NCBI GenBank assembly: GCA_944376195.1
Contig: CALWBW010000004.1
Coordinates: 14,313-78,312 of the forward strand
Source of the DNA: an uncultured Clostridia bacterium
GTDB lineage: Bacteria; Bacillota; Clostridia; Oscillospirales; QAMX01
DNA length: 64,000 bases
Reading direction: 5' to 3'
Shown here: positions 1 to 64,000 of the stretch, in pieces
Layout: each line of letters opens with the position of its first letter
Numbering within the stretch: position 1 is the stretch's first letter
Translations under genes and position numbers: made by a program
The notes under the pieces: model-generated
The model's database searches: none
The model's input: only the letters and a program-made list of their open reading frames with translations
What the model was told of the DNA's origin: nothing

Positions 1-11
1 CATTTCCTTTT

Positions 12-1163
12 TTATTTTCCAAATGCCTCCGTCGCCGCACGCATACGTTCGATTACGCCAACGCCAAAGGGACAGCGTTCCTCACAAACGCCACAGGCCA
101 AACAATCTCCCGCGTGTGCTTCCAGCGCCGCATATTGCGCCTGAATCAGCTCCGCAGGAGCAGCATTCGTACGCAACGCGTCATACAGCCGGTTGACAGA
201 TGCCACATCAATCCCGGCAGGGCACGGATGGCAATGGTTACAATACACACATTGCCGCGCCGTGCTGAACTGCACCGTGCCGGCCAATGCCTCAGCGTAA
301 TCGCGTTCCGCGGCAGAAGTTTCCTCATAGGCAAGCGCTACGGTGACCTCCTCTGGTTTTTGACACCCAATCAGCACAGACGCCACGGCGGGACGAGAGA
401 GCGCATATTGGATCAACTGCGCTGTGGTGAACGCACGATGAAACGGGGAAAGCGCCGGATTTAAAAGGATTCCGGCACCATAGGTCTTCATTACCGTGAT
501 ACCTACGCCATGTGCCGCACATGCATCATAAAGTGCCGCGCGTTTCGGATTCACGCCGGAGAGCCCTTCCCGATTCCAAGTGTCCGTAACAAAATAACTT
601 TCAATTTTCATATTCTCCGGCAGGAGGTCATAAGCGGGGTTTACGGAAAACAGCAATACATCCAGCCATCCTGCTTCCACCGCACGACGTGCCGTCACAG
701 GATCATGGCTTGACATCCCAATCGCCCGGATCACCCCCTGCTCTTTCAGACGCAGCGCGTACTCCAGTATCGGGCCATTCTCTATGGTATCGAGATCATC
801 CAGTGTGTCTACAAAGTGAATCATACCGATATCGATATAATCCGTTTCAAAGCGCTTTAAAAAATCGGCGATAAACGTCTGGCAAAGGGTCAAATCGCGC
901 GAACGCTCATATTGCCCATTGCGCCAGATAGAACCGATGTGCCCCTGAATCAGCATCTGATCCCGGCGTCCGCGAAGCGCCGCGCCAATATTGGATCGCA
1001 CCTGTGGTTCCGACATGAAAGCATCCAGAATATTGATGCCGCCGTCTAAGGCAGCGTGAACCACCTGTTCCACAACCTCCCGGGATTCCACCTGCAAATG
1101 CTCACAACCCAGTCCGATTTCCGAGACAGTCATCCCTGTTTTTCCCAATTTTCGATACTCCAT
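12..1163 (-). CDS. Aldo/keto reductase with C-terminal 4Fe-4S domain
   Basis: MEYRKLGKTGMTVSEIGLGC AKR N-terminus; C-terminal CVYCNHCHPC and CLACGVCEERCP motifs; GGGAGG SD before the ATG at 1163. Confidence 0.88.
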   Translation of the reverse strand: MEYRKLGKTGMTVSEIGLGCEHLQVESREVVEQVVHAALDGGINILDAFMSEPQVRSNIGAALRGRRDQMLIQGHIGSIWRNGQYERSRDLTLCQTFIADFLKRFETDYIDIGMIHFVDTLDDLDTIENGPILEYALRLKEQGVIRAIGMSSHDPVTARRAVEAGWLDVLLFSVNPAYDLLPENMKIESYFVTDTWNREGLSGVNPKRAALYDACAAHGVGITVMKTYGAGILLNPALSPFHRAFTTAQLIQYALSRPAVASVLIGCQKPEEVTVALAYEETSAAERDYAEALAGTVQFSTARQCVYCNHCHPCPAGIDVASVNRLYDALRTNAAPAELIQAQYAALEAHAGDCLACGVCEERCPFGVGVIERMRAATEAFGK

Positions 1164-1285
1164 AACAGCCTCCCGTACAAATGTACTATTGTGGAACAAT
1201 TGTACTATACGTTAGGAAAGAAAACAAGCCCTATATGAAAAATATATAACTACGTTTTTCGTATTGAAATAATGCCGCGGGTAAG

Positions 1286-1330
1286 AAAATGCCCCTCATT
1301 TTGCGATTCTGGCAAAACAAGGGGCAGTTT
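1286..1330 (-). terminator. Intrinsic terminator after the 714-aa gene
   Basis: TGCCCCT..TTTTGC / GCAAAA..AGGGGCA stem, with a T-run on the minus strand. Confidence 0.6.
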
Positions 1331-1345
1331 GGGCTGAAACCACTT

Positions 1346-3490
1346 CTATTTCCCGTAAGAACGGTAAATTTGATTCCTTTCGCGGCGTTCCTCTAAGGGG
1401 AGTTTTTCCGCATCTTCAATTTCGTACGCGCCGAAGGTGTCATAAAGCCGGGAAATGGGATCTACCTGTACGTACGTACACCAGGGCAGCCAATGATATT
1501 GACCCTGATATTCCTGCGTATACAGACTTCCGCTCTCATGAGACATACCCGGATAGGCATATCCGCAAGAACCGTCATAGTCTGTGCACTGTTTTGAGTT
1601 GTGGTGAATAAAACGGGCAAAGTGGAGATAGTGCGCATCCTCTGTCAGGAGATAGAGACGGTAATAGAGATACGGACAGGACGCCATGTACACATCCGCA
1701 CCGGAATGTCCCGTTGCAATCAAACTTTGGCCGGAAATATTCCGCTTTGTCAGCGGATTTGCCGGATACGGCACATGTACCGGGAAGGACCATGCATACG
1801 TCCACGTCTCCACGTAATCCGCCGCATCACAGGCCGCACGCAGCCATTTTTCCTCGTTTGTCAGATCATAAAGTGCAAGATATCCGAAAATTGCATAAAT
1901 TCCGGATTCCTTATCGTAAATATCCGAATTATCGCAGGTACCGCCGCGATACTCCAAATGGCGGGTAATGTGGGCAAGACTCCAATCGCCGGCTTTCACC
2001 GCAGCATCCCGATAGGAATCCGTTCCCGTCACCAAATAAATCTGAACCAGGAACCGAATCACATTGGTCGTGTTGGCCTTGGATTCCATCAGCATATCGC
2101 CCTTCTTATCATAGGAACGATACCAGCTGCCATCCTCATTCTGCGCACGCACCAGCCAATCCGCAACAGTCTTACAGTACGCCAGCCAATCTGCATGCTC
2201 GTTGCCATGCTGCTTTTCAAATACATAGGCATCCAGAATGCCTTCCATTCCGTCCCCTATCATACGGACCCAGAAGGGACGGTCCTCAAAGTCATGGAAT
2301 TCCGGGTTATACCAGATATGCGGTGCGCCCCACTCGGTCAGGGAACGGTCCACCCAGAACTGAATCACATTCCGGCCTTTTTCCTGTGCCTCCGCGTCGT
2401 CATAAAGCGCACCGTAACGAAGGAGCTGATAACCGATATTGGGCTGTTGTCCAACAAATCCAAACTGATAGGCAACCTTCATCTGCTCACCGCTCGGCAA
2501 AATGCTGGCAAACGGCAGACCCCAGGTCCCCTCATAACAATTGGTCTGTTCCTTCAGCGTCACCATGGCGTTTTTGTAGAGAAGTTCATTATCAAGCGCC
2601 ACAATCGGCTCATCAATTCGTGTATAGACGCTGCGCCACAGCGTTTTCATCATCTCCGCGAAATCCGCACAGTGCAAGAAATCCAGAGATACCGCAAAAT
2701 GATTTCCCCCATTTTCACGGACAGGATGATACAAATTACTGTAAATGTGCTCCAGTGGGAAGCCGTCCGGCAATTTCCGGGTAGAAGTTCCGCGCGCAGC
2801 AGGATAGATGTAGTCAAGTGACACTGCGCCCGCCGTACTTACGCCAATACTTCCAAACGTAATATGCTCATCCACCATTAAATCATGCAGGCGCGTACCA
2901 TAATCGCGCGGGCCCATATCCGCATGCAGTCTGGAAATACAGGCCACATCATGCGAAGCCAGCCTCTGCATGGCAAACATCGGCAGCCCATACTGCGTCT
3001 CATACATCCAATGGTACTGAATCGACTTATTATATCCGATGAAATGCGGCGGCACAAATTCATTCTGCTGATACCACGCGCCGGGCGCAAAACAATTGAT
3101 CTCCTCCAGCGATTTCACGCCGGGTAATTCCAAATAAATTTTTGTGGCAAATCCTCTATCCGCCGGATTTGCCTTTTTAATCTCCACGGTGCGGTTTACA
3201 TAAAAACCATTCTCCGCGCCCACGGTATATTTGTCACAAATAGAGAATACGCTCCCTGCTGCGGTTTCCACAAGGCCTTCCGCCATCACACAGTCCGCGT
3301 CCTCCCGTACGGTCTGATAGGGCACAGCGTAGGTCAACGGGTTGGAAGTAGGACATTTAATATACAAATAAAGCGGCAGAGGGCTTACAAAAACTGGATC
3401 TTTTTTTCCGTCCTGCAGAACGTGCAGCGCATAGCCGCCCTGGACAGGCTGAAAGGAAAGACTGTAAACGCCTGAATGTAAGGAAATCAT
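1346..3490 (-). CDS. Uncharacterised protein, probable (alpha/alpha)-barrel glycosidase-like enzyme
   Basis: 714-aa ORF with SD; C-terminal half has repeated aromatic-rich helical units (ADWLVRAQNEDGSW, YLVTGTDSYRDAA, LYDLTNEEKWL, LYLLTEDAHYL); no signal peptide. Confidence 0.55.
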   Translation of the reverse strand: MISLHSGVYSLSFQPVQGGYALHVLQDGKKDPVFVSPLPLYLYIKCPTSNPLTYAVPYQTVREDADCVMAEGLVETAAGSVFSICDKYTVGAENGFYVNRTVEIKKANPADRGFATKIYLELPGVKSLEEINCFAPGAWYQQNEFVPPHFIGYNKSIQYHWMYETQYGLPMFAMQRLASHDVACISRLHADMGPRDYGTRLHDLMVDEHITFGSIGVSTAGAVSLDYIYPAARGTSTRKLPDGFPLEHIYSNLYHPVRENGGNHFAVSLDFLHCADFAEMMKTLWRSVYTRIDEPIVALDNELLYKNAMVTLKEQTNCYEGTWGLPFASILPSGEQMKVAYQFGFVGQQPNIGYQLLRYGALYDDAEAQEKGRNVIQFWVDRSLTEWGAPHIWYNPEFHDFEDRPFWVRMIGDGMEGILDAYVFEKQHGNEHADWLAYCKTVADWLVRAQNEDGSWYRSYDKKGDMLMESKANTTNVIRFLVQIYLVTGTDSYRDAAVKAGDWSLAHITRHLEYRGGTCDNSDIYDKESGIYAIFGYLALYDLTNEEKWLRAACDAADYVETWTYAWSFPVHVPYPANPLTKRNISGQSLIATGHSGADVYMASCPYLYYRLYLLTEDAHYLHFARFIHHNSKQCTDYDGSCGYAYPGMSHESGSLYTQEYQGQYHWLPWCTYVQVDPISRLYDTFGAYEIEDAEKLPLEERRERNQIYRSYGK

Positions 3491-3513
3491 GGCAAATATC
3501 CTTTCTTTTTAGC

Positions 3514-3554
3514 AAGACGCCAAGAAGGATGGAAAATCATCCTTCTTGGCGTCT
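3514..3554. terminator. Perfect long stem-loop between the SDR and the 714-aa gene
   Basis: AAGACGCCAAGAAGGATG / CATCCTTCTTGGCGTCTT inverted repeat. Confidence 0.65.
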
Positions 3555-3559
3555 TTTCA

Positions 3560-4369
3560 TTAATATTTCGTATCGTAATCCCAGGGAGTACCGCCCGCCA
3601 GGCAACCGCCGTCGATGTGAATCATCATCCCGGACATGTAGCTGGATGCCTCGGAAGCCAACATGACCACAACACCGACAATTTCGTCCGGCGTACCGGG
3701 GCGCTGCATGGCAATCCGCTCACGCAGATACTGGGCACGGGACGGGGTTTCCCACGTAACCGTCGTCAACGCCGTCAGAATGTGTCCGGGCGCGATGGCG
3801 TTGGCACGAATGCCGAACTTCGCCCACTCAATGGCCTCAGAACGGGTCAGAGCAGTCAGTGCGCTCTTTGTGGCGCCATAAACAGAGCAGCCACCCAGCA
3901 TACCCACCGCATTATGCGATGAGACATTGATAATATTTCCATAATGATGGGGAATCATCTTCTTCACAACCGCCTGTGTAAAGAAGAACGCGCCCTTTAA
4001 ATTGATATTCATCAGACGGTCGTAGGTCGCCTCATCATAGTCCAGGAACCCAATACGTTTGTTGATACCAGCGCAGTTAATCAGCACGTCCAAATGGCCG
4101 TGCGCCTTGTCAATCCGATCGACAAATTCCGGGAACGAAGCAAAATCCGTCACATCCAGGCGATAACCGGTCGCAAGTCCGCCTTCCGCCTTAATTTCTT
4201 CTGCAAGCTTTTGAACAGCTTCTTCCGCAATATCGCAAAGAATCAGTTCTCCACCCGCGCGCGCCAGGCCCTTCGCCAGTTCCGCGCCAATTCCGCCGGC
4301 CGCGCCGGTAAGAATCACGGTTTTTCCCTCAATGGAAAACATTTTCTCTAAATTTTTTCCAATATCCAC
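3560..4369 (-). CDS. SDR oxidoreductase (gluconate 5-dehydrogenase/KduD-like)
   Basis: TGAAGGIG, NCAG, YGATK, NAIAPG motifs; GTG start with AGGAGG SD. Confidence 0.88.
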   Translation of the reverse strand: MDIGKNLEKMFSIEGKTVILTGAAGGIGAELAKGLARAGGELILCDIAEEAVQKLAEEIKAEGGLATGYRLDVTDFASFPEFVDRIDKAHGHLDVLINCAGINKRIGFLDYDEATYDRLMNINLKGAFFFTQAVVKKMIPHHYGNIINVSSHNAVGMLGGCSVYGATKSALTALTRSEAIEWAKFGIRANAIAPGHILTALTTVTWETPSRAQYLRERIAMQRPGTPDEIVGVVVMLASEASSYMSGMMIHIDGGCLAGGTPWDYDTKY

Positions 4370-4400
4370 GCTCTGCGTCCTCCTTTTGTATGTTAAGTCT

Positions 4401-4478
4401 ATTGTACACCACCAAAACCGTTTGTCAATACATTTGCTTTTTGTATCTCCTTGACATTCCTATAGATAATGATATAAT
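4401..4478. promoter_or_regulatory. Back-to-back sigmaA promoters
   Basis: Minus strand: TTGACA(4428-4423)-16-TACAAT(4406-4401). Plus strand: TTGACA(4451)-16-TATAAT(4473) with TG extension. Confidence 0.7.
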
Positions 4479-4535
4479 AAAGGTATTGTGTAGCGCATAT
4501 TATGTGCAAAAAGTGTACAATAAGGGAGAGTTCAT

Positions 4536-5360
4536 ATGAGTTACGATGCAGAAACCATCAAAAAGCTCAACGAAATGGCGAAAACGCTCCGCCGCGACGT
4601 CGTTGAGATGGTTGGTCCCGGTCAGGCCGGGCATTTCGGCGGTTCTTTTTCCAGCGCCGAATTGATTACCGCGCTCTATTTCAGCAAAATGCATTATGAT
4701 CCCAAAAATCCGAAACTGGCAGATCGTGACCGTTTCCTGCTCAGTAAAGGCCATGTGGCAGTTATTCAATATGCCGCCATGGCTCGTGCCGGTTATTTCC
4801 CGGTAGAAGAGCTTTCGACCCTGAAAAAGATCGGTTCCCGTCTCCAGGGCCATCCGGATGTCAAGAAGCTCCCCGGTATTGAGGCCAACACCGGTTCCCT
4901 TGGCCAGGGCCTGTCCATTGCGCTCGGGATTTCTCTTGGCTTAAAGCTGGACAATCTCCCCTCCCGTGTGTATGTTCTGATCGGCGACGGTGAATTGGAT
5001 GAAGGACAGATTTGGGAAGGCGCCATGGCCGCCGCGAACTTTAAGGCGGACAATCTTGTCGCTATTGTCGACCGTAACCGCATTCAGGCTACGGATTTCA
5101 CGGCAAAGCGTATGGATTCCGGTGATATTCCCGCAAAATGGGCCGCGTTTGGATGGAATGTCATTGAGATCGACGGACACGACATGGAAGCTGTTCTGGC
5201 TGCCTATGATGAAGCGGAGACCGTCAAGGGGAAACCCACTGTCATTATTGCCAACACCGTCAAAGGCAAGGGCCTCAGCTTTGCCGAAAATACCGCCGCT
5301 TATCACAACGGTACGCTTACAGAAGAGCTTTACGCAAAAGCTCTTGAAGAACTGAAATAA
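4536..5360 (+). CDS. Transketolase, N-terminal (TPP-binding) subunit
   Basis: GHFGG, DRFLLSKGH, LQGHP, TGSLGQG, GDGELDEGQIWE..N motifs. Confidence 0.93.
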   Translation: MSYDAETIKKLNEMAKTLRRDVVEMVGPGQAGHFGGSFSSAELITALYFSKMHYDPKNPKLADRDRFLLSKGHVAVIQYAAMARAGYFPVEELSTLKKIGSRLQGHPDVKKLPGIEANTGSLGQGLSIALGISLGLKLDNLPSRVYVLIGDGELDEGQIWEGAMAAANFKADNLVAIVDRNRIQATDFTAKRMDSGDIPAKWAAFGWNVIEIDGHDMEAVLAAYDEAETVKGKPTVIIANTVKGKGLSFAENTAAYHNGTLTEELYAKALEELK

Positions 5361-5381
5361 GCGAAAGGGGAGAAAACGAAT

Positions 5382-6317
5382 ATGAGTGAAACCAATTGCA
5401 GAACCGCTTACGGTAAAACCCTGGTAGAACTGGGCCGTGAAAATAAAAATATTGTTGCTCTCGAGGCGGACCTCGGCAAATCCACCATGTCCAGCCTTTT
5501 TGAAGCAGAATTCCCGGAGCGTCATTTTGAAATGGGCATTGCGGAAGCAAATATGGCTTCCACCGCTGCAGGGCTTGCCCTTGCCGGCAAGATTCCGTTT
5601 ATTCATTCGTTTGCCGTCTTTGCAGCCGGCCGTGATTACGACCAGCTCCGTCAGACCGTCGGTATCGGCGGTTTGAAGGTCCGTGTCTGCGGTTCTTCCG
5701 CCGGACTCTCCGACTTCAGTGACGGTTCTACCCACCAGAGCGTGGAAGACATCGCGCTGATGCGTGCCATTCCTGGTATGACGGTGATTTGTCCCGCCGA
5801 CGCCAATGAAACCGTGGCTGCTGTAAAGGCTATGGTGGATATCGACGGGCCGGCTTACATTCGTATTTGCCGGAACCCCATCGAGCTCATCACAGAGGAA
5901 AACAAGCCGTTTGAAATCGGCAAACCCTACATTATGAAGGATGGTTCCGACATTGCTCTGTTTGCAACAGGCATTATGGTCACTAAAGCGCTGGAGGCCG
6001 CAAAGGCGCTAGAGGGTGAGATTTCCGTCCGCGTCATCAACGTGCCGACGCTGAAACCCATCAATCGTAATCTGATGATCGAAGTGGCAAAGGGCTGCCG
6101 CGGTGTTGTCACAGCCGAAGAGCACAGTTTGATCGGCGGCCTGGGCAGCATTGTCTCCGTCATGCTTTCCGAAGAGTGCAAGCCGATTGGCTTTGTCGGC
6201 ATTCACGACCAGTATGGATGCAGCGCACATAACTATGAGGAACTTTTGGAGTATTACGGTCTGACTACGGAAAAAGTCATTGAAAAAGTTCGCGAAATTA
6301 ACAAAATTGCGAAATAA
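5382..6317 (+). CDS. Transketolase, C-terminal subunit
   Basis: EMGIAEANM, DGSTHQ, EEHSLIGGLG motifs. Confidence 0.93.
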   Translation: MSETNCRTAYGKTLVELGRENKNIVALEADLGKSTMSSLFEAEFPERHFEMGIAEANMASTAAGLALAGKIPFIHSFAVFAAGRDYDQLRQTVGIGGLKVRVCGSSAGLSDFSDGSTHQSVEDIALMRAIPGMTVICPADANETVAAVKAMVDIDGPAYIRICRNPIELITEENKPFEIGKPYIMKDGSDIALFATGIMVTKALEAAKALEGEISVRVINVPTLKPINRNLMIEVAKGCRGVVTAEEHSLIGGLGSIVSVMLSEECKPIGFVGIHDQYGCSAHNYEELLEYYGLTTEKVIEKVREINKIAK

Positions 6318-6347
6318 AACACTACGTTTAGAGAAAGGAACACTATC

Positions 6348-7235
6348 ATGAAAATTGGGTTTATTGGTCTTGGCATTATGGGAAAACCCATGGCACGCAA
6401 CCTGATGAAGGCCGGCCATGAGCTGTATGTTTACGATATTATCCCTGCTCCTGTCGAGGAGCTTGTGAAGGAAGGCGCCACAGGTGTGGCATCTCCGAAG
6501 GAAGCTGCGGAAAAGGGTGAACTGGTCATCACCATGGTTCCGAACGGCCCGCAGGTAAAAGAGGCAGTCCTTGGTGCAAACGGCGTCCTGGAAGGCGCGC
6601 ACAAGGGCCAGCTTGTCGTGGATATGAGCTCCATCGCCCCGACGGCCGCGCAGGAAGTTTACCGTGCCTGTCAGGAAAAGGGCGTCCGTTTTGTTGACGC
6701 GCCTGTTTCCGGCGGCGAACCCGGCGCCATTAACGGTACTCTGTCCATTATGTGCGGCGGCGATAAGGCTGACTTTGATGAGGTATATGACATCCTCATG
6801 ATTATGGGCGGCAGCGCTGTTTATTGCGGCGGCAGCGGCGCAGGTAATACAACGAAGCTGGCCAACCAGATTATCGTAGCTTTGAACATTGCGGCGGTTT
6901 CCGAAGCTTTCACGCTTGCTGTCAAGGCTGGCGTCAATCCGCGTACTGTATTTGATGCAATCAAGGGCGGTCTTGCAGGTTCCAATGTCATGAATGCCAA
7001 AGCGCCGATGATGATGGATGGAAACTTCAAGCCTGGATTTAAGATTGATCTGCATATCAAAGACCTCAATAACGCAATTGAAACCGGACATGCAATCGGT
7101 GCTCCCCTGCCTCTCACCGTTCAGGCACAGGAGATTCTGGAGCGTCTGCATTTTGACGGTCATGGCCAGTGCGATCACTCCGCCATTGCGCTCTATTATG
7201 AGAAGCTCGCAGGTGACAGCATCAAGCACGACTAA
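6348..7235 (+). CDS. garR: 2-hydroxy-3-oxopropionate (tartronate semialdehyde) reductase
   Basis: MKIGFIGLGIMGKPM, DAPVSGG, KLANQ, GFKIDLHIKDL and DHSA..YYEKLA closely follow GarR. Confidence 0.88.
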   Translation: MKIGFIGLGIMGKPMARNLMKAGHELYVYDIIPAPVEELVKEGATGVASPKEAAEKGELVITMVPNGPQVKEAVLGANGVLEGAHKGQLVVDMSSIAPTAAQEVYRACQEKGVRFVDAPVSGGEPGAINGTLSIMCGGDKADFDEVYDILMIMGGSAVYCGGSGAGNTTKLANQIIVALNIAAVSEAFTLAVKAGVNPRTVFDAIKGGLAGSNVMNAKAPMMMDGNFKPGFKIDLHIKDLNNAIETGHAIGAPLPLTVQAQEILERLHFDGHGQCDHSAIALYYEKLAGDSIKHD

Positions 7236-7250
7236 AAAACAGTGAAAAAT

Positions 7251-7282
7251 AAAAAGGCGGAACCACGTGGTTCCGCCTTTTT
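7251..7282. terminator. Bidirectional terminator between garR and atpC
   Basis: AAAAAGGCGGAACC-acgt-GGTTCCGCCTTTTTT. Confidence 0.8.
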
Positions 7283-7295
7283 TCTTTTGAAAATG

Positions 7296-7718
7296 TTAGT
7301 TTTTGCTCTCCATGTAGTGGCTCTTGATACGCAAACGGCTGATGGCGCGGGCCAATTGCGCCTGCGCAGAACGATACTCCTGAATACTTTTTTTCTGCAA
7401 CAGTTCTTCTTTCGCCTCATCCGCTGCACGCTGCGCGCGATTGGCGTCAATGTCTTCCGGCCGTTCGGCGGAATCGACAAGCACCAGCACTTCGTTATTC
7501 TCCACTTTGACCAGTCCGGAGGAAACTGCGGCAATTCGAGGCGCTTCACCCGGGAGCGTATAGGAAAGCGCACCCGGAACAACAGCCATAATGACATTGC
7601 TGTGTCCGGCGAGAATCCCATACTGCCCCTGCGGCGTCGGAATTACAACCGATTCACAGGCCCCCTCATAAAAGGGGCAGTCGGCGGCCAGAATGGATAT
7701 CTGAAACGTATTTCCCAT
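7296..7718 (-). CDS. atpC: F-type ATP synthase epsilon subunit
   Basis: GQYGILAGH, SSGLVKV, LVDSAERPEDID, C-terminal helices; ATG at 7718 directly after the atpD stop. Confidence 0.9.
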   Translation of the reverse strand: MGNTFQISILAADCPFYEGACESVVIPTPQGQYGILAGHSNVIMAVVPGALSYTLPGEAPRIAAVSSGLVKVENNEVLVLVDSAERPEDIDANRAQRAADEAKEELLQKKSIQEYRSAQAQLARAISRLRIKSHYMESKN

Positions 7719-7719
7719 C

Positions 7720-9126
<1,407 letters not shown>

Positions 9127-10029
9127 CTATGCCTCCCTGCTATGTTTCCGTTTCTGTGCCTTGGCACCTGAGGATACCTCTGTAATCTCCTGTGTAATTG
9201 CCGCCTGGCGCACGCGATTATACTGCACCGACAAATCACTCAAAATTTTTTCCGCATTCTGATTGGCCGAATCCATCGCCGTCATGCGTGCATTCTGTTC
9301 ACTGCAAAAACTGTCGACCAGCGCACTGTAGATAAAACCCGATACATAACTCTGCATCACATTATCCAAAACACTGGAAATGGACGGGGAAAATTCAAAA
9401 GAAACAGAATCTTGCTGCGGTGTTCCGGCGGCGGCCGTGAACTGTCTTCTGTGAAACGGCAAAAGCCGTGTAGAAACCGCTTCCGCATCCAGGCCGTTTT
9501 TCATGTCCGTATAAACAACAAAAATTTTATCGAGCTCACCCGCGTTAAACAGATCAAGCAAAATCGCAGAAATTTCCCTTGCGCGATGCATCGTCGGATT
9601 CTGCGCGGTATACAGGAAACTGCGCTCTATTGGGATATGGTGCTGCGAGAAAAACTGCCGGCCATACTCACCGACAACAAACAGTTTGGTGTCCTGGTGA
9701 TCCGATAACAGCTGCATAGTTTCTCGAATCACATTCAAGTTATAGGCGCCTGCAAGACCTTTATCCGCCGTTATGACCAGACAGCCATAGGTTCCATTCA
9801 AAGCTGCGCTGCCCTCCACCGGATAAAAATACTTGCTGTCGACTTCCTTGTCCGTACGGAAAATCCGCTTAATTTCTGCCTGTAACGCATGAAAATACGG
9901 CCGTGTCTGATCCAGTTCACTCTTTGCCTTGCGAAGCTTGGTAGAGGCAATCAAATACATGGCATTTGTGATCTTCTGCGTCTCCCGCACACTGTTGATA
10001 TGTGTCTTAATTTCCTTGGTATTCGGCAT
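9127..10029 (-). CDS. atpG: F-type ATP synthase gamma subunit
   Basis: KITNAM, DKGLAGAYN, SEQNARMTAMD, RQAAITQEITE. Confidence 0.95.
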   Translation of the reverse strand: MPNTKEIKTHINSVRETQKITNAMYLIASTKLRKAKSELDQTRPYFHALQAEIKRIFRTDKEVDSKYFYPVEGSAALNGTYGCLVITADKGLAGAYNLNVIRETMQLLSDHQDTKLFVVGEYGRQFFSQHHIPIERSFLYTAQNPTMHRAREISAILLDLFNAGELDKIFVVYTDMKNGLDAEAVSTRLLPFHRRQFTAAAGTPQQDSVSFEFSPSISSVLDNVMQSYVSGFIYSALVDSFCSEQNARMTAMDSANQNAEKILSDLSVQYNRVRQAAITQEITEVSSGAKAQKRKHSREA

Positions 10030-10044
10030 TTCGGATCACCGTCC

Positions 10045-11787
10045 TTATCGAGCTGCCTTTTCCCTGTAACGCTTCATAAAACCCTTTGCCAGTTCGACCA
10101 CATTGGCCTTCAATTCATCCGACAACGCTCCGGTCTGCTCAATCTCAATCCGGATATAAGGCGCCTCTTCTTCCAAATAACGCAGAAACGCTCGATGGAA
10201 CGCCCCGGTTTCCTCCGGTGCCAGCTCCTGGGTCACGTGGCTGAGCGCCACCACCAGCATCACCACCTGCTCATACTGCTGCAAGGGATGATACTGCTCC
10301 TGCTTTAAAAGCTGCATCAGACTCTGACCATACGCCAACTGGCGTTTGGTCGCATCGTCCAAATCACTGGAAAACTGCGTAAAGACCTCCATTTCCCGGT
10401 ACTGCGCCAAATCCAATCGAATGGTCCCGGTTGCGGACTTCATGGCTTTCGTCTGCGCATCACGACCCACACGGGAGACGGAAAGCCCCACATTCACCGC
10501 AGGTCGCTGTCCAGCAAAAAACAAATCGCTCTCCAGAAAAATCTGGCCATCTGTGATAGAAATAATGTTGGTAGGAATATAAGCAGACACGTCGCCGGCC
10601 TGCGTTTCCACAATCGGAAGCGCGGTCATGCTGCCGCCGCCCTTTTCGTCAGACAAATGTGCAGCGCGTTCCAGAAGCCGGGAATGCAGGTAAAAGACGT
10701 CGCCCGGGTATGCCTCACGTCCCGGAGAACGCTCCAGCAACAGGCTAAGCGCCCGATATGCAATGGCATGTTTGGACAAATCGTCATACACAATCAGGAC
10801 ATCTTTGCCCCTGTTCATAAAATACTCGCCCATTGCACAGCCCGCATAGGGAGCAATGTATTGAAGCGGCGCCGTATCGCTGGCCGACGCATTGACTACT
10901 ATGGTATAATCCATGGCGTCATGACGGCGGAGCGTCTCCACCAGCTGCGCGACAGAGCTGGACTTCTGCCCAATTGCCACATAAATGCAGATGACATCTT
11001 TCCCCTTTTGGTTTAAGATTGTGTCCAATGCAATCGCTGTTTTCCCGGTCTGACGGTCGCCGATAATCAGTTCACGCTGACCACGTCCGATAGGAAACAT
11101 CGAGTCAATTGCCAGAAGCCCGGTTTCCATCGGGCGATTGACCGGCTGACGGTCAATGATATTTGGAGCAGGTGCCTCAATCGGGCGATAATCTTCTTCC
11201 TGAATAGCGCCTTTTCCGTCAATGGGTGCGCCAAGCGCATTTATCACTCGACCGACAAAATCTTCGCCGACCGGAATACCAGCCATCATCCCCGTCCGTT
11301 TGACGATGCTTCCTTGCAAAATTTCCTGTTCTTCTCCAAAGAGAATACAGCCGATTTCCTTTTGCCTCAAATCCTGAACCATGCCGCGAATGCCAGAGGA
11401 AAAAATCAAAATTTCGCCATATGCGGCATGTTCCAAACCGCCAACCGTCGCAATCCCATCACCGACAGTTAAAACAGTTCCCACTTCCTCCGCCAAGGCA
11501 CGCGGCGTCCAGTTCTTTACAGTATCCTGCAAAAGCGGGATAATCCCGCCCGTCATGGAAGGGAGCTGTTTCCAGAGTTCTTGCAATTGTGCAAACCGGC
11601 CCTTCAAGCTCCAATCATATACATCGGAACCGATTTCCAGACGAAACCCGCTTGCAATTGTGGGGTCGTTTTCCCAAACCAAATCAACCTGTGCGCCGTA
11701 CTTTTCTTCCAAAAAGACAACGATTCGTTCTTTTTGAGACGCATCAGGCGGCGTCAATCCTTTCAGAACCGCTCGCAACTCACTCAT
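10045..11787 (-). CDS. atpA: F-type ATP synthase alpha subunit with N-terminal delta(OSCP) C-terminal-like domain
   Basis: [28 protein letters not shown]; 580 aa, with about 75 extra N-terminal residues containing [20 protein letters not shown]. Confidence 0.93.
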
Positions 11788-12280
11788 GATTCTGCTCCTT
11801 TGACGCGGCGTCTAAAAAATCCTCGTAAATTTTTGAAGCATCGGTTTTCAACAGTTTCTGAGTCGCCTCAACTGCAAGCTGGGCAATTTCTTCTCTTGCC
11901 TCGCTCAACATTTTTTTACGTTCCATTTGTGCGGACTGCTGCGCGGCTGCAAGGAGCTTTTCGCTCTGCTCCTGCGCCTTTTTCAGCTGTGCGGCAGCGG
12001 CCAGTTCGGATTCCTTCGCGGCTTTCGATCTCAGCTGGCTGATTTCTGCTTCCGCCTGATCCAGCTGTTTTTGATATTCCGCCTCCATGGCCTCGGCATG
12101 CGCCAGTTTTTCTCCGGCAGCATCGTCCATACTTTGGTAATAAGCGGTCCGTTTTTCCATAAAGTTTTTCACCGGCTTATAAAGCAACAGATACAAGCCG
12201 CCTGCTAAAATTGCAAAGTTAAAAAGATGCAGAAGGATCTGCTGCCAATCGATATTCAACGGAACTCCCACGATCTTCAC
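11780..12280 (-). CDS. atpF: F-type ATP synthase b subunit
   Basis: N-terminal TM ([21 protein letters not shown]) followed by an Ala/Glu-rich coiled coil; operon position. Confidence 0.9.
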
Positions 12281-12286
12281 ACACCT

Positions 12287-12658
12287 TTACAATACAAATA
12301 TAATCAAAATTGCGACAATCAACGCATAAATAATAGCGGTCTCGATAAACACCAAGCCCAGCATCATCGTCGTACGAATGCGGCCTTCCGCCTCCGGCTG
12401 ACGGGAAATTCCCTCCGAAGATTTCGCGATGGCAATACCCATACCAACTGCGCCGCCCGCCGCCGCAAGGCCAACTGCTACGGCAGCTGCCAGTGCTTTA
12501 TCACCCGTGGAGTCGGCAGCGTCAGCCTCTTCTGTCAGGGCTGTCGGCGTCTCTACAGCCTCATCATTGGTCTCCCCCGCCGCAAATGCCGGCATAACAC
12601 AGAATGACGCCACCGCAATCAGCATCAGCAGGAATATCCACACATTTTTTCTGTTCAT
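12287..12658 (-). CDS. atpE: F-type ATP synthase c subunit with signal-peptide-like extension
   Basis: GLAAAGGAVGMG, RQPE loop, FIETAIIY with the carrier Glu; about 50 extra N-terminal residues. Confidence 0.92.
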   Translation of the reverse strand: MNRKNVWIFLLMLIAVASFCVMPAFAAGETNDEAVETPTALTEEADAADSTGDKALAAAVAVGLAAAGGAVGMGIAIAKSSEGISRQPEAEGRIRTTMMLGLVFIETAIIYALIVAILIIFVL

Positions 12659-12684
12659 TTTTCTCTACCTCCCGGTTATTCTGT

Positions 12685-13527
12685 TTACAGGCTCGCAGCC
12701 TGCTTTTTTAACTTTCTTGATTTTTGTTTCTGACGTGGTTCCGACACCTCTCCATAGAAAAGCGCCGTGAGCATCGTCAGAACATAGGCCTGTATCAGCG
12801 CATGCAGCAATGTGAATAATACGCCAACAACCACTGGCAAAACAAAGCTCAGACTGATGTAATAATAAACCAGCTCCGTAACCAAAAGCCCGCTGAGTAG
12901 TGCGCCAAAAAGACGGAAGCTCATAGAAATCGGCAGAGAAAAATCCTTTAACGTCTTTCCCACACCGCGGATTCCATTCCCTGCAATTCCACCGGACAAA
13001 ATCACCAGATAGGACAGACAGCCCATACAAATTGCAGCGTTAATATCGGACAGAGGTGCCGGCAAGGCAATAGACGTGCCCTCCACCGTAACTGCTTGGA
13101 ACCCAAACAATTCAAACAACGTCCCGACAAAAATATAAACACCTGCACCGAAAATGTATGCACCCAAAAAGCCGTTCTTGTGAGGACTGTTGGATTTTGC
13201 CAACCCATCAAATAGGGAAACTGCCTGTTCAATCAATAATTGCAATTTTCCCGGCACATAGCGGAACCTGGGAATGAGGAAAATGCGGATGCACGCCGCC
13301 AGACAGAGTAAAATTCCTGTCACCAAAAATCCGGAAATCATCGCCGGATTTACCTCCATAATCCCGAAAAGGCTAATTTTACCCGTTTCATGAAGAACGG
13401 CGTCGCGCATAACCACTTTGATGGATTCTTCTTCTCCGCCGTTCCCGGTTAAAATCCCGGCAACCAATAAAGCAAGTACGACACAAATCCAAATGGCGAT
13501 GCCTATCTTCCTTTTTTTCGCACTCAT
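12685..13527 (-). CDS. atpB: F-type ATP synthase a subunit (divergent)
   Basis: PGKLQLLIE, PLSDIN, SMSFRLFG (essential Arg), IQAYVLTML. Confidence 0.88.
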   Translation of the reverse strand: MSAKKRKIGIAIWICVVLALLVAGILTGNGGEEESIKVVMRDAVLHETGKISLFGIMEVNPAMISGFLVTGILLCLAACIRIFLIPRFRYVPGKLQLLIEQAVSLFDGLAKSNSPHKNGFLGAYIFGAGVYIFVGTLFELFGFQAVTVEGTSIALPAPLSDINAAICMGCLSYLVILSGGIAGNGIRGVGKTLKDFSLPISMSFRLFGALLSGLLVTELVYYYISLSFVLPVVVGVLFTLLHALIQAYVLTMLTALFYGEVSEPRQKQKSRKLKKQAASL

Positions 13528-13689
13528 ATGCCGCTCCTTTCTTGAAAAATATTAATATAATCACATATTTGCGCTTGCAAATATACGCAAAAAGTAACAA
13601 GACCGCCGGATAACTCCCGCGGCAAACAAAATATGGATGGCAACCAGTTGTCAGGAAAGTTTTCCTCATCCGCTTCTTAAAACAATATC

Positions 13690-13718
13690 ATTATAGCAAA
13701 GCGTTTTTTGGCTGTCAT
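13690..13718 (-). promoter_or_regulatory. Probable sigmaA promoter of the atp operon
   Basis: ATGACA-17-TATAAT with TG extension on the minus strand. Confidence 0.5.
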
Positions 13719-13906
13719 CGTCAAGATATCAAAAATTTTTTACGTCCTGGTAGGTTTCTTGAGAAAAATGTACAGAGCTTGTGATTAAATATTAGCATCA
13801 CTTCACTTTTTTCTCCAGTCTGACATATAAACAAGGAGGATTTCAGTTTGCAGGTCTTATTTTTTACAGCATGTAATAAACCCACGGTTTTCCTCGCGAT
13901 CCCCCC

Positions 13907-13942
13907 AAAAAACATCCCCCGGATTATCACTCCGGGGGATGA
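13907..13942 (-). terminator. Terminator of the hydrogenase operon
   Basis: CATCCCCC(C)GGA..TCCGGGGGATG stem followed by a T-run on the minus strand. Confidence 0.7.
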
Positions 13943-13998
13943 CTCTTACAGCATTCTCATTTCACGCTTTGACTGTATAACAGCCGTATACCGCACAA

Positions 13999-15744
13999 TT
14001 ATTCGTATTTCTTTCTGGCTACATACGTCGTATGCAGAATCTCATGCGCTTTGTGGCTGCCGGGTTTTTCGAGATAAGTCTCATAAATTTCCTTCACAAC
14101 CGGATTCTCATGGCTCTTACGAAGCGTCATTGCAGCGTCTTCGCTGTACAGAGCCTTAGCACGCTCCGCACGCAGATCAACAAAGTTCCGCACATAGCCG
14201 GGCTGATCAGGCTGACCGCCGCCGTTGACACAACCGCCGGGGCAGCACATGACTTCAATAAAGTGATAATTCTTCTCACCGGACTTCACACGGTCAAGCA
14301 ATTTTGCAGCATTGGCCAAACCGGAAGTAACCGCAACATTTACCTTCGTACCGCCGATATCGTAGGTAGCTTCTTTAATATCCTCCGTGCCACGTACTTC
14401 CGTATAATCTACAGTCGGAGCCGGAGCGCCGGTGACAATCTCATATACGGTACGCAGGGCAGCTTCCATAACGCCGCCGGTCGCGCCGAAGATATGGCCG
14501 GCACCGGACGCAATACCAAAGGCCGGATCAAATTCTTCGTCGGGCAGAGAATCAAACTGGATACCAGCGCGCTTAATCATGTTGGCCAGCTCCACTGTCG
14601 TGATGGAAACGTCAATATCCGGATAACCGGAAGCGCTCTGGTCTGCGCGGCCGATTTCGAACTTCTTGGCCGTACAGGGCATCACGGAAACTACGAAAAT
14701 GTCCTTCGGGTCAATTCCCGCTTTTTCCGCATAGTAAGTCTTCATCAACGCACCATACATCTGCTGCGGGGACTTACAGGAGGAGATGTTCGGAATAAAC
14801 TCCGGATAATATGTCTCGCAGAATTTTACCCAACCAGGGGAGCAGGAAGTGAGCAGCGGAAGTGTTCCGCCGTTTTTCATCCGCTCGAGCAACTCGGTGC
14901 CTTCTTCCATGATGGTAACATCTGCGGCGGTATCGACATCAAAGACCTTATCAAAACCAAGTCTTCTCAGCGCAGCAACCAGTTTTCCTTCCACATTCGT
15001 GCCGATCGGCATACCAAAGCACTCACCCAGCTGAGCGCGCACGGAAGGTGCAGGGCCTACGACAACATGCTTGGTCGGATCAGCAAGGGCGTCCCAGACC
15101 TTTTGCGTATCGTCCTTCGGCTGCAAAGCGCCGGTCGGGCAGACCGTGATGCACTGACCGCAGTTAATACAGGGCGTATCTGCCAAATCCATTTCAAACG
15201 GACTAGCAATGTGCGTCCGGAAGCCGCGCTCATTCGCGCCGATCACGGAAACAAACTGATTGGTACGGCACACCGCTTCACAGCGGCGGCAAAGAATGCA
15301 CTTGGAATTATCGCGAATCAGATGCGGGGCAGACGTATCGAGATCCACCGGAATCTCACGGCCGTCGCCATACTTATACTGATCAACGCCATACTCTTTT
15401 GCTAAAGTTGCCAGTTCGCAGTTCCCATTACGCGGGCAGGAGAGGCAGTCCATCCGGTGGTTAGAGAGGATCAATTCCAACGTTGTCTTTCTCGCCTTAC
15501 GCAGCGCAGGCGTATTGGTAAAGACCTCCATCCCATTGTTGACGGGATAAACGCAAGCGGCCGCAAGAGCGCGAGCGCCCTTGACTTCCACCAAGCACAT
15601 ACGGCAGGCGCCGATTGCATTGATTCCTTTTAAATAACACAGGGTCGGGATACGAACGCCCGCCATGTGTGCGGCTTCCAGAATTGTCGAACCTACCGGG
15701 GCGTCGACTTCTATGCCGTTTATCTTCACTTTTACGGTATCCAT
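13999..15744 (-). CDS. hydA: [FeFe]-hydrogenase catalytic subunit (HydA/HndD, NADH-linked/bifurcating type)
   Basis: N-terminal 2Fe-2S, His-ligated and 2x4Fe-4S domains; H-cluster motifs TSCSPGW, MPCTAKKFE, EVMCCPGGCVNGGGQP; small-subunit tail RKSHENP. Confidence 0.95.
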   Translation of the reverse strand: MDTVKVKINGIEVDAPVGSTILEAAHMAGVRIPTLCYLKGINAIGACRMCLVEVKGARALAAACVYPVNNGMEVFTNTPALRKARKTTLELILSNHRMDCLSCPRNGNCELATLAKEYGVDQYKYGDGREIPVDLDTSAPHLIRDNSKCILCRRCEAVCRTNQFVSVIGANERGFRTHIASPFEMDLADTPCINCGQCITVCPTGALQPKDDTQKVWDALADPTKHVVVGPAPSVRAQLGECFGMPIGTNVEGKLVAALRRLGFDKVFDVDTAADVTIMEEGTELLERMKNGGTLPLLTSCSPGWVKFCETYYPEFIPNISSCKSPQQMYGALMKTYYAEKAGIDPKDIFVVSVMPCTAKKFEIGRADQSASGYPDIDVSITTVELANMIKRAGIQFDSLPDEEFDPAFGIASGAGHIFGATGGVMEAALRTVYEIVTGAPAPTVDYTEVRGTEDIKEATYDIGGTKVNVAVTSGLANAAKLLDRVKSGEKNYHFIEVMCCPGGCVNGGGQPDQPGYVRNFVDLRAERAKALYSEDAAMTLRKSHENPVVKEIYETYLEKPGSHKAHEILHTTYVARKKYE

Positions 15745-15759
15745 TGTGTACGTCCCTCC

Positions 15760-17559
15760 TTACTTTCTCGATATTGCGCCGAATCTGCACTTTTCCATAC
15801 AGGCGCCGCACTTCAGGCACTTTTCCGGATCGATGACATGCGCTTCCTTGACCTTGCCGGTGATTGCCTCGGCAGGGCAAACTCTAGCGCAGGCCGTACA
15901 ACCACGGCACTTATCCGGATCGATCGTATAGCGCAATAGGTGCTTACAGACGCCCGCCGGGCAGCGCTTCTCCACAACATGCGCAACATACTCGTCACGG
16001 AAATAACGCAGCGTGGAAAGAACAGGGTTCGGAGCAGTCTGTCCAAGTCCGCAGAGGGAGTTGGCCTTGATGTGATAACACAGTTCTTCCAGTTTATCCA
16101 GATCTTCCAGAGTTCCGTTGCCTCTCGTAATCTTATCGAGAATTTCGAGCAGGCGCTTTGTACCAATGCGGCAGGGCGCGCACTTACCGCAAGACTCTTC
16201 AACGGTGAACTCCAGGAAGAACTTGGCGATATCTACCATACAGTCGGTCTCGTCCATAACAATCAGACCGCCGGAACCAACAATGGAACCAATTGCCGCC
16301 ATGCTCTCATAATCAAGAGGCGTATCAATGAGGGAAGCCGGGATACAACCGCCGGAAGGACCGCCGGTCTGTGCCGCCTTAAACTTCTTACCATTTGGAA
16401 TGCCGCCGCCGATATCTTCTACGACCTGACGGAGCGTTGTGCCCATCGGCACTTCCACAAGGCCGGTATTGTGAATCTTACCACCAAGGGCAAAGACCTT
16501 GGTACCCTTGGACTTCTCAGTACCCATGGAAGCAAACCAATCCGCACCCTTCAAGATGATCTGCGGAATGTTGGCGTAAGTCTCAACATTGTTCAGAATA
16601 GAAGGTTTCTGGAACAGACCCTTCTCAGCCGGGAACGGCGGACGCGGACGCGGCTCACCGCGATTTCCTTCAATGGAGGTCATCAAAGCAGTTTCTTCAC
16701 CGCACACAAACGCACCGGCGCCCAGACGGAGATCAATATCAAAATCAAAGCCCGTATCCAGAATGTTTTTACCAAGCAAGCCGTATTCACGAGCCTGTGC
16801 AATTGCAATCGACAAACGCTGAACGGCAATCGGGTACTCAGCACGGACATAAATATAACCCTGATTCGCGCCGATGGTATAACCGGCAATCGCCATAGCT
16901 TCCAGCACAGAGTGCGGGTCGCCTTCCAAAACGGAACGATCCATAAAGGCACCGGGGTCACCTTCGTCGGCGTTGCAGCAAACGTACTTCTGATCGTTTT
17001 CATACGCTCTTGCAAACTTCCACTTCATGCCGGTCGGGAAGCCTGCGCCGCCGCGGCCACGGAGACCGGATGCCAGCAACGTATTAATGACGTCATCCGG
17101 CGTCATTTCCGTCAGCACTTTGGCAAGCGCCATATAGCCGTCCCGGGCTATGTACTCGTCAATCACTTCCGGGTTGATTACGCCGCAGTTACGCAGCGCC
17201 ACACGCTTCTGTGCCTTATAGAAGTTCGTATCGCTCAAAGAAGAAACACCGTGCTCATTTGCCTTGTCTTCGGCGCCGTCGTTATAAATCAAACGCTCGA
17301 CAGGACGGCCCTTCAAAAGATGCTCTTCCACGATTTCCGAAACGTCCTCGTTCGTGACACGGCTATAGAACGTGCCTTCCGGATAGACGATCATGATGGG
17401 GCCGAGTGCGCACAACCCGAAGCAACCGGTCTGCACAACTTTAATTTCATCCGACAGGCCCTTTGCTGCCAGTTCATTTTCCAGATGCTCTCTGATCTTC
17501 TGGCTGCCCGACGAAGTACAGCCGGTACCGCCGCAAATCAATACATGTGAACGTATCAT
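15760..17559 (-). CDS. hydB: NuoF-like FMN/NADH-binding hydrogenase subunit (HydB/HndC)
   Basis: GLRGRGGAGFPTG, NADEGDPG, ESCGKCAPCR; N-terminal thioredoxin-like 2Fe-2S and C-terminal 2x4Fe-4S domains. Confidence 0.93.
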   Translation of the reverse strand: MIRSHVLICGGTGCTSSGSQKIREHLENELAAKGLSDEIKVVQTGCFGLCALGPIMIVYPEGTFYSRVTNEDVSEIVEEHLLKGRPVERLIYNDGAEDKANEHGVSSLSDTNFYKAQKRVALRNCGVINPEVIDEYIARDGYMALAKVLTEMTPDDVINTLLASGLRGRGGAGFPTGMKWKFARAYENDQKYVCCNADEGDPGAFMDRSVLEGDPHSVLEAMAIAGYTIGANQGYIYVRAEYPIAVQRLSIAIAQAREYGLLGKNILDTGFDFDIDLRLGAGAFVCGEETALMTSIEGNRGEPRPRPPFPAEKGLFQKPSILNNVETYANIPQIILKGADWFASMGTEKSKGTKVFALGGKIHNTGLVEVPMGTTLRQVVEDIGGGIPNGKKFKAAQTGGPSGGCIPASLIDTPLDYESMAAIGSIVGSGGLIVMDETDCMVDIAKFFLEFTVEESCGKCAPCRIGTKRLLEILDKITRGNGTLEDLDKLEELCYHIKANSLCGLGQTAPNPVLSTLRYFRDEYVAHVVEKRCPAGVCKHLLRYTIDPDKCRGCTACARVCPAEAITGKVKEAHVIDPEKCLKCGACMEKCRFGAISRK

Positions 17560-17577
17560 GTTGGTTTTCCCTCCAAA

Positions 17578-17949
17578 TTAGTTCTGAGCTGCGCCGATCG
17601 TATATTCGTGAACGATCTTACCGCCTTTGATGTGCTCTTCCACAACACGGCGGGCTTTTTCAGCAGTCATCTTAACATAGGTGACTTTATCTTTTCCGGC
17701 TTCAAAAATCTCCACGACCGGCTCGTACTGGCAAATACCAATGCAGCCCGTCTGGGTGACGGTTGCCTTTTCGGTCAGGCCCTGCTTGTTTACTTCCTCC
17801 ACAAACGCATTCAGCACAGGACGGGCTCCCGCCGCAATGCCGCAGGTGGCCATACCGACTACCACACGCATACCGGCTGTTCCATTACGCAGGGAGACCT
17901 TGTCTTTCATACTGTCACGGATTGCTTGGAGTTCCGCTAACGTTTTCAT
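17578..17949 (-). CDS. Thioredoxin-like 2Fe-2S ferredoxin subunit (HydD/HndB-like)
   Basis: VGMATCGIAAGA, TGCIGICQYEP. Confidence 0.88.
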   Translation of the reverse strand: MKTLAELQAIRDSMKDKVSLRNGTAGMRVVVGMATCGIAAGARPVLNAFVEEVNKQGLTEKATVTQTGCIGICQYEPVVEIFEAGKDKVTYVKMTAEKARRVVEEHIKGGKIVHEYTIGAAQN

Positions 17950-17991
17950 AGTGCTTTCCCTTCCCTTTTTTATATCAAATTCGTGGTTTAC

Positions 17992-18522
17992 TTAACAAAA
18001 CGGTTCATGCAAAAGTTCGGATACCCAGGCAAGAACCTCGGGCGTATCAAGCGGCACATCGCCCAATACTTCCCGCATTTCCCGCGTGGAGAGGCGTTTC
18101 TCCCCGGCTTCCGTCCGGTACAAAAATTCAAAATCAATGTCCGGACTGCCCTGAATGAGCGTCACCATCGTTCCCGCCACATCGCCAACCGGCACGCAGT
18201 CCAAATGGTTGATTCGGAAGGTTGCCTGTACGGTTGTCCCATGGTTTTCGCCCTGTTGCGAAGTGATCGTGAGTTTGCCCTCCGCTTGTTCCGCCGCAAG
18301 CTTCAGAAGCGGCAGGCCCATTCCGACAGGACGCGTGGTTCGCGTGGTCGTAAACGGATCGGTAACGTGCGCCAGGAACTCCGGACTCATACCGCATCCG
18401 TCGTCCCGGATTGTCAGCGTACGAATACCCGCTTCCTCAATCAGGAAAATTTCAATGCAGGTCGCTCCTGCCTTCACGGAATTCTTGGCAATATCCAGAA
18501 TGTTCAACGACAATTCTTTCAC
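17992..18522 (-). CDS. Stand-alone HATPase_c (histidine-kinase-like ATPase) protein
   Basis: DIAKNSVKA (N box), DDGCGM (G1), DPFTTT (F), GMGLP (G2); no HisKA domain visible. Confidence 0.85.
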   Translation of the reverse strand: MKELSLNILDIAKNSVKAGATCIEIFLIEEAGIRTLTIRDDGCGMSPEFLAHVTDPFTTTRTTRPVGMGLPLLKLAAEQAEGKLTITSQQGENHGTTVQATFRINHLDCVPVGDVAGTMVTLIQGSPDIDFEFLYRTEAGEKRLSTREMREVLGDVPLDTPEVLAWVSELLHEPFC

Positions 18523-19256
18523 AGCGCATCCCCTCTCAACACATCGATCAGCACTCTGCGTACATGCGCGCTGCTGTACGGTTCATCATCCAGCTCGATT
18601 GTACCGCCTGCATCTCCAATTGTCCAGAGATTGTGCGAATCGGAAGAACAAATCAACCGTTTTCCTGCCAGTCCGTACTTTTGCGTATAGTCTTCGCCAT
18701 TTTCCCGGTCCCGCAGTTCCAGCGCGGGAAACACCGGTTCCGGCGGCACCGTGCCCAGAATTGCAAGAAGTCCGTTTGCATCCCGGTCAATGTGCGCAGG
18801 ATACGCCGCGCCGCCATACCGCAAGACCAGCGCATAAGCCTCCTCAAGCGGCAGATCCGTCGCGGAGAGCAGAAGCAGTTCCTCTTCTCCCCTGACCGCA
18901 TCTTCTTCGTCCATCAAAAACTGATTGCCGAAGACCTCCTTCCGGTTTTTCACCGGAATCAGATGGGCCTTTACTTCCCGGTCAAAGGCAAGAGCCGGTT
19001 CCAGATCCGGAAACAGGCAGACCAGATGAATTTCCTCAGCCGTAGTCAATTCCATGCCGGGCACCGGGACAATCCCGTATTGACGGCATGCCTGCATAAA
19101 CGGCGCGCAATTGCCGCAGCTATTGTGGTCGGTTAACGCCAGCAGCTGCAAACCCGCCAGCGACGCCATTCCCGCAATATTGGCAGGCGTCATATCATCG
19201 TCCGCACAAGGAGACAGGCAGGAGTGGATGTGCAGATCGTAAGCGTACTGCGTCAT
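18519..19256 (-). CDS. PHP-family metal-dependent phosphoesterase
   Basis: DLHIHS, LTDHN, GMELT, AHIDR, SSDSH motifs. Confidence 0.9.
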   Translation of the reverse strand: MTQYAYDLHIHSCLSPCADDDMTPANIAGMASLAGLQLLALTDHNSCGNCAPFMQACRQYGIVPVPGMELTTAEEIHLVCLFPDLEPALAFDREVKAHLIPVKNRKEVFGNQFLMDEEDAVRGEEELLLLSATDLPLEEAYALVLRYGGAAYPAHIDRDANGLLAILGTVPPEPVFPALELRDRENGEDYTQKYGLAGKRLICSSDSHNLWTIGDAGGTIELDDEPYSSAHVRRVLIDVLRGDAL

Positions 19257-19579
19257 AAAAGTGCAGCAATCTTTGCACAGAGGGTAAAAGTATCCTGCGC
19301 GCTGGAATAGACGTTGATTCCCTTTGTCCGGGCCAGTTCCGCCACCTCAGGCTCCAGCGTAACGCCTTCCGCCAGAATCACAGCCGCCGTATCCGCAAGC
19401 GTCGCCACCGCAACGATATTGGCGTTTGACATGATCGTCACCCAGGCGTCTCCCGCCTGCGCGCGGCCCATCACCCAGGAGAGCAAATCTCCGGCGTAAC
19501 CGCCCGTTACTTCGCGCTGCGTATCGCCGGCGGCTATCTCTTCCAGATTCAAAGCGCACGCCATTTCCGCCACCGTCAC
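19253..19579 (-). CDS. DRTGG-domain protein
   Basis: GGYAGDLLSWVM, AWVTIMSN; GTG start overlapping the upstream TGA. Confidence 0.82.
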   Translation of the reverse strand: MTVAEMACALNLEEIAAGDTQREVTGGYAGDLLSWVMGRAQAGDAWVTIMSNANIVAVATLADTAAVILAEGVTLEPEVAELARTKGINVYSSAQDTFTLCAKIAALL

Positions 19580-20874
19580 GGTTGCCCCTCCTCTCTTTTT
19601 GCCCAGAATTCCCGCATGCGTTCGCGCATATACACGACGCATTCTTCCACCTTACACTCCCCTTTCACGACATCTTCCGCAAATGCACGGCAAGTCGGCG
19701 CCCCACAGGAGCCACAGTCGATTTCAGGAAGCAGCTCATAAATTTTTTCAATATCCGACATCATTTGCATCGCAATGCCGCGATTTGCGTTCAGGCGCAT
19801 CGCAGGCGCATAGGTAATCGGCGATCCAAACAACATATTTTCCGGCACATAATCGTCCGGTTCTTCACTTTTTTCCAAACGGTTCAAGGAGATCGGCAGA
19901 TATCTGCGCAGGCTTTGCAGCCTGACCTTTGCGATGTAGGGATTTTCCACCGTTGCAGCCCCTCCGACGCAGCCGCCCGGGCAGGCGTTCAGCTCGACAA
20001 ACTCCAAATACGGGAAATTTCCCGTTTCAATTTCATCAAGCACTTTGATCGCGTTGTCAATTCCATCGGCCGCCAGATACCGGTCGTTAAACAGTGCGGA
20101 CGCTTCACCGCCGGAACTTGCCCAGCTGATTCCGATCATACCGGACGCACTGGCGACTTTCGGCGCCTCAATCGCTTTCATCGCACCGATCAATTTAAAA
20201 TACATCTCGCTCATCGAAACAACATAATCAATGCTGCTTCGATTCTTCGAAATCCCGTTTTTCACATAGCTGGCCTTTGCAGGGCAGGGCGAGATGAACA
20301 CCGTACAAATTTCATCCTCGCGCAGCTCCGGATGTTTCTTTAAAGCCTCCGCCTTTGCCATCTGGCTTGCCACCTCGACAGGAGGCAGCATCGGCATGAC
20401 GTTGTCGCACAAATACGGAAACCTCAGCCGGATCAGCCGGACGATGGTCGGACACGCGGAACTGATTACCGGACGGGGAACATCTTTCTTATGCATGTAC
20501 CGGCGTGTATACTCCGATACAACCTCCGCCGCGCGGGCAACTTCGAATACTTCGTCAAACCCACAGTCAAGCAGCCCTTGCAGCACATAATCCACGTCGT
20601 CCAAGTTTTCAAACTGTCCGTAAAGAGACGGCGGCGGCAGCGCGATCCGCCATTTATAGCGCGGAGCAATCTCCTCGAGTTTATCGAATATCGCTTTTTT
20701 GGCCTTGTGCGGGCACACGCGAATACATTCGCCGCAGTCGATGCAAATTTCCGAATTGATCACGGCATGACCGTTTCGAATCCGGATTGCTTCCGTCGGG
20801 CAATGTTTCAGACATGTCGTACAGCCCTTACACTTATCTTGTTCCAGCGATACCGAGTGTCTATACTCAGCCAT
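19576..20874 (-). CDS. Atypical (putative sensory, group C/D-like) [FeFe]-hydrogenase-domain protein
   Basis: N-terminal 2x4Fe-4S; variant H-cluster motifs ISSACP, ISPCPAK, ELNACPGGCVGG; C-terminal DCGSCGAPTC..C FeS domain. Confidence 0.82.
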   Translation of the reverse strand: MAEYRHSVSLEQDKCKGCTTCLKHCPTEAIRIRNGHAVINSEICIDCGECIRVCPHKAKKAIFDKLEEIAPRYKWRIALPPPSLYGQFENLDDVDYVLQGLLDCGFDEVFEVARAAEVVSEYTRRYMHKKDVPRPVISSACPTIVRLIRLRFPYLCDNVMPMLPPVEVASQMAKAEALKKHPELREDEICTVFISPCPAKASYVKNGISKNRSSIDYVVSMSEMYFKLIGAMKAIEAPKVASASGMIGISWASSGGEASALFNDRYLAADGIDNAIKVLDEIETGNFPYLEFVELNACPGGCVGGAATVENPYIAKVRLQSLRRYLPISLNRLEKSEEPDDYVPENMLFGSPITYAPAMRLNANRGIAMQMMSDIEKIYELLPEIDCGSCGAPTCRAFAEDVVKGECKVEECVVYMRERMREFWAKREEGQP

Positions 20875-20883
20875 GAAACACTC

Positions 20884-21309
20884 CTACTGAACGTTTACCA
20901 CCATGGTAATGGTCGTCCCGACTCCCAGTGTTGATTCAATGTGCATTTCTTCCGTATACCGCTTCATGTTCGGCAAACCCATTCCGGCGCCGAATCCCAA
21001 GGCCCGGACACTGTCGGGAGCAGTCGAATACCCCTCCTGCATAGCAAGATCGATATCCTCAATTCCCGGTCCATGGTCTTCCAGAATAATGACGATGCGG
21101 TCAGGGTATACCAGTACATCCGCGACACCGCCCCGGGCGTGAATGACCATATTGATTTCGCCTTCATACATGGCAATCGATACACGGCGTATCACATCCG
21201 GCGGGAATCCGAGCTGACGCAGTTTTTTCTTAACCTCCACAGAGGCTTCCCCGGCAGAGGTAAAGTTATCGCCGTCAATCACAAAATGGAATTTCAGTGC
21301 CTCATCCAT
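20884..21309 (-). CDS. Anti-sigma-factor/RsbT-like Ser/Thr kinase
   Basis: EGEINMVIHA, DHGPGI, GYSTA, GAGMGLPN. Confidence 0.88.
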   Translation of the reverse strand: MDEALKFHFVIDGDNFTSAGEASVEVKKKLRQLGFPPDVIRRVSIAMYEGEINMVIHARGGVADVLVYPDRIVIILEDHGPGIEDIDLAMQEGYSTAPDSVRALGFGAGMGLPNMKRYTEEMHIESTLGVGTTITMVVNVQ

Positions 21310-21313
21310 ACCG

Positions 21314-21658
21314 TCAACCCTCTTTGGCCAAATGGCTCACATACAACCTCCCGCATGCCTCATACATACGAAGTCCGGTAGAGAGCAATACGATCCGGTT
21401 CTCCTCAGCCAGTGCAATCATCTCCGGCGTGGGATGTTTCCCGCGTACAAACACAATGCAGCGCATATCCACCATCATCGCCGTACGAATGACCTGCGGG
21501 TTCACAAGACCGGTCAGAAGCGCCGTCTGGTCTTTTACAAACGCCAGCACATCACTCATCATATCACTGCCGCAGGCATTATAGACCTCAACGTCCAACT
21601 CGTCCTCACAACAAAGAATTTCTGCTTCAAGCAGCGGTACGATCTCGCGGATTTTCAT
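21314..21658 (-). CDS. DRTGG-domain protein
   Basis: ACGSDMMSDVL, LLTGLVNPQVIRTA, FVRGK. Confidence 0.85.
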   Translation of the reverse strand: MKIREIVPLLEAEILCCEDELDVEVYNACGSDMMSDVLAFVKDQTALLTGLVNPQVIRTAMMVDMRCIVFVRGKHPTPEMIALAEENRIVLLSTGLRMYEACGRLYVSHLAKEG

Positions 21659-21691
21659 ACGAAATTCTCCCTTCCGAACCGGGGTCTTTGC

Positions 21692-22183
21692 TTAATATTT
21701 CTGCAAAATGCCTTCGACATCGGCAGGAACCAAACGGCCGTATACGTCGTCGTTAATCATCATAACGGGCGCAAGGCCACAGGCACCGACGCAGCGGCAG
21801 GAATCCAGAGAGAACTTCCCGTCCGCCGTGCATCCGCCTTCTCCAATGCCAAGGATTTCGGAAATTTTATCAAAAATCTGGCGAGAACCCTTTACATAGC
21901 ACGCCGTGCCCAGGCACACCGAAATACGGTACTGGCCCTTGGGCTGCAATGTAAATTGTGCATAGAAGGTTGCAATCCCATAAATTTTTTCCAGTGGAAT
22001 TCCAGTCTCATTGGAAATCATCTGCTGCACTTCTATCGGCAAATAACCGTAAATTTCCTGCGCTTTCTGCATGATGGGCATCAACGCGCCTTTTTGTTCC
22101 TTATGCGCAGCAATGAAATCGAGAAGCTGTTGCTTCTGCTCCGCAGTACCGTTGAATGGTACCGACGCAACCACTTTTGCCAT
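21692..22183 (-). CDS. hydC: NuoE-like 2Fe-2S hydrogenase subunit (HydC/HndA)
   Basis: ATFYAQF, CLGTAC, CVGAC; GAGGAGG SD before the ATG at 22183. Confidence 0.92.
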   Translation of the reverse strand: MAKVVASVPFNGTAEQKQQLLDFIAAHKEQKGALMPIMQKAQEIYGYLPIEVQQMISNETGIPLEKIYGIATFYAQFTLQPKGQYRISVCLGTACYVKGSRQIFDKISEILGIGEGGCTADGKFSLDSCRCVGACGLAPVMMINDDVYGRLVPADVEGILQKY

Positions 22184-22517
22184 ACAAATCCTCCTCATAC
22201 CAAACGCCCTGTTTCTATTCGGCGTCCGGGTTTTGTCATGGTTATACATGTACTATCATATTATAACACAAGTATTTGGGACTTTAAAGGGGGTCCCGCA
22301 AAAAACAGGTAGCTTTTCACAAAAAACGGGCGAAAAGCGCTGTTTTCTGTAAATCATCTTAACGCATCCCCACCCCTTCTGTCAACGGAAGAGTCCGGAA
22401 AATCCGGAAATCTGCACGCCGACTGGAATTTACCTCTATACAAAAAGAAACTTTTCCTGTATAATGCTATTTATGGCTTGTAAAAATCATGTTAGGCCGG
22501 AAAGGTGTTGTCAAGAC

Positions 22518-23366
22518 ATGTCCATACAAATCTCCTCCGACAGTACCTGCGACTTGTCGCCGGAGCTTTTAAAGCAGTACGATATTACCATCGCGCCGCT
22601 CTCAATTTTAAAAGGGGACACGTATTACAAAGATTGCATTGAAATTCAACCCGAAGATATTTTTGCGCACGTTGCCGCCGGTGGCGAACTGTGTTCCACA
22701 TCCGCCATCAATGTCGCGGATTATTATGAACTGTTCTCCGAACTGCGTAAAACGCACGACGCTGTGATTCATATCAGTATCAGCGCTGAGTTTTCCGCCT
22801 GTTATCGCAGTGCTTGCGCCGCGGCACAGGAACTGGACCACGTCTATGTGGTGGATTCCCGCAATCTTTCCACAGGGCACGGACATGTGGTGCTGGAAGC
22901 AGCAATATTGGCAAAAAAAGGACTCTCTGCCGAAGAAATTGTCGCTTATCTCCACGATTTAACGCCGCGAATTGACGCCAGCTTCATCCTTGATCATCTG
23001 GATTATCTTAAAAAAGGCGGACGGTGTTCCGCAGCTGCGGCATTTGGCGCCAATCTTTTTAACATTAAGCCCTGTATTGCCGTCATCGATGGAAAGATGG
23101 ACGTTATCAAGAAATACCGTGGATCTTTTGAAAAATGCCTGCGCGAATACGTCCGCGACAGGTTGGAGGGCCGGAAAGATCTCGATTTGGAACGTATTTT
23201 CATCACGCACACGCCGGTGGAAGACGGAATCGTCTCCATGGTGCGGGAGGAAGTTGCAAAATACGCCAAATTCAATCAGGTGCTTGAAACCACAGCGGGA
23301 TGCACCATTTCCTGTCACTGTGGTCCGCACACGCTCGGTATCCTGTTTATCCGGAAGCCGCAATAA
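22518..23366 (+). CDS. DegV family fatty-acid-binding protein
   Basis: SDSTCDL, STSA, VDSRNLS, LKKGGR, ISCHCGP. Confidence 0.92.
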   Translation: MSIQISSDSTCDLSPELLKQYDITIAPLSILKGDTYYKDCIEIQPEDIFAHVAAGGELCSTSAINVADYYELFSELRKTHDAVIHISISAEFSACYRSACAAAQELDHVYVVDSRNLSTGHGHVVLEAAILAKKGLSAEEIVAYLHDLTPRIDASFILDHLDYLKKGGRCSAAAAFGANLFNIKPCIAVIDGKMDVIKKYRGSFEKCLREYVRDRLEGRKDLDLERIFITHTPVEDGIVSMVREEVAKYAKFNQVLETTAGCTISCHCGPHTLGILFIRKPQ

Positions 23367-23377
23367 CACCAAACCAC

Positions 23378-23422
23378 AAAAAAACCCCGCGCATCCCAAA
23401 ACTGGGTATGCGCGGGGTTTTT
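23378..23422. terminator. Bidirectional terminator after degV
   Basis: AAAAAAACCCCGCGCATCCCA..TGGGTATGCGCGGGGTTTTT. Confidence 0.75.
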
Positions 23423-23567
23423 GCTCGCAGGAAAGACTGAAAAATAGAAGTTGCGTCCCGCGGCACGCCGGGGGAGACATGCCACGGGACATTGCGCGAT
23501 CGTACAGCTACCGAACCGGATTCCTTCATCCGTGCGTTTTGCCATACATCGATTTTAAAGATGTTTT

Positions 23568-24239
23568 TTAAAAAATCTCCGCTCCGAAAGGAATATCATC
23601 CCAGCATTCCTGGGGATTCAGTCCAATGCTTTCCTTCCGTACACATGCCGTTTTCCGGAAAGACTCTCCATACGTAAGATGTAAGCTTTCTCCTAACAGA
23701 GTCTCGTCTTCCGATTCCGAATTCTGTGGGTTCAGCCGGTCTCTTGCAGCTTCCAGAGCTTCCCATTCCAAATCATGCATACGATCAATCACCCACCGGC
23801 TGTAAGCGTTTGTAAACGTGCCTTCCTCCCAAAGCTTCCGTGCGCCGGCTTCTCCACAGTTGTAACACATCAGCGCCATGTGATAATCCAAATATTTTTC
23901 TAAATAACCGGAAAGCATATAGATCCCTGCTTGTACGTTTTGATAAGGGTTTTTGAGATCGTCAAGCCCCAGTTCTTCTTTTAACCATGAGAAATTTACC
24001 ACGCTAATTTGCATTAATCCAAAGCACGTTTCGTTATAATTCACCGCATCCGCATTCCAGCTGCTTTCTTTTTCAATTACGGCAAACACCAAATATTCTG
24101 AAACGCCATATTCTTCGCAGAGTTCCCGAATATACGCTTTGAAATCTCCGTTTTCAGTCTGTTCACCATACCCCGCGGCACAAGCACCGCCGGAAAAGAG
24201 CAACAGCGCCAGCAATCCTATGACTATCTTTTGGAACAT
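23568..24239 (-). CDS. Exported lytic transglycosylase (SLT domain)
   Basis: Signal peptide; VIEKESSW (catalytic Glu), GLMQI, ALMCYNCG. Confidence 0.85.
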   Translation of the reverse strand: MFQKIVIGLLALLLFSGGACAAGYGEQTENGDFKAYIRELCEEYGVSEYLVFAVIEKESSWNADAVNYNETCFGLMQISVVNFSWLKEELGLDDLKNPYQNVQAGIYMLSGYLEKYLDYHMALMCYNCGEAGARKLWEEGTFTNAYSRWVIDRMHDLEWEALEAARDRLNPQNSESEDETLLGESLHLTYGESFRKTACVRKESIGLNPQECWDDIPFGAEIF

Positions 24240-24293
24240 TTCACCGCCACCTTCCATTTGTGTCATATTTTACCATCTATTTCCATTTATGTA

Positions 24294-24342
24294 TGTCGAC
24301 TTCTGTCGATCCGTATAAAAGTCGAAATCCGGCGCATACTGT
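24294..24342. promoter_or_regulatory. Spo0A-box-like repeats and a sigmaE-like promoter
   Basis: TGTCGAC (24294), TGTCGAT (24304), AGTCGAA (24320); GTATA-17-CATACTGT pointing at the deacetylase gene. Confidence 0.5.
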
Positions 24343-24372
24343 AAGCGAACATTTTGAGAATGAGGTAGGATT

Positions 24373-25110
24373 ATGAGATTTTTTCAAATAAAAAAGCGAA
24401 TCTGTTTAGGTTTGGCTTTTCTTTTGGCGGCCACATCTCTGTCGGCGTTTGCCTTTGCGGCACGAGCGGATCGGGACCTTCCCATTTACTGTGTCGGCCG
24501 GGAGGATAACGTTGTCTCGCTCTCCTTCGACGCCGCCTGGGGAAATGAGGACACCCAGCAGTTGATCGACATTTTGGCAAAATACAACATCAAAGCGACT
24601 TTTTTTGCCGTCGGCGAATGGGTGGATAAGTATCCGGAATCTGTGAAGGCGCTTCACGACGCCGGGCATGAAGTGATGAATCATTCCAACACGCATCCGC
24701 ACTTTACCCAGCTTTCTCCCACGCAAATGGCAGCAGAAGTCAATGCCTGCGCCGATAAAATTGAGGCCATCACCGGCGTACGTCCCGATTTGTTTCGTCC
24801 TCCTTATGGCGACTATAACGATTCTGTCGTTTCCACCATGCGCGACGAAGGATTTTACACCATCCAGTGGGACGTCGATAGTCTCGACTGGAAAAACCCG
24901 GGAAGTGATGCCATTGTAAAACGTGTGCTTGAAAAGACGAAATCCGGTTCCATCATCCTCTTTCATAATGCCGCTGAGCAAACACCTGCGGCGCTGCCCG
25001 CCGTCATTGAGGGGTTGATTGCACGAGGTTTTTCTTTCGCACCGATCTCCGAATTGATTTATCGGGACAATTACTATATGGATCACACCGGTATGCAGGT
25101 GAAAGAATAA
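24373..25110 (+). CDS. Polysaccharide deacetylase, sporulation PdaB-like
   Basis: Signal/TM segment; SFDAAWG, NHSNTHP, FRPPYG, WDVDSLDW, ILFHN. Confidence 0.9.
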   Translation: MRFFQIKKRICLGLAFLLAATSLSAFAFAARADRDLPIYCVGREDNVVSLSFDAAWGNEDTQQLIDILAKYNIKATFFAVGEWVDKYPESVKALHDAGHEVMNHSNTHPHFTQLSPTQMAAEVNACADKIEAITGVRPDLFRPPYGDYNDSVVSTMRDEGFYTIQWDVDSLDWKNPGSDAIVKRVLEKTKSGSIILFHNAAEQTPAALPAVIEGLIARGFSFAPISELIYRDNYYMDHTGMQVKE

Positions 25111-25111
25111 C

Positions 25112-25150
25112 AAATCACCCGGCAGGGCGTATGCCCTGCCGGGTGATTTT
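25112..25150. terminator. Bidirectional terminator
   Basis: AAATCACCCGGCAGGGC-gtat-GCCCTGCCGGGTGATTTT. Confidence 0.8.
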
Positions 25151-25187
25151 CAAACGTGTTACATTTTGTTTTATGAAAGAGCGGCAA

Positions 25188-25331
25188 TCAGTTTTCCTTT
25201 GCCTTCTCCTGCTTCATGATAGGATACCACTCCCCAAATGCAAGAAAGAGAGAAATAAACAGACAAATCGGGGACAACACAATGCAATTGACAAACTCTT
25301 TTTTTGCTGCAAGGTATGCTTCGCTGTGCAT
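25188..25331 (-). CDS. Putative 47-aa small membrane protein (not in the ORF track)
   Basis: MHSEAYLAAKKEFVNCIVLSPICLFISLFLAFGEWYPIMKQEKAKEN*; GGAAGGAG SD 9 nt upstream; one hydrophobic segment and a charged tail. Confidence 0.45.
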   Translation of the reverse strand: MHSEAYLAAKKEFVNCIVLSPICLFISLFLAFGEWYPIMKQEKAKEN

Positions 25332-25335
25332 AAAA

Positions 25336-25407
25336 ACTGACTCCTTCCAAAACTATGCGCTGAAGACGCTGGATTTTCGGCCTGCCCGTCGCATGCCGGG
25401 AGTCAGT
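25336..25407 (-). promoter_or_regulatory. Structured leader that would occlude the small ORF's SD
   Basis: ACTGACTCC..GGAGTCAGT closing stem encloses two internal hairpins. Confidence 0.4.
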
Positions 25408-25578
25408 ATATCATATCTCCTCGCTAATTTTCCGGAAAGCTTCTTAAAAGACGGAGGGGAAATATTTCTCTTTTTTTACGCTTGTGGTATACTGCAATCT
25501 GGGTGGTTTTCGGATTGCCGGGAGCGGCAACTTTATTTGAAAGAAACACTTTTGAATTGATGGACAAACGGAGGCATT

Positions 25579-26649
25579 ATGAAACAGCTTCGATTTCTTT
25601 CCCTCATCAAAAACAGCGTTGTTTTGGTTGCTTCCATGTTGTCCTGCATCTTTTTATGCTACGGACTTTCTTTTCTCTTTGACGACAACAATCCTTTTGC
25701 CGTGCCGATTTTTATCCTCGGCGTCGCGCTGGTTTCCCGTTTTTCGGACGGTTATTTTTGCGGAATTGCCGCGTCGGTCATCGGCGTATTTTGCGTCAAC
25801 TATATGTTTACTTACCCATTCTGGGAATTTGATATCACGCTGACCGGCTATCCGCTCACATTCACTGTCATGCTGCTCGTCTCCGTTTTAATCAGCACGT
25901 TGACTACCCAGGTGAAACAGCAGCAGCGCGCCATGTATGAAGCCAAAAGTGAAAACATGCGTGCAAATCTGCTCCGTGCGATTTCACACGATATTCGAAC
26001 GCCGCTGGCCTCCATTATCGGGGCAAGTTCTGTTCTCCTGGAACGCAACGAGCTGGACGACGTCTCCCGCCGTGAACTTCTGGAATCCATTCACAAAGAC
26101 GCGCAGTGGCTCACCCGCGTCACGGAGAACATCCTTTCCGTGACCAAATTCAGCGAGGAGGGCGTGCGTTTGAAACTAACGGATGAGATTGCGGAAGAAA
26201 TTGTCGGAAGCGCCATTCATAAATTTCGCAGAATAGATCAAAACATTGAAATTGCCGTGCATAAACCCGATGAAATCCTGTTTGTCCCCATGGAAGCAAC
26301 GCTGATTGAACAGGTACTCATCAATTTATTTGAAAACGCCGTTCACCATGGAAAGTACGCCACCAAAATTGTCCTGGATATCACCGCCGACGCCCAACGT
26401 GCAACGTTCAGTGTATCTGATAACGGCGCGGGGATAGATGAGGCCATTCTGCCTCACTTATTTGACGGCAGTCTTTTAGCGAAACAAGAAGCCTCGCAGG
26501 ACGGAAGCCGAAACATGGGGATTGGATTATCGGTGTGCCGTTCCATTGTAGCCGCACATGGAGGCAGAATGGAAGCGCATAATCACGCCGGGGGCGGTGC
26601 AACCGTTTCGTTCTGGCTTCCAATGGAGGGACAACATGATAAAAGATAA
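25579..26649 (+). CDS. Sensor histidine kinase, short KdpD-like (DUF4118-type 4TM + HisKA + HATPase)
   Basis: Four TM segments, ISHDIRTPL, NLFENAVHH, DNGAG, GIGL. Confidence 0.88.
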   Translation: MKQLRFLSLIKNSVVLVASMLSCIFLCYGLSFLFDDNNPFAVPIFILGVALVSRFSDGYFCGIAASVIGVFCVNYMFTYPFWEFDITLTGYPLTFTVMLLVSVLISTLTTQVKQQQRAMYEAKSENMRANLLRAISHDIRTPLASIIGASSVLLERNELDDVSRRELLESIHKDAQWLTRVTENILSVTKFSEEGVRLKLTDEIAEEIVGSAIHKFRRIDQNIEIAVHKPDEILFVPMEATLIEQVLINLFENAVHHGKYATKIVLDITADAQRATFSVSDNGAGIDEAILPHLFDGSLLAKQEASQDGSRNMGIGLSVCRSIVAAHGGRMEAHNHAGGGATVSFWLPMEGQHDKR

Positions 26650-27358
26650 AATTCTGGTTGTGGAAGATGACGCGGGAATCCGTAAATTTTTACAGGCGAC
26701 CCTGTCTGCAAACGACTATCAGGTCATCCTGGCTTCGGATGGGAAAACGGCGCTCAGTCTTGCGTCGTCGCACTGCCCCGTCTGTATCTTGTTGGATCTC
26801 GGTCTTCCGGATCTGGATGGCAACGAAATCATTCGCCAGCTCCGCTTGTGGACTACAATCCCGATTATCGTCATTTCCGCACGCACGACGGAGGACGATA
26901 AGGCAGAAGCGCTGGATCTTGGCGCGGATGATTATCTGACGAAACCCTTTGGCACGGTGGAACTCCTGGCCCGTATCCGCACGGCAATCCGGCATACAAG
27001 AACAACCGCGGAAAATCAGGAAATTTCCTTAAATGACAGCTACACCATCGGCGGTCTGGTTGTCGACTTTCGAAAACACCGCGTACTGGTGGACGGCCGC
27101 GACGTCAACCTTACGCCAAACGAATTCCGCATTGTCTCCCTGCTTGCCATTCATGCAGGGAGAGTGCTGACCTATAAATTCATGCTGCATGAACTCTGGG
27201 GGCCAACCGCCAGCAGCGATAATAAAATCCTGCGGGTACACATGGCGAATATCCGCCGGAAGCTGGAACCCAATCCCGACGAACCAGTCTACCTGCATAC
27301 GGAAACCGGCGTCGGCTACCGTATGGCGGATCACGAGGATTTTTTGCAAAACAAGTAG
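26636..27358 (+). CDS. KdpE-like OmpR-family response regulator
   Basis: ILVVEDD, LDLGLPD, GADDYLTKPF, LRVHMANIRRKLE. Confidence 0.92.
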   Translation: MIKDKILVVEDDAGIRKFLQATLSANDYQVILASDGKTALSLASSHCPVCILLDLGLPDLDGNEIIRQLRLWTTIPIIVISARTTEDDKAEALDLGADDYLTKPFGTVELLARIRTAIRHTRTTAENQEISLNDSYTIGGLVVDFRKHRVLVDGRDVNLTPNEFRIVSLLAIHAGRVLTYKFMLHELWGPTASSDNKILRVHMANIRRKLEPNPDEPVYLHTETGVGYRMADHEDFLQNK

Positions 27359-27365
27359 CTATAAT

Positions 27366-27395
27366 AAAACGGGGACTGGTTTTCAGTCCCCGTTT
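27366..27395. terminator. Bidirectional terminator
   Basis: AAAACGGGGACTG..CAGTCCCCGTTT. Confidence 0.72.
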
Positions 27396-27404
27396 CTCTT
27401 TCTC

Positions 27405-27995
27405 TCAAACCATGGTAATGCGGATGTCCTTACGCGGCAACGGCGTCCTCTCCGGCAGTCCGTCCGGTGTATCTGCGTAACCAAGCGCAACCGCACCGCA
27501 GACCGTTTCTTCCGCTCCCACGCCAAACTGTGCCAAATAGGCGCGGATTTCCGGGTTTTCATCCAGCCAGTGAAGTTGGTTGATCCAACAGCTCCCCAAG
27601 TCCAGTGCATTCGCCATCAGCATCATATTTTCCAGCGCACAGGCGCTGTCCGCCATGGCGTTGCCGTAGCCCTTTTTGTTTGTGACCACAATCAAAACCG
27701 GCGCGCCATAGTGAAACACATAATTGCCCCGCTGCGAAAGCCGGATGGAATTGGCAAGGGAGGCGTACGTCGTCTCATCATATGTCATGCCGCGAAACGC
27801 CTGCTGCACCCGTTCTGCAAGTTCTGCAAGCACTTGCGGGTCTTTCAAAACCACAAAATGCCAGCTCTGATTATTCCCCCCGCTCGGCGCATAACAGCCG
27901 GCTTCCAAAACCGCATGTATTTTTTCCGATTCCACCGGCTTTGACGCATAGCGGCGCGTAGAACGTCGGGACTTGATCCATGTCAGCATATCCAT
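27405..27995 (-). CDS. Nitroreductase family protein
   Basis: SRRSTRRY, APSGGNNQSW, ENMMLMA..LGSCW. Confidence 0.9.
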   Translation of the reverse strand: MDMLTWIKSRRSTRRYASKPVESEKIHAVLEAGCYAPSGGNNQSWHFVVLKDPQVLAELAERVQQAFRGMTYDETTYASLANSIRLSQRGNYVFHYGAPVLIVVTNKKGYGNAMADSACALENMMLMANALDLGSCWINQLHWLDENPEIRAYLAQFGVGAEETVCGAVALGYADTPDGLPERTPLPRKDIRITMV

Positions 27996-28079
27996 AAATG
28001 CTATTCCTTTCTCAAAAACGGAATTTTCCCCATTGTTCACGGCAAATCTCTGCAAAAAAGGATCCCGCTATCGATTCTG

Positions 28080-29000
28080 TCACCGCAGGAAACCCTGAAT
28101 GATGACCTCTTCCGCCTCCTGCTCATCCATACCAAAAGACATCAGTTTCACAAGCTGATCGTTGTTAATACGGCCAATTGCCGCCTCATGGACGATCTGC
28201 GCCTGCGCATGGTTGGCGGCGATTTCCGGGATGGACCGGATTTTCGCCTGATCCATGATAATGGAATCGCATTGAATATGCGCAGCACAGGCACTATTGC
28301 CCACAGCACGCGGGTTAAAAATTTGCTGGGATTGGTCACGCCCGACAGAACGCGACACAATCTGCGCGGAGGAACCCTCCCCATTGAGGTTTACTTCCAT
28401 GTCGGAGCGGGCCAACTGATTGCCATGCGTCATCAGACGCTCCGTGACGATAATTTTCGCACCCTGCGCCAAATTGGCCGTCGTATTACGAATGGTGGAA
28501 TCTACGCCTTTAATCTGTACGGTTTCCAGTTCGCAGACGGCGTTTTCCTCCAGTTCTAAAATGGTTGTCGGGTTCATAATACGCTCGCCGCGCCCATCGC
28601 CCTCACCATAGTGCTTTTCTACATACTTCACATGTGCGTTCTTTCCAATAAAGAAACGATGAATCCCATCGTGCTCGCTCTTATCGTCCCCGGCATTATG
28701 AATACCGCATCCCGCGACAATCAAAACATCCGCATCCTCGCCGATGTGGAAATCGTTATACACCGTCTCCGTAATTCCGGCCTCTGTAATAATCACCGGG
28801 ATATGCACGCTTTCATTCTTTGTCCCGGGTTTGATATAGACATCAATGCCGGGCTTGTCTTCTTTTGTGGTAATCACAATATGTTCCGTCGAGTGCCGGC
28901 CTGCCCCTTCGCTGTTTTTTCGAATATTATAAGCGCCAGCGGGGATTTCATGCAGCCCGGCTATCTGCTCCAGCAATTCAAAATCCATTTTGGAAATCAT
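28080..29000 (-). CDS. SufB/SufD-family Fe-S scaffold (SmsB-like)
   Basis: Beta-helix-type repeats; HIQCDSII, HEAAIG, LMSFGMDEQEA. Confidence 0.85.
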   Translation of the reverse strand: MISKMDFELLEQIAGLHEIPAGAYNIRKNSEGAGRHSTEHIVITTKEDKPGIDVYIKPGTKNESVHIPVIITEAGITETVYNDFHIGEDADVLIVAGCGIHNAGDDKSEHDGIHRFFIGKNAHVKYVEKHYGEGDGRGERIMNPTTILELEENAVCELETVQIKGVDSTIRNTTANLAQGAKIIVTERLMTHGNQLARSDMEVNLNGEGSSAQIVSRSVGRDQSQQIFNPRAVGNSACAAHIQCDSIIMDQAKIRSIPEIAANHAQAQIVHEAAIGRINNDQLVKLMSFGMDEQEAEEVIIQGFLR

Positions 29001-29728
29001 TTTGCCGCCCCCTTAAAATCACATTCACACGCAAATTCTCCGAGCAGTGTCGGTAAAATCTCGTTGCGCGGCCCATCTGACCGGATCCGGCCATGGTCAA
29101 TCACCACAATCCGGTCGGCCAGCATCATAATCCGCTCCTGATGGGAGATAATCATCATGCTGTTTTCGCCTTTTTCATGCAGTTTTTGAAACGTATCCAC
29201 CAACATGGCGAAACTCCAGAGGTCAATCCCTGCTTCCGGTTCATCAAAAATCGCAAGCGCCGGATTGCGCGCCATCAGCGTCGCAATCTCAATCCGTTTC
29301 ACCTCGCCGCCGGAAAGAGACGAGTCCAATTCCCGGTTTAAATAGTCCTTGGAGCAAAGCCCTACATCCGTTAAATACTGGCAACAGGCATCCTCCGGAA
29401 GCGCACTGCCGTAAGCCAAGCTCAAAAGCTTCCGCACCGTCAGCCCTTTGAACCGTGGCGGCTGCTGAAACGCATAGCCTACGCCCAAGCGAGCGCGTTC
29501 CGTGACGCTCAGATGGGTAATATCCTGTCCGTTCCATAAAATCGTTCCGTCCGTTGGCTGCTCAATTCCCATGACCAGACGTGCAAGCGTACTCTTTCCG
29601 CCGCCATTCGGGCCGGTTACAACAACAAATTCCCCATCTTCCACCTTTAGGCTGACGTTATCGATAATTTCAAGTTCCTGTCCGGCGTCGCCGTCAACGC
29701 GGAAACTTAAATCCTTTATTTCTAGCAT
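28997..29728 (-). CDS. SufC-like ABC ATPase (SmsC-like)
   Basis: GPNGGGKST, LSGGEVKRIE, FDEPEAGID; coupled to the sufB-like gene. Confidence 0.88.
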   Translation of the reverse strand: MLEIKDLSFRVDGDAGQELEIIDNVSLKVEDGEFVVVTGPNGGGKSTLARLVMGIEQPTDGTILWNGQDITHLSVTERARLGVGYAFQQPPRFKGLTVRKLLSLAYGSALPEDACCQYLTDVGLCSKDYLNRELDSSLSGGEVKRIEIATLMARNPALAIFDEPEAGIDLWSFAMLVDTFQKLHEKGENSMMIISHQERIMMLADRIVVIDHGRIRSDGPRNEILPTLLGEFACECDFKGAAK

Positions 29729-29815
29729 CTCAGGTTCCTCTCCCTGTCTGTCTTATTCTATGGTTAAACTATATCATTTTCGTGTACATTTGTCAAGAGT
29801 GAAATCCTATTAATT

Positions 29816-31651
29816 TTATAGGTTTTCTTGCAAAGGCCGCTCCGGCGCATCCACATATCCATTTTCGATCAGAGCGATCAAAGTCAAAAGCCCTCCCCAA
29901 TGATAAAACTTATCGCTTCTCGGGTTGGGACAGCCCCACCCGTCGTCGCTGGAGTAATTTTCATGAATATGCCCAAATTTCCGCCACTCCTGCAAGATCA
30001 GCGCAACTGACTTTTCCGAAAGGTCTCGGCATACTTCCCCCGCTCCCATACGACGGAAGGCCAGATACGCCAAAAAATTCGTTGGTGCCCAGATCCTGCC
30101 GCGCCAATACATTTGATCCGCATACGCCGGGTCGTTGCGGGCAATCGTGGGGATGACGAATTCCCCGTAAAATTCCGCCGGGTCAAAATAGTGGGCGCAC
30201 AGACTTGCTGCCTGCTCTTTCGTCACGGAGGGGCAGAAGCCTGCGTAAAAGTTCGTCGGTCCGATACGGTGCGACAACGCGCCGGTGATAAGATCCCGGT
30301 TTAAAAACATCCCGCTTTCCGCATCCCAAAGCGTCTGCATTCCCTGGTCGGCGCGGCGTCCGCGGTCCTCAATTTCTTCCCGCTCCGGACGGCCCAATAT
30401 CCGCGCAATATCCGCCAGCGCCTCACAATCCATACAGTAAAGGCCCGTCAGGCCCACATCCGCCAGCTGCATCAGACCCGTTTCCGCATCAAACGCGATG
30501 CCGTCGAACATCGGGGAATTGTCCAGCCCGGATTCATATTCCGCCGCCTGATGGTTATTGACGTCATGGAGGGCAAAGGGCTGCGGTACAGCATCCGACC
30601 CCCAGCACATCGTGCCGTTTTCAAGCATGCGATTTTCCGCAAACCAGCGATTCCAGGAAAGCAACGCGTCAAAGCTCTCCTCAAGAATCCATTTTTCCCC
30701 ATAACGCCGGTAAAGTTCCCGGAACGTCATGGCTCCCACCGGTGGTTGGGAGCGGTCCCGGCTCTTATAATCCCCTGCCGCGCCGAAATTCGGAATAAAC
30801 CCCCGCTCCGTCGCTTCATTTGTAATGGCGAACGCATTGGCATACGCCAGTTCACGCGATTCCGGAGCAGCCATCAGCGCACAGAAATACGTATCCCAGT
30901 CAAACAGTACATACCCGCCCCAATTGACGTTCCAAATCCGGCTGACTGGAGAACACAGCCGCCGATGTTCGGGTTCATAAATGGTGTTCCAGGCATAACC
31001 GGTACGCATAGCCGTATAAGCTTCAGCAAGGGCGCCATATTTTTCTGTGCTCTTCTTTGCCGCCGCATATGCGTCAGACAAAATCTTGCGTGCTTCCTCC
31101 ACGGTTACCGGACGGCCTGTTGAAACCGCAACCGGCGCGTTCAAATCCGCGGCGCGCACTACGCCAAACCCACCCAGATGCAGTTCGCGCGTGTCGGAGT
31201 CCGTCATAAATACCCGGATTGTCCCACTGTCGGTTACGCCTTCCACGCAGTCCTGCCGCAGATAAGCCGCGCCCGGCCGGTTCCAAAGGAATCCGCATTC
31301 CAGAAAGAGGATCAGTTGCCGGCAAGCATCATTTTTCGGTTCAATTAAAACAACCTGTTCCCGTCCCTGGGCGCTGGACCGAATATCCAGTTTTGCGCCG
31401 CGGTACTCCAGTTCCAGCTGCGTATAAGAGCCGTCCACGGTACGCAGTCCCGGATGAATGTGCTCTTCCTTTTCTCCAAATCGGCCAATTAACGCGTTTC
31501 GCAGTACACTCTTATCGACACGGTGTTTCAATCCCAGCCGAATTGCAAACCCTTCCGGCAACAGAACGTGCGACAGTACGGAATACGTATCAAATGTGTT
31601 AAAACCACACAACATTTCTTCACGCAACAAATCGTAATTCATCCGGTACAC
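29816..31651 (-). CDS. GH63/trehalase-like (alpha/alpha)6 glycoside hydrolase
   Basis: FDWDTYF, RSQPP, ESGLDNSP, YWRGRIW, ENY motifs. Confidence 0.82.
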   Translation of the reverse strand: MYRMNYDLLREEMLCGFNTFDTYSVLSHVLLPEGFAIRLGLKHRVDKSVLRNALIGRFGEKEEHIHPGLRTVDGSYTQLELEYRGAKLDIRSSAQGREQVVLIEPKNDACRQLILFLECGFLWNRPGAAYLRQDCVEGVTDSGTIRVFMTDSDTRELHLGGFGVVRAADLNAPVAVSTGRPVTVEEARKILSDAYAAAKKSTEKYGALAEAYTAMRTGYAWNTIYEPEHRRLCSPVSRIWNVNWGGYVLFDWDTYFCALMAAPESRELAYANAFAITNEATERGFIPNFGAAGDYKSRDRSQPPVGAMTFRELYRRYGEKWILEESFDALLSWNRWFAENRMLENGTMCWGSDAVPQPFALHDVNNHQAAEYESGLDNSPMFDGIAFDAETGLMQLADVGLTGLYCMDCEALADIARILGRPEREEIEDRGRRADQGMQTLWDAESGMFLNRDLITGALSHRIGPTNFYAGFCPSVTKEQAASLCAHYFDPAEFYGEFVIPTIARNDPAYADQMYWRGRIWAPTNFLAYLAFRRMGAGEVCRDLSEKSVALILQEWRKFGHIHENYSSDDGWGCPNPRSDKFYHWGGLLTLIALIENGYVDAPERPLQENL

Positions 31652-31832
31652 CCCCGCTCATTCAAGGCCTAACAAGTTCTGATTTTTATCTTTTTTATTA
31701 TATCCTTCCCCGGATAGAAAATCCAGTGTTTTCTTGCTCGCGCCGTTTCCGTAAAATTGCTTTCTGGGAATCCGTACTATGGCAGCGGACAGGCGCATAT
31801 ACATGGGACAAATCACATGAGAGGTGCCTGCT

Positions 31833-32447
31833 ATGAATCAAATCAAGCTCTGCGGCGATCTTGAGGCCATGCCCATTCTTTCCCACGTGAATCATAATCG
31901 TGAATTTTTAAGCTTCCCCCTTGCCATCCAACGACTCTCCGGTACTTACGACACAATCCGCGTCATCGCTCCTTCCAATCTCTGTACGGGGCTTTCTCCC
32001 CACGCCACACTTTGTTTGTCAGGTGAATTGCGTTCCTATAATGACCGTGCGGCAGAACACAACCGCTTAAAGATCAGTGCGTGGGCCCGGGAAATTACGG
32101 TGAGCGCGGCGGAACACACCAACACCGTCCATTTAATTGGAGCGTTATGTAAACCAGCCGTTTACCGGCGCACACCATTTGGCCGGGAAATTGCCGATAT
32201 GATGCTCTGTGTGGAACGCGATTACGCGACGGGCACCATTCATCGCTGCGACTATATCCCCTGCATTGCCTGGGGCAGCGTCGCACGTTTATGTGCTTCC
32301 CTGCCGCCCAAAAGTATCATTGAGCTGGAAGGACGAATCCAGAGCCGCAATTATATGAAGGTCATTGACGGCAAAGCGGTGGAACGTACCGCATATGAAG
32401 TATCCATTGCAACAGCAACTGTACTAGAACTGGGAGCATGTCCGTAA
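31833..32447 (+). CDS. Single-stranded DNA-binding protein with two OB folds
   Basis: RLSGTYD, GELRSYN; RRTPFGREIAD, DYIPCIAWG, GRIQSRNY, AYEVS. Confidence 0.85.
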   Translation: MNQIKLCGDLEAMPILSHVNHNREFLSFPLAIQRLSGTYDTIRVIAPSNLCTGLSPHATLCLSGELRSYNDRAAEHNRLKISAWAREITVSAAEHTNTVHLIGALCKPAVYRRTPFGREIADMMLCVERDYATGTIHRCDYIPCIAWGSVARLCASLPPKSIIELEGRIQSRNYMKVIDGKAVERTAYEVSIATATVLELGACP

Positions 32448-32477
32448 CCCTTCCTCACACTTTTTTCCAAAACGAGC

Positions 32478-32508
32478 AACCGCCCGTCCGAATTCGGACG
32501 GGCGGTTT
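32478..32508. terminator. Terminator between ssb and the kinase gene
   Basis: AACCGCCCGTCCGA-at-TCGGACGGGCGGTTT. Confidence 0.75.
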
Positions 32509-32523
32509 GTTTGCAAGTTACGC

Positions 32524-33846
32524 TTACCGGTTCTGATAATATTTGACCAATTCCACATTCCCCAAAATGGGACAATCGTCCACCACTTCAAACTCATAAC
32601 CCGGGATTTCATGTTTTTTCAATTTGATGTAGGACGGCGTTGCCATGCCACCGGAAATCTTAATCACAGGCGAGAGCTTCTGTACCGCCGCTGCCTGGTC
32701 GATTGCCTTCTTCAGAACGCCCTGCATACTGCGCAGCATGGAGGCAAGCATCTTATCACGGGTTGCCTCCAGTGTCAGGCCGTGCCAGGCGCCGGTTTTC
32801 TTTTCCAGGCTCTGCCGGTCGCCGGTCATATAGGGATCAAATGTGACGCTGTAGTCATCCATGCACTGTTCGATCACGTCATCAACATATTTATAAAATT
32901 CTTTTTTGGTCATCTCGCGGCAAAGCTGATCGTAGAACCAGTCAATGGCGAACCCACCCGCCGTTGTGGCATAAATCTGCCAAATTCCCGGAAGCGCGGA
33001 ATTTCGCAGATAATATTCCGCGTTCACCGCCGGTTTGTCGGTCAGGATACTGACCATTTCGCTGGAACCCGTCGTATTCATCATCTCTCCGGCGCGGGCA
33101 TTATGCGCACCCATCTGCGCAGCGGCAACATCGTTCGTTCCGACCGCGACCGGAATACCGGCGCGTACGCCGAGTTTTTCCGCCATAGCTGGCAGCAGGG
33201 AGCCATGCCGGGTTCCGGGGTTGTAAATTTCTCCGAAAAGCGAACGCTCCAAACCAAACGCACGAATCAGTTCGTCGGACCAGCCCTTCTGCGTCGTCGT
33301 TTCATAAAGGCCCATCATGGAGGCGTTCACGAGGTCTACCATCCACTCGCCGGTGAGCTGTTTGTGGATGTACGTCGGCAGGTGCCCCACCCGATAGGCT
33401 GTCCGGTAAACATCCGGTTCATTCTGCAAAAACCAGATATAGGTCATGGCAGAACAACCGCCGGGGAACGGATAAATTCCGGAAATGTTCATATAGTGGT
33501 CTTTCCCAACCACATTGTCAATAAAGGCTGTCTGAGGACGGCTGCGGCGGTCCATATGCGTAATAATGTTTTGATAGACCAAATCACCGTCACGATCCAG
33601 GATCACGGGCGACGGGGAGAACGTGTCATAACAAAGGTATTCCACCTGTTGCCGCAATTCGGGATCCAGCTTTTCGGCCGCGGTGAAAAGCGCGCGCCAA
33701 AGCTCGTCCTTACTCATCTCCACCTTTTCCCCCGGGAGCAGGATATAGGGATAATTCTCCTTTGCCCAGCAGCGGGTCTGGCCGTTTTCATCTACAATGC
33801 TGAGTTTTACTGCCGATGTGCCAAAGTCGATAGACAGAAATAACAT
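32524..33846 (-). CDS. FGGY-family carbohydrate kinase
   Basis: SIDFGTSAVK, DRRS, GTNDVAAAQ, TTGSS, PYMTGDR, ISGG. Confidence 0.88.
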   Translation of the reverse strand: MLFLSIDFGTSAVKLSIVDENGQTRCWAKENYPYILLPGEKVEMSKDELWRALFTAAEKLDPELRQQVEYLCYDTFSPSPVILDRDGDLVYQNIITHMDRRSRPQTAFIDNVVGKDHYMNISGIYPFPGGCSAMTYIWFLQNEPDVYRTAYRVGHLPTYIHKQLTGEWMVDLVNASMMGLYETTTQKGWSDELIRAFGLERSLFGEIYNPGTRHGSLLPAMAEKLGVRAGIPVAVGTNDVAAAQMGAHNARAGEMMNTTGSSEMVSILTDKPAVNAEYYLRNSALPGIWQIYATTAGGFAIDWFYDQLCREMTKKEFYKYVDDVIEQCMDDYSVTFDPYMTGDRQSLEKKTGAWHGLTLEATRDKMLASMLRSMQGVLKKAIDQAAAVQKLSPVIKISGGMATPSYIKLKKHEIPGYEFEVVDDCPILGNVELVKYYQNR

Positions 33847-34003
33847 AGATTCCCTCCTTGGCGGATGCACGCGCCGCCTCTATTCTCCTCTTAATGATAA
33901 CAACCTTTTCAAGTGCTGTCAATCAATATCGGCAGGGAATCCCAATTTTGCAGGAAGTGTCCTGTCTCACCTGCAAAAAAATAATAAAATTGTGTTAACT
34001 CTC

Positions 34004-34053
34004 TTTACAAAGCGAAAAGCTTGTGGTATTATGAATGTACTTGTATATACAGG
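34004..34053 (+). promoter_or_regulatory. sigmaA promoter with a downstream GntR/HutC-like palindrome
   Basis: TTTACA-17-TATTAT (TG extension), then the TGTATATACA palindrome at 34042-34051. Confidence 0.6.
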
Positions 34054-34116
34054 ATAGTCGTGTTCCCATGCGAACCCGATGGAAACTGTGAGAATTAGGG
34101 GTATGGAGGGATTTTT

Positions 34117-34563
34117 ATGAAAATAGCATTTGGATGCGATCCCAACGCGACAGATTTTAAAGCTGCTTTGATTGCGCATGTCAAAGCAAAAGGTCATGAA
34201 TGCGTTGATTTTGGCAGTGATGACCCGGTTTATGCCAACGTTGCCATCGAAGTAGCGACTGAAGTGGCCGCCGGAAAGTTTGACCGCGGTATTCTCGTCT
34301 GCGGCACCGGCATCGGCGTCTGCATCGCGGCGAATAAGGTAAAGGGCGCTTACGCAGCTCTTGTCAATAATGTTTATCAGGCTCAGCGCGCACAGCTTTC
34401 CAATAACGCCAATATTATTACGATGGGTGCGCAGGTTACCGGCATTGAAGTGGCAAAAATGATGGTCGACGAGTATTTAAGCTGCACGTTTGACCCGAAA
34501 TCCCGTTCCATGCCGAAGGTTCAGCGTATCTACGATTATGAGAAGGAGGCTTCTCAATCGTGA
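34117..34563 (+). CDS. RpiB/LacAB-family sugar-phosphate isomerase (DerI-like)
   Basis: CGTGIG..ANKVKG; variant motifs GCDPNA and RAQLSNNAN. Confidence 0.85.
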   Translation: MKIAFGCDPNATDFKAALIAHVKAKGHECVDFGSDDPVYANVAIEVATEVAAGKFDRGILVCGTGIGVCIAANKVKGAYAALVNNVYQAQRAQLSNNANIITMGAQVTGIEVAKMMVDEYLSCTFDPKSRSMPKVQRIYDYEKEASQS

Positions 34564-35423
34564 CCAGACAGGGCATAAAAGAACTGGAACTCACAGCCGC
34601 AAAGTGCCGTAGAAATGTTCTGCGTATGGTGGAAGCCAGTCACCATGGTCATCTGGGCGGCGCGATGTCCTGCCTGGACATTGTCACCGCGCTGTACTTC
34701 TATCAGATGAAGATTCGTCCGGAAGATCCCAAATGGGCGGACCGCGACCGTTTCCTTTTATCTGCGGGACACAAGTGCATGGTACAATATGCCGTATTGG
34801 CAGAGCGCGGCTATTTTGATAAATCCGTTTTGGATACGTACGGCGCTTTGAAGACCAAAATACCGGGACATCCCGATATGCACAAACTTCCCGGTGTAGA
34901 GGCAAATACCGGCGCGCTCGGGCATGGGCTTTCCATCGCCTCCGGTATGGCGCTGGCGCTTCGCGCTGAAGGAAAAGACTCCAAAGTTTACGTTGTCATG
35001 GGCGACGGAGAACTGGCGGAAGGTTCCAACTGGGAAGCTGCTGCAGTTGCCGCGCACTATGGACTTGACAATCTTGTTGTGTTTGTGGACTTCAATGGTC
35101 TTCAGATCAGCGGAAAAGTGCAGGATATTATGGATTTTACGCCGATTTCCGAGCATTTTGCCGCATTTGGTTGGGCCGTACGTGATATTGACGGCAACAA
35201 CATGGAAGACGTGGTGGCAACACTCGATTCCCTTCCGCTGGAAAAAGGAAAGCCGAATCTGATCGTTGCGCACACGGTAAAGAGTAAGGGCATTTCCTTT
35301 GCAGAAAACAAAGCAGCCTATCACTATTGGACGCCGAAGGCCGATGAGCTTACGCAGGCGATCAATGAAGTGGAAGCCAGCATTGCTACACTGGAAAAAG
35401 AAGTAAAGGAGGCGGCAGAATGA
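34560..35423 (+). CDS. Transketolase, N-terminal subunit (second copy)
   Basis: GHLGG, DRFLLSAGH, PGHP, GDGELAEGSNWE. Confidence 0.92.
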   Translation: MTRQGIKELELTAAKCRRNVLRMVEASHHGHLGGAMSCLDIVTALYFYQMKIRPEDPKWADRDRFLLSAGHKCMVQYAVLAERGYFDKSVLDTYGALKTKIPGHPDMHKLPGVEANTGALGHGLSIASGMALALRAEGKDSKVYVVMGDGELAEGSNWEAAAVAAHYGLDNLVVFVDFNGLQISGKVQDIMDFTPISEHFAAFGWAVRDIDGNNMEDVVATLDSLPLEKGKPNLIVAHTVKSKGISFAENKAAYHYWTPKADELTQAINEVEASIATLEKEVKEAAE

Positions 35424-36358
35424 AAGGCGAAATGAAAGACCCGAGAAAAGCTTTTGGTAAAGCCGTTTCCGATATCGCGGAAAACGACGAACGTATTTAT
35501 GTCCTTTCTGCCGACAGCGGCGGAAGTTCCGGATTTAAGGAGTTTGCCGCGGCGCATCCGGACCGTTATTTTGAGTTCGGCATTATGGAACAGGGTGTGA
35601 CGGGCATTGCGTCCGGCATGGCGACAACCGGGAAAATTCCGGTGTTCTGTGCCATCGCGCCGTTTGTCACCTGCCGTAACTATGAAATGTTCCGCAATGA
35701 CCTGGGTTACATGCGTCAGAATGTTAAAATTGTCGGCCGTAACGGTGGTTTTACATACTCAGACCTTGGCGCAACGCACCACTCTTTAGAGGATTACGCC
35801 ATCATGCGTATGATCCCGGGCGTCGTGGTGCTGGCGCCGCAGTCGCCGGATGAAATTCGCGGTGCTGCAAAGGCTATGCTGGAGCATGAAGGGCCGGTTT
35901 ACATGCGTATTGGTAACCCGCCTATCCCGGAGCTTTATGACGGTGAACGGGAATTTGTCATCGGGAAAGGCCAGCTTTTGCGGGATGGCACTGATCTGAC
36001 GATCATCTCCACCGGCAGCACAACGGTTGAGACTTTAAAGGCAGCTGAGACACTGGCGGAAAAAGGTGTTTCCGTGATGGTCATCGGTATGCCGACAGTT
36101 TGTCCGATTGACGAAGAGCTGGTCCTGATGGCCGCAAAGAAGACCGGCCGCATTATGACTGTTGAGGAGCACTACGTCCATGGCGGACTGGGAACCCTGG
36201 TCGCGGAGGTCTGTGCGGAGAATAACCCGGTACCGATCAAAATGCATGGCGTCCCGAAGGAGTATGCCACGTCTGGTCCGTATGACGAGTTGCTGCATTA
36301 TTATAAACTTGATGCCGAAGGTATCGAGGAAACCGCATTGGCATTCCTGAAAAAATAG
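35420..36358 (+). CDS. Transketolase, C-terminal subunit (second copy)
   Basis: EFGIMEQ, LGATHH, EEHYVHGGLG. Confidence 0.92.
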   Translation: MKGEMKDPRKAFGKAVSDIAENDERIYVLSADSGGSSGFKEFAAAHPDRYFEFGIMEQGVTGIASGMATTGKIPVFCAIAPFVTCRNYEMFRNDLGYMRQNVKIVGRNGGFTYSDLGATHHSLEDYAIMRMIPGVVVLAPQSPDEIRGAAKAMLEHEGPVYMRIGNPPIPELYDGEREFVIGKGQLLRDGTDLTIISTGSTTVETLKAAETLAEKGVSVMVIGMPTVCPIDEELVLMAAKKTGRIMTVEEHYVHGGLGTLVAEVCAENNPVPIKMHGVPKEYATSGPYDELLHYYKLDAEGIEETALAFLKK

Positions 36359-36428
36359 AAAAAATGGAACCCGCGTACCTAGAAGAGATCATCATACTGA
36401 TATAGAGAGACCATACCAAGAGAAGGGA

Positions 36429-36461
36429 AAAACGGCGGATGCAGTTGGCATCCGCCGTTTT
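36429..36461 (+). terminator. Terminator of the rpiB-transketolase operon
   Basis: AAAACGGCGGATGC..GCATCCGCCGTTTT. Confidence 0.72.
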
Positions 36462-36581
36462 GTTGTACAGGAAATACCGGCTTGTCAAAAATACACCGCT
36501 GCGCAAAACGGACCCCGCGTATGTGTTTTTCGAATGCGAAATTGGGCAGGAAGCAGTGCCGCGGGAGAAAAAAGGAAAGCC

Positions 36582-36610
36582 AAAAGGCCGGGCAAATTGC
36601 CCGGCCTTTT
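36582..36610 (-). terminator. Terminator of glnA-asnB
   Basis: AAAAGGCCGGGCAA-a-TTGCCCGGCCTTTT. Confidence 0.72.
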
Positions 36611-36627
36611 CTCGTATTGTAATTTGT

Positions 36628-38205
36628 TTACACGCCGCTCGCGCCGTAGTTTGACAGTACACGTGCGGAGGGATCGTTGACATCACAGCCTTCCCAATTA
36701 CGGTTCGGCATCCAGAAGTCCACAACCATGCCGGATTGACCGGGATAGTACTTTTCAAAAATTTCGCGGTAAAGCAGGGATTCCTTGGTAAAGGGCTGCG
36801 CGTGGTCGTATTCTACGCAGCGCTCGACAAATTCCTCATCCGAGTAGACCTCTTCCGCGTAGAGCTTCAGATAGTCTACCATGGAGTGTCCCACCGCATC
36901 ACTGAACGCAGCCTTTTCACGCCACAGAATTTCCTCTGGTAAATAGTCGCCCTCAAATGCCTTACGTAGCAGGTATTTTCCCTTCCCATAGGTGTTGAGC
37001 TTCTTTTCCGGATCAACCGACAACACATAAGAAACAAAGTCAAGGTCGCCGAATGGGACGCGGGCCTCCATGGAGTTGGAAGAAATACAGCGGTCAGCCC
37101 GGAGCACATCGTACATATGCAGTTCACTGACGCGTTTGACGGATTCCTCCTGAAAATCCTCCGCAGAAGGCGCAAAGTCGGTATATTTATACCCGAATAG
37201 TTCGTCGGAAATTTCACCGGTCAGGAGCACCCGTACATCGGTCTGTTCGTGAATGGCTTTACAGAGCAAGTACATCCCCATACTCGCACGAATCGTCGTT
37301 ATATCATAGGTACCAAGAATGGAAATCACTCGATCAAGAGAAGAAATCACATCCTCGCGTGTCATGATGATTTCCGTATGCTCGCTGCCGATATAATCGG
37401 CCACTTCGCGGGCATATTTCAAATCAATGGCATCGCCTTCCATCCCGATGGCAAACGTGCGAATCGGTTTTTTCAAAAGTCTGGCGGAAACGGCGCACAC
37501 AAGCGAACTGTCCAACCCACCGCTGAGCAGGAAACCTACCGGCGCATCGGCATCCAGACGTTTTTCAATTCCGGCAACAAGTTTGTCATGAATGTTTTGG
37601 CAAATTTCAGAAAGCGGATCGCGGATTACTTCCGTAACTTCCGTAATATCCCGGTAGCAGACAAACGCACCGTCAGCGTAATAATATCCGGGCGGGAACG
37701 GCAAAATCTCATCCGTAAGGCCTACAAGGTTCGCCGGTTCGCTGGCAAAAAGGATTTTCCCACGCTTGCTGTATCCATAATAGAGCGGTCGAATCCCAAT
37801 CGGGTCACGCGCCGCCACAAACGAACCGCGGCGCGCGTCATAGAGGATCATCGCGAACTCCGCATCCAGCAATCGGAACATATCAAGCCCATACTCCTCA
37901 TAAAGTGGAAGAAGAATTTCGCAGTCCGACTCGCTTGTAAACGTGTATTTGCGGGCAAGCGCGTCCTTTATCGGCCTAAAACCGTAAATTTCGCCGTTAC
38001 AGACACAATAGTTTCCATTTAATTCGAAGGGTTGCATACCCTCCTCGTGCAGTCCCATAATGGCAAGACGGTGGAAACCCATCAGCCCGGCGCCGGTTTC
38101 GATCACTCTGGTCATATCAGGACCGCGATATTTGGTGCGGTCGAAACAGGTTTGAAAGGTATCTTTTGCAATACCCCGGTCAGAAAATCCGATAATTGAA
38201 CACAT
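36628..38205 (-). CDS. asnB: Asparagine synthase (glutamine-hydrolysing)
   Basis: N-terminal Cys (MCSI), RGPD, HRLAI, NGEIY, LSGGLDSS, EARVPF. Confidence 0.94.
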   Translation of the reverse strand: MCSIIGFSDRGIAKDTFQTCFDRTKYRGPDMTRVIETGAGLMGFHRLAIMGLHEEGMQPFELNGNYCVCNGEIYGFRPIKDALARKYTFTSESDCEILLPLYEEYGLDMFRLLDAEFAMILYDARRGSFVAARDPIGIRPLYYGYSKRGKILFASEPANLVGLTDEILPFPPGYYYADGAFVCYRDITEVTEVIRDPLSEICQNIHDKLVAGIEKRLDADAPVGFLLSGGLDSSLVCAVSARLLKKPIRTFAIGMEGDAIDLKYAREVADYIGSEHTEIIMTREDVISSLDRVISILGTYDITTIRASMGMYLLCKAIHEQTDVRVLLTGEISDELFGYKYTDFAPSAEDFQEESVKRVSELHMYDVLRADRCISSNSMEARVPFGDLDFVSYVLSVDPEKKLNTYGKGKYLLRKAFEGDYLPEEILWREKAAFSDAVGHSMVDYLKLYAEEVYSDEEFVERCVEYDHAQPFTKESLLYREIFEKYYPGQSGMVVDFWMPNRNWEGCDVNDPSARVLSNYGASGV

Positions 38206-38234
38206 AAGCTTACCTCATCTTTTAAAAGGCCCCC

Positions 38235-40331
38235 TTATTTGACGCTGAACAGCAGTTCCCCGTAAGTCGGGTAGGGCCAATATTTTGAGGATGTCATCAC
38301 CTCAGATTCGTCTACCACCGCACGCAGTTCATTCATGGCGGTGAAGACGCGATCCTTATAATAAACAGCCTCGTCTAAAATATCCGTAACAGATTTGACA
38401 CCGATCAACGCGCTGTCCAGTGCCTCAATTTTCTCAGCGATGCAGGCAGTCAGCCCGGAGAGCTGGTTGACGGTCTTTTCTTCAAAAGAGCAATCAGCAG
38501 CAGCGAGGAAATTGCGTTTTGCCAAAGCAGATTCGCAAAGTTCCTTTACATAAGCCGTAATGGCAGGAAGGATGTCACGTTTTGCCATATCGAGCATCGT
38601 AAGCGCTTCAATATGGATTACCTTGCTATAGTTCTCCAACAAAATTTCATACCGGGACCGCATTTCACTCTCCGTGAAAACGCCGTGGCGGGAGAAAAGC
38701 TTAATGTTTTTCTCATGCAGGAAATACGGCAGACAATCCGTAGTGGAACGCAAATTCAAAAGGCCGCGGCCTTCGGTCAGTTCCCGGATATTATTTTCGT
38801 CATAACCATTCCCGTTGAAAATAATGCGTTTATGCTTGCGAATGGTATCACGGATCAGATCATGCAGCGTCGAGGTGAAACAATCGGCCTGTTCCAGTAC
38901 ATCCGCAAATTCACGCAGCGACTCCGCAACAGCCGTATTGAGAACGATATTCGGCCCGGCAACGGAAGCGGAAGAACCCAGGCTTCGGAACTCAAACTTA
39001 TTGCCGGTGAAAGCAAAGGCAGAAGTACGGTTTCGATCCGTAGTATCCTTCGGAAAACGCGGTAACACATGCACGCCAATCTTCATTTGTACCTTTTCCG
39101 GCGCATCATATGAGGCATCGTTTTCAATCGCTTTTAATATATCATTCAGTTCATCGCCCAAGAATATGGAGATGATAGCAGGAGGCGCTTCATTTGCGCC
39201 AAGACGATGGTCGTTTCCGGCAGACGCAACGGAAATACGCAACAAATCCTGATATTCATCCACCGCCTTGATAACTGCACACAGGAACAACAAAAACTGT
39301 GCGTTTTCATGCGGCGTATCGCCCGGTTCCAGGAGATTCACGCCGGAACCCGTAGAAATAGACCAGTTATTATGCTTGCCGCTGCCATTCACGCCCGCGA
39401 ACGGTTTCTCATGAAGCAGGCACACCAGCCCATGGCGCTGCGCAATTTTCTTCATCACTTCCATTGTCAACTGGTTATGGTCCGTCGCAATATTCGTCGT
39501 AGTAAAAATCGGAGCCAGTTCATGCTGGGCAGGCGCCACCTCATTGTGCTTGGTTTTTGCATAAATGCCAAGCTTCCAGAGTTCCTCATCCAAGTCCCGC
39601 ATAAAAGCTGCCACACGCGGCTTTAAGCTGCCGAAATAATGATCGTCCAGTTCCTGGCCTTTCGGCGGCTTCGCACCGAATAACGTACGTCCGGTATAGA
39701 TCAGATCCGGCCTCTTGTCATACACCTCTTTATCAATCAGGAAGTATTCCTGTTCGGGGCCAACCGTTGTTTTGACGGAATGAACCTCCGTATTGCCAAA
39801 CAACTTTAAAATCCGCATGGCCTGACGGTTGATTGCCTCCATGGAACGCAAAAGAGGCGTTTTTTTGTCCAGTGCCTCTCCTCCATAGGAACAAAACGCC
39901 GTCGGAATGCAAAGCGTACCATCTTTAATAAACGCATAAGACGTGGGGTCCCAGGCGGTATAGCCTCGCGCCTCAAAGGTGGCGCGCAAACCGCCAGAGG
40001 GGAAACTGGACGCATCCGGTTCCCCGCGAACCAGCTCTTTTCCGGAGAACTCCATAATGACATTCCCGTCATCCGTCGGGGAAATAAAGCTGTCGTGCTT
40101 TTCCGCAGTAATCCCGGTCATAGGCTGGAACCAGTGCGTGAAATGTGTCGCTCCATTTTCCACTGCCCAGTCTTTCATCGCATTGGCAACCACGTTCGCA
40201 ACGTTTATATCGAGCCGCTTTCCAATTTGTGCGGCCGTTTTCATAGCTTTATAAGTTTCCTTCGGCAGGCGCGCTTTCATCGTTGTGTCGTTAAACACCA
40301 GGCACCCAAAAATTTCAGGAACGTTTGTCAT
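38235..40331 (-). CDS. glnA: Glutamine synthetase type III
   Basis: HWFQP, GEPDASSFP, HNEVAPAQHE, NGSGKHNNW, RLGANEAPP, DRNRTS; 698 aa. Confidence 0.95.
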   Translation of the reverse strand: MTNVPEIFGCLVFNDTTMKARLPKETYKAMKTAAQIGKRLDINVANVVANAMKDWAVENGATHFTHWFQPMTGITAEKHDSFISPTDDGNVIMEFSGKELVRGEPDASSFPSGGLRATFEARGYTAWDPTSYAFIKDGTLCIPTAFCSYGGEALDKKTPLLRSMEAINRQAMRILKLFGNTEVHSVKTTVGPEQEYFLIDKEVYDKRPDLIYTGRTLFGAKPPKGQELDDHYFGSLKPRVAAFMRDLDEELWKLGIYAKTKHNEVAPAQHELAPIFTTTNIATDHNQLTMEVMKKIAQRHGLVCLLHEKPFAGVNGSGKHNNWSISTGSGVNLLEPGDTPHENAQFLLFLCAVIKAVDEYQDLLRISVASAGNDHRLGANEAPPAIISIFLGDELNDILKAIENDASYDAPEKVQMKIGVHVLPRFPKDTTDRNRTSAFAFTGNKFEFRSLGSSASVAGPNIVLNTAVAESLREFADVLEQADCFTSTLHDLIRDTIRKHKRIIFNGNGYDENNIRELTEGRGLLNLRSTTDCLPYFLHEKNIKLFSRHGVFTESEMRSRYEILLENYSKVIHIEALTMLDMAKRDILPAITAYVKELCESALAKRNFLAAADCSFEEKTVNQLSGLTACIAEKIEALDSALIGVKSVTDILDEAVYYKDRVFTAMNELRAVVDESEVMTSSKYWPYPTYGELLFSVK

Positions 40332-40349
40332 GGATCTCCCTCCGAATTC

Positions 40350-40440
40350 AAATAAAAAATAAAGGCGCTGCAGCTTTTCCGCTGCGGCGCCTTTGCCGTA
40401 TCCATGTATGCATTATAATCGCAAAAAAGCCGAATGTCAA
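40350..40440 (-). promoter_or_regulatory. Consensus sigmaA promoter and leader terminator with an ANTAR-like hairpin
   Basis: TTGACA-17-TATAAT; CGGC-AAAGGC-GCCG hairpin overlaps the terminator AAAGGCGCcGCAGC/GCTGCaGCGCCTTT-ATTTTTT. Confidence 0.7.
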
Positions 40441-40523
40441 GCAGGTACCCATGCAAAAAATCACCAACATTTTGGCCTATACGCCCCATCCTGTTGGGCG
40501 CAACTGACAGGAACCCGAAAATT

Positions 40524-42119
40524 TCACGCAGTTGCCTGCAAAACAGCCTGGGCAACACGAATTCCATCTACAGCGGCAGACAGGATGCCGCCGGCATAGC
40601 CGGCCCCCTCCCCGCAGGGAAAGACGCCGCGCAGATTAGATTGCAGATCTTCACCGCGCACAATCCGTACCGGGGAGGAAGACCGGGTTTCTACGCCCGT
40701 CAAAACCGCATCCGGCAGCGCAAAACCGCGCAGCCTGGCGTCGAAGATCGGGACGGCCTCCCGCATGGCGCGCGTAGCAAACGCAGGCAACACCGACGCA
40801 AGGTCACAGAAACGCACGCCCAACGGATATGTGGGCAAAACCGAACCGGCGGCAGAAGACGGCACGCCCTGCAAAAAATCGCCCAAAAGCTGGGCAGGAG
40901 CCGTAAAATTCCGTCCGCCGGCGGCATAAGCCGCCTCTTCATAGCATTTTTGAACCGTCACGCCCGCAAGCGGATGGTCGCTGCCAAAATCCTCGGGCGT
41001 CACGTTTACCAGCAGCGCGCTGTTGGCGTTTTCTCCGTCACGCGCAAAACGGCTCATGCCGTTTGTGACAACGCCGCCCGCTTCGCTTGCCGCGGCGACT
41101 ACTTCACCTCCTGGGCACATACAAAACGTGTAGACAGAACGTCCATCCGGCAGATGGCAGGCAAGCTTATAATCCGCCGCGCCCAGCGCCGGGACAACCG
41201 GACTGCCGTACTGGGCGGTATTGATCAGGCGCTGCGGGTGCTCCACACGGACGCCAAGAGAAAAAGGCTTTTGCGTAAGCTCGGCGCCATACCGGTAGAG
41301 CAATGTAAAAACATCGCGGGCGCTGTGGCCCGCCGCAAGGATCAGGGCATCCGTCTCAAGTTCCATGCGCGTTCCTCCGGCGTCCGCGACCACGCCGCGC
41401 AGCGTCCCGTCCGCCAGCAAAAGGTCCGAAAGCCGCGTTTGAAACCGTACCTCGCCGCCTGCACGCTGAATTCGCGCGCGGATATTTTTAATCACGGCCG
41501 GCAACAGATCCGTTCCGATATGCGGTTTGGCCTGCCAGAGGATTTCCTCCGGCGCACCCGCCTCGGCAAACACCTCCAGCACATGCGCGCAGCGCGGATC
41601 ATGAATATTCGTCGTGAGTTTTCCGTCCGAAAACGTCCCCGCTCCGCCTTCTCCAAACTGGATATTGGAATCCGGGTCCAGAATCCGGGCCGACTGAAAA
41701 CGCTCAACAGCCGCCACACGCGCATCCGCGTCGCAACCGCGTTCCAGCACAACCGGCGCCGCGCCCGCCTCAGCAAGCGTCAGTGCAGCAAAAATCCCCG
41801 CCGGGCCAAACCCGCAAATCACCGGCCGTTTGGACGGCGGTGTCCGGAGCCCAGGCACCGTCAGCGGTGCAGGCGGGACATAAAGCAAGGCATCCGGGCA
41901 TTTTGCGCGGCGCAGGACCGCGTTTTCGTCCCCCTTTACGGTAACTGCTACCGTCAGGACAAAGAAAAGCGCCGGTTTTTTCCGTGCATCCACCGAACGC
42001 TTGAGCATCCGATAGCCGGTCACACGTTCCGGCGGGAGCTTCAGCCGCCGCGCGGCGGCGGCAAGAATTTCCGCAGAACCCCCGATGACAGGGATTTTCA
42101 GGTTCCGCAATTCAATCAT
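40524..42119 (-). CDS. Uncharacterised FAD-dependent oxidoreductase
   Basis: GFGPAG, GEGGAGTFSDGKL, FCMCPGG, GEGAGYAGGI. Confidence 0.88.
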   Translation of the reverse strand: MIELRNLKIPVIGGSAEILAAAARRLKLPPERVTGYRMLKRSVDARKKPALFFVLTVAVTVKGDENAVLRRAKCPDALLYVPPAPLTVPGLRTPPSKRPVICGFGPAGIFAALTLAEAGAAPVVLERGCDADARVAAVERFQSARILDPDSNIQFGEGGAGTFSDGKLTTNIHDPRCAHVLEVFAEAGAPEEILWQAKPHIGTDLLPAVIKNIRARIQRAGGEVRFQTRLSDLLLADGTLRGVVADAGGTRMELETDALILAAGHSARDVFTLLYRYGAELTQKPFSLGVRVEHPQRLINTAQYGSPVVPALGAADYKLACHLPDGRSVYTFCMCPGGEVVAAASEAGGVVTNGMSRFARDGENANSALLVNVTPEDFGSDHPLAGVTVQKCYEEAAYAAGGRNFTAPAQLLGDFLQGVPSSAAGSVLPTYPLGVRFCDLASVLPAFATRAMREAVPIFDARLRGFALPDAVLTGVETRSSSPVRIVRGEDLQSNLRGVFPCGEGAGYAGGILSAAVDGIRVAQAVLQATA

Positions 42120-43252
42120 ATCCGGCCTCCCGAAGCGCTATGCGCAGCTAAAATCCCAGAGGCAAACGCCCAATGCAGATTATATCCGCCACACGCGCCG
42201 TCAATATCCAGTGTTTCTCCTGCCGCGTACAGGGTCGGAATGCGCACAGAACGCAGGGTCGCGGAATCAAATTCCGAAAGCACCGCGCCGCCGCGCGTGA
42301 CCTGCGCCTGTTTCCGATCTCCGCAACCCTTTACTTCCAGACAAAGGCCTTTCAGCGTCCGGGCGAGCCGTTCCACCCTGCCTCCCGCCGCACGACAAAG
42401 CGCCGCATTGACTCGGCTGTGGAACATTCCGGTCAAAAGTGCCTCGCCTAAGCGCGCAGGATGTGCCGCCGTTCGTTCGGCAAGTAATTCTTCCAATTTT
42501 CCAAGCGGGATATCCGGCAAAAAATCAAGGGAAAGGAGGTCCCCCGGCTGTGCGTGCCGGGAGAGATCGAAAATAACGATTCCACTCACGCCGTAATCGC
42601 GGAAAAGCAACTCTCCGCGCTGTGTTACGAGTGCCTGTCCGCCGCGCCGCAGTGTGACCGCACACTTGGCGCGCAGACCGGAAAGGCCCCGTATCGGCGT
42701 GGTATCGGTCGCAAGTGGGCATAAAATTGGAGAAAACGGCGTCAGGCGATGGCCGACACTTTGCAGCAGTGCCGTACCGCCGCCGGTTGTGACAATCACT
42801 GCATCACCATGCACCGTGCGTCCATCCGCCGCGCAAACCGTCCCATTCGGTAAAAGGCGCGCAGCCTCAAAACCGCACAGTATCCGCACGCCATACTCCT
42901 CACAGGAAAGGCGCAGTACGTCGAGCACGCTGGACGCCGCGTCGCTCACCGGGTATATGCGCCCTTCCGCGTCCGCGTAAGTCAAAAGGCCCAGCGATGC
43001 AAAAAAGTTTCGAAGCGCCTCACACCCCATGCGGGAAAGTGCCGGCCTTACAAAGTCCGGAGCATTATAGGCGCGGGGCGCAACCGCCGTATTCGACAGG
43101 TTACAGCGGCCGTTTCCCGTTTGCAGAATTTTCTTTCCCACACGATCGGCGCGTTCCAGCAAAGTAACCTGCGCACCCAACCGGGCTGCGGTCACAGCGG
43201 CGGCCAGACCGGCAGCGCCGCCGCCTGCAATGACAATTTGTCGTCCTGACAT
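42116..43252 (-). CDS. HI0933/BaiN-family flavoprotein
   Basis: GGGAAG, TGNGRCNLSN, AQVTRGG, GGYNLHWA. Confidence 0.9.
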   Translation of the reverse strand: MSGRQIVIAGGGAAGLAAAVTAARLGAQVTLLERADRVGKKILQTGNGRCNLSNTAVAPRAYNAPDFVRPALSRMGCEALRNFFASLGLLTYADAEGRIYPVSDAASSVLDVLRLSCEEYGVRILCGFEAARLLPNGTVCAADGRTVHGDAVIVTTGGGTALLQSVGHRLTPFSPILCPLATDTTPIRGLSGLRAKCAVTLRRGGQALVTQRGELLFRDYGVSGIVIFDLSRHAQPGDLLSLDFLPDIPLGKLEELLAERTAAHPARLGEALLTGMFHSRVNAALCRAAGGRVERLARTLKGLCLEVKGCGDRKQAQVTRGGAVLSEFDSATLRSVRIPTLYAAGETLDIDGACGGYNLHWAFASGILAAHSASGGRI

Positions 43253-43368
43253 ACAAAACCTCTCATCCTTCAGATAGGGTTATTGTATCACAGCAGGCGG
43301 CGTTTCGCTACCGTTTTCCACACGACTCCTCGAATCTGCGAAAATCGACTTCCCGCGCTATGTTTCGT

Positions 43369-43845
43369 CTAATTGAGCAGTGCAATTCCCAGGTTCAGAT
43401 AACCGGCAAAAGTAACCCACAAAAGATAGGGAATCAGTAGATAGCCGGCCGGACGTGAAATACGGACAAACTGCACAAGCGTAATCAAAATCAGCACCCA
43501 CAACAAAACCAGCCAGGCAAAAGCAAACAGATAGGCTTCCATCCGGAAGAAAAAAATAGACCAGAAAAAATTTACGGCAAGCTGTACGCCATAAACCGTC
43601 AAAGCACTGCGAATCACCCGACGGTCTTCTCCGGATTCCAGGACGAGGCACGATGCAATTCCCATGAGCAGGAATAACAACGTCCAGATAACCGGAAAGA
43701 TCCATCCCGGCGGCGATAGCGGCGGTTTCTCCAGACTTTGAAAAGCTTCCATACTGTTCCGCGTCAGCAAAGCGGAAAGCCCGCCGACGGCAAGTGGAAT
43801 TGCGACGCAAAGTAAACGTTGTTTCCAGTTATGACTCAATTTCAT
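43369..43845 (-). CDS. tspO: TspO/MBR family membrane protein
   Basis: KPPLSPPGWIFPVIW, QLAVNFFWS, PYLLWVTFA. Confidence 0.9.
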   Translation of the reverse strand: MKLSHNWKQRLLCVAIPLAVGGLSALLTRNSMEAFQSLEKPPLSPPGWIFPVIWTLLFLLMGIASCLVLESGEDRRVIRSALTVYGVQLAVNFFWSIFFFRMEAYLFAFAWLVLLWVLILITLVQFVRISRPAGYLLIPYLLWVTFAGYLNLGIALLN

Positions 43846-44026
43846 CACCTCTTTTCGTACCATATACGCCTTATCGCATTTTTATGCCTGTCTTCTTAAA
43901 AAACAGAAAAATTTCGGCGGTACGGCGCAGTCAAAAAAGAAGTTTTGCAATCCGCTGGGAGAATTGAAAAAAATGTGTTATAATACCTGTAAATACGCAG
44001 CAGCGTTAACACACAGGAGGTGTGCC

Positions 44027-45811
44027 ATGGCACTGAAACACAGAACAGAAATGGATCCCCGGTACATGTGGGATATTTCGCATATCTTCTCTACGCGCGA
44101 GGCATGGGAAGACGCCTATCAAAAGGCGGAAGCGCTCGTTGATCGCATACCGGCCGTTGCGGGTACGCTCGGTAAATCAGCGGACAGCCTGTTGGCGGGC
44201 CTCAACACGATTACCGATGCGTCGCGCGCAGTCGAGCTGGTATATCTCTACGCATCGCTCAACAAATCCGCCGATCAGGGCGACGCGGATGCCCAATCTT
44301 TAGAAGCACGCGCGACCACATTGTATGTCAAGCTCAGCACGGCGACGTCTTTCGTCGACCCCGAAATCCTCGCCATACCAGAAGACACCTTGCAGAGCTA
44401 TCTGGCCGATCCCAGCCTTTCTGTATACCGTCAATACCTGCGCAATACGGCGCGTTCCCGCCCTCATACGCTGGACGCGGAACGGGAGCGTATGCTTGCC
44501 ATGCTGGGCGACGCGGCGCAGTCCCCGTCCAACAGCTTTGATATGTTCGAGGCGGTTGACATCACATTCCCGGATATCACGGATGAAAACGGCAATAAAA
44601 CTGCCCTTACGCATGGGACGTTCGGCGTCTTCCGTGAAAGCCCGGATCCCCGCGTCCGCCGCGAAGCGTTTGAAACCTACTTCGGCGCCTTCCGGAAATT
44701 CCAAAATACGCTGGCCGCCATGTACGCGGGATCTGTCAAATTTGACTGTTATTACGCAAACGTACGCGGATTTGACAGCGCGCTCTCCCACGCGCTCTTC
44801 GGCGGCAACGTCCCCACCACCGTCTATGACGCTCTGGTGGAAGCGATCCACGGCGGCCTTCCGATTATGCGGCGCTATCTGGACCTTCGGCGCCGCGTAC
44901 TGGGGCTGGAGGAACTTCATCTTTACGACCTTTACACCCCCATGGTAGAAGGAATCGATTTTCAGATGCCCTATGAAGAAGCGCAGTCTCTGGTGAAAAA
45001 AGCCCTGGCTCCGCTCGGAAAAGATTACGCAGCCCTTTTAGACCAAGCCTTCCAGGGAAAATGGATCGACGTCTATGAAAACCACGGAAAAACAACCGGC
45101 GCCTTCTCCTGTGGGGTGTATGGCGTCCATCCGTATGTTCTTTTGAATTATACCAATACGCTCGACGACGCGTTTACCCTGGCGCATGAACTTGGGCACG
45201 CCATGCATTCCTATCTTTCCGATCAGACTCAAGATTATGTCAACCATGATTATCAGATCATGGTGGCAGAGGTCGCCTCGACTGTCAATGAGGTGCTTTT
45301 GACCAAATATCTCCTCTCGGTCGAAACCGACCCGAAACGCCGTGCCTATATTTTGAACCATTTCCTGGAGGGGTTCCGTACCACGGTATTCCGTCAAACG
45401 CTTTTTGCAGAGTTTGAACGCCGTGCGCACGACATGTATCAGGCAGGGCAGCCGCTGACGGCGCAGAGTCTCTCCGCCGAGTACCACGCCTTAAACGATC
45501 TCTATTATGCAGGCGCGGTCAATGACGAAATCGTCGACATCGAGTGGGCGCGCATTCCGCACTTTTATCGGGCGTTTTATGTCTACCAATATGCGACGGG
45601 CTTCTGCAGTGCGGTGGCCATCGCCAACAACATCCTGACAACGGGCGATGCCAGCCGGTATCTGCAGTTCCTGACAACGGGCGGCAGCGATTATCCGCTC
45701 GAAGAACTCAAAATTGCGGGCGTGGACCTGACAAAACCCGACACCGTAAAAAGTGCGCTCCGTGTCTTCGCGGAAACGCTGGACGAATTGGAAAAAGTCT
45801 TGAATTCATAA
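44027..45811 (+). CDS. pepF: Oligoendopeptidase F
   Basis: HELGH zinc motif, AEVAS, FRQTLFAEFE, WARIPHFY; AGGAGG SD. Confidence 0.94.
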   Translation: MALKHRTEMDPRYMWDISHIFSTREAWEDAYQKAEALVDRIPAVAGTLGKSADSLLAGLNTITDASRAVELVYLYASLNKSADQGDADAQSLEARATTLYVKLSTATSFVDPEILAIPEDTLQSYLADPSLSVYRQYLRNTARSRPHTLDAERERMLAMLGDAAQSPSNSFDMFEAVDITFPDITDENGNKTALTHGTFGVFRESPDPRVRREAFETYFGAFRKFQNTLAAMYAGSVKFDCYYANVRGFDSALSHALFGGNVPTTVYDALVEAIHGGLPIMRRYLDLRRRVLGLEELHLYDLYTPMVEGIDFQMPYEEAQSLVKKALAPLGKDYAALLDQAFQGKWIDVYENHGKTTGAFSCGVYGVHPYVLLNYTNTLDDAFTLAHELGHAMHSYLSDQTQDYVNHDYQIMVAEVASTVNEVLLTKYLLSVETDPKRRAYILNHFLEGFRTTVFRQTLFAEFERRAHDMYQAGQPLTAQSLSAEYHALNDLYYAGAVNDEIVDIEWARIPHFYRAFYVYQYATGFCSAVAIANNILTTGDASRYLQFLTTGGSDYPLEELKIAGVDLTKPDTVKSALRVFAETLDELEKVLNS

Positions 45812-45816
45812 AAATG

Positions 45817-45852
45817 AGCAGGGCGGAAGAAAATTTCCGCCCTGCTTTTTTC
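45817..45852 (+). terminator. Terminator after pepF
   Basis: AGCAGGGCGGAA..TTCCGCCCTGCTTTTTT. Confidence 0.78.
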
Positions 45853-45999
45853 TCTGTTTCCCATGAGGAAACTTTACGAGAGTTTCTCTGATATTTCACT
45901 TTGCATGGAATAAAAGGGCAAAAATTGCTCTTTCTATTGACGAATTTCTGTGTATTCTGTATAATATTTATAATATGAATCTGGAAAGGATGGTCTAGT

Positions 46000-47166
46000 A
46001 TGGCTGGAAGAAAAGCAATGGATGAACTGCTCTCGAATTTTGTGAAAAAAGGTCCTGCCGGATGCGGCTGTATCGTCACAAAAGACGGCGAACGGATTTA
46101 TGAAAACTATTTCGGCATTGAAAATATCAACACGGGAAAGCCAATTGACGCCGATTCTATCTACCGCCTTTTTTCCATGACGAAAGTCATTATCTGCACC
46201 GCCGCGATGAAATTGTTTGAAGAGGGCAAGTTCCTTCTGAATGACCCGATCTATGAATATTTCCCGGAGTGGCGCAATACACAGAAAGTGGTCTATCATC
46301 CGAATGGCAATTATGATATCGTCCCGGTTGAAAAACCCATTCTCGTAAAGCATGCATTCTCCATGGCTATGGGAATCGGCTACGGCGGCAATGACGCTAC
46401 ACATCAAAAAGCCGCGGAAGTTCGCCGCCGCCTGCGTGAGGCAAAGGGGAAATATTACACCCTTCGCGAAGACATCGCCGCCATGAGCGAAGTCCCGATT
46501 GCCTTTGAGCCGGGCACCCATTTCCTCTATGGATTCGGCCATGAGATGGTCGCGGGCTTAATCGAGGTCTGCTCCGGTATGACGGTGGGCGAATATCTGA
46601 AAAAGAATATTTTTGAGCCGCTTGGCATGACGCGCACCGGTTACCGTTTCTTTGATGATATCACCGATCATCTGGTCACGCCGTGCCGCAGAGAGCCGGA
46701 TGGTTCCCTTGTCCAGGTTCCGGCGATGATGGACGAAAATATGCAGCCCGATGCCACCTATGAAGCGGGCGGCGCCGGACTTTTCTCCACGGTGAGCGAC
46801 TATTCCAAATTTGTCGTGGCGCTGGCAAACGGCGGAATTATGCCGAACGGCGAACAGCTCATCGGCCGCAAAACCATTGACTTGCTGCGCGACAATCAGT
46901 TCAATCCCGATCAATTGAAAGAACTCCGCAACTTCTATAACGCCGGTTACGGTTATGGCCTTGGCGTACGTACGATGATGGGCCGTGCGCTGGGAAACTC
47001 CAACGGCACACCCGGTGAGTTCGGTTGGACCGGCGCAATGGGCACGTATACGCTCATTGATCCGGAAGAGAATTTCACCACCACATACATGCATCAGATG
47101 ATGCCGAATATGGAAGAATATCATCACCTGCGTGTGCGTGCCGTGGCATACGGAATGCTGCGCTAA
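46000..47166 (+). CDS. Serine hydrolase (beta-lactamase/class C esterase-like)
   Basis: FSMTK (SxxK), FEPGTHFLYG, IFEPLGM, GWTG; no signal peptide. Confidence 0.85.
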   Translation: MAGRKAMDELLSNFVKKGPAGCGCIVTKDGERIYENYFGIENINTGKPIDADSIYRLFSMTKVIICTAAMKLFEEGKFLLNDPIYEYFPEWRNTQKVVYHPNGNYDIVPVEKPILVKHAFSMAMGIGYGGNDATHQKAAEVRRRLREAKGKYYTLREDIAAMSEVPIAFEPGTHFLYGFGHEMVAGLIEVCSGMTVGEYLKKNIFEPLGMTRTGYRFFDDITDHLVTPCRREPDGSLVQVPAMMDENMQPDATYEAGGAGLFSTVSDYSKFVVALANGGIMPNGEQLIGRKTIDLLRDNQFNPDQLKELRNFYNAGYGYGLGVRTMMGRALGNSNGTPGEFGWTGAMGTYTLIDPEENFTTTYMHQMMPNMEEYHHLRVRAVAYGMLR

Positions 47167-47274
47167 AAAATACAAATTGCCGCCTGGATCCCCTTCTTCC
47201 CAGGCGGCAATGCCTTTTGAAAAAACGGCACGTCTTGGAAAGCAAGACGCGCCGTTTCTGTGTAAGGCGAAAAT

Positions 47275-47655
47275 TTACTTGATCTCGACAGAAGCGCCGG
47301 CTTCTTCGAGTTTCTTCTTGATCTCTTCGGCATCTTCCTTGGAGACAGCTTCCTTGAGGGGCTTCGGGCAGTTGTCGACGAGTTCCTTTGCTTCCTTCAG
47401 GCCAAGACCGGTAACTTCGCGGACGACCTTGATGACGTTGATCTTGTTTGCGCCAAAGCTGGTCAGGATGGCGTCAAACTCGGTCTTCTCTTCAGCAGCA
47501 GCTGCGCCACCGGCAGCCGGAGCAGCGGAAACAGCGATTGCAGCAGCTGCGGAAACGCCGAATTCCTCTTCAATAGCCTTAACGAGCTCATTCAGCTCGA
47601 GGACTGTCATAGCTTTGATCTCTTCGATAAAGTTCGTGATTTTTTCGCTAGCCAT
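47275..47655 (-). CDS. rplL: 50S ribosomal protein L7/L12
   Basis: [37 protein letters not shown]. Confidence 0.97.
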
Positions 47656-47688
47656 TCGTAATTACCTCCAAATCTAGTAACGCTTTGA

Positions 47689-48222
47689 TTAAGCTTCAGC
47701 CGGGGCTTCCGCGTCGGCGGTACCCTCGGTATTCTTTTCGGCGAGTGCGTTCAGCGCAATGGCAAGGCTGCGCGGACCGTTGGTCAGGCAGTAAAGGAGC
47801 GTGGTCAACAGGCTCTCGCGAGACGGGATGCTGGCCAGTTCTTCTACTTCCGCTGCACTGATGACCTTTCCATCAACAAATCCGACTTTGATTGTAAACG
47901 CGCCGTTGGAATCCTTTGCATAATTGTAAAGGATCTTAGCAGCCGCAATCGGATCGGAAGGGCTGATGGCGATGGCCGTCGTGCCGTTTAAATGTTCGTC
48001 AATTTCAGAAAAACCAATCTGGTCGGCAGCCAGCTTCGTCAATGTATTCTTGACAACGCTGTACTCAACCCCGGCGTTTCTGAGATCTCGACGCAGTTTG
48101 GTATCGTTTGCCACGGTAATGCCCTTATAATCTACAAGGACGCCCGCGCTTGCGTTTTTCATTTTTTCGGCAAGCTGCGCCACGATCTCCTGTTTCTCCT
48201 TGAGAACTGCTGCGTTCGGCAA
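47689..48222 (-). CDS. rplJ: 50S ribosomal protein L10
   Basis: DYKGITV, LRRDLR, VVKNTL; TTG start with GGAGGTG SD. Confidence 0.95.
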   Translation of the reverse strand: MPNAAVLKEKQEIVAQLAEKMKNASAGVLVDYKGITVANDTKLRRDLRNAGVEYSVVKNTLTKLAADQIGFSEIDEHLNGTTAIAISPSDPIAAAKILYNYAKDSNGAFTIKVGFVDGKVISAAEVEELASIPSRESLLTTLLYCLTNGPRSLAIALNALAEKNTEGTADAEAPAEA

Positions 48223-48242
48223 ATCAGTCACCTCCTAGTGAA

Positions 48243-48400
48243 ATAAAAAAACCTTTTGTCCATGGGCATCCAAAGACAAAAGGGTAAAGGCAAACCTGTC
48301 AATTCATTGGGTCAGCGCCCTCCTCGGTACGGCGGCATCCAAGCCTGTTTCAGAAAAACAAAGTTTTTCCCGTACTGTCTTCGGAAAACTCATCGCTGTA
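48243..48400 (-). promoter_or_regulatory. L10 leader (attenuator) of rplJL
   Basis: CCGAAGACAGTACG...CCGTACCGAGG core, followed by the terminator CCTTTTGTC/GACAAAAGG-TTTTTT; TTGACA-16-TATAAT promoter at 48461-48434. Confidence 0.8.
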
Positions 48401-48779
48401 TTGGGATATAAACATCCTCACACAACAAAAAGTATTATAACAGATTTTCCCCTTTTGTCAAGAATCTTTTTTTAATTCTTTTCGTTTTTTAGCTGTTTAT
48501 CGAAAAGTATAGATTTTTCCCGCTTACGTTGTGTACCTATACTGGTGAACCGGGCTCTCATGCGCGCCAAACGCGGAATGCTTCTTTTGTGCCCGGCGTT
48601 TTTTCAAAAAACGGCACAAAAGGCATCTCGAAATTAGAAAAAACAGAAGAATTTTAAAAAAACACTTGACCTTTACTCCTCGTTATGGTATAGTAACTAT
48701 ACCTGTCCGGGTTCTTTTTTTATGTTCAATTTTTTGGGCCCGCTTCAGGGAGGCTAAAAATACAGGAGGTGCCGTTTTT

Positions 48780-48929
48780 ATGCGTACAAAAATCACGCTT
48801 GCGTGTTCGGAGTGCAAGCAGCGCAACTACAATACGTTCAAAAACAAGAAAAACGATCCTGATCGTCTTGAAATGAACAAGTATTGCCGCTTCTGCAGAA
48901 AGCATACGCTTCACAGAGAATCCAGATAA
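48780..48929 (+). CDS. rpmG: 50S ribosomal protein L33 (Zn-ribbon form)
   Basis: [31 protein letters not shown]. Confidence 0.96.
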
Positions 48930-48942
48930 GGGAGCTGCGTTT

Positions 48943-49254
48943 ATGTTTAAAAAGAAAATCGCACAGGCCATTGAACCGGCAGCGGAAGCGAAGCGTCCCG
49001 ATAAAGAAGGAACTTCCAAGCAAAAGCGAAAGAAGTTGACTTTCCGTGATGCCATGGCTCGTGCAGGCAAGTGGTTCCGTGAGCTGAAAAGCGAATTTAA
49101 AAAGGTAGTCTGGCCAACAAAGAAGCAAATCCTGAAAAACACCGCCGTTGTGTTGGTTGTGTTGATTGTGGTTGGCGTTGTGGTCGGCCTTTTGGACTAT
49201 GCGTTTGAGAAGCTCATTCTGGAACAGATTTTGAAGCTTGCAACAGGTTATTAA
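48943..49254 (+). CDS. secE: Preprotein translocase SecE
   Basis: ELKSEFKKVVWP followed by a single TM; synteny with rpmG and nusG. Confidence 0.92.
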   Translation: MFKKKIAQAIEPAAEAKRPDKEGTSKQKRKKLTFRDAMARAGKWFRELKSEFKKVVWPTKKQILKNTAVVLVVLIVVGVVVGLLDYAFEKLILEQILKLATGY

Positions 49255-49296
49255 TGGGATCTTATTCCAAAAACCGGCATGTAAGGGGGTGTCGTA

Positions 49297-49821
49297 ATGG
49301 CGGACGAAGCAAGGTGGTATGTTGTGCATACCTACTCCGGCTATGAAAACAAGGTGGCTGCGACCATTGAAAAGACAATTGAAACCAGAAAATTGCAAGA
49401 TCTTATTTTTGCGGTCAGCATCCCGACAGAAACAGTTCTTGAAGTCCGTGAAAACTCCCAAAAGGAAGTCGAACGCAAAATTTTCCCCGGCTATGTGCTT
49501 GTCAAGATGATTATGACAGACGACAGTTGGCATGTAGTACGAAACACCCGCGGCGTAACCGGATTTGTCGGTCCCGGGTCAAAGCCCGTTGCTTTGACCG
49601 ACGAGGAAGTTGCCGCGCTTGGCATTGACCAGAAGGAGACGAAGGTATCGCTCTCTTATAAGGTCGGGGATCAGGTTCGCGTTACAGACGGTCCGATTAC
49701 GAACTTTGTCGGTATTGTAGATGAGATCAACGAAAACGAGAACCGTGTTCGCGTGATCGTTTCCATGTTTGGCCGCGAAACTCCGGTGGAGTTGGAGCTT
49801 CACCAGGTAGCAGCGATATAA
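49297..49821 (+). CDS. nusG: Transcription factor NusG
   Basis: WYVVHTYSGYENKV, FPGYV, MFGRETPVEL. Confidence 0.97.
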   Translation: MADEARWYVVHTYSGYENKVAATIEKTIETRKLQDLIFAVSIPTETVLEVRENSQKEVERKIFPGYVLVKMIMTDDSWHVVRNTRGVTGFVGPGSKPVALTDEEVAALGIDQKETKVSLSYKVGDQVRVTDGPITNFVGIVDEINENENRVRVIVSMFGRETPVELELHQVAAI

Positions 49822-49855
49822 GAAGGCGCCGCAAGCGCCTGAAAACCCGCGCGAG

Positions 49856-49891
49856 GTGGGAGGACGCGGGAGCGTCCGTATCAATCACCAC
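49856..49891 (+). promoter_or_regulatory. Putative L1-binding RNA element before rplK
   Basis: GTGGGAG-hairpin-ACCAC. Confidence 0.6.
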
Positions 49892-49917
49892 ATTTATCTA
49901 AGGAGGTGCACCTCAAG

Positions 49918-50343
49918 GTGGCACAGAAGGTAGTAGGTTACGTTAAATTACAGATTCCGGCCGGTAAAGCAACTCCAGCCCCTCCGGTTGGCTCCGCGCT
50001 TGGCCCGCACGGCATCAATATCATGGGCTTCACGAAAGAATTCAACGAGCGTACGAAAAACGATATCGGCCTGATCATCCCGGTTATTATCACGATTTAT
50101 GCCGATCGTTCTTTCAGCTTTATCACGAAAACTCCGCCTGCGCCGGTGCTGATTAAGAAGGCATGCGGCATTGAGAGCGGTTCCGGTGAACCCAACAAAA
50201 CCAAGGTTGCAACGCTTTCCAAAGCTGATTGCCGCAAGATCGCCGAGCAGAAAATGCCCGACTTGAATGCCGCTTCTGTGGAAGCCGCAATGAGCATGAT
50301 CGCCGGTACTGCCCGCAGCATGGGTATTTTGGTAGAGGAATAA
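49918..50343 (+). CDS. rplK: 50S ribosomal protein L11
   Basis: [28 protein letters not shown]. Confidence 0.97.
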
Positions 50344-50364
50344 GGGAAAGCCCTTGTTCAAAAA

Positions 50365-50412
50365 GTGGGAGGATAGGAATACCGCACACGGTGTATTCGC
50401 CCGACTAACCAC
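50365..50412 (+). promoter_or_regulatory. Putative L1-binding RNA element before rplA
   Basis: GTGGGAG-hairpin-ACCAC. Confidence 0.6.
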
Positions 50413-50429
50413 TATGAGGAGGAAATAAA

Positions 50430-51128
50430 GTGCATAGAGGCAAGAATTATATAGAGAGTGCGAAGCAGATTGAAAAGCTCCGCCTTTACGATCCCAGCGA
50501 AGCTCTGGGGTCTGTTGTGAAGCTCGCAAAGGCAAAGTTCGACGAAACCGTCGAAGTCCATATCAAACTTGGCGTTGACTCCCGTCATGCCGACCAGCAG
50601 GTTCGTGGCGCCATCGTTCTCCCGAACGGCACCGGTAAAACGGTCCGCGTCCTCGTCTTTGCAAAGGACGACCGTGCAGCTGCCGCCCGTGAGGCAGGCG
50701 CTGAGTACGTCGGTGATACCGATCTCGTAGAGCGTATTCAGAAAGAAAACTGGTTCGATTTCGACGTTGTCATCGCTTCCCCGGATATGATGGGCGTTGT
50801 CGGTCGTTTGGGCCGTGTGCTCGGCCCGAAGGGCTTGATGCCGAACCCGAAGGCCGGTACCGTTACGCCTGACGTAGCCCGTGCCGTTACGGAGGCAAAG
50901 GCCGGTAAGATTGAGTACCGTCTGGACAAGACCAATATCATCCACTGCCCGATTGGCAAGGTTTCCTTTGGTCCGGAAAAGCTTCAGGAAAACTTTGACG
51001 CATTGTTAGGTGCAGTCGTCCGTGCCAAGCCTGCTGCCGCAAAGGGACAGTATATCCGTTCCTGCGTCGTTGCTTCCACGATGGGCCCTGGCATTAAAAT
51101 CAACCCTGCCCGTATTGAGTCCAAGTAA
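50430..51128 (+). CDS. rplA: 50S ribosomal protein L1
   Basis: [28 protein letters not shown]. Confidence 0.97.
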
Positions 51129-51140
51129 CTGCATTTTTTG

Positions 51141-51170
51141 CGCCCCTCCGAAAGACGGAGGGGCGTTTTT
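51141..51170 (+). terminator. Terminator after rplA
   Basis: CGCCCCTCCG-aaaga-CGGAGGGGCG-TTTT. Confidence 0.78.
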
Positions 51171-51258
51171 CCATTTCCGTCACTTTACAAAAGTGCCGGA
51201 ACAGGATATACTAAATTTAATAACGCCCGTCCACTCTGTCTGTGGGAGGTTTCTAATT

Positions 51259-52401
51259 TTGACACGGATTTATTTTGTACGCCATGTTGAGGCGGAGGGG
51301 AATCTATACCGGATTTGCGAAGGGCAATATAACGGTCTGATTACGCTCCATGGAAAGAAACAGCTTTCCTGCGTCGCGTCTTATTTCCAAACGATCCGGC
51401 TTGACGCCATATATTCCAGCGGTCTCTATCGTGCCCATGAAACGGCAAAAGCAGTTGCTTCCGCCTCCGGATTACCGGTTGTTCCCCGCCGCGCATTGCG
51501 GGAGTTGGATTTTGGCCGGTTTGAGGGAATGTCCTGGGGCGACATTTACGAACGTTACCCGGAGGCTCGCACCCAGTTTTATGAGGATTACCGTGCATTC
51601 CGCGCGCCGGGTGGAGAATCCTCCCGTGAAGCCGCCGAACGGCAAATGCAGGAAGTGCTGCAATTGGTTGCACATCATCCAAACGGCGCCATTGCCATTG
51701 TCGGCCATAGCGGAGCATTCGGCGCTTTGCTTCCCACTCTGCTCCAAAAATTTGAAACGCTTCGTGCGCCGCTTTACATGAGTAATGCCGCCGTAAGCGT
51801 TTTGGAAACCGACGGTACCGCGTTTCAAATGCTGCAATTTAACGACAACGTACACCTGCAATCCCTTGCGGCATCACATTTTAATCCCCATCCGAAAATC
51901 CAGTTTTCCTACCGCTTGGCCGATCCCAGCCGTGACGAGGTATTCCTGCGAGCATGTGGAGAAGGGGCATGGAAAGCCGTCTACGGGAATTTGCAGCTTT
52001 TTTCCGGTGAACGGTTTTATGCCAATGCGCGCGGGATTCTTGCGGCGGACAGGCGCAACGCCTTTATCCCGCTCGCAGACGGGAAGCCGGCCGGGCTTCT
52101 TCTGCTCGACTCTCGCCAGACGGATGAACCCGCAACGGGGCACATTGCGCTGATCTACCTGCTGCCCGAATACCGCGGCATGGGGCTGGGCGCGCAGCTA
52201 ATCGGCCGCGCCGTCGTGGAATACCGCGTGCGGGGCATGAAAACGCTTCGTTTGAATGTGGCCAGTTCCAACAAAAAAGCCCAGCATTTTTATGAACGGC
52301 TGGGCTTTATCCGGGATACTCCTCTTTCCAAAATTGTTTCCCGGCAACAGGTCATGAAGCTTTCCATTGCGCTTCCCCCCGTTTACGATGAAAACCCCTG
52401 A
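51259..52401 (+). CDS. Histidine phosphatase / GNAT acetyltransferase fusion
   Basis: TTG start with GGGAGG SD; FVRHVE, ELDFG, PGGES, VGHSG; C-terminal RGMGLG and FYERLGF. Confidence 0.82.
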   Translation: MTRIYFVRHVEAEGNLYRICEGQYNGLITLHGKKQLSCVASYFQTIRLDAIYSSGLYRAHETAKAVASASGLPVVPRRALRELDFGRFEGMSWGDIYERYPEARTQFYEDYRAFRAPGGESSREAAERQMQEVLQLVAHHPNGAIAIVGHSGAFGALLPTLLQKFETLRAPLYMSNAAVSVLETDGTAFQMLQFNDNVHLQSLAASHFNPHPKIQFSYRLADPSRDEVFLRACGEGAWKAVYGNLQLFSGERFYANARGILAADRRNAFIPLADGKPAGLLLLDSRQTDEPATGHIALIYLLPEYRGMGLGAQLIGRAVVEYRVRGMKTLRLNVASSNKKAQHFYERLGFIRDTPLSKIVSRQQVMKLSIALPPVYDENP

Positions 52402-52499
52402 CAAAACCGATCGGTTTTTCTGCGCTTTGTAACTTTGTCACGGAAAGGGTTTTACGTATCTGCTATACTAATGCCAACAAAGAAAAAGGAGTGACGAAT

Positions 52500-52808
52500 A
52501 TGTCCATCAATGTTAATAAAAATAATTTTGTACAGGAAGTTTTGCAATCTTCGAAGCCCGTATTAGTTGATTTCTGGGCCTCCTGGTGTGGTCCCTGCCG
52601 TATGCTTGCACCCACGCTGGATGAAATTGCCGCCGAGCATCCGGAAATCACCCTTGCCAAAGTCAACGTTGATGAGGAACAGGAGCTTGCCGTACAGTTT
52701 CAGGTGATGAGTATCCCCACGTTGATCCTCTTTAAGGGTGGGAAACCGGTTGCCACCTCCATTGGGTTCCGTCCTAAGGAGACGCTTGAGGCCATGTTAG
52801 ATGCCTGA
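52500..52808 (+). CDS. trxA: Thioredoxin
   Basis: DFWASWCGPC, SIPT. Confidence 0.95.
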   Translation: MSINVNKNNFVQEVLQSSKPVLVDFWASWCGPCRMLAPTLDEIAAEHPEITLAKVNVDEEQELAVQFQVMSIPTLILFKGGKPVATSIGFRPKETLEAMLDA

Positions 52809-52956
52809 TGCGTTTGAGCGTTGCCAACCTTCTCCTGCTGCCGGTATCAAATTTTATGAAAAACGCAACCGCGCCCTTCCCCCCGATATGCCGGGAGAGG
52901 GCGCGGTATTTCTTATGATCTCGTTTTCGGCCGAAGAGGGAACCTGATTTTAAAAC

Positions 52957-54045
52957 TTATTCGTCCGATTTTTCGTCAGAGGAGGCCTTCTGCTCCCCTA
53001 CTTTCTGTTCTGCCGCCTTCTGTGTGACTGCCGATGTCTGTGCGTGGGAAGCGCGCCACTGCGCGATTGCCTCGGCATTTTTCAACGCTTTTTCCTCCCG
53101 GCGCACCGCACGTCTCGGCGCGCTGCGCTTTACAAATACCAAAACCAAGGCAACGATCACCGCCAGGATCACCAAAACAGGAGACGCACCGACGACCCAG
53201 ATAACCAGGTTTTCCCCGAAATCGGCCATTCCCTGAAGCGTATCCCGGAATTGCTGCGAAATGCGTTCTCCAAAAGTCTTCGGCAGCGCCACCGGTTCGG
53301 TTGTCTCACGCACTTCGTTGAGATAGACGTCAATTGTGGAATACGCAATCTGATTATCCAGCAGGCGCAGAGAACCTGTCAGAGATTCTATTTCATACAC
53401 GGTGTCGGAAAGCGCCGACTCCAGCGCAATGATGCTTTCCATATCCTCCGCCTGCTCCAACAGTTCCAAAAGACGGGTTCGTTTCGTTTCCAGAGATTCC
53501 AGACGCGCCTCCATGTCAAAATAGGAGTCCGTCACGTCATCCGTCCAAATATTTGTAGAACTGACGGTTCCAAGGTTTTCCCGATAGGAAAGGAACTGAT
53601 CGAAGTTTTCCGCCGGGATACGTACCGTATAATTGGCGCTGTGCAGCTCATACCGGGAGTTGTAAACGCTCACGTTTGCCTGTGAAATATACCCGCCCAG
53701 TTCTTCCACCAGCGCTTGCAGCTCGGCGACTGACGCGTCAAATTCCTTCGTCTCCAGCTCAATCCAGGCGTTGCGTATAATCTTTCGGTCTGTGGAAAGG
53801 TCTCCGGTGGCCGGAAGTATCGAGTCGGAGGCCAAAGCACTTCCCGCCGTATCACTATCAGTCTCCGCTTCCTCCGGAGCGGAATCCGACGTTACACCCG
53901 CGCCATTGATTTCGTTATCACTATAATAGTACCCGCTATCCATGGTGGTATCGGCAGCGTCCTTCCCCACACTTGCCGCACACCCTGCCATACAGGCCAG
54001 CAACAGCAAAACCGCAAAGGAGAGCGCTGCAAATCGAAGCTTCAT
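52957..54045 (-). CDS. DUF4349-like lipoprotein with C-terminal TM
   Basis: Lipobox MAGC, RKIIRNA, TVRIP, DVTDSYFD, coiled coil, C-terminal hydrophobic segment. Confidence 0.75.
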   Translation of the reverse strand: MKLRFAALSFAVLLLLACMAGCAASVGKDAADTTMDSGYYYSDNEINGAGVTSDSAPEEAETDSDTAGSALASDSILPATGDLSTDRKIIRNAWIELETKEFDASVAELQALVEELGGYISQANVSVYNSRYELHSANYTVRIPAENFDQFLSYRENLGTVSSTNIWTDDVTDSYFDMEARLESLETKRTRLLELLEQAEDMESIIALESALSDTVYEIESLTGSLRLLDNQIAYSTIDVYLNEVRETTEPVALPKTFGERISQQFRDTLQGMADFGENLVIWVVGASPVLVILAVIVALVLVFVKRSAPRRAVRREEKALKNAEAIAQWRASHAQTSAVTQKAAEQKVGEQKASSDEKSDE

Positions 54046-54107
54046 ACTCGGTTTCCTCCTCATTTTCACCGGATTATTTGAGGGAGTGCCTCCCTCTTTC
54101 TGTCTAT

Positions 54108-54136
54108 TTGACGACAGGACTTCTGAAAAAGTTTCT
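54108..54136 (-). promoter_or_regulatory. ECF-sigma-type promoter
   Basis: GAAAC-17-CGTC on the minus strand, upstream of the lipoprotein gene. Confidence 0.55.
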
Positions 54137-54224
54137 ATTTATCTTGAAAGAACCGTCATAGTGTGATAAAATCGTAGCGGAAAAGATTTTTATGGCCGTT
54201 TGGCCGTTTAAAGGAGGAGCTGTC

Positions 54225-54794
54225 ATGTCCACAATTTTAGTTGAAACGTCCGCAAGACACCTTCATGTCACCCGTGAAGTGCTTGATATTCTCTTTGGCG
54301 AGGGATATGAACTCACCGTGAAAAAGGATCTCTCGCAGCCCGGTCAGTACCTTTCCAATGAAAAAGTACGTGTCATCGGCAAAAAAAGTGAATTCCCCGG
54401 CGTCTCGATCTTAGGTCCGGTCCGTTCTTACACGCAGGTGGAAATTACCCTTACCGATGCCCGCGCCATCGGTGTCACCGCTCCCGTGCGGGAGAGCGGC
54501 GATATTGCCGGCTCCGGTTCCTGCGAACTCGTCGGGCCGAAGGGCAGCGTCACCATTGAGGAAGGCGTCATCTGCGCCAAGCGCCACATTCATCTCCGTC
54601 CCTGTGACGCGGAGGAACTCGGCCTGCAAAACGGTCAGACTGTCAGCGTGAAAATCGATTCTTCGCGTCCTGTCGTCTATGGGGACGTGGTGGTCCGTGT
54701 CAGCGAAAAATTCATGCCCGCTATGCATATTGATGTCGACGAGTGCAACGCCGCAGGTATCTCGGGCGAAATTTACGGCGAAATTCTGAAATAA
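54225..54794 (+). CDS. pduL: PduL-family phosphate acyltransferase
   Basis: SARHLH, LSQPGQY, RESGD, AKRHIH, MHIDVDE. Confidence 0.9.
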   Translation: MSTILVETSARHLHVTREVLDILFGEGYELTVKKDLSQPGQYLSNEKVRVIGKKSEFPGVSILGPVRSYTQVEITLTDARAIGVTAPVRESGDIAGSGSCELVGPKGSVTIEEGVICAKRHIHLRPCDAEELGLQNGQTVSVKIDSSRPVVYGDVVVRVSEKFMPAMHIDVDECNAAGISGEIYGEILK

Positions 54795-54802
54795 GCATTT
54801 GT

Positions 54803-54839
54803 AAAAAAAGCCGCCGCTTTCAGACGGCGGCTTTTTTTC
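54803..54839 (+). terminator. Terminator after pduL
   Basis: AAAAAAAGCCGCCG..CGGCGGCTTTTTTT. Confidence 0.75.
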
Positions 54840-54894
54840 TATCCTCAGGAGCCTGCTCGTTTTTGGCAAGGAATTTTTGATTGGATGTGTCACA

Positions 54895-56364
54895 ATGAAA
54901 AAAAGCGTATATTTAAATTCGACTCTTTTAACCGATTTCTATGAACTCACCATGGCAAACGGTTATTTCGTCCGAGGCTTCGGTGACCGGGAAGTCTGTT
55001 TTGATATGTTCTTCCGTTCTGTCCCGGACGGCGGCGGTTATGCCATCATGGCCGGCGTCGAACAACTGATGGATTATCTCAAAAATTTGCAATTTGATGA
55101 GGAAGACATTGCCTACCTTCGCTCAAAGAATTGCTTCAGTGAAGACTTTTTGCAGTATCTGCTCCATTTTCAGTTTGTCTGCGATGTTTGGGCCATTCCG
55201 GAGGGCACGCCGATTTTCCCCGGAGAACCGATTGTGACCGTACGCGGTCCCGTCATCCAGGCACAGTTTATTGAAACCATGCTGCTTTTGCTGATTAACC
55301 ATCAGAGCCTGATTGCAACCAAAGCGAACCGTGTCTGTCGCGCGGCGCAGGGCCGTGCCGTGATGGAATTCGGTTCCCGGCGCGCACAGGGCGGCGACGG
55401 TGCCGTGCTGGGCGCCCGCGCGGCCTATATCGGCGGCTGTGCCGCCACGGCCTGCGCGATGGCCGATCGGGATTACGGTATCCCCGCCACCGGCACCATG
55501 GCGCACAGTTGGGTCATGATGTTCGATTCAGAATACGAAGCTTTTCGCGCTTACGCAGAGGAATACCCGGATAACTGTACCTTGCTGATCGATACGTATA
55601 GCGTGCTAAAATCCGGACTGCCCAATGCCATCCGCGTTTTCCGCGAAGTCTTGGAACCCAAGGGATACCGTCCACGCGGCATCCGGATTGATTCCGGCGA
55701 CTTGGCCTATTTGTCACGGGAAGTGCGGCGTATCCTTGACCGTGAAGGGTTCCCGGACTGCAAAATCGTCGTTTCAAATGCGCTGGATGAGTTTATCATC
55801 AAAGATCTGCTCTCCCAGAATGCGCCGATTGATTCCTTCGGCGTTGGCGAACGCCTGATTACGTCCCGCTCGGAACCCGTATTTGGCGGCGTTTACAAAT
55901 TGTCCGGCGTTGTCAAAGACGGAGAGTTGATCCCCAAGCTGAAACTTTCGGAAAACGTCGGAAAAATGACGACGCCTGGCTTTAAAAGCGTATGGCGGCT
56001 TTTTGATAACGCCACCAATCACGCGATCGCCGATGTGGTCACCCTCCATGAGGAAGTCATTACAAACGACGAGCCCTATCTGCTCTTTGATCCGGAGCAT
56101 GTCTGGAAGAGTCAGTGGGTGGATGATTTCCATGCCGTGCGGCTGCCCGTTCAGATTTTCCGCAAAGGCGTATGCTGCTATCAGACGCCGGACATTCGGG
56201 AAATCCAGACCTATTGCAAAGAACAGGTCTCCACTCTTTGGGACGAGGTCCTGCGTTTTGAAAACCCGCACAGGTATTATGTCGACCTGTCAAAACCCCT
56301 TTGGGATATTAAAAATGACCTGATTACACAGGCACGGATTGCCTCTTATCCAAGAAAGAAGTAA
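54895..56364 (+). CDS. pncB: Nicotinate phosphoribosyltransferase
   Basis: LLTDFYELTM, EFGSRRAQG, GTMAHSW, RIDSGD, GVYKL. Confidence 0.94.
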   Translation: MKKSVYLNSTLLTDFYELTMANGYFVRGFGDREVCFDMFFRSVPDGGGYAIMAGVEQLMDYLKNLQFDEEDIAYLRSKNCFSEDFLQYLLHFQFVCDVWAIPEGTPIFPGEPIVTVRGPVIQAQFIETMLLLLINHQSLIATKANRVCRAAQGRAVMEFGSRRAQGGDGAVLGARAAYIGGCAATACAMADRDYGIPATGTMAHSWVMMFDSEYEAFRAYAEEYPDNCTLLIDTYSVLKSGLPNAIRVFREVLEPKGYRPRGIRIDSGDLAYLSREVRRILDREGFPDCKIVVSNALDEFIIKDLLSQNAPIDSFGVGERLITSRSEPVFGGVYKLSGVVKDGELIPKLKLSENVGKMTTPGFKSVWRLFDNATNHAIADVVTLHEEVITNDEPYLLFDPEHVWKSQWVDDFHAVRLPVQIFRKGVCCYQTPDIREIQTYCKEQVSTLWDEVLRFENPHRYYVDLSKPLWDIKNDLITQARIASYPRKK

Positions 56365-56369
56365 CGGTT

Positions 56370-57293
56370 ATGATTTATACTCACATTTCCGAATTAATCG
56401 GCCATACGCCGGTTGTATCCCTCTCCGGTTTCGCGCGGGCCTATGGAATCAACGCGACCGTCGCGGCAAAGCTGGAGTTTTTCAATCCGCTCGGGTCCGC
56501 CAAAGACCGTGTCGCACGGGAAATGCTGGAACAGGCGATTGCAGATGGCAGTCTGCGTCCCGGCATGTGCGTTGTAGAACCCACCTCCGGCAATACCGGC
56601 GTAGGGCTTGCGTATGTTGCCAAGCGATACGGCTTCCCGGTTATTCTGACCATGCCGGATAACATGAGCATAGAACGCCGCCGCCTGCTCTCCGCGCTCA
56701 GTGCGGAACTCGTCCTTACACCTGCACGGGAGGGTATGACGGGAGCCATTCAAAAAGCCCGGGAAATTGCCTCGGCGCGCGGCGGGTTTATTCCCGATCA
56801 GTTTTCCAACCCCGCAGGACCGGCCGCTCATTATAAAACAACCGGCCCGGAGCTCTGGCAAGACTGCGGCGGTGACATTGCCGCGTTTGTCTGTACCGTG
56901 GGGACAGGCGGCACCATCACGGGAACCGGCCGTTATTTGAAAGAGCAAAACCCGAATATCCGTATTTATGCTGTCGAACCGGCGGACTCTCCCGTACTCT
57001 CCGGCGGCAAGCCGGGTTCCCATCAGTTGCAGGGAATTGGCGCGGGATTTGTGCCGGACGCGCTTGACACCTCGGTATACGACGGCATCGTCACCGTTCA
57101 CACGGATGAAGCCTATCGCGCCGCGCGTACGGCTGCACGGGAAGACGGCGTACTGGCCGGTATTTCCTCCGGCGCGGCGCTGCACGCCGTATCTGTCCTT
57201 GCACCCCGGTTTTCAGGGGCAACCATCGCGGTTTTGCTGCCGGACACCGGCGAACGCTATCTCTCAACAGAACTGTACGAGGAATCTCTATGA
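56370..57293 (+). CDS. cysK: Cysteine synthase A
   Basis: NPLGSAKDR (PLP Lys), EPTSGNTG, GTGGT, QGIGAG. Confidence 0.93.
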   Translation: MIYTHISELIGHTPVVSLSGFARAYGINATVAAKLEFFNPLGSAKDRVAREMLEQAIADGSLRPGMCVVEPTSGNTGVGLAYVAKRYGFPVILTMPDNMSIERRRLLSALSAELVLTPAREGMTGAIQKAREIASARGGFIPDQFSNPAGPAAHYKTTGPELWQDCGGDIAAFVCTVGTGGTITGTGRYLKEQNPNIRIYAVEPADSPVLSGGKPGSHQLQGIGAGFVPDALDTSVYDGIVTVHTDEAYRAARTAAREDGVLAGISSGAALHAVSVLAPRFSGATIAVLLPDTGERYLSTELYEESL

Positions 57294-58156
57294 AATTGAG
57301 CGAATTGTTTGACCAAAAACTTCCGGCGGTATCCGCCAAACTTTTTGAAGCGCATGCGAAGTTCTCCGATGGGGAGAGTTTTATTGGGAACGCTGGCCGC
57401 ACCCGTGTGATTACTCTGATTGACACCCTGCGCAGTGCGCTGTTCCCGGGCATTTATGAAACGGTACCTGTGGAACCGGGTTCGATCGATGTGTTTATTT
57501 CCGCGCGCCTGCGGGATGTAGGAATCACTCTGCGCGCACTTTTGGAGACGTCGCTCAGTATGGACACGGATCCCGATCAGATTGTGACGCAGTTTCTCGA
57601 AGCCCTACCCGAGATACGGGCGCTTTTAGCTCTGGATATTCAGGCAGCCTATGACGGGGACCCTGCCGCACGTTTCCAGGAAGAGATTTTACTTTCCTAT
57701 CCCGGTTTTGAGGCTGTAATGATCTATCGTTTTGCCCATGTCCTCTATGCGCTTGGCGTACCGGTGATCCCGCGGATCATGACGGAGTACGCGCACCAGC
57801 GCACGGGGATTGATATTCATCCCGGCGCGGTCATCGGCCGTCGCTTTTTCATCGACCACGGTACCGGCGTCGTCATCGGAGAAACCTGCGTCATCGGCGA
57901 TAATGTCAAAATGTATCAGGGCGTAACCCTCGGCGCGCGCAGTTTCGATCTTGACGAACACGGCAATCCGGTCAAAGGGATCAAGCGTCATCCGGATATT
58001 GAAGACGACGTCATCATTTATTCCGGCGCAACCATATTAGGCGGCGATACGCGCATCGGCCGCGGTTCCGTCATCGGCGGTAACGTCTGGCTGACGCACT
58101 CGGTTCCTCCCTACTCCAAAGTCTATAATGCACAGCCAGCGCCCATTATCAAATAA
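57290..58156 (+). CDS. cysE: Serine O-acetyltransferase
   Basis: GDPAA, TGIDIHPGA, IDHGTGVVIGET, KRHP. Confidence 0.92.
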   Translation: MKLSELFDQKLPAVSAKLFEAHAKFSDGESFIGNAGRTRVITLIDTLRSALFPGIYETVPVEPGSIDVFISARLRDVGITLRALLETSLSMDTDPDQIVTQFLEALPEIRALLALDIQAAYDGDPAARFQEEILLSYPGFEAVMIYRFAHVLYALGVPVIPRIMTEYAHQRTGIDIHPGAVIGRRFFIDHGTGVVIGETCVIGDNVKMYQGVTLGARSFDLDEHGNPVKGIKRHPDIEDDVIIYSGATILGGDTRIGRGSVIGGNVWLTHSVPPYSKVYNAQPAPIIK

Positions 58157-58180
58157 CTGTATAAAAACGGCGGAAACATA

Positions 58181-58224
58181 AAAACGTGCCGGATGAACGA
58201 ATTCATCCGGCACGTTTCTTTTTT
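58181..58224. terminator. Bidirectional terminator between cysE and the sulfatase gene
   Basis: AAAACGTGCCGGATGAA..TTCATCCGGCACGTTT. Confidence 0.78.
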
Positions 58225-58227
58225 AAC

Positions 58228-59574
58228 TCAACCGACATCCCCTTTGTCGTACAGCGCGACAATGTAAGGATGGTTTTCGTCATACTCTGTGAGCGTTTTT
58301 GGATTTTCCACGCAAAGGCAGGGACGAATCTCCCCTCCCTTGACTCCACGGATCTCATCTCCCAGTTTGGCGGCATATTCCTGCGCCCGTTGTTCCAAAC
58401 GCGCCACAATTTCCGGATATTTTTCCGAAACGTCCGTAGTTTCTCCCAAATCGGCGTCCAGATCATAGAGTTCGCAGACCTGCTCTTCCTTTCTCGCACG
58501 GTGAAGCTTCCAATTCCCCGCACGGAACGCAGCAAGGTTTTGATCCTGATAATAACAGAATTCCGTCCTGACCGGCGTATTCTCGCCTAGCAGCAGGCGG
58601 GAGACATCCACACCGTCGATTTTTCTGCCTCCAAGCGGCATTCCCAGCATAGCCGCAAATGTCGGAAGCAAATCGATATTCGACGCCATCTGTTCCACCA
58701 CCGCTCCTTCGCGGACATGTCCCTTCCAATGTACGATGAGCGGCACACGCTGGCCGCCTTCCCATACGGTAAACTTCGTACCGCGCAGCGGTGCGTTACA
58801 CGCGCCATGATCTCCACGCGAGCCGTTATCTGAAGTGAAAATCAACAGGGTATCTTCATAAATGCCCAAACGTTTCAGTTCATAGAGCAGAGCCTTGACG
58901 GACCAGTCCACATCCGCCATACAGGCGCCGAAATCCCCATTTTCAGACGTCAGCACAAAATGGTGCGGTGCATACAGCGGCAAATGAACATGCATCTGCG
59001 CAAAATAGAGGAAAAACGGCTTGTTTTGATTCTTTTTCATGAAGGAAATACATTCCTGCACATACCGTTCCGTCAAACAGGTCTGGTCGGGCTGCTGTTC
59101 CACCACTTCGTCGCCGGAGAGAAGTGGTAGCGGCGGATTTTTTACAAAATCCGTTTTTCCCACCTGCATTCCCATATCATTGCTATATGGCAAGCCAAAA
59201 TAATCGTCAAACCCAAAGCGGCAGGGCAGGCTTTCCGGCTGATCGCCGCAGTGCCATTTTCCCACGCACATTGTTGCGTAACCGGCGTCGGAAAAGAGTT
59301 TCGGCAGGGTATATTCCTCCGGATCCAGTCCATAGGGCTCGCCGGGAAACAGGACACGCGTAATGCCGACACGGGGCGGATAGCAGCCCGTCATCAAAGC
59401 AGAACGCGAAGGGGAACAAACGGGCGACGCCGCGTAAAAGGAAGTAAAGCGCACGCCCTCCTCCGCAAGCGCGTCGATCGTAGGCGTATGGTTGATTGCA
59501 GACCCATAGCATCCCAGATCCCCATATCCCATGTCGTCGCAGTTAATGAGTATCACGTTGGGCTTTCTCTCCAT
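58228..59574 (-). CDS. Cys-type formylglycine sulfatase (S1), cytoplasmic
   Basis: DDMGYGD, CSPSRSALMTG, GKWH, TSDNG; no signal peptide. Confidence 0.92.
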   Translation of the reverse strand: MERKPNVILINCDDMGYGDLGCYGSAINHTPTIDALAEEGVRFTSFYAASPVCSPSRSALMTGCYPPRVGITRVLFPGEPYGLDPEEYTLPKLFSDAGYATMCVGKWHCGDQPESLPCRFGFDDYFGLPYSNDMGMQVGKTDFVKNPPLPLLSGDEVVEQQPDQTCLTERYVQECISFMKKNQNKPFFLYFAQMHVHLPLYAPHHFVLTSENGDFGACMADVDWSVKALLYELKRLGIYEDTLLIFTSDNGSRGDHGACNAPLRGTKFTVWEGGQRVPLIVHWKGHVREGAVVEQMASNIDLLPTFAAMLGMPLGGRKIDGVDVSRLLLGENTPVRTEFCYYQDQNLAAFRAGNWKLHRARKEEQVCELYDLDADLGETTDVSEKYPEIVARLEQRAQEYAAKLGDEIRGVKGGEIRPCLCVENPKTLTEYDENHPYIVALYDKGDVG

Positions 59575-59657
59575 AAAAACACCTCTTTCTCTATTTTGTT
59601 GGGTCTACTCCAAAGAGCTAAGACCTCTCTCAGTGATTTTACTTCGCATATTCCACT

Positions 59658-60782
59658 TTATAACGGACGGACGAATCGCGTGGCAAGGGCATCCAGCCTC
59701 CGGCCGGCATAAGCAAAAAACCGTTCATACGACTCGCAAAAGACGTTTCGCCCCAGTCGGCCGTTTGTACGCGGTTCCCGATAGCGTTTACAGCCACCGC
59801 GGCACCAGACAAAGTGCGGACAGGTATGGCATTTTTCATCCTGCTCCAGCGATTCCTCCATAAAACGAAGGTCGTGCCGGCGCCGGTCAAGATCCTCAAA
59901 ACTGTCCTGATTGACATTGCCCAGGCGATAGGCATCCAGCACATAAAAATCACAGGGATACACGCCCCCATCCGCTTCCACAACATCCTGCATTCCGCAC
60001 ACGCCGCTCATCCCGCAGGATTCCGGCGGGTATCCCATGCGCATCTGTACATAGTTATCAAATTGCCGAATGGAAATCTGCCGTCCGCGCATCAGGTCCG
60101 CGTACCACAGATCAAACAGCTCGCATAAAAATTGCCCATAGAGTGCAGGAGTCAAGGAATACGCACGTCCCCCCGGCGGCTCGTCCAAAGGATCCAGGCA
60201 GGGAATAAACTGTAAATACTGATATCCACACGTTTGATAAAACGTGTAAATTTCCCGGGCTAACAGCGCCGTCTTCGCGTTAACGACCGTCAGAATATTA
60301 TAGGCAACGCCATACCGGTCAAACAACCGCGCGGTTTTCTGAATTTCCTCAAACGTACCGCTCCCGTCCGGTGCGCGGCGATACAGATCATGGCTCTTTC
60401 GTATGCCGTCCAGCGAAAGCCCAACCAAAAACCGGTTTTCCGCAAAAAACTGCGCCCATTCCTCATCCAGACGGTATCCGTTTGTCTGAATGGCATTATA
60501 AACGCGTACGCCGGTTTTCCCATACTCCTTTTGCAAGTCCGACGCGCGGCGGTAATATTCCAGGCCGACAAGGGTAGGTTCTCCGCCCTGATACGCAAAG
60601 GTACAGGTTCTCGTTACAGCCGCAAGCGCTTTTCGAATCATGGCTTCCTGCGTTTTCTCTGTCATCAGCCCATAAGACGCGCAGCTTCGTTTCTCCGAAA
60701 CATCCCGGTAAAAGCAATACATACAGCGAAGATTACAGCCGCCCGAGGCCGGCTTTATCAGCAAATGTCGTGCGCTTTGCAT
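59658..60782 (-). CDS. Anaerobic sulfatase maturase (radical SAM/SPASM)
   Basis: CNLRCMYC, QGGEPTL, CGMSGVC, YPCD, CHTC..CRGGC. Confidence 0.92.
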   Translation of the reverse strand: MQSARHLLIKPASGGCNLRCMYCFYRDVSEKRSCASYGLMTEKTQEAMIRKALAAVTRTCTFAYQGGEPTLVGLEYYRRASDLQKEYGKTGVRVYNAIQTNGYRLDEEWAQFFAENRFLVGLSLDGIRKSHDLYRRAPDGSGTFEEIQKTARLFDRYGVAYNILTVVNAKTALLAREIYTFYQTCGYQYLQFIPCLDPLDEPPGGRAYSLTPALYGQFLCELFDLWYADLMRGRQISIRQFDNYVQMRMGYPPESCGMSGVCGMQDVVEADGGVYPCDFYVLDAYRLGNVNQDSFEDLDRRRHDLRFMEESLEQDEKCHTCPHFVWCRGGCKRYREPRTNGRLGRNVFCESYERFFAYAGRRLDALATRFVRPL

Positions 60783-60812
60783 CGTATTCCTCCCAAAAGG
60801 CACCGGTACACA

Positions 60813-61904
60813 TTACATACTCTCATAAAGCCGCCGGACTCTTTGCCGACACGAGACATCGTTCGACACCGTAGAAAGTCCGCCGACCTGGCTGAGCGAT
60901 CCCATGAGGGGAACGTCCTCCAATTCCGTACCGCACAATTTTTGTTTCACAGCCTCAGCGATACGATCGGCATAAATCACACGGATATCTCGTCCGAAGT
61001 ACGGCACAATCTGCACCTCCAGCGGTTCGGTCAAACCGGAAGCGTTATGCAGTTGCGCCACCAGCCATTGTGCCCGTACCAGCTGTTCCTCCCGTTCGTC
61101 CACACGCTCTGCCGCAACCGCCGCGTGAATGGCGTCCCGAATTTCCTGCGCTACCGGCAAACGGTCAAATGCCGTTCCAAACCATTTGCTGTACGGCGCA
61201 TAGCGCCCGGCATAGAGGAAGCACAGGCGCATCAGACGTTCCGCAACCCGTGCGCAAATCAGACGTGAACCCAAGTCGTCCCCATAGGCGCCGCAGCGTT
61301 TTGTAAATGCCTGCTCACAGGCAATGGCATCCCAACAGGAGGCAATCAGGTAAAGCCGAACCGTATGCGGATACTGCTTCAGCAAATCCAGCGTTTCCTG
61401 CAAATTCAAATCGTCTGTGTAAAGCTGCGCGGACACAAGGGAGAGAAGCCGGTGCTCAGAAAAAGAAAGCCAGTCCGCCGCGGTCAAATACCGAAGATCC
61501 GAAAACCCCAACTGGCTTTTCAAATAATCCGGTATCGTTTGAATAAAAATCAAGGGGTCAACTTCCCCTTCCTCGAGGAAAACCGCATGACGCACGCCAT
61601 GATCGTTGGGATCAGGCGGAGAAAAATGCACACTATACCCTCGATAAGTATAAGGAAGCCGCTGCGCAAAAGTACGCCGAATCTCCGGCTCACTTGCCAG
61701 GTCTTCCTCCCGCAAAAACAAGTAAAACCTGGGTCCCCACATGTGATCGCGCGATACTTCGTCGTCATACCCCAAGACATCAGAGCCGTATCCCAAAAGC
61801 CCCGCCGTATAACAAAGCCCTGGAAAGGTCTCATCCAAAATTGGTTTTGCCACATCAAAGAAAAAGCCTTCGCAAAGTTCTTTTCCCGGAATCCATGCAG
61901 GCAT
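60813..61904 (-). CDS. DUF4037-like protein
   Basis: GLLGYGSDVLGYDDEVSRDHMWGP, YAPYSKW. Confidence 0.72.
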   Translation of the reverse strand: MPAWIPGKELCEGFFFDVAKPILDETFPGLCYTAGLLGYGSDVLGYDDEVSRDHMWGPRFYLFLREEDLASEPEIRRTFAQRLPYTYRGYSVHFSPPDPNDHGVRHAVFLEEGEVDPLIFIQTIPDYLKSQLGFSDLRYLTAADWLSFSEHRLLSLVSAQLYTDDLNLQETLDLLKQYPHTVRLYLIASCWDAIACEQAFTKRCGAYGDDLGSRLICARVAERLMRLCFLYAGRYAPYSKWFGTAFDRLPVAQEIRDAIHAAVAAERVDEREEQLVRAQWLVAQLHNASGLTEPLEVQIVPYFGRDIRVIYADRIAEAVKQKLCGTELEDVPLMGSLSQVGGLSTVSNDVSCRQRVRRLYESM

Positions 61905-61948
61905 GCGATTGCCCCCTTTTTGGCGTATTACTTCGGCGTCCGATTGCT

Positions 61949-62686
61949 TTATTCCCCTTTTTTCGCAATATCCGCCAGCGTCAGTTTGTCTTCTATACTG
62001 AGACTGGCCGTCTGCAACAACGACGGGCGGCGGGTCAGCGTCCGAAGCAGCGACTGCCGGCGCCGCCACTTTTCAATGTTCACATGGTGCCCGGAAAGCA
62101 GAATCTCCGGCACACGGCGTCCACGCCACTCCTCAGGTCGGGTATACTGCGGATATTCCAAAAGACCTTCCCAATGGCTTTCCTCCGTAAAACACACTTC
62201 CTCCGCCAAAACGCCCGGCACCATCCGGCAAATACTATCCGCCACCGCCATGGCAGGAATTTCTCCCCCCGTTACCACAAAATCCCCGAGGGAAATTTCT
62301 TCGTCCACGCATTCCTCGATAAATCGTTCATCAACGCCCTCATAATGGCCGCAAACCAAAATAATGTGCCGGTGTGCAAGCAGTTCCCGTGCCACTTCCT
62401 GATCAAACCGCCTGCCCTGTGCCGACATTAAAACCGTATGCACCGGACCTCCCGCCTGTTCGCAGAGTGCCTTATGACAAAGGTACAGCGGTTCCGCCAG
62501 CATAACAAGCCCCTTCCCGCCGCCGTAGGGATAATCGTCTGTCCGGCGGTTATATGTGGGAGAGTAATCCCGAATATTGGTCGCGCGAATTTGAATCAAA
62601 CCCCGCATTTGCGCTTTCCCAATCACACTTGTCCGCATTACGGTATCAATCATATCGGGAAAAAGCGTCATAATATCGATTGTCAT
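61949..62686 (-). CDS. trmD: tRNA (guanine-N1)-methyltransferase
   Basis: TLFP, DDYPYGGG, CGHYEGVDER, SLGDFVVTGGE, LEYPQYTRP. Confidence 0.96.
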   Translation of the reverse strand: MTIDIMTLFPDMIDTVMRTSVIGKAQMRGLIQIRATNIRDYSPTYNRRTDDYPYGGGKGLVMLAEPLYLCHKALCEQAGGPVHTVLMSAQGRRFDQEVARELLAHRHIILVCGHYEGVDERFIEECVDEEISLGDFVVTGGEIPAMAVADSICRMVPGVLAEEVCFTEESHWEGLLEYPQYTRPEEWRGRRVPEILLSGHHVNIEKWRRRQSLLRTLTRRPSLLQTASLSIEDKLTLADIAKKGE

Positions 62687-62693
62687 CCCACAG

Positions 62694-63194
62694 TCATTCA
62701 TCGTCTGCCATTCCTTTAATTGTCTCTACGGTTATGATCTGTCCAGCCGGGTCAATTTCTTTGATAAAAACAGGATTTGCCGGGATCAAATATTCCGCCG
62801 TGCCATTTTGCACTACATAGACGTCTCCCGCCGGCAGGTTCAGTACATCCCGCAATGTGCCGATTTCCCGCTTCTGGCGCAAATCATACACCTTCATTCC
62901 CACAATATCCTGAACAAAATACCGGCCTTCCGGCAGTTTCACATCGTCCCGGTTAATATAGACAATGCGGTCCCGCAACCGCATGGCATCCTCCACGTGA
63001 TCGATTCCCGCAAACTTCATGAGCACAAACCCCTTCTGAATGCTGGCGGAAACCACCTGATATTCTTTGCCATCCATGAATACACGTGAAAAACCTTTTA
63101 AAAATTCCGGTCCATCGCTCCAAGGCATAATTTTCACAGCGCCGGCCAACGCATGTGTATTGACAATTTTCCCAGCTTCCAAATACTGTTTCAT
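62694..63194 (-). CDS. rimM: 16S rRNA processing protein RimM
   Basis: GKIVNTHAL, LPEGRYFVQDIVG, YLIP; located upstream of trmD. Confidence 0.92.
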   Translation of the reverse strand: MKQYLEAGKIVNTHALAGAVKIMPWSDGPEFLKGFSRVFMDGKEYQVVSASIQKGFVLMKFAGIDHVEDAMRLRDRIVYINRDDVKLPEGRYFVQDIVGMKVYDLRQKREIGTLRDVLNLPAGDVYVVQNGTAEYLIPANPVFIKEIDPAGQIITVETIKGMADDE

Positions 63195-64000
63195 GTCTCT
63201 TCTCCAATCAGACGTTTCGCCTCAACGACATTCACATGTTCCAACTCACATAGCCGCGCCGCATTTTCAAGCAGCCGCGCGCGGGGACTCTCCATCATCT
63301 TATCTACAAACACACAGAGTGTCTCTGCGTCTGTCTCTTCCAAATCAACATAGAGGTCCGTATGCATGTACCGCATAAATCCCTTGACTTTTTTATCATA
63401 CACAATTCCCGCATTCGGTACGCCCGCGCGCGCAGCAAATACAAGCGCATGCAGTCGCATGGAAAGCACGCACCGCATCCTGGAAAGAATGCCGATGGTG
63501 GTCTCCGTATCAAAACGGCGACGGAATACGTAAGGCGCAGGTTCCAGGGCCTGGGCCAGCATATCTCCTGCAGAAAGATCACGCGGCGTTTCAATCGGCA
63601 GAATCACAGGCTCCAGCCCATGCACTTCTCGCGCATACCGGACAGCCTGCGCAATGGCGGGTATAGCCGCCTCAAATCCCGGCCAGTTCCGGACGCACAG
63701 GCACAAATATGCGCCCTGCAATGGGATTCCGGCAGAAGCAAACGCTGCATCCACTTGTTCCTCGGGGGCAGGAGAGAGCGTCAGGGCAGGATCCGCCGCC
63801 ATCGCGATATGCGGGTGCGTAATTCCCATCCGCTCCAGTTCCACACGGGAATCATCCTCCCGCAGCGTGATGGTATCGACATACCGGTTTAATACATGCG
63901 CCGCACGCTTGCGATTCCGCTCCGAAAGGACCGGGCCGATTCCACAGCCATACATCATCACCCGTGCGCCACGGCGTTTTGCCGCCGCCAGCGTATACAA
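63191..64000 (-). CDS. Polysaccharide pyruvyl transferase (CsaB-like), 5' end outside the window
   Basis: GCGIGP, ITLREDDS, ADPA, SMRLHALVFA, YDKKV. Confidence 0.8.
   Translation of the reverse strand: MYTLAAAKRRGARVMMYGCGIGPVLSERNRKRAAHVLNRYVDTITLREDDSRVELERMGITHPHIAMAADPALTLSPAPEEQVDAAFASAGIPLQGAYLCLCVRNWPGFEAAIPAIAQAVRYAREVHGLEPVILPIETPRDLSAGDMLAQALEPAPYVFRRRFDTETTIGILSRMRCVLSMRLHALVFAARAGVPNAGIVYDKKVKGFMRYMHTDLYVDLEETDAETLCVFVDKMMESPRARLLENAARLCELEHVNVVEAKRLIGEET

Follow-up and report, generated by a model that had tools for sequence, protein, structure and literature searches.

The F-type ATP synthase operon of an uncultured Clostridia bacterium, in a window of 64,000 nucleotides (the whole stretch of contig CALWBW010000004.1 that was analysed), raises the question of where its delta subunit has gone and, if delta has become part of another subunit, of how many peripheral stalks the enzyme carries. 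According to the list of open reading frames in the window and their translations, the operon is complete, lies on the minus strand and follows the order atpB-E-F-A-G-D-C. All seven genes are intact. Its features, in the order of transcription, are the following.

12685..13527, minus strand: atpB, Fo subunit a, 280 aa (open reading frame; PF00119 ATP-synt_A on residues 72-258, 63.9 bits)
12287..12658, minus strand: atpE, Fo subunit c, 123 aa (open reading frame; PF00137 on residues 56-119)
11780..12280, minus strand: atpF, Fo subunit b, 166 aa, the sole b gene (PF00430, 70 bits)
10045..11787, stop codon included, minus strand: atpA, fusion of a delta C-domain and alpha, 580 aa (open reading frame, Pfam, NCBIfam)
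11569..11778, minus strand: delta/OSCP C-terminal (b-binding) domain, AtpA residues 4-73 (PF00213, fold, PDB match)
11545..11568, minus strand: short linker QLPSMTGG, AtpA residues 74-81, including the non-conserved Met78
10048..11544, minus strand: canonical alpha, AtpA residues 82-580 (TIGR00962; PF02874, PF00006, PF00306)
9127..10029, minus strand: atpG (gamma), 300 aa (open reading frame and operon position; named from its translation)
7720..9120, minus strand: atpD (beta), 466 aa (open reading frame; PF00006, 246.7 bits at this place, contig C4)
7296..7718, minus strand: atpC (epsilon) (open reading frame; start inferred from the translation, at the Met of MGNTFQ)

The start of atpC was placed directly past the atpD stop; the listed open reading frame (7296-7829) extends further upstream, from a GTG. 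The stop of atpF and the start of atpA overlap by 8 nt (11780-11787, ATGAGTGA), and because of this direct overlap no atpH lies between the b and alpha genes. AtpA is about 75-80 residues longer than a usual alpha. Directly upstream of the operon and on the same strand, three open reading frames of 581, 599 and 123 aa (13999-17949, minus) resemble a HydABC-type [FeFe] hydrogenase, as read by eye from their translations.

The supplementary residues of AtpA come from delta. Residues 4-70 match positions 103-170 of the 172-position OSCP profile PF00213 (E 1e-8, 35.9 bits, cut-off 22.3), and the first 81 aa by themselves reach 39.7 bits. For profile positions 1-102, the N-terminal helical bundle of delta, no match was found in AtpA. 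TIGR01145, the model of a full delta, gives 28.9 on AtpA, under its cut-off of 57.5, and in 12 delta or b/delta models of NCBIfam the N-terminal piece matches just the final ~60 positions. The alpha model TIGR00962 covers residues 82-574, starting at profile position 7 (742.3 bits, cut-off 484.45); this part has the canonical N-terminal helix, beta-barrel, nucleotide-binding domain and C-terminal domain. Among PDB chains, the Chloroflexus aurantiacus delta (9itj_S) matches the N-terminal domain best by sequence, over positions 98-153 (E 8.8e-6).

Structure prediction gave the same picture. An AF2 model of AtpA residues 1-125, built on a 37-row alignment, folds residues 5-73 as strand-helix-three strands-helix, i.e. 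a four-strand, two-helix domain, with a block-mean pLDDT of 75-87 across residues 1-60; pLDDT drops in the linker, which is modelled with low confidence, and residues 83-91 then form the N-terminal helix of alpha. Upon comparison with the PDB by Foldseek, ranks 1-44 were filled exclusively by chains of delta, of OSCP, of mycobacterial b-delta and of 9JC1, the engineered fusion discussed below, and the C. aurantiacus delta (9ITJ) ranked first. The initial annotation had proposed, from the letters alone, a delta C-terminal domain fused to alpha and the loss of the delta N-domain. Both proposals hold, and the peptide it quoted (AtpA residues 6-65) falls inside the delta C-domain match.

Compared with a genome of the same genus (G003), dN/dS is 0.12 for the delta domain, 0.06 for the linker with the following helix and 0.02 for the alpha core, figures that are rough because dS is 1.2-2.2. 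The delta part of AtpA is under purifying selection, and AtpA is confirmed as a natural fusion of alpha with a delta deprived of its N-domain.

Does the cell have another delta, or another alpha? Its genome is 94.4% complete and comprises 83 contigs (2.2 Mb); searched in six frames with PF00213 at E<=10, it gave a match at the AtpA place alone, which bears out the absence of atpH noted in the initial annotation. The alpha/beta-type ATPase pairs of this genome are one F-type pair and one V-type A/B pair, and the V/A-type ATPase lies on contig C50:8885-11064. The start ATG of the fused atpA has a strong Shine-Dalgarno sequence, AAAGGAG, 8 nt upstream. Before the ATG of the internal Met78 (SMTGG) no Shine-Dalgarno-like motif was found, again as initially annotated. 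Met78 is missing in the relatives P0003, P0004, G027 and G028, and its alignment column is not conserved. G028 has no in-frame ATG, GTG or TTG across the 55 codons preceding the beta-barrel, and therefore alpha can be made there solely as the fusion. As predicted from these sequences, the delta C-domain is the first ~73 residues of every alpha subunit translated, with no conserved internal start. In the RNA libraries X5, X6 and X9, short contigs (151-184 nt) fell on atpA, none of them over the delta-coding part.

We then asked how widespread the fusion is. Genomes, one for each species, were scanned for the motif [ETK][IV]GS[DEV][VI]YDW; of the 111 candidates obtained, 106 proved to be relatives, and the 80 best were retained. 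In all 80 of these best loci the delta domain is in the same open frame as alpha, and the strict Walker A pattern fits 79 of them. By their record titles they belong to Oscillospiraceae/Ruminococcaceae, Anaerovoracaceae/Mogibacterium, Lachnospiraceae, Acutalibacteraceae, Christensenellaceae-like MAGs and Gallimonas; two isolates, Flintibacter faecis BX5 and Lachnospiraceae bacterium FE2018, carry the fusion. An independent metagenome contig of 1871 nt (run X1, probably DNA) spans 10530-12400 of the window with 33 substitutions and 0 gaps. A quick IQ-TREE analysis of 116 alpha cores was rooted at midpoint only, L015 and L067 being dropped as too short. A branch with an SH-aLRT of 95 separates 79 of the 80 rows classed as delta-C-alpha, along with a full delta-alpha fusion from G038, from the seven canonical alphas of relatives, from G034, whose own branch is long, and from 25 of the triple fusions described below. 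The delta-C-alpha architecture is conserved, and under selection, across a clade of Clostridia F-type operons.

The operon is less constant than its architecture. When AtpA was searched in three other genomes of the genus, the operon was absent from G001 (93% complete) and G002 (88% complete): for F-type alpha, G001 had no match at E<=1e-20 and G002 just one, with 28% identity. Among 41 genomes of the order, the window's included, 19 had no OSCP match at E<=1. Both results speak against a central role. Because it was not found in G001 and G002, the operon is variably present, and thus accessory, and it could serve to pump ions at the expense of ATP rather than to synthesize ATP. The G028 genome (100% complete) has a canonical operon with a free 179-aa delta (C1:88684-89190) as well as a delta-C-alpha operon (C4:67970-68185), and hence the two operon types can coexist.

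The Fo subunits have peculiarities of their own. In subunit a, some 70 residues, including an extra N-terminal hydrophobic helix, precede the Pfam match, and the subunits a of G027 and G028 resemble this N-extended form. The N-terminus of the window's subunit c is signal-peptide-like (MNRKN, a hydrophobic run, AFA|AGE), followed by an acidic linker and a normal hairpin. Such an extension was found in 79 of the 80 delta-C-alpha operons, the remaining locus ending before the c gene; in these 79, 69-104 residues stand ahead of the RQPE loop, with an acidic or Ala-rich linker. The four operons used for comparison (L019, L020, L021, L012) have 31-36 residues before this loop and lack the extension.

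A fusion of this kind has in fact been engineered. Ueno et al. (Nat Commun 2025, PMC12229609; PDB 9JC1) removed residues 2-104 from delta of Bacillus PS3 and joined what was left, residues 105-178, to the N-terminus of alpha. The resulting enzyme binds b2 in the canonical way, carries as many as three stalks with an a-subunit for each, and has an H+/ATP ratio of 5.8. By cryo-EM the triple-stalk class was very rare, single-stalk classes were common and the average was about two stalks; pumping activity was lower. AtpA of the window has the same layout, a delta C-domain followed directly by alpha, with no delta N-domain. Both proteins are 580 aa long and co-linear (AtpA residues 27-562 versus 27-566 of 9jc1_I, E 1e-183), and the window's N-terminal model aligns by Foldseek to chains I, J and K of 9JC1 across 121-122 columns. 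The window's protein differs in being natural and not designed, with QLPSMTGG in place of an added linker. Its epsilon, as read from the translation, retains the C-terminal helices, and its c and a subunits have N-terminal extensions. The initial annotation had suggested, with reserve, up to three stalks in a "V-type-like" architecture or else idle or regulatory delta domains. This suggestion is the published reading of the engineered equivalent, so that the novelty implied for it is reduced, and the V-type likeness has to be abandoned, since each stalk of the engineered enzyme has its own a-subunit, unlike in V-type enzymes (PMC12229609).

Natural fusions are in print as well. Ueno et al. report that the Acidaminococcus fermentans operon has the same fusion without the delta N-domain, and name D2RLW6 (A. 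fermentans), G4Q3K6 and A0A1I2C5T3 in their Discussion and the legend of Supplementary Fig. 9 (PMC12229609). Mulkidjanian et al. (bioRxiv 10.64898/2026.10.01.756066) list delta-alpha fusions with a shortened delta, and tie short delta to extra stalks. The accessible text of an older survey of operons includes a Clostridia unit that lacks delta, but the fusions it names are b/delta ones only. Fusions of the A. fermentans type share with the window the missing delta N-domain and the lack of atpH, and a multi-stalk consequence is proposed for both; by their description they are from Negativicutes, while the nearest relatives of the window, by record title, are Oscillospiraceae and other Clostridia. 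In the F1Fo of C. aurantiacus, which has two stalks, two a-subunits and a shortened delta N-domain (PNAS 2025, PMC12002316; PDB 9ITJ), reduction of this domain accompanies more than one stalk. There, however, delta is a free 157-aa subunit whose shortened N-domain dimerises atop F1, whereas in the window the N-domain is gone and the C-domain is joined to alpha. The delta-alpha fusion is thus already in print as a kind, and the window is a genuine natural member of it.

N-ATPase operons have the gene order atpDC-QR-BEFAG, from which the order BEFAGDC of the window differs. What N-ATPase b and the mycobacterial b-delta fusion have in common with AtpA is a delta-like domain fused to a neighbouring stator subunit, and the window's N-terminal piece matches both positions 186-243 of the N-ATPase b model TIGR03321 (E 3e-4) and PRK13428. 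This match, together with the text of the Mulkidjanian preprint (bioRxiv 10.64898/2026.10.01.756066), supports the earlier remark that N-ATPases carry a delta-like end on b. In both of these systems the fusion partner is b, and copy number follows b, whereas in the window the partner is alpha. Scores remained under the N-ATPase cut-offs, with 602.5 for the alternate-alpha model TIGR03324 (cut-off 750.5) and 38.5 for TIGR03321 on the window's b (cut-off 224.7).

If the fused domain is a working part of the stator, b should bind to it. The C-terminal motif Y-E-D-F-L-D of b is conserved among relatives; in 35 b subunits taken from operons with the fusion, F155 never varies and L156 is kept by at least 90%. 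We predicted the complex of AtpA residues 1-110 with two copies of b residues 95-166. The prediction scored 0.48, versus 0.01 for the best control, its runs agreed in at least 69% of contacts and partner pLDDT was at least 73. The pass mark used is reached by 116 of 157 solved complexes and by 2 of 215 mismatched pairs; since scores of 0.60 or less include just 18 of the 157 solved complexes, but both passing mismatches, a pass at 0.48 is weak, and it may reflect the like complexes that are already solved. The b2 stalk may dock on the fused delta C-domain as it does on a free delta.

Among relatives, two other stator fusions were detected. A 672-aa protein of G038 (L020:4316-6331, plus strand) joins an entire delta, matching OSCP profile positions 12-172, in frame to alpha; in the alpha tree it branches basally on the delta-C-alpha side, its exact place being unresolved. 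As the three delta N-domains of such an enzyme cannot all sit on the axis, surplus delta parts are evidently tolerated. G031 (L019:2809-5067, minus strand) encodes a triple fusion of 753 aa, in the order transmembrane helix, long b helix, OSCP profile positions 99-171 and alpha; a separate 143-aa b' gene adjoins it. When 8000 candidates were scored against the first 265 residues of this b-deltaC-alpha protein, 710 database proteins matched at E<=1e-3. The 120 top-ranking ones among these 710 (P0006-P0125) are mostly 733-755 aa long, and most of them have precomputed Pfam matches to the b family PF00430 beside the OSCP and alpha domains. The triple-fusion proteins carry the plain NCBI name "subunit alpha". 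Our literature searches found no paper on such triple fusions in the accessible texts, and Supplementary Figure 1 of the Mulkidjanian preprint may show some. From its domain order, a b-deltaC-alpha fusion would tie one b to each alpha, which would make three b chains per complex.

How many stalks, then, does the natural delta-C-alpha enzyme have? We put at about even the chances that it carries more than one. The peptide bond to alpha would replace the usual grip of the delta N-domain on the alpha N-termini, and once the three-fold axis is free of an N-domain, all three alphas would present equivalent docking sites, so that some complexes at least could assemble more than one b2-a stalk. The engineered PS3 enzyme, the two-stalk enzyme of C. 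aurantiacus and the triple fusions of relatives favour this reading. Extra b2-a stalks would raise the number of ions moved per ATP, and a raised ion/ATP ratio would permit ATP synthesis at the low ion-motive force of an Rnf-dependent fermenter. RnfD is present in the genome of the window; RnfD and the hydrogenase-like cluster adjacent to the atp operon both fit a lifestyle at low ion-motive force. Multi-stalk assembly may be partial or costly, because in the engineered enzyme the triple-stalk class is very rare and pumping lower (PMC12229609). Having a single atpB and a single atpF gene is no guide to subunit numbers. An idea that we had considered, that extra b dimers cannot be stators without an a-subunit, was dropped, as the extra stalks of the engineered enzyme each bring one (PMC12229609).

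The main competitor of a multi-stalk enzyme is an enzyme with a single stalk and two idle delta C-domains, either unoccupied or used in assembly or regulation. The peptide bond would here merely replace the non-covalent grip of the delta N-domain, and limits on assembly or expression would restrict Fo to one a and one b2. We consider this a serious possibility, if short of an even chance. As far as PMC12229609 and PMC12002316 describe them, all known natural F-type enzymes except that of C. aurantiacus have one stalk, and single-stalk classes were common even in the engineered enzyme (PMC12229609). Gene order and gene number in the window's operon are canonical, and the full delta-alpha of G038, where three N-domain copies cannot all occupy the axis, is a case of delta parts in excess. 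However, the engineered equivalent recruits extra stalks with their a-subunits, no further changes being needed (PMC12229609), the N-domain, which is said to limit stalk number, has been lost throughout a large clade, and the b-deltaC-alpha triple fusions of relatives imply three b chains per complex.

Two further explanations were considered. Unfused alpha might be produced by internal initiation or proteolysis, giving complexes of one fused and two plain alphas, with delta and alpha at 1:3. Met78 is placed where a canonical alpha would begin, and the linker, being poorly conserved and of low pLDDT, could be cut; but Met78 has no Shine-Dalgarno-like motif ahead of it and is absent from P0003, P0004, G027 and G028, the last of which is without any in-frame start codon in the 55 codons before the barrel. 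Such a mixed pool of alphas is quite improbable. The fusion might also be an artefact or a decaying gene, namely a frameshifted or misassembled remnant of atpH joined to atpA in a dispensable operon. The genome is indeed a draft of 83 contigs, the F-type operon was not found in G001 and G002 of the genus, and the window's genome also has a V-type enzyme. Yet the same in-frame fusion recurs in all 80 kept loci, from many assemblies including isolate genomes, an independent metagenome contig crosses the region without gaps, the delta domain has a dN/dS of 0.12 and the seven operon genes are all intact. The artefact explanation is close to refuted.

By itself, the window is one more instance of a fusion already in print. 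The clade to which it belongs may have a wider meaning, which we put forward tentatively, at slightly under even odds: its enzymes would be F-type ATP synthases that are multi-stalk by nature, one c-ring being surrounded by two or three a-subunits. The marks of the clade would be the fused delta C-domain, an export signal on subunit c and an N-terminal extension of subunit a. The ion/ATP ratio of these enzymes would be two- to three-fold higher, allowing gut and rumen fermenters to make ATP from a small Rnf gradient, and the b-deltaC-alpha triple fusions would be their obligatory three-stalk form. Should natural delta-C-alpha enzymes prove to have several stalks and a-subunits, c-ring size would not be the only determinant of the ion/ATP ratio, and energy-yield estimates would change for many gut and rumen anaerobes. 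Since cultured carriers exist (Flintibacter faecis BX5, Lachnospiraceae bacterium FE2018), the published multi-stalk hypothesis is directly testable in a natural enzyme.

Protein databases were also searched with the N-terminal region. A word-based search with AtpA residues 1-95, of limited sensitivity, returned 5 proteins, and a profile search of 1.84 billion representatives gave 2703 matches at E<=1e-3, of which 269 at E<=1e-10. The best 150 profile matches are fragments of 62-453 aa, whose tails enter the alpha N-helix or junk. Because full-length fused alphas share 50%-identity clusters with ordinary alphas, this search yields no ratio of fused to free domains.

Some candidate variants were rejected upon inspection. 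The label "fullD" given to L065, L075 and L086 was based on stop-to-stop frame length alone, with no verified full delta behind it. In G034 (L021), the TAG of the b gene is in frame with delta-C-alpha and had been considered as a site of read-through; it lies within the Shine-Dalgarno sequence (TAGGAG) of the next ATG, and from its sequence the junction between b and delta-C-alpha looks like ordinary coupling.
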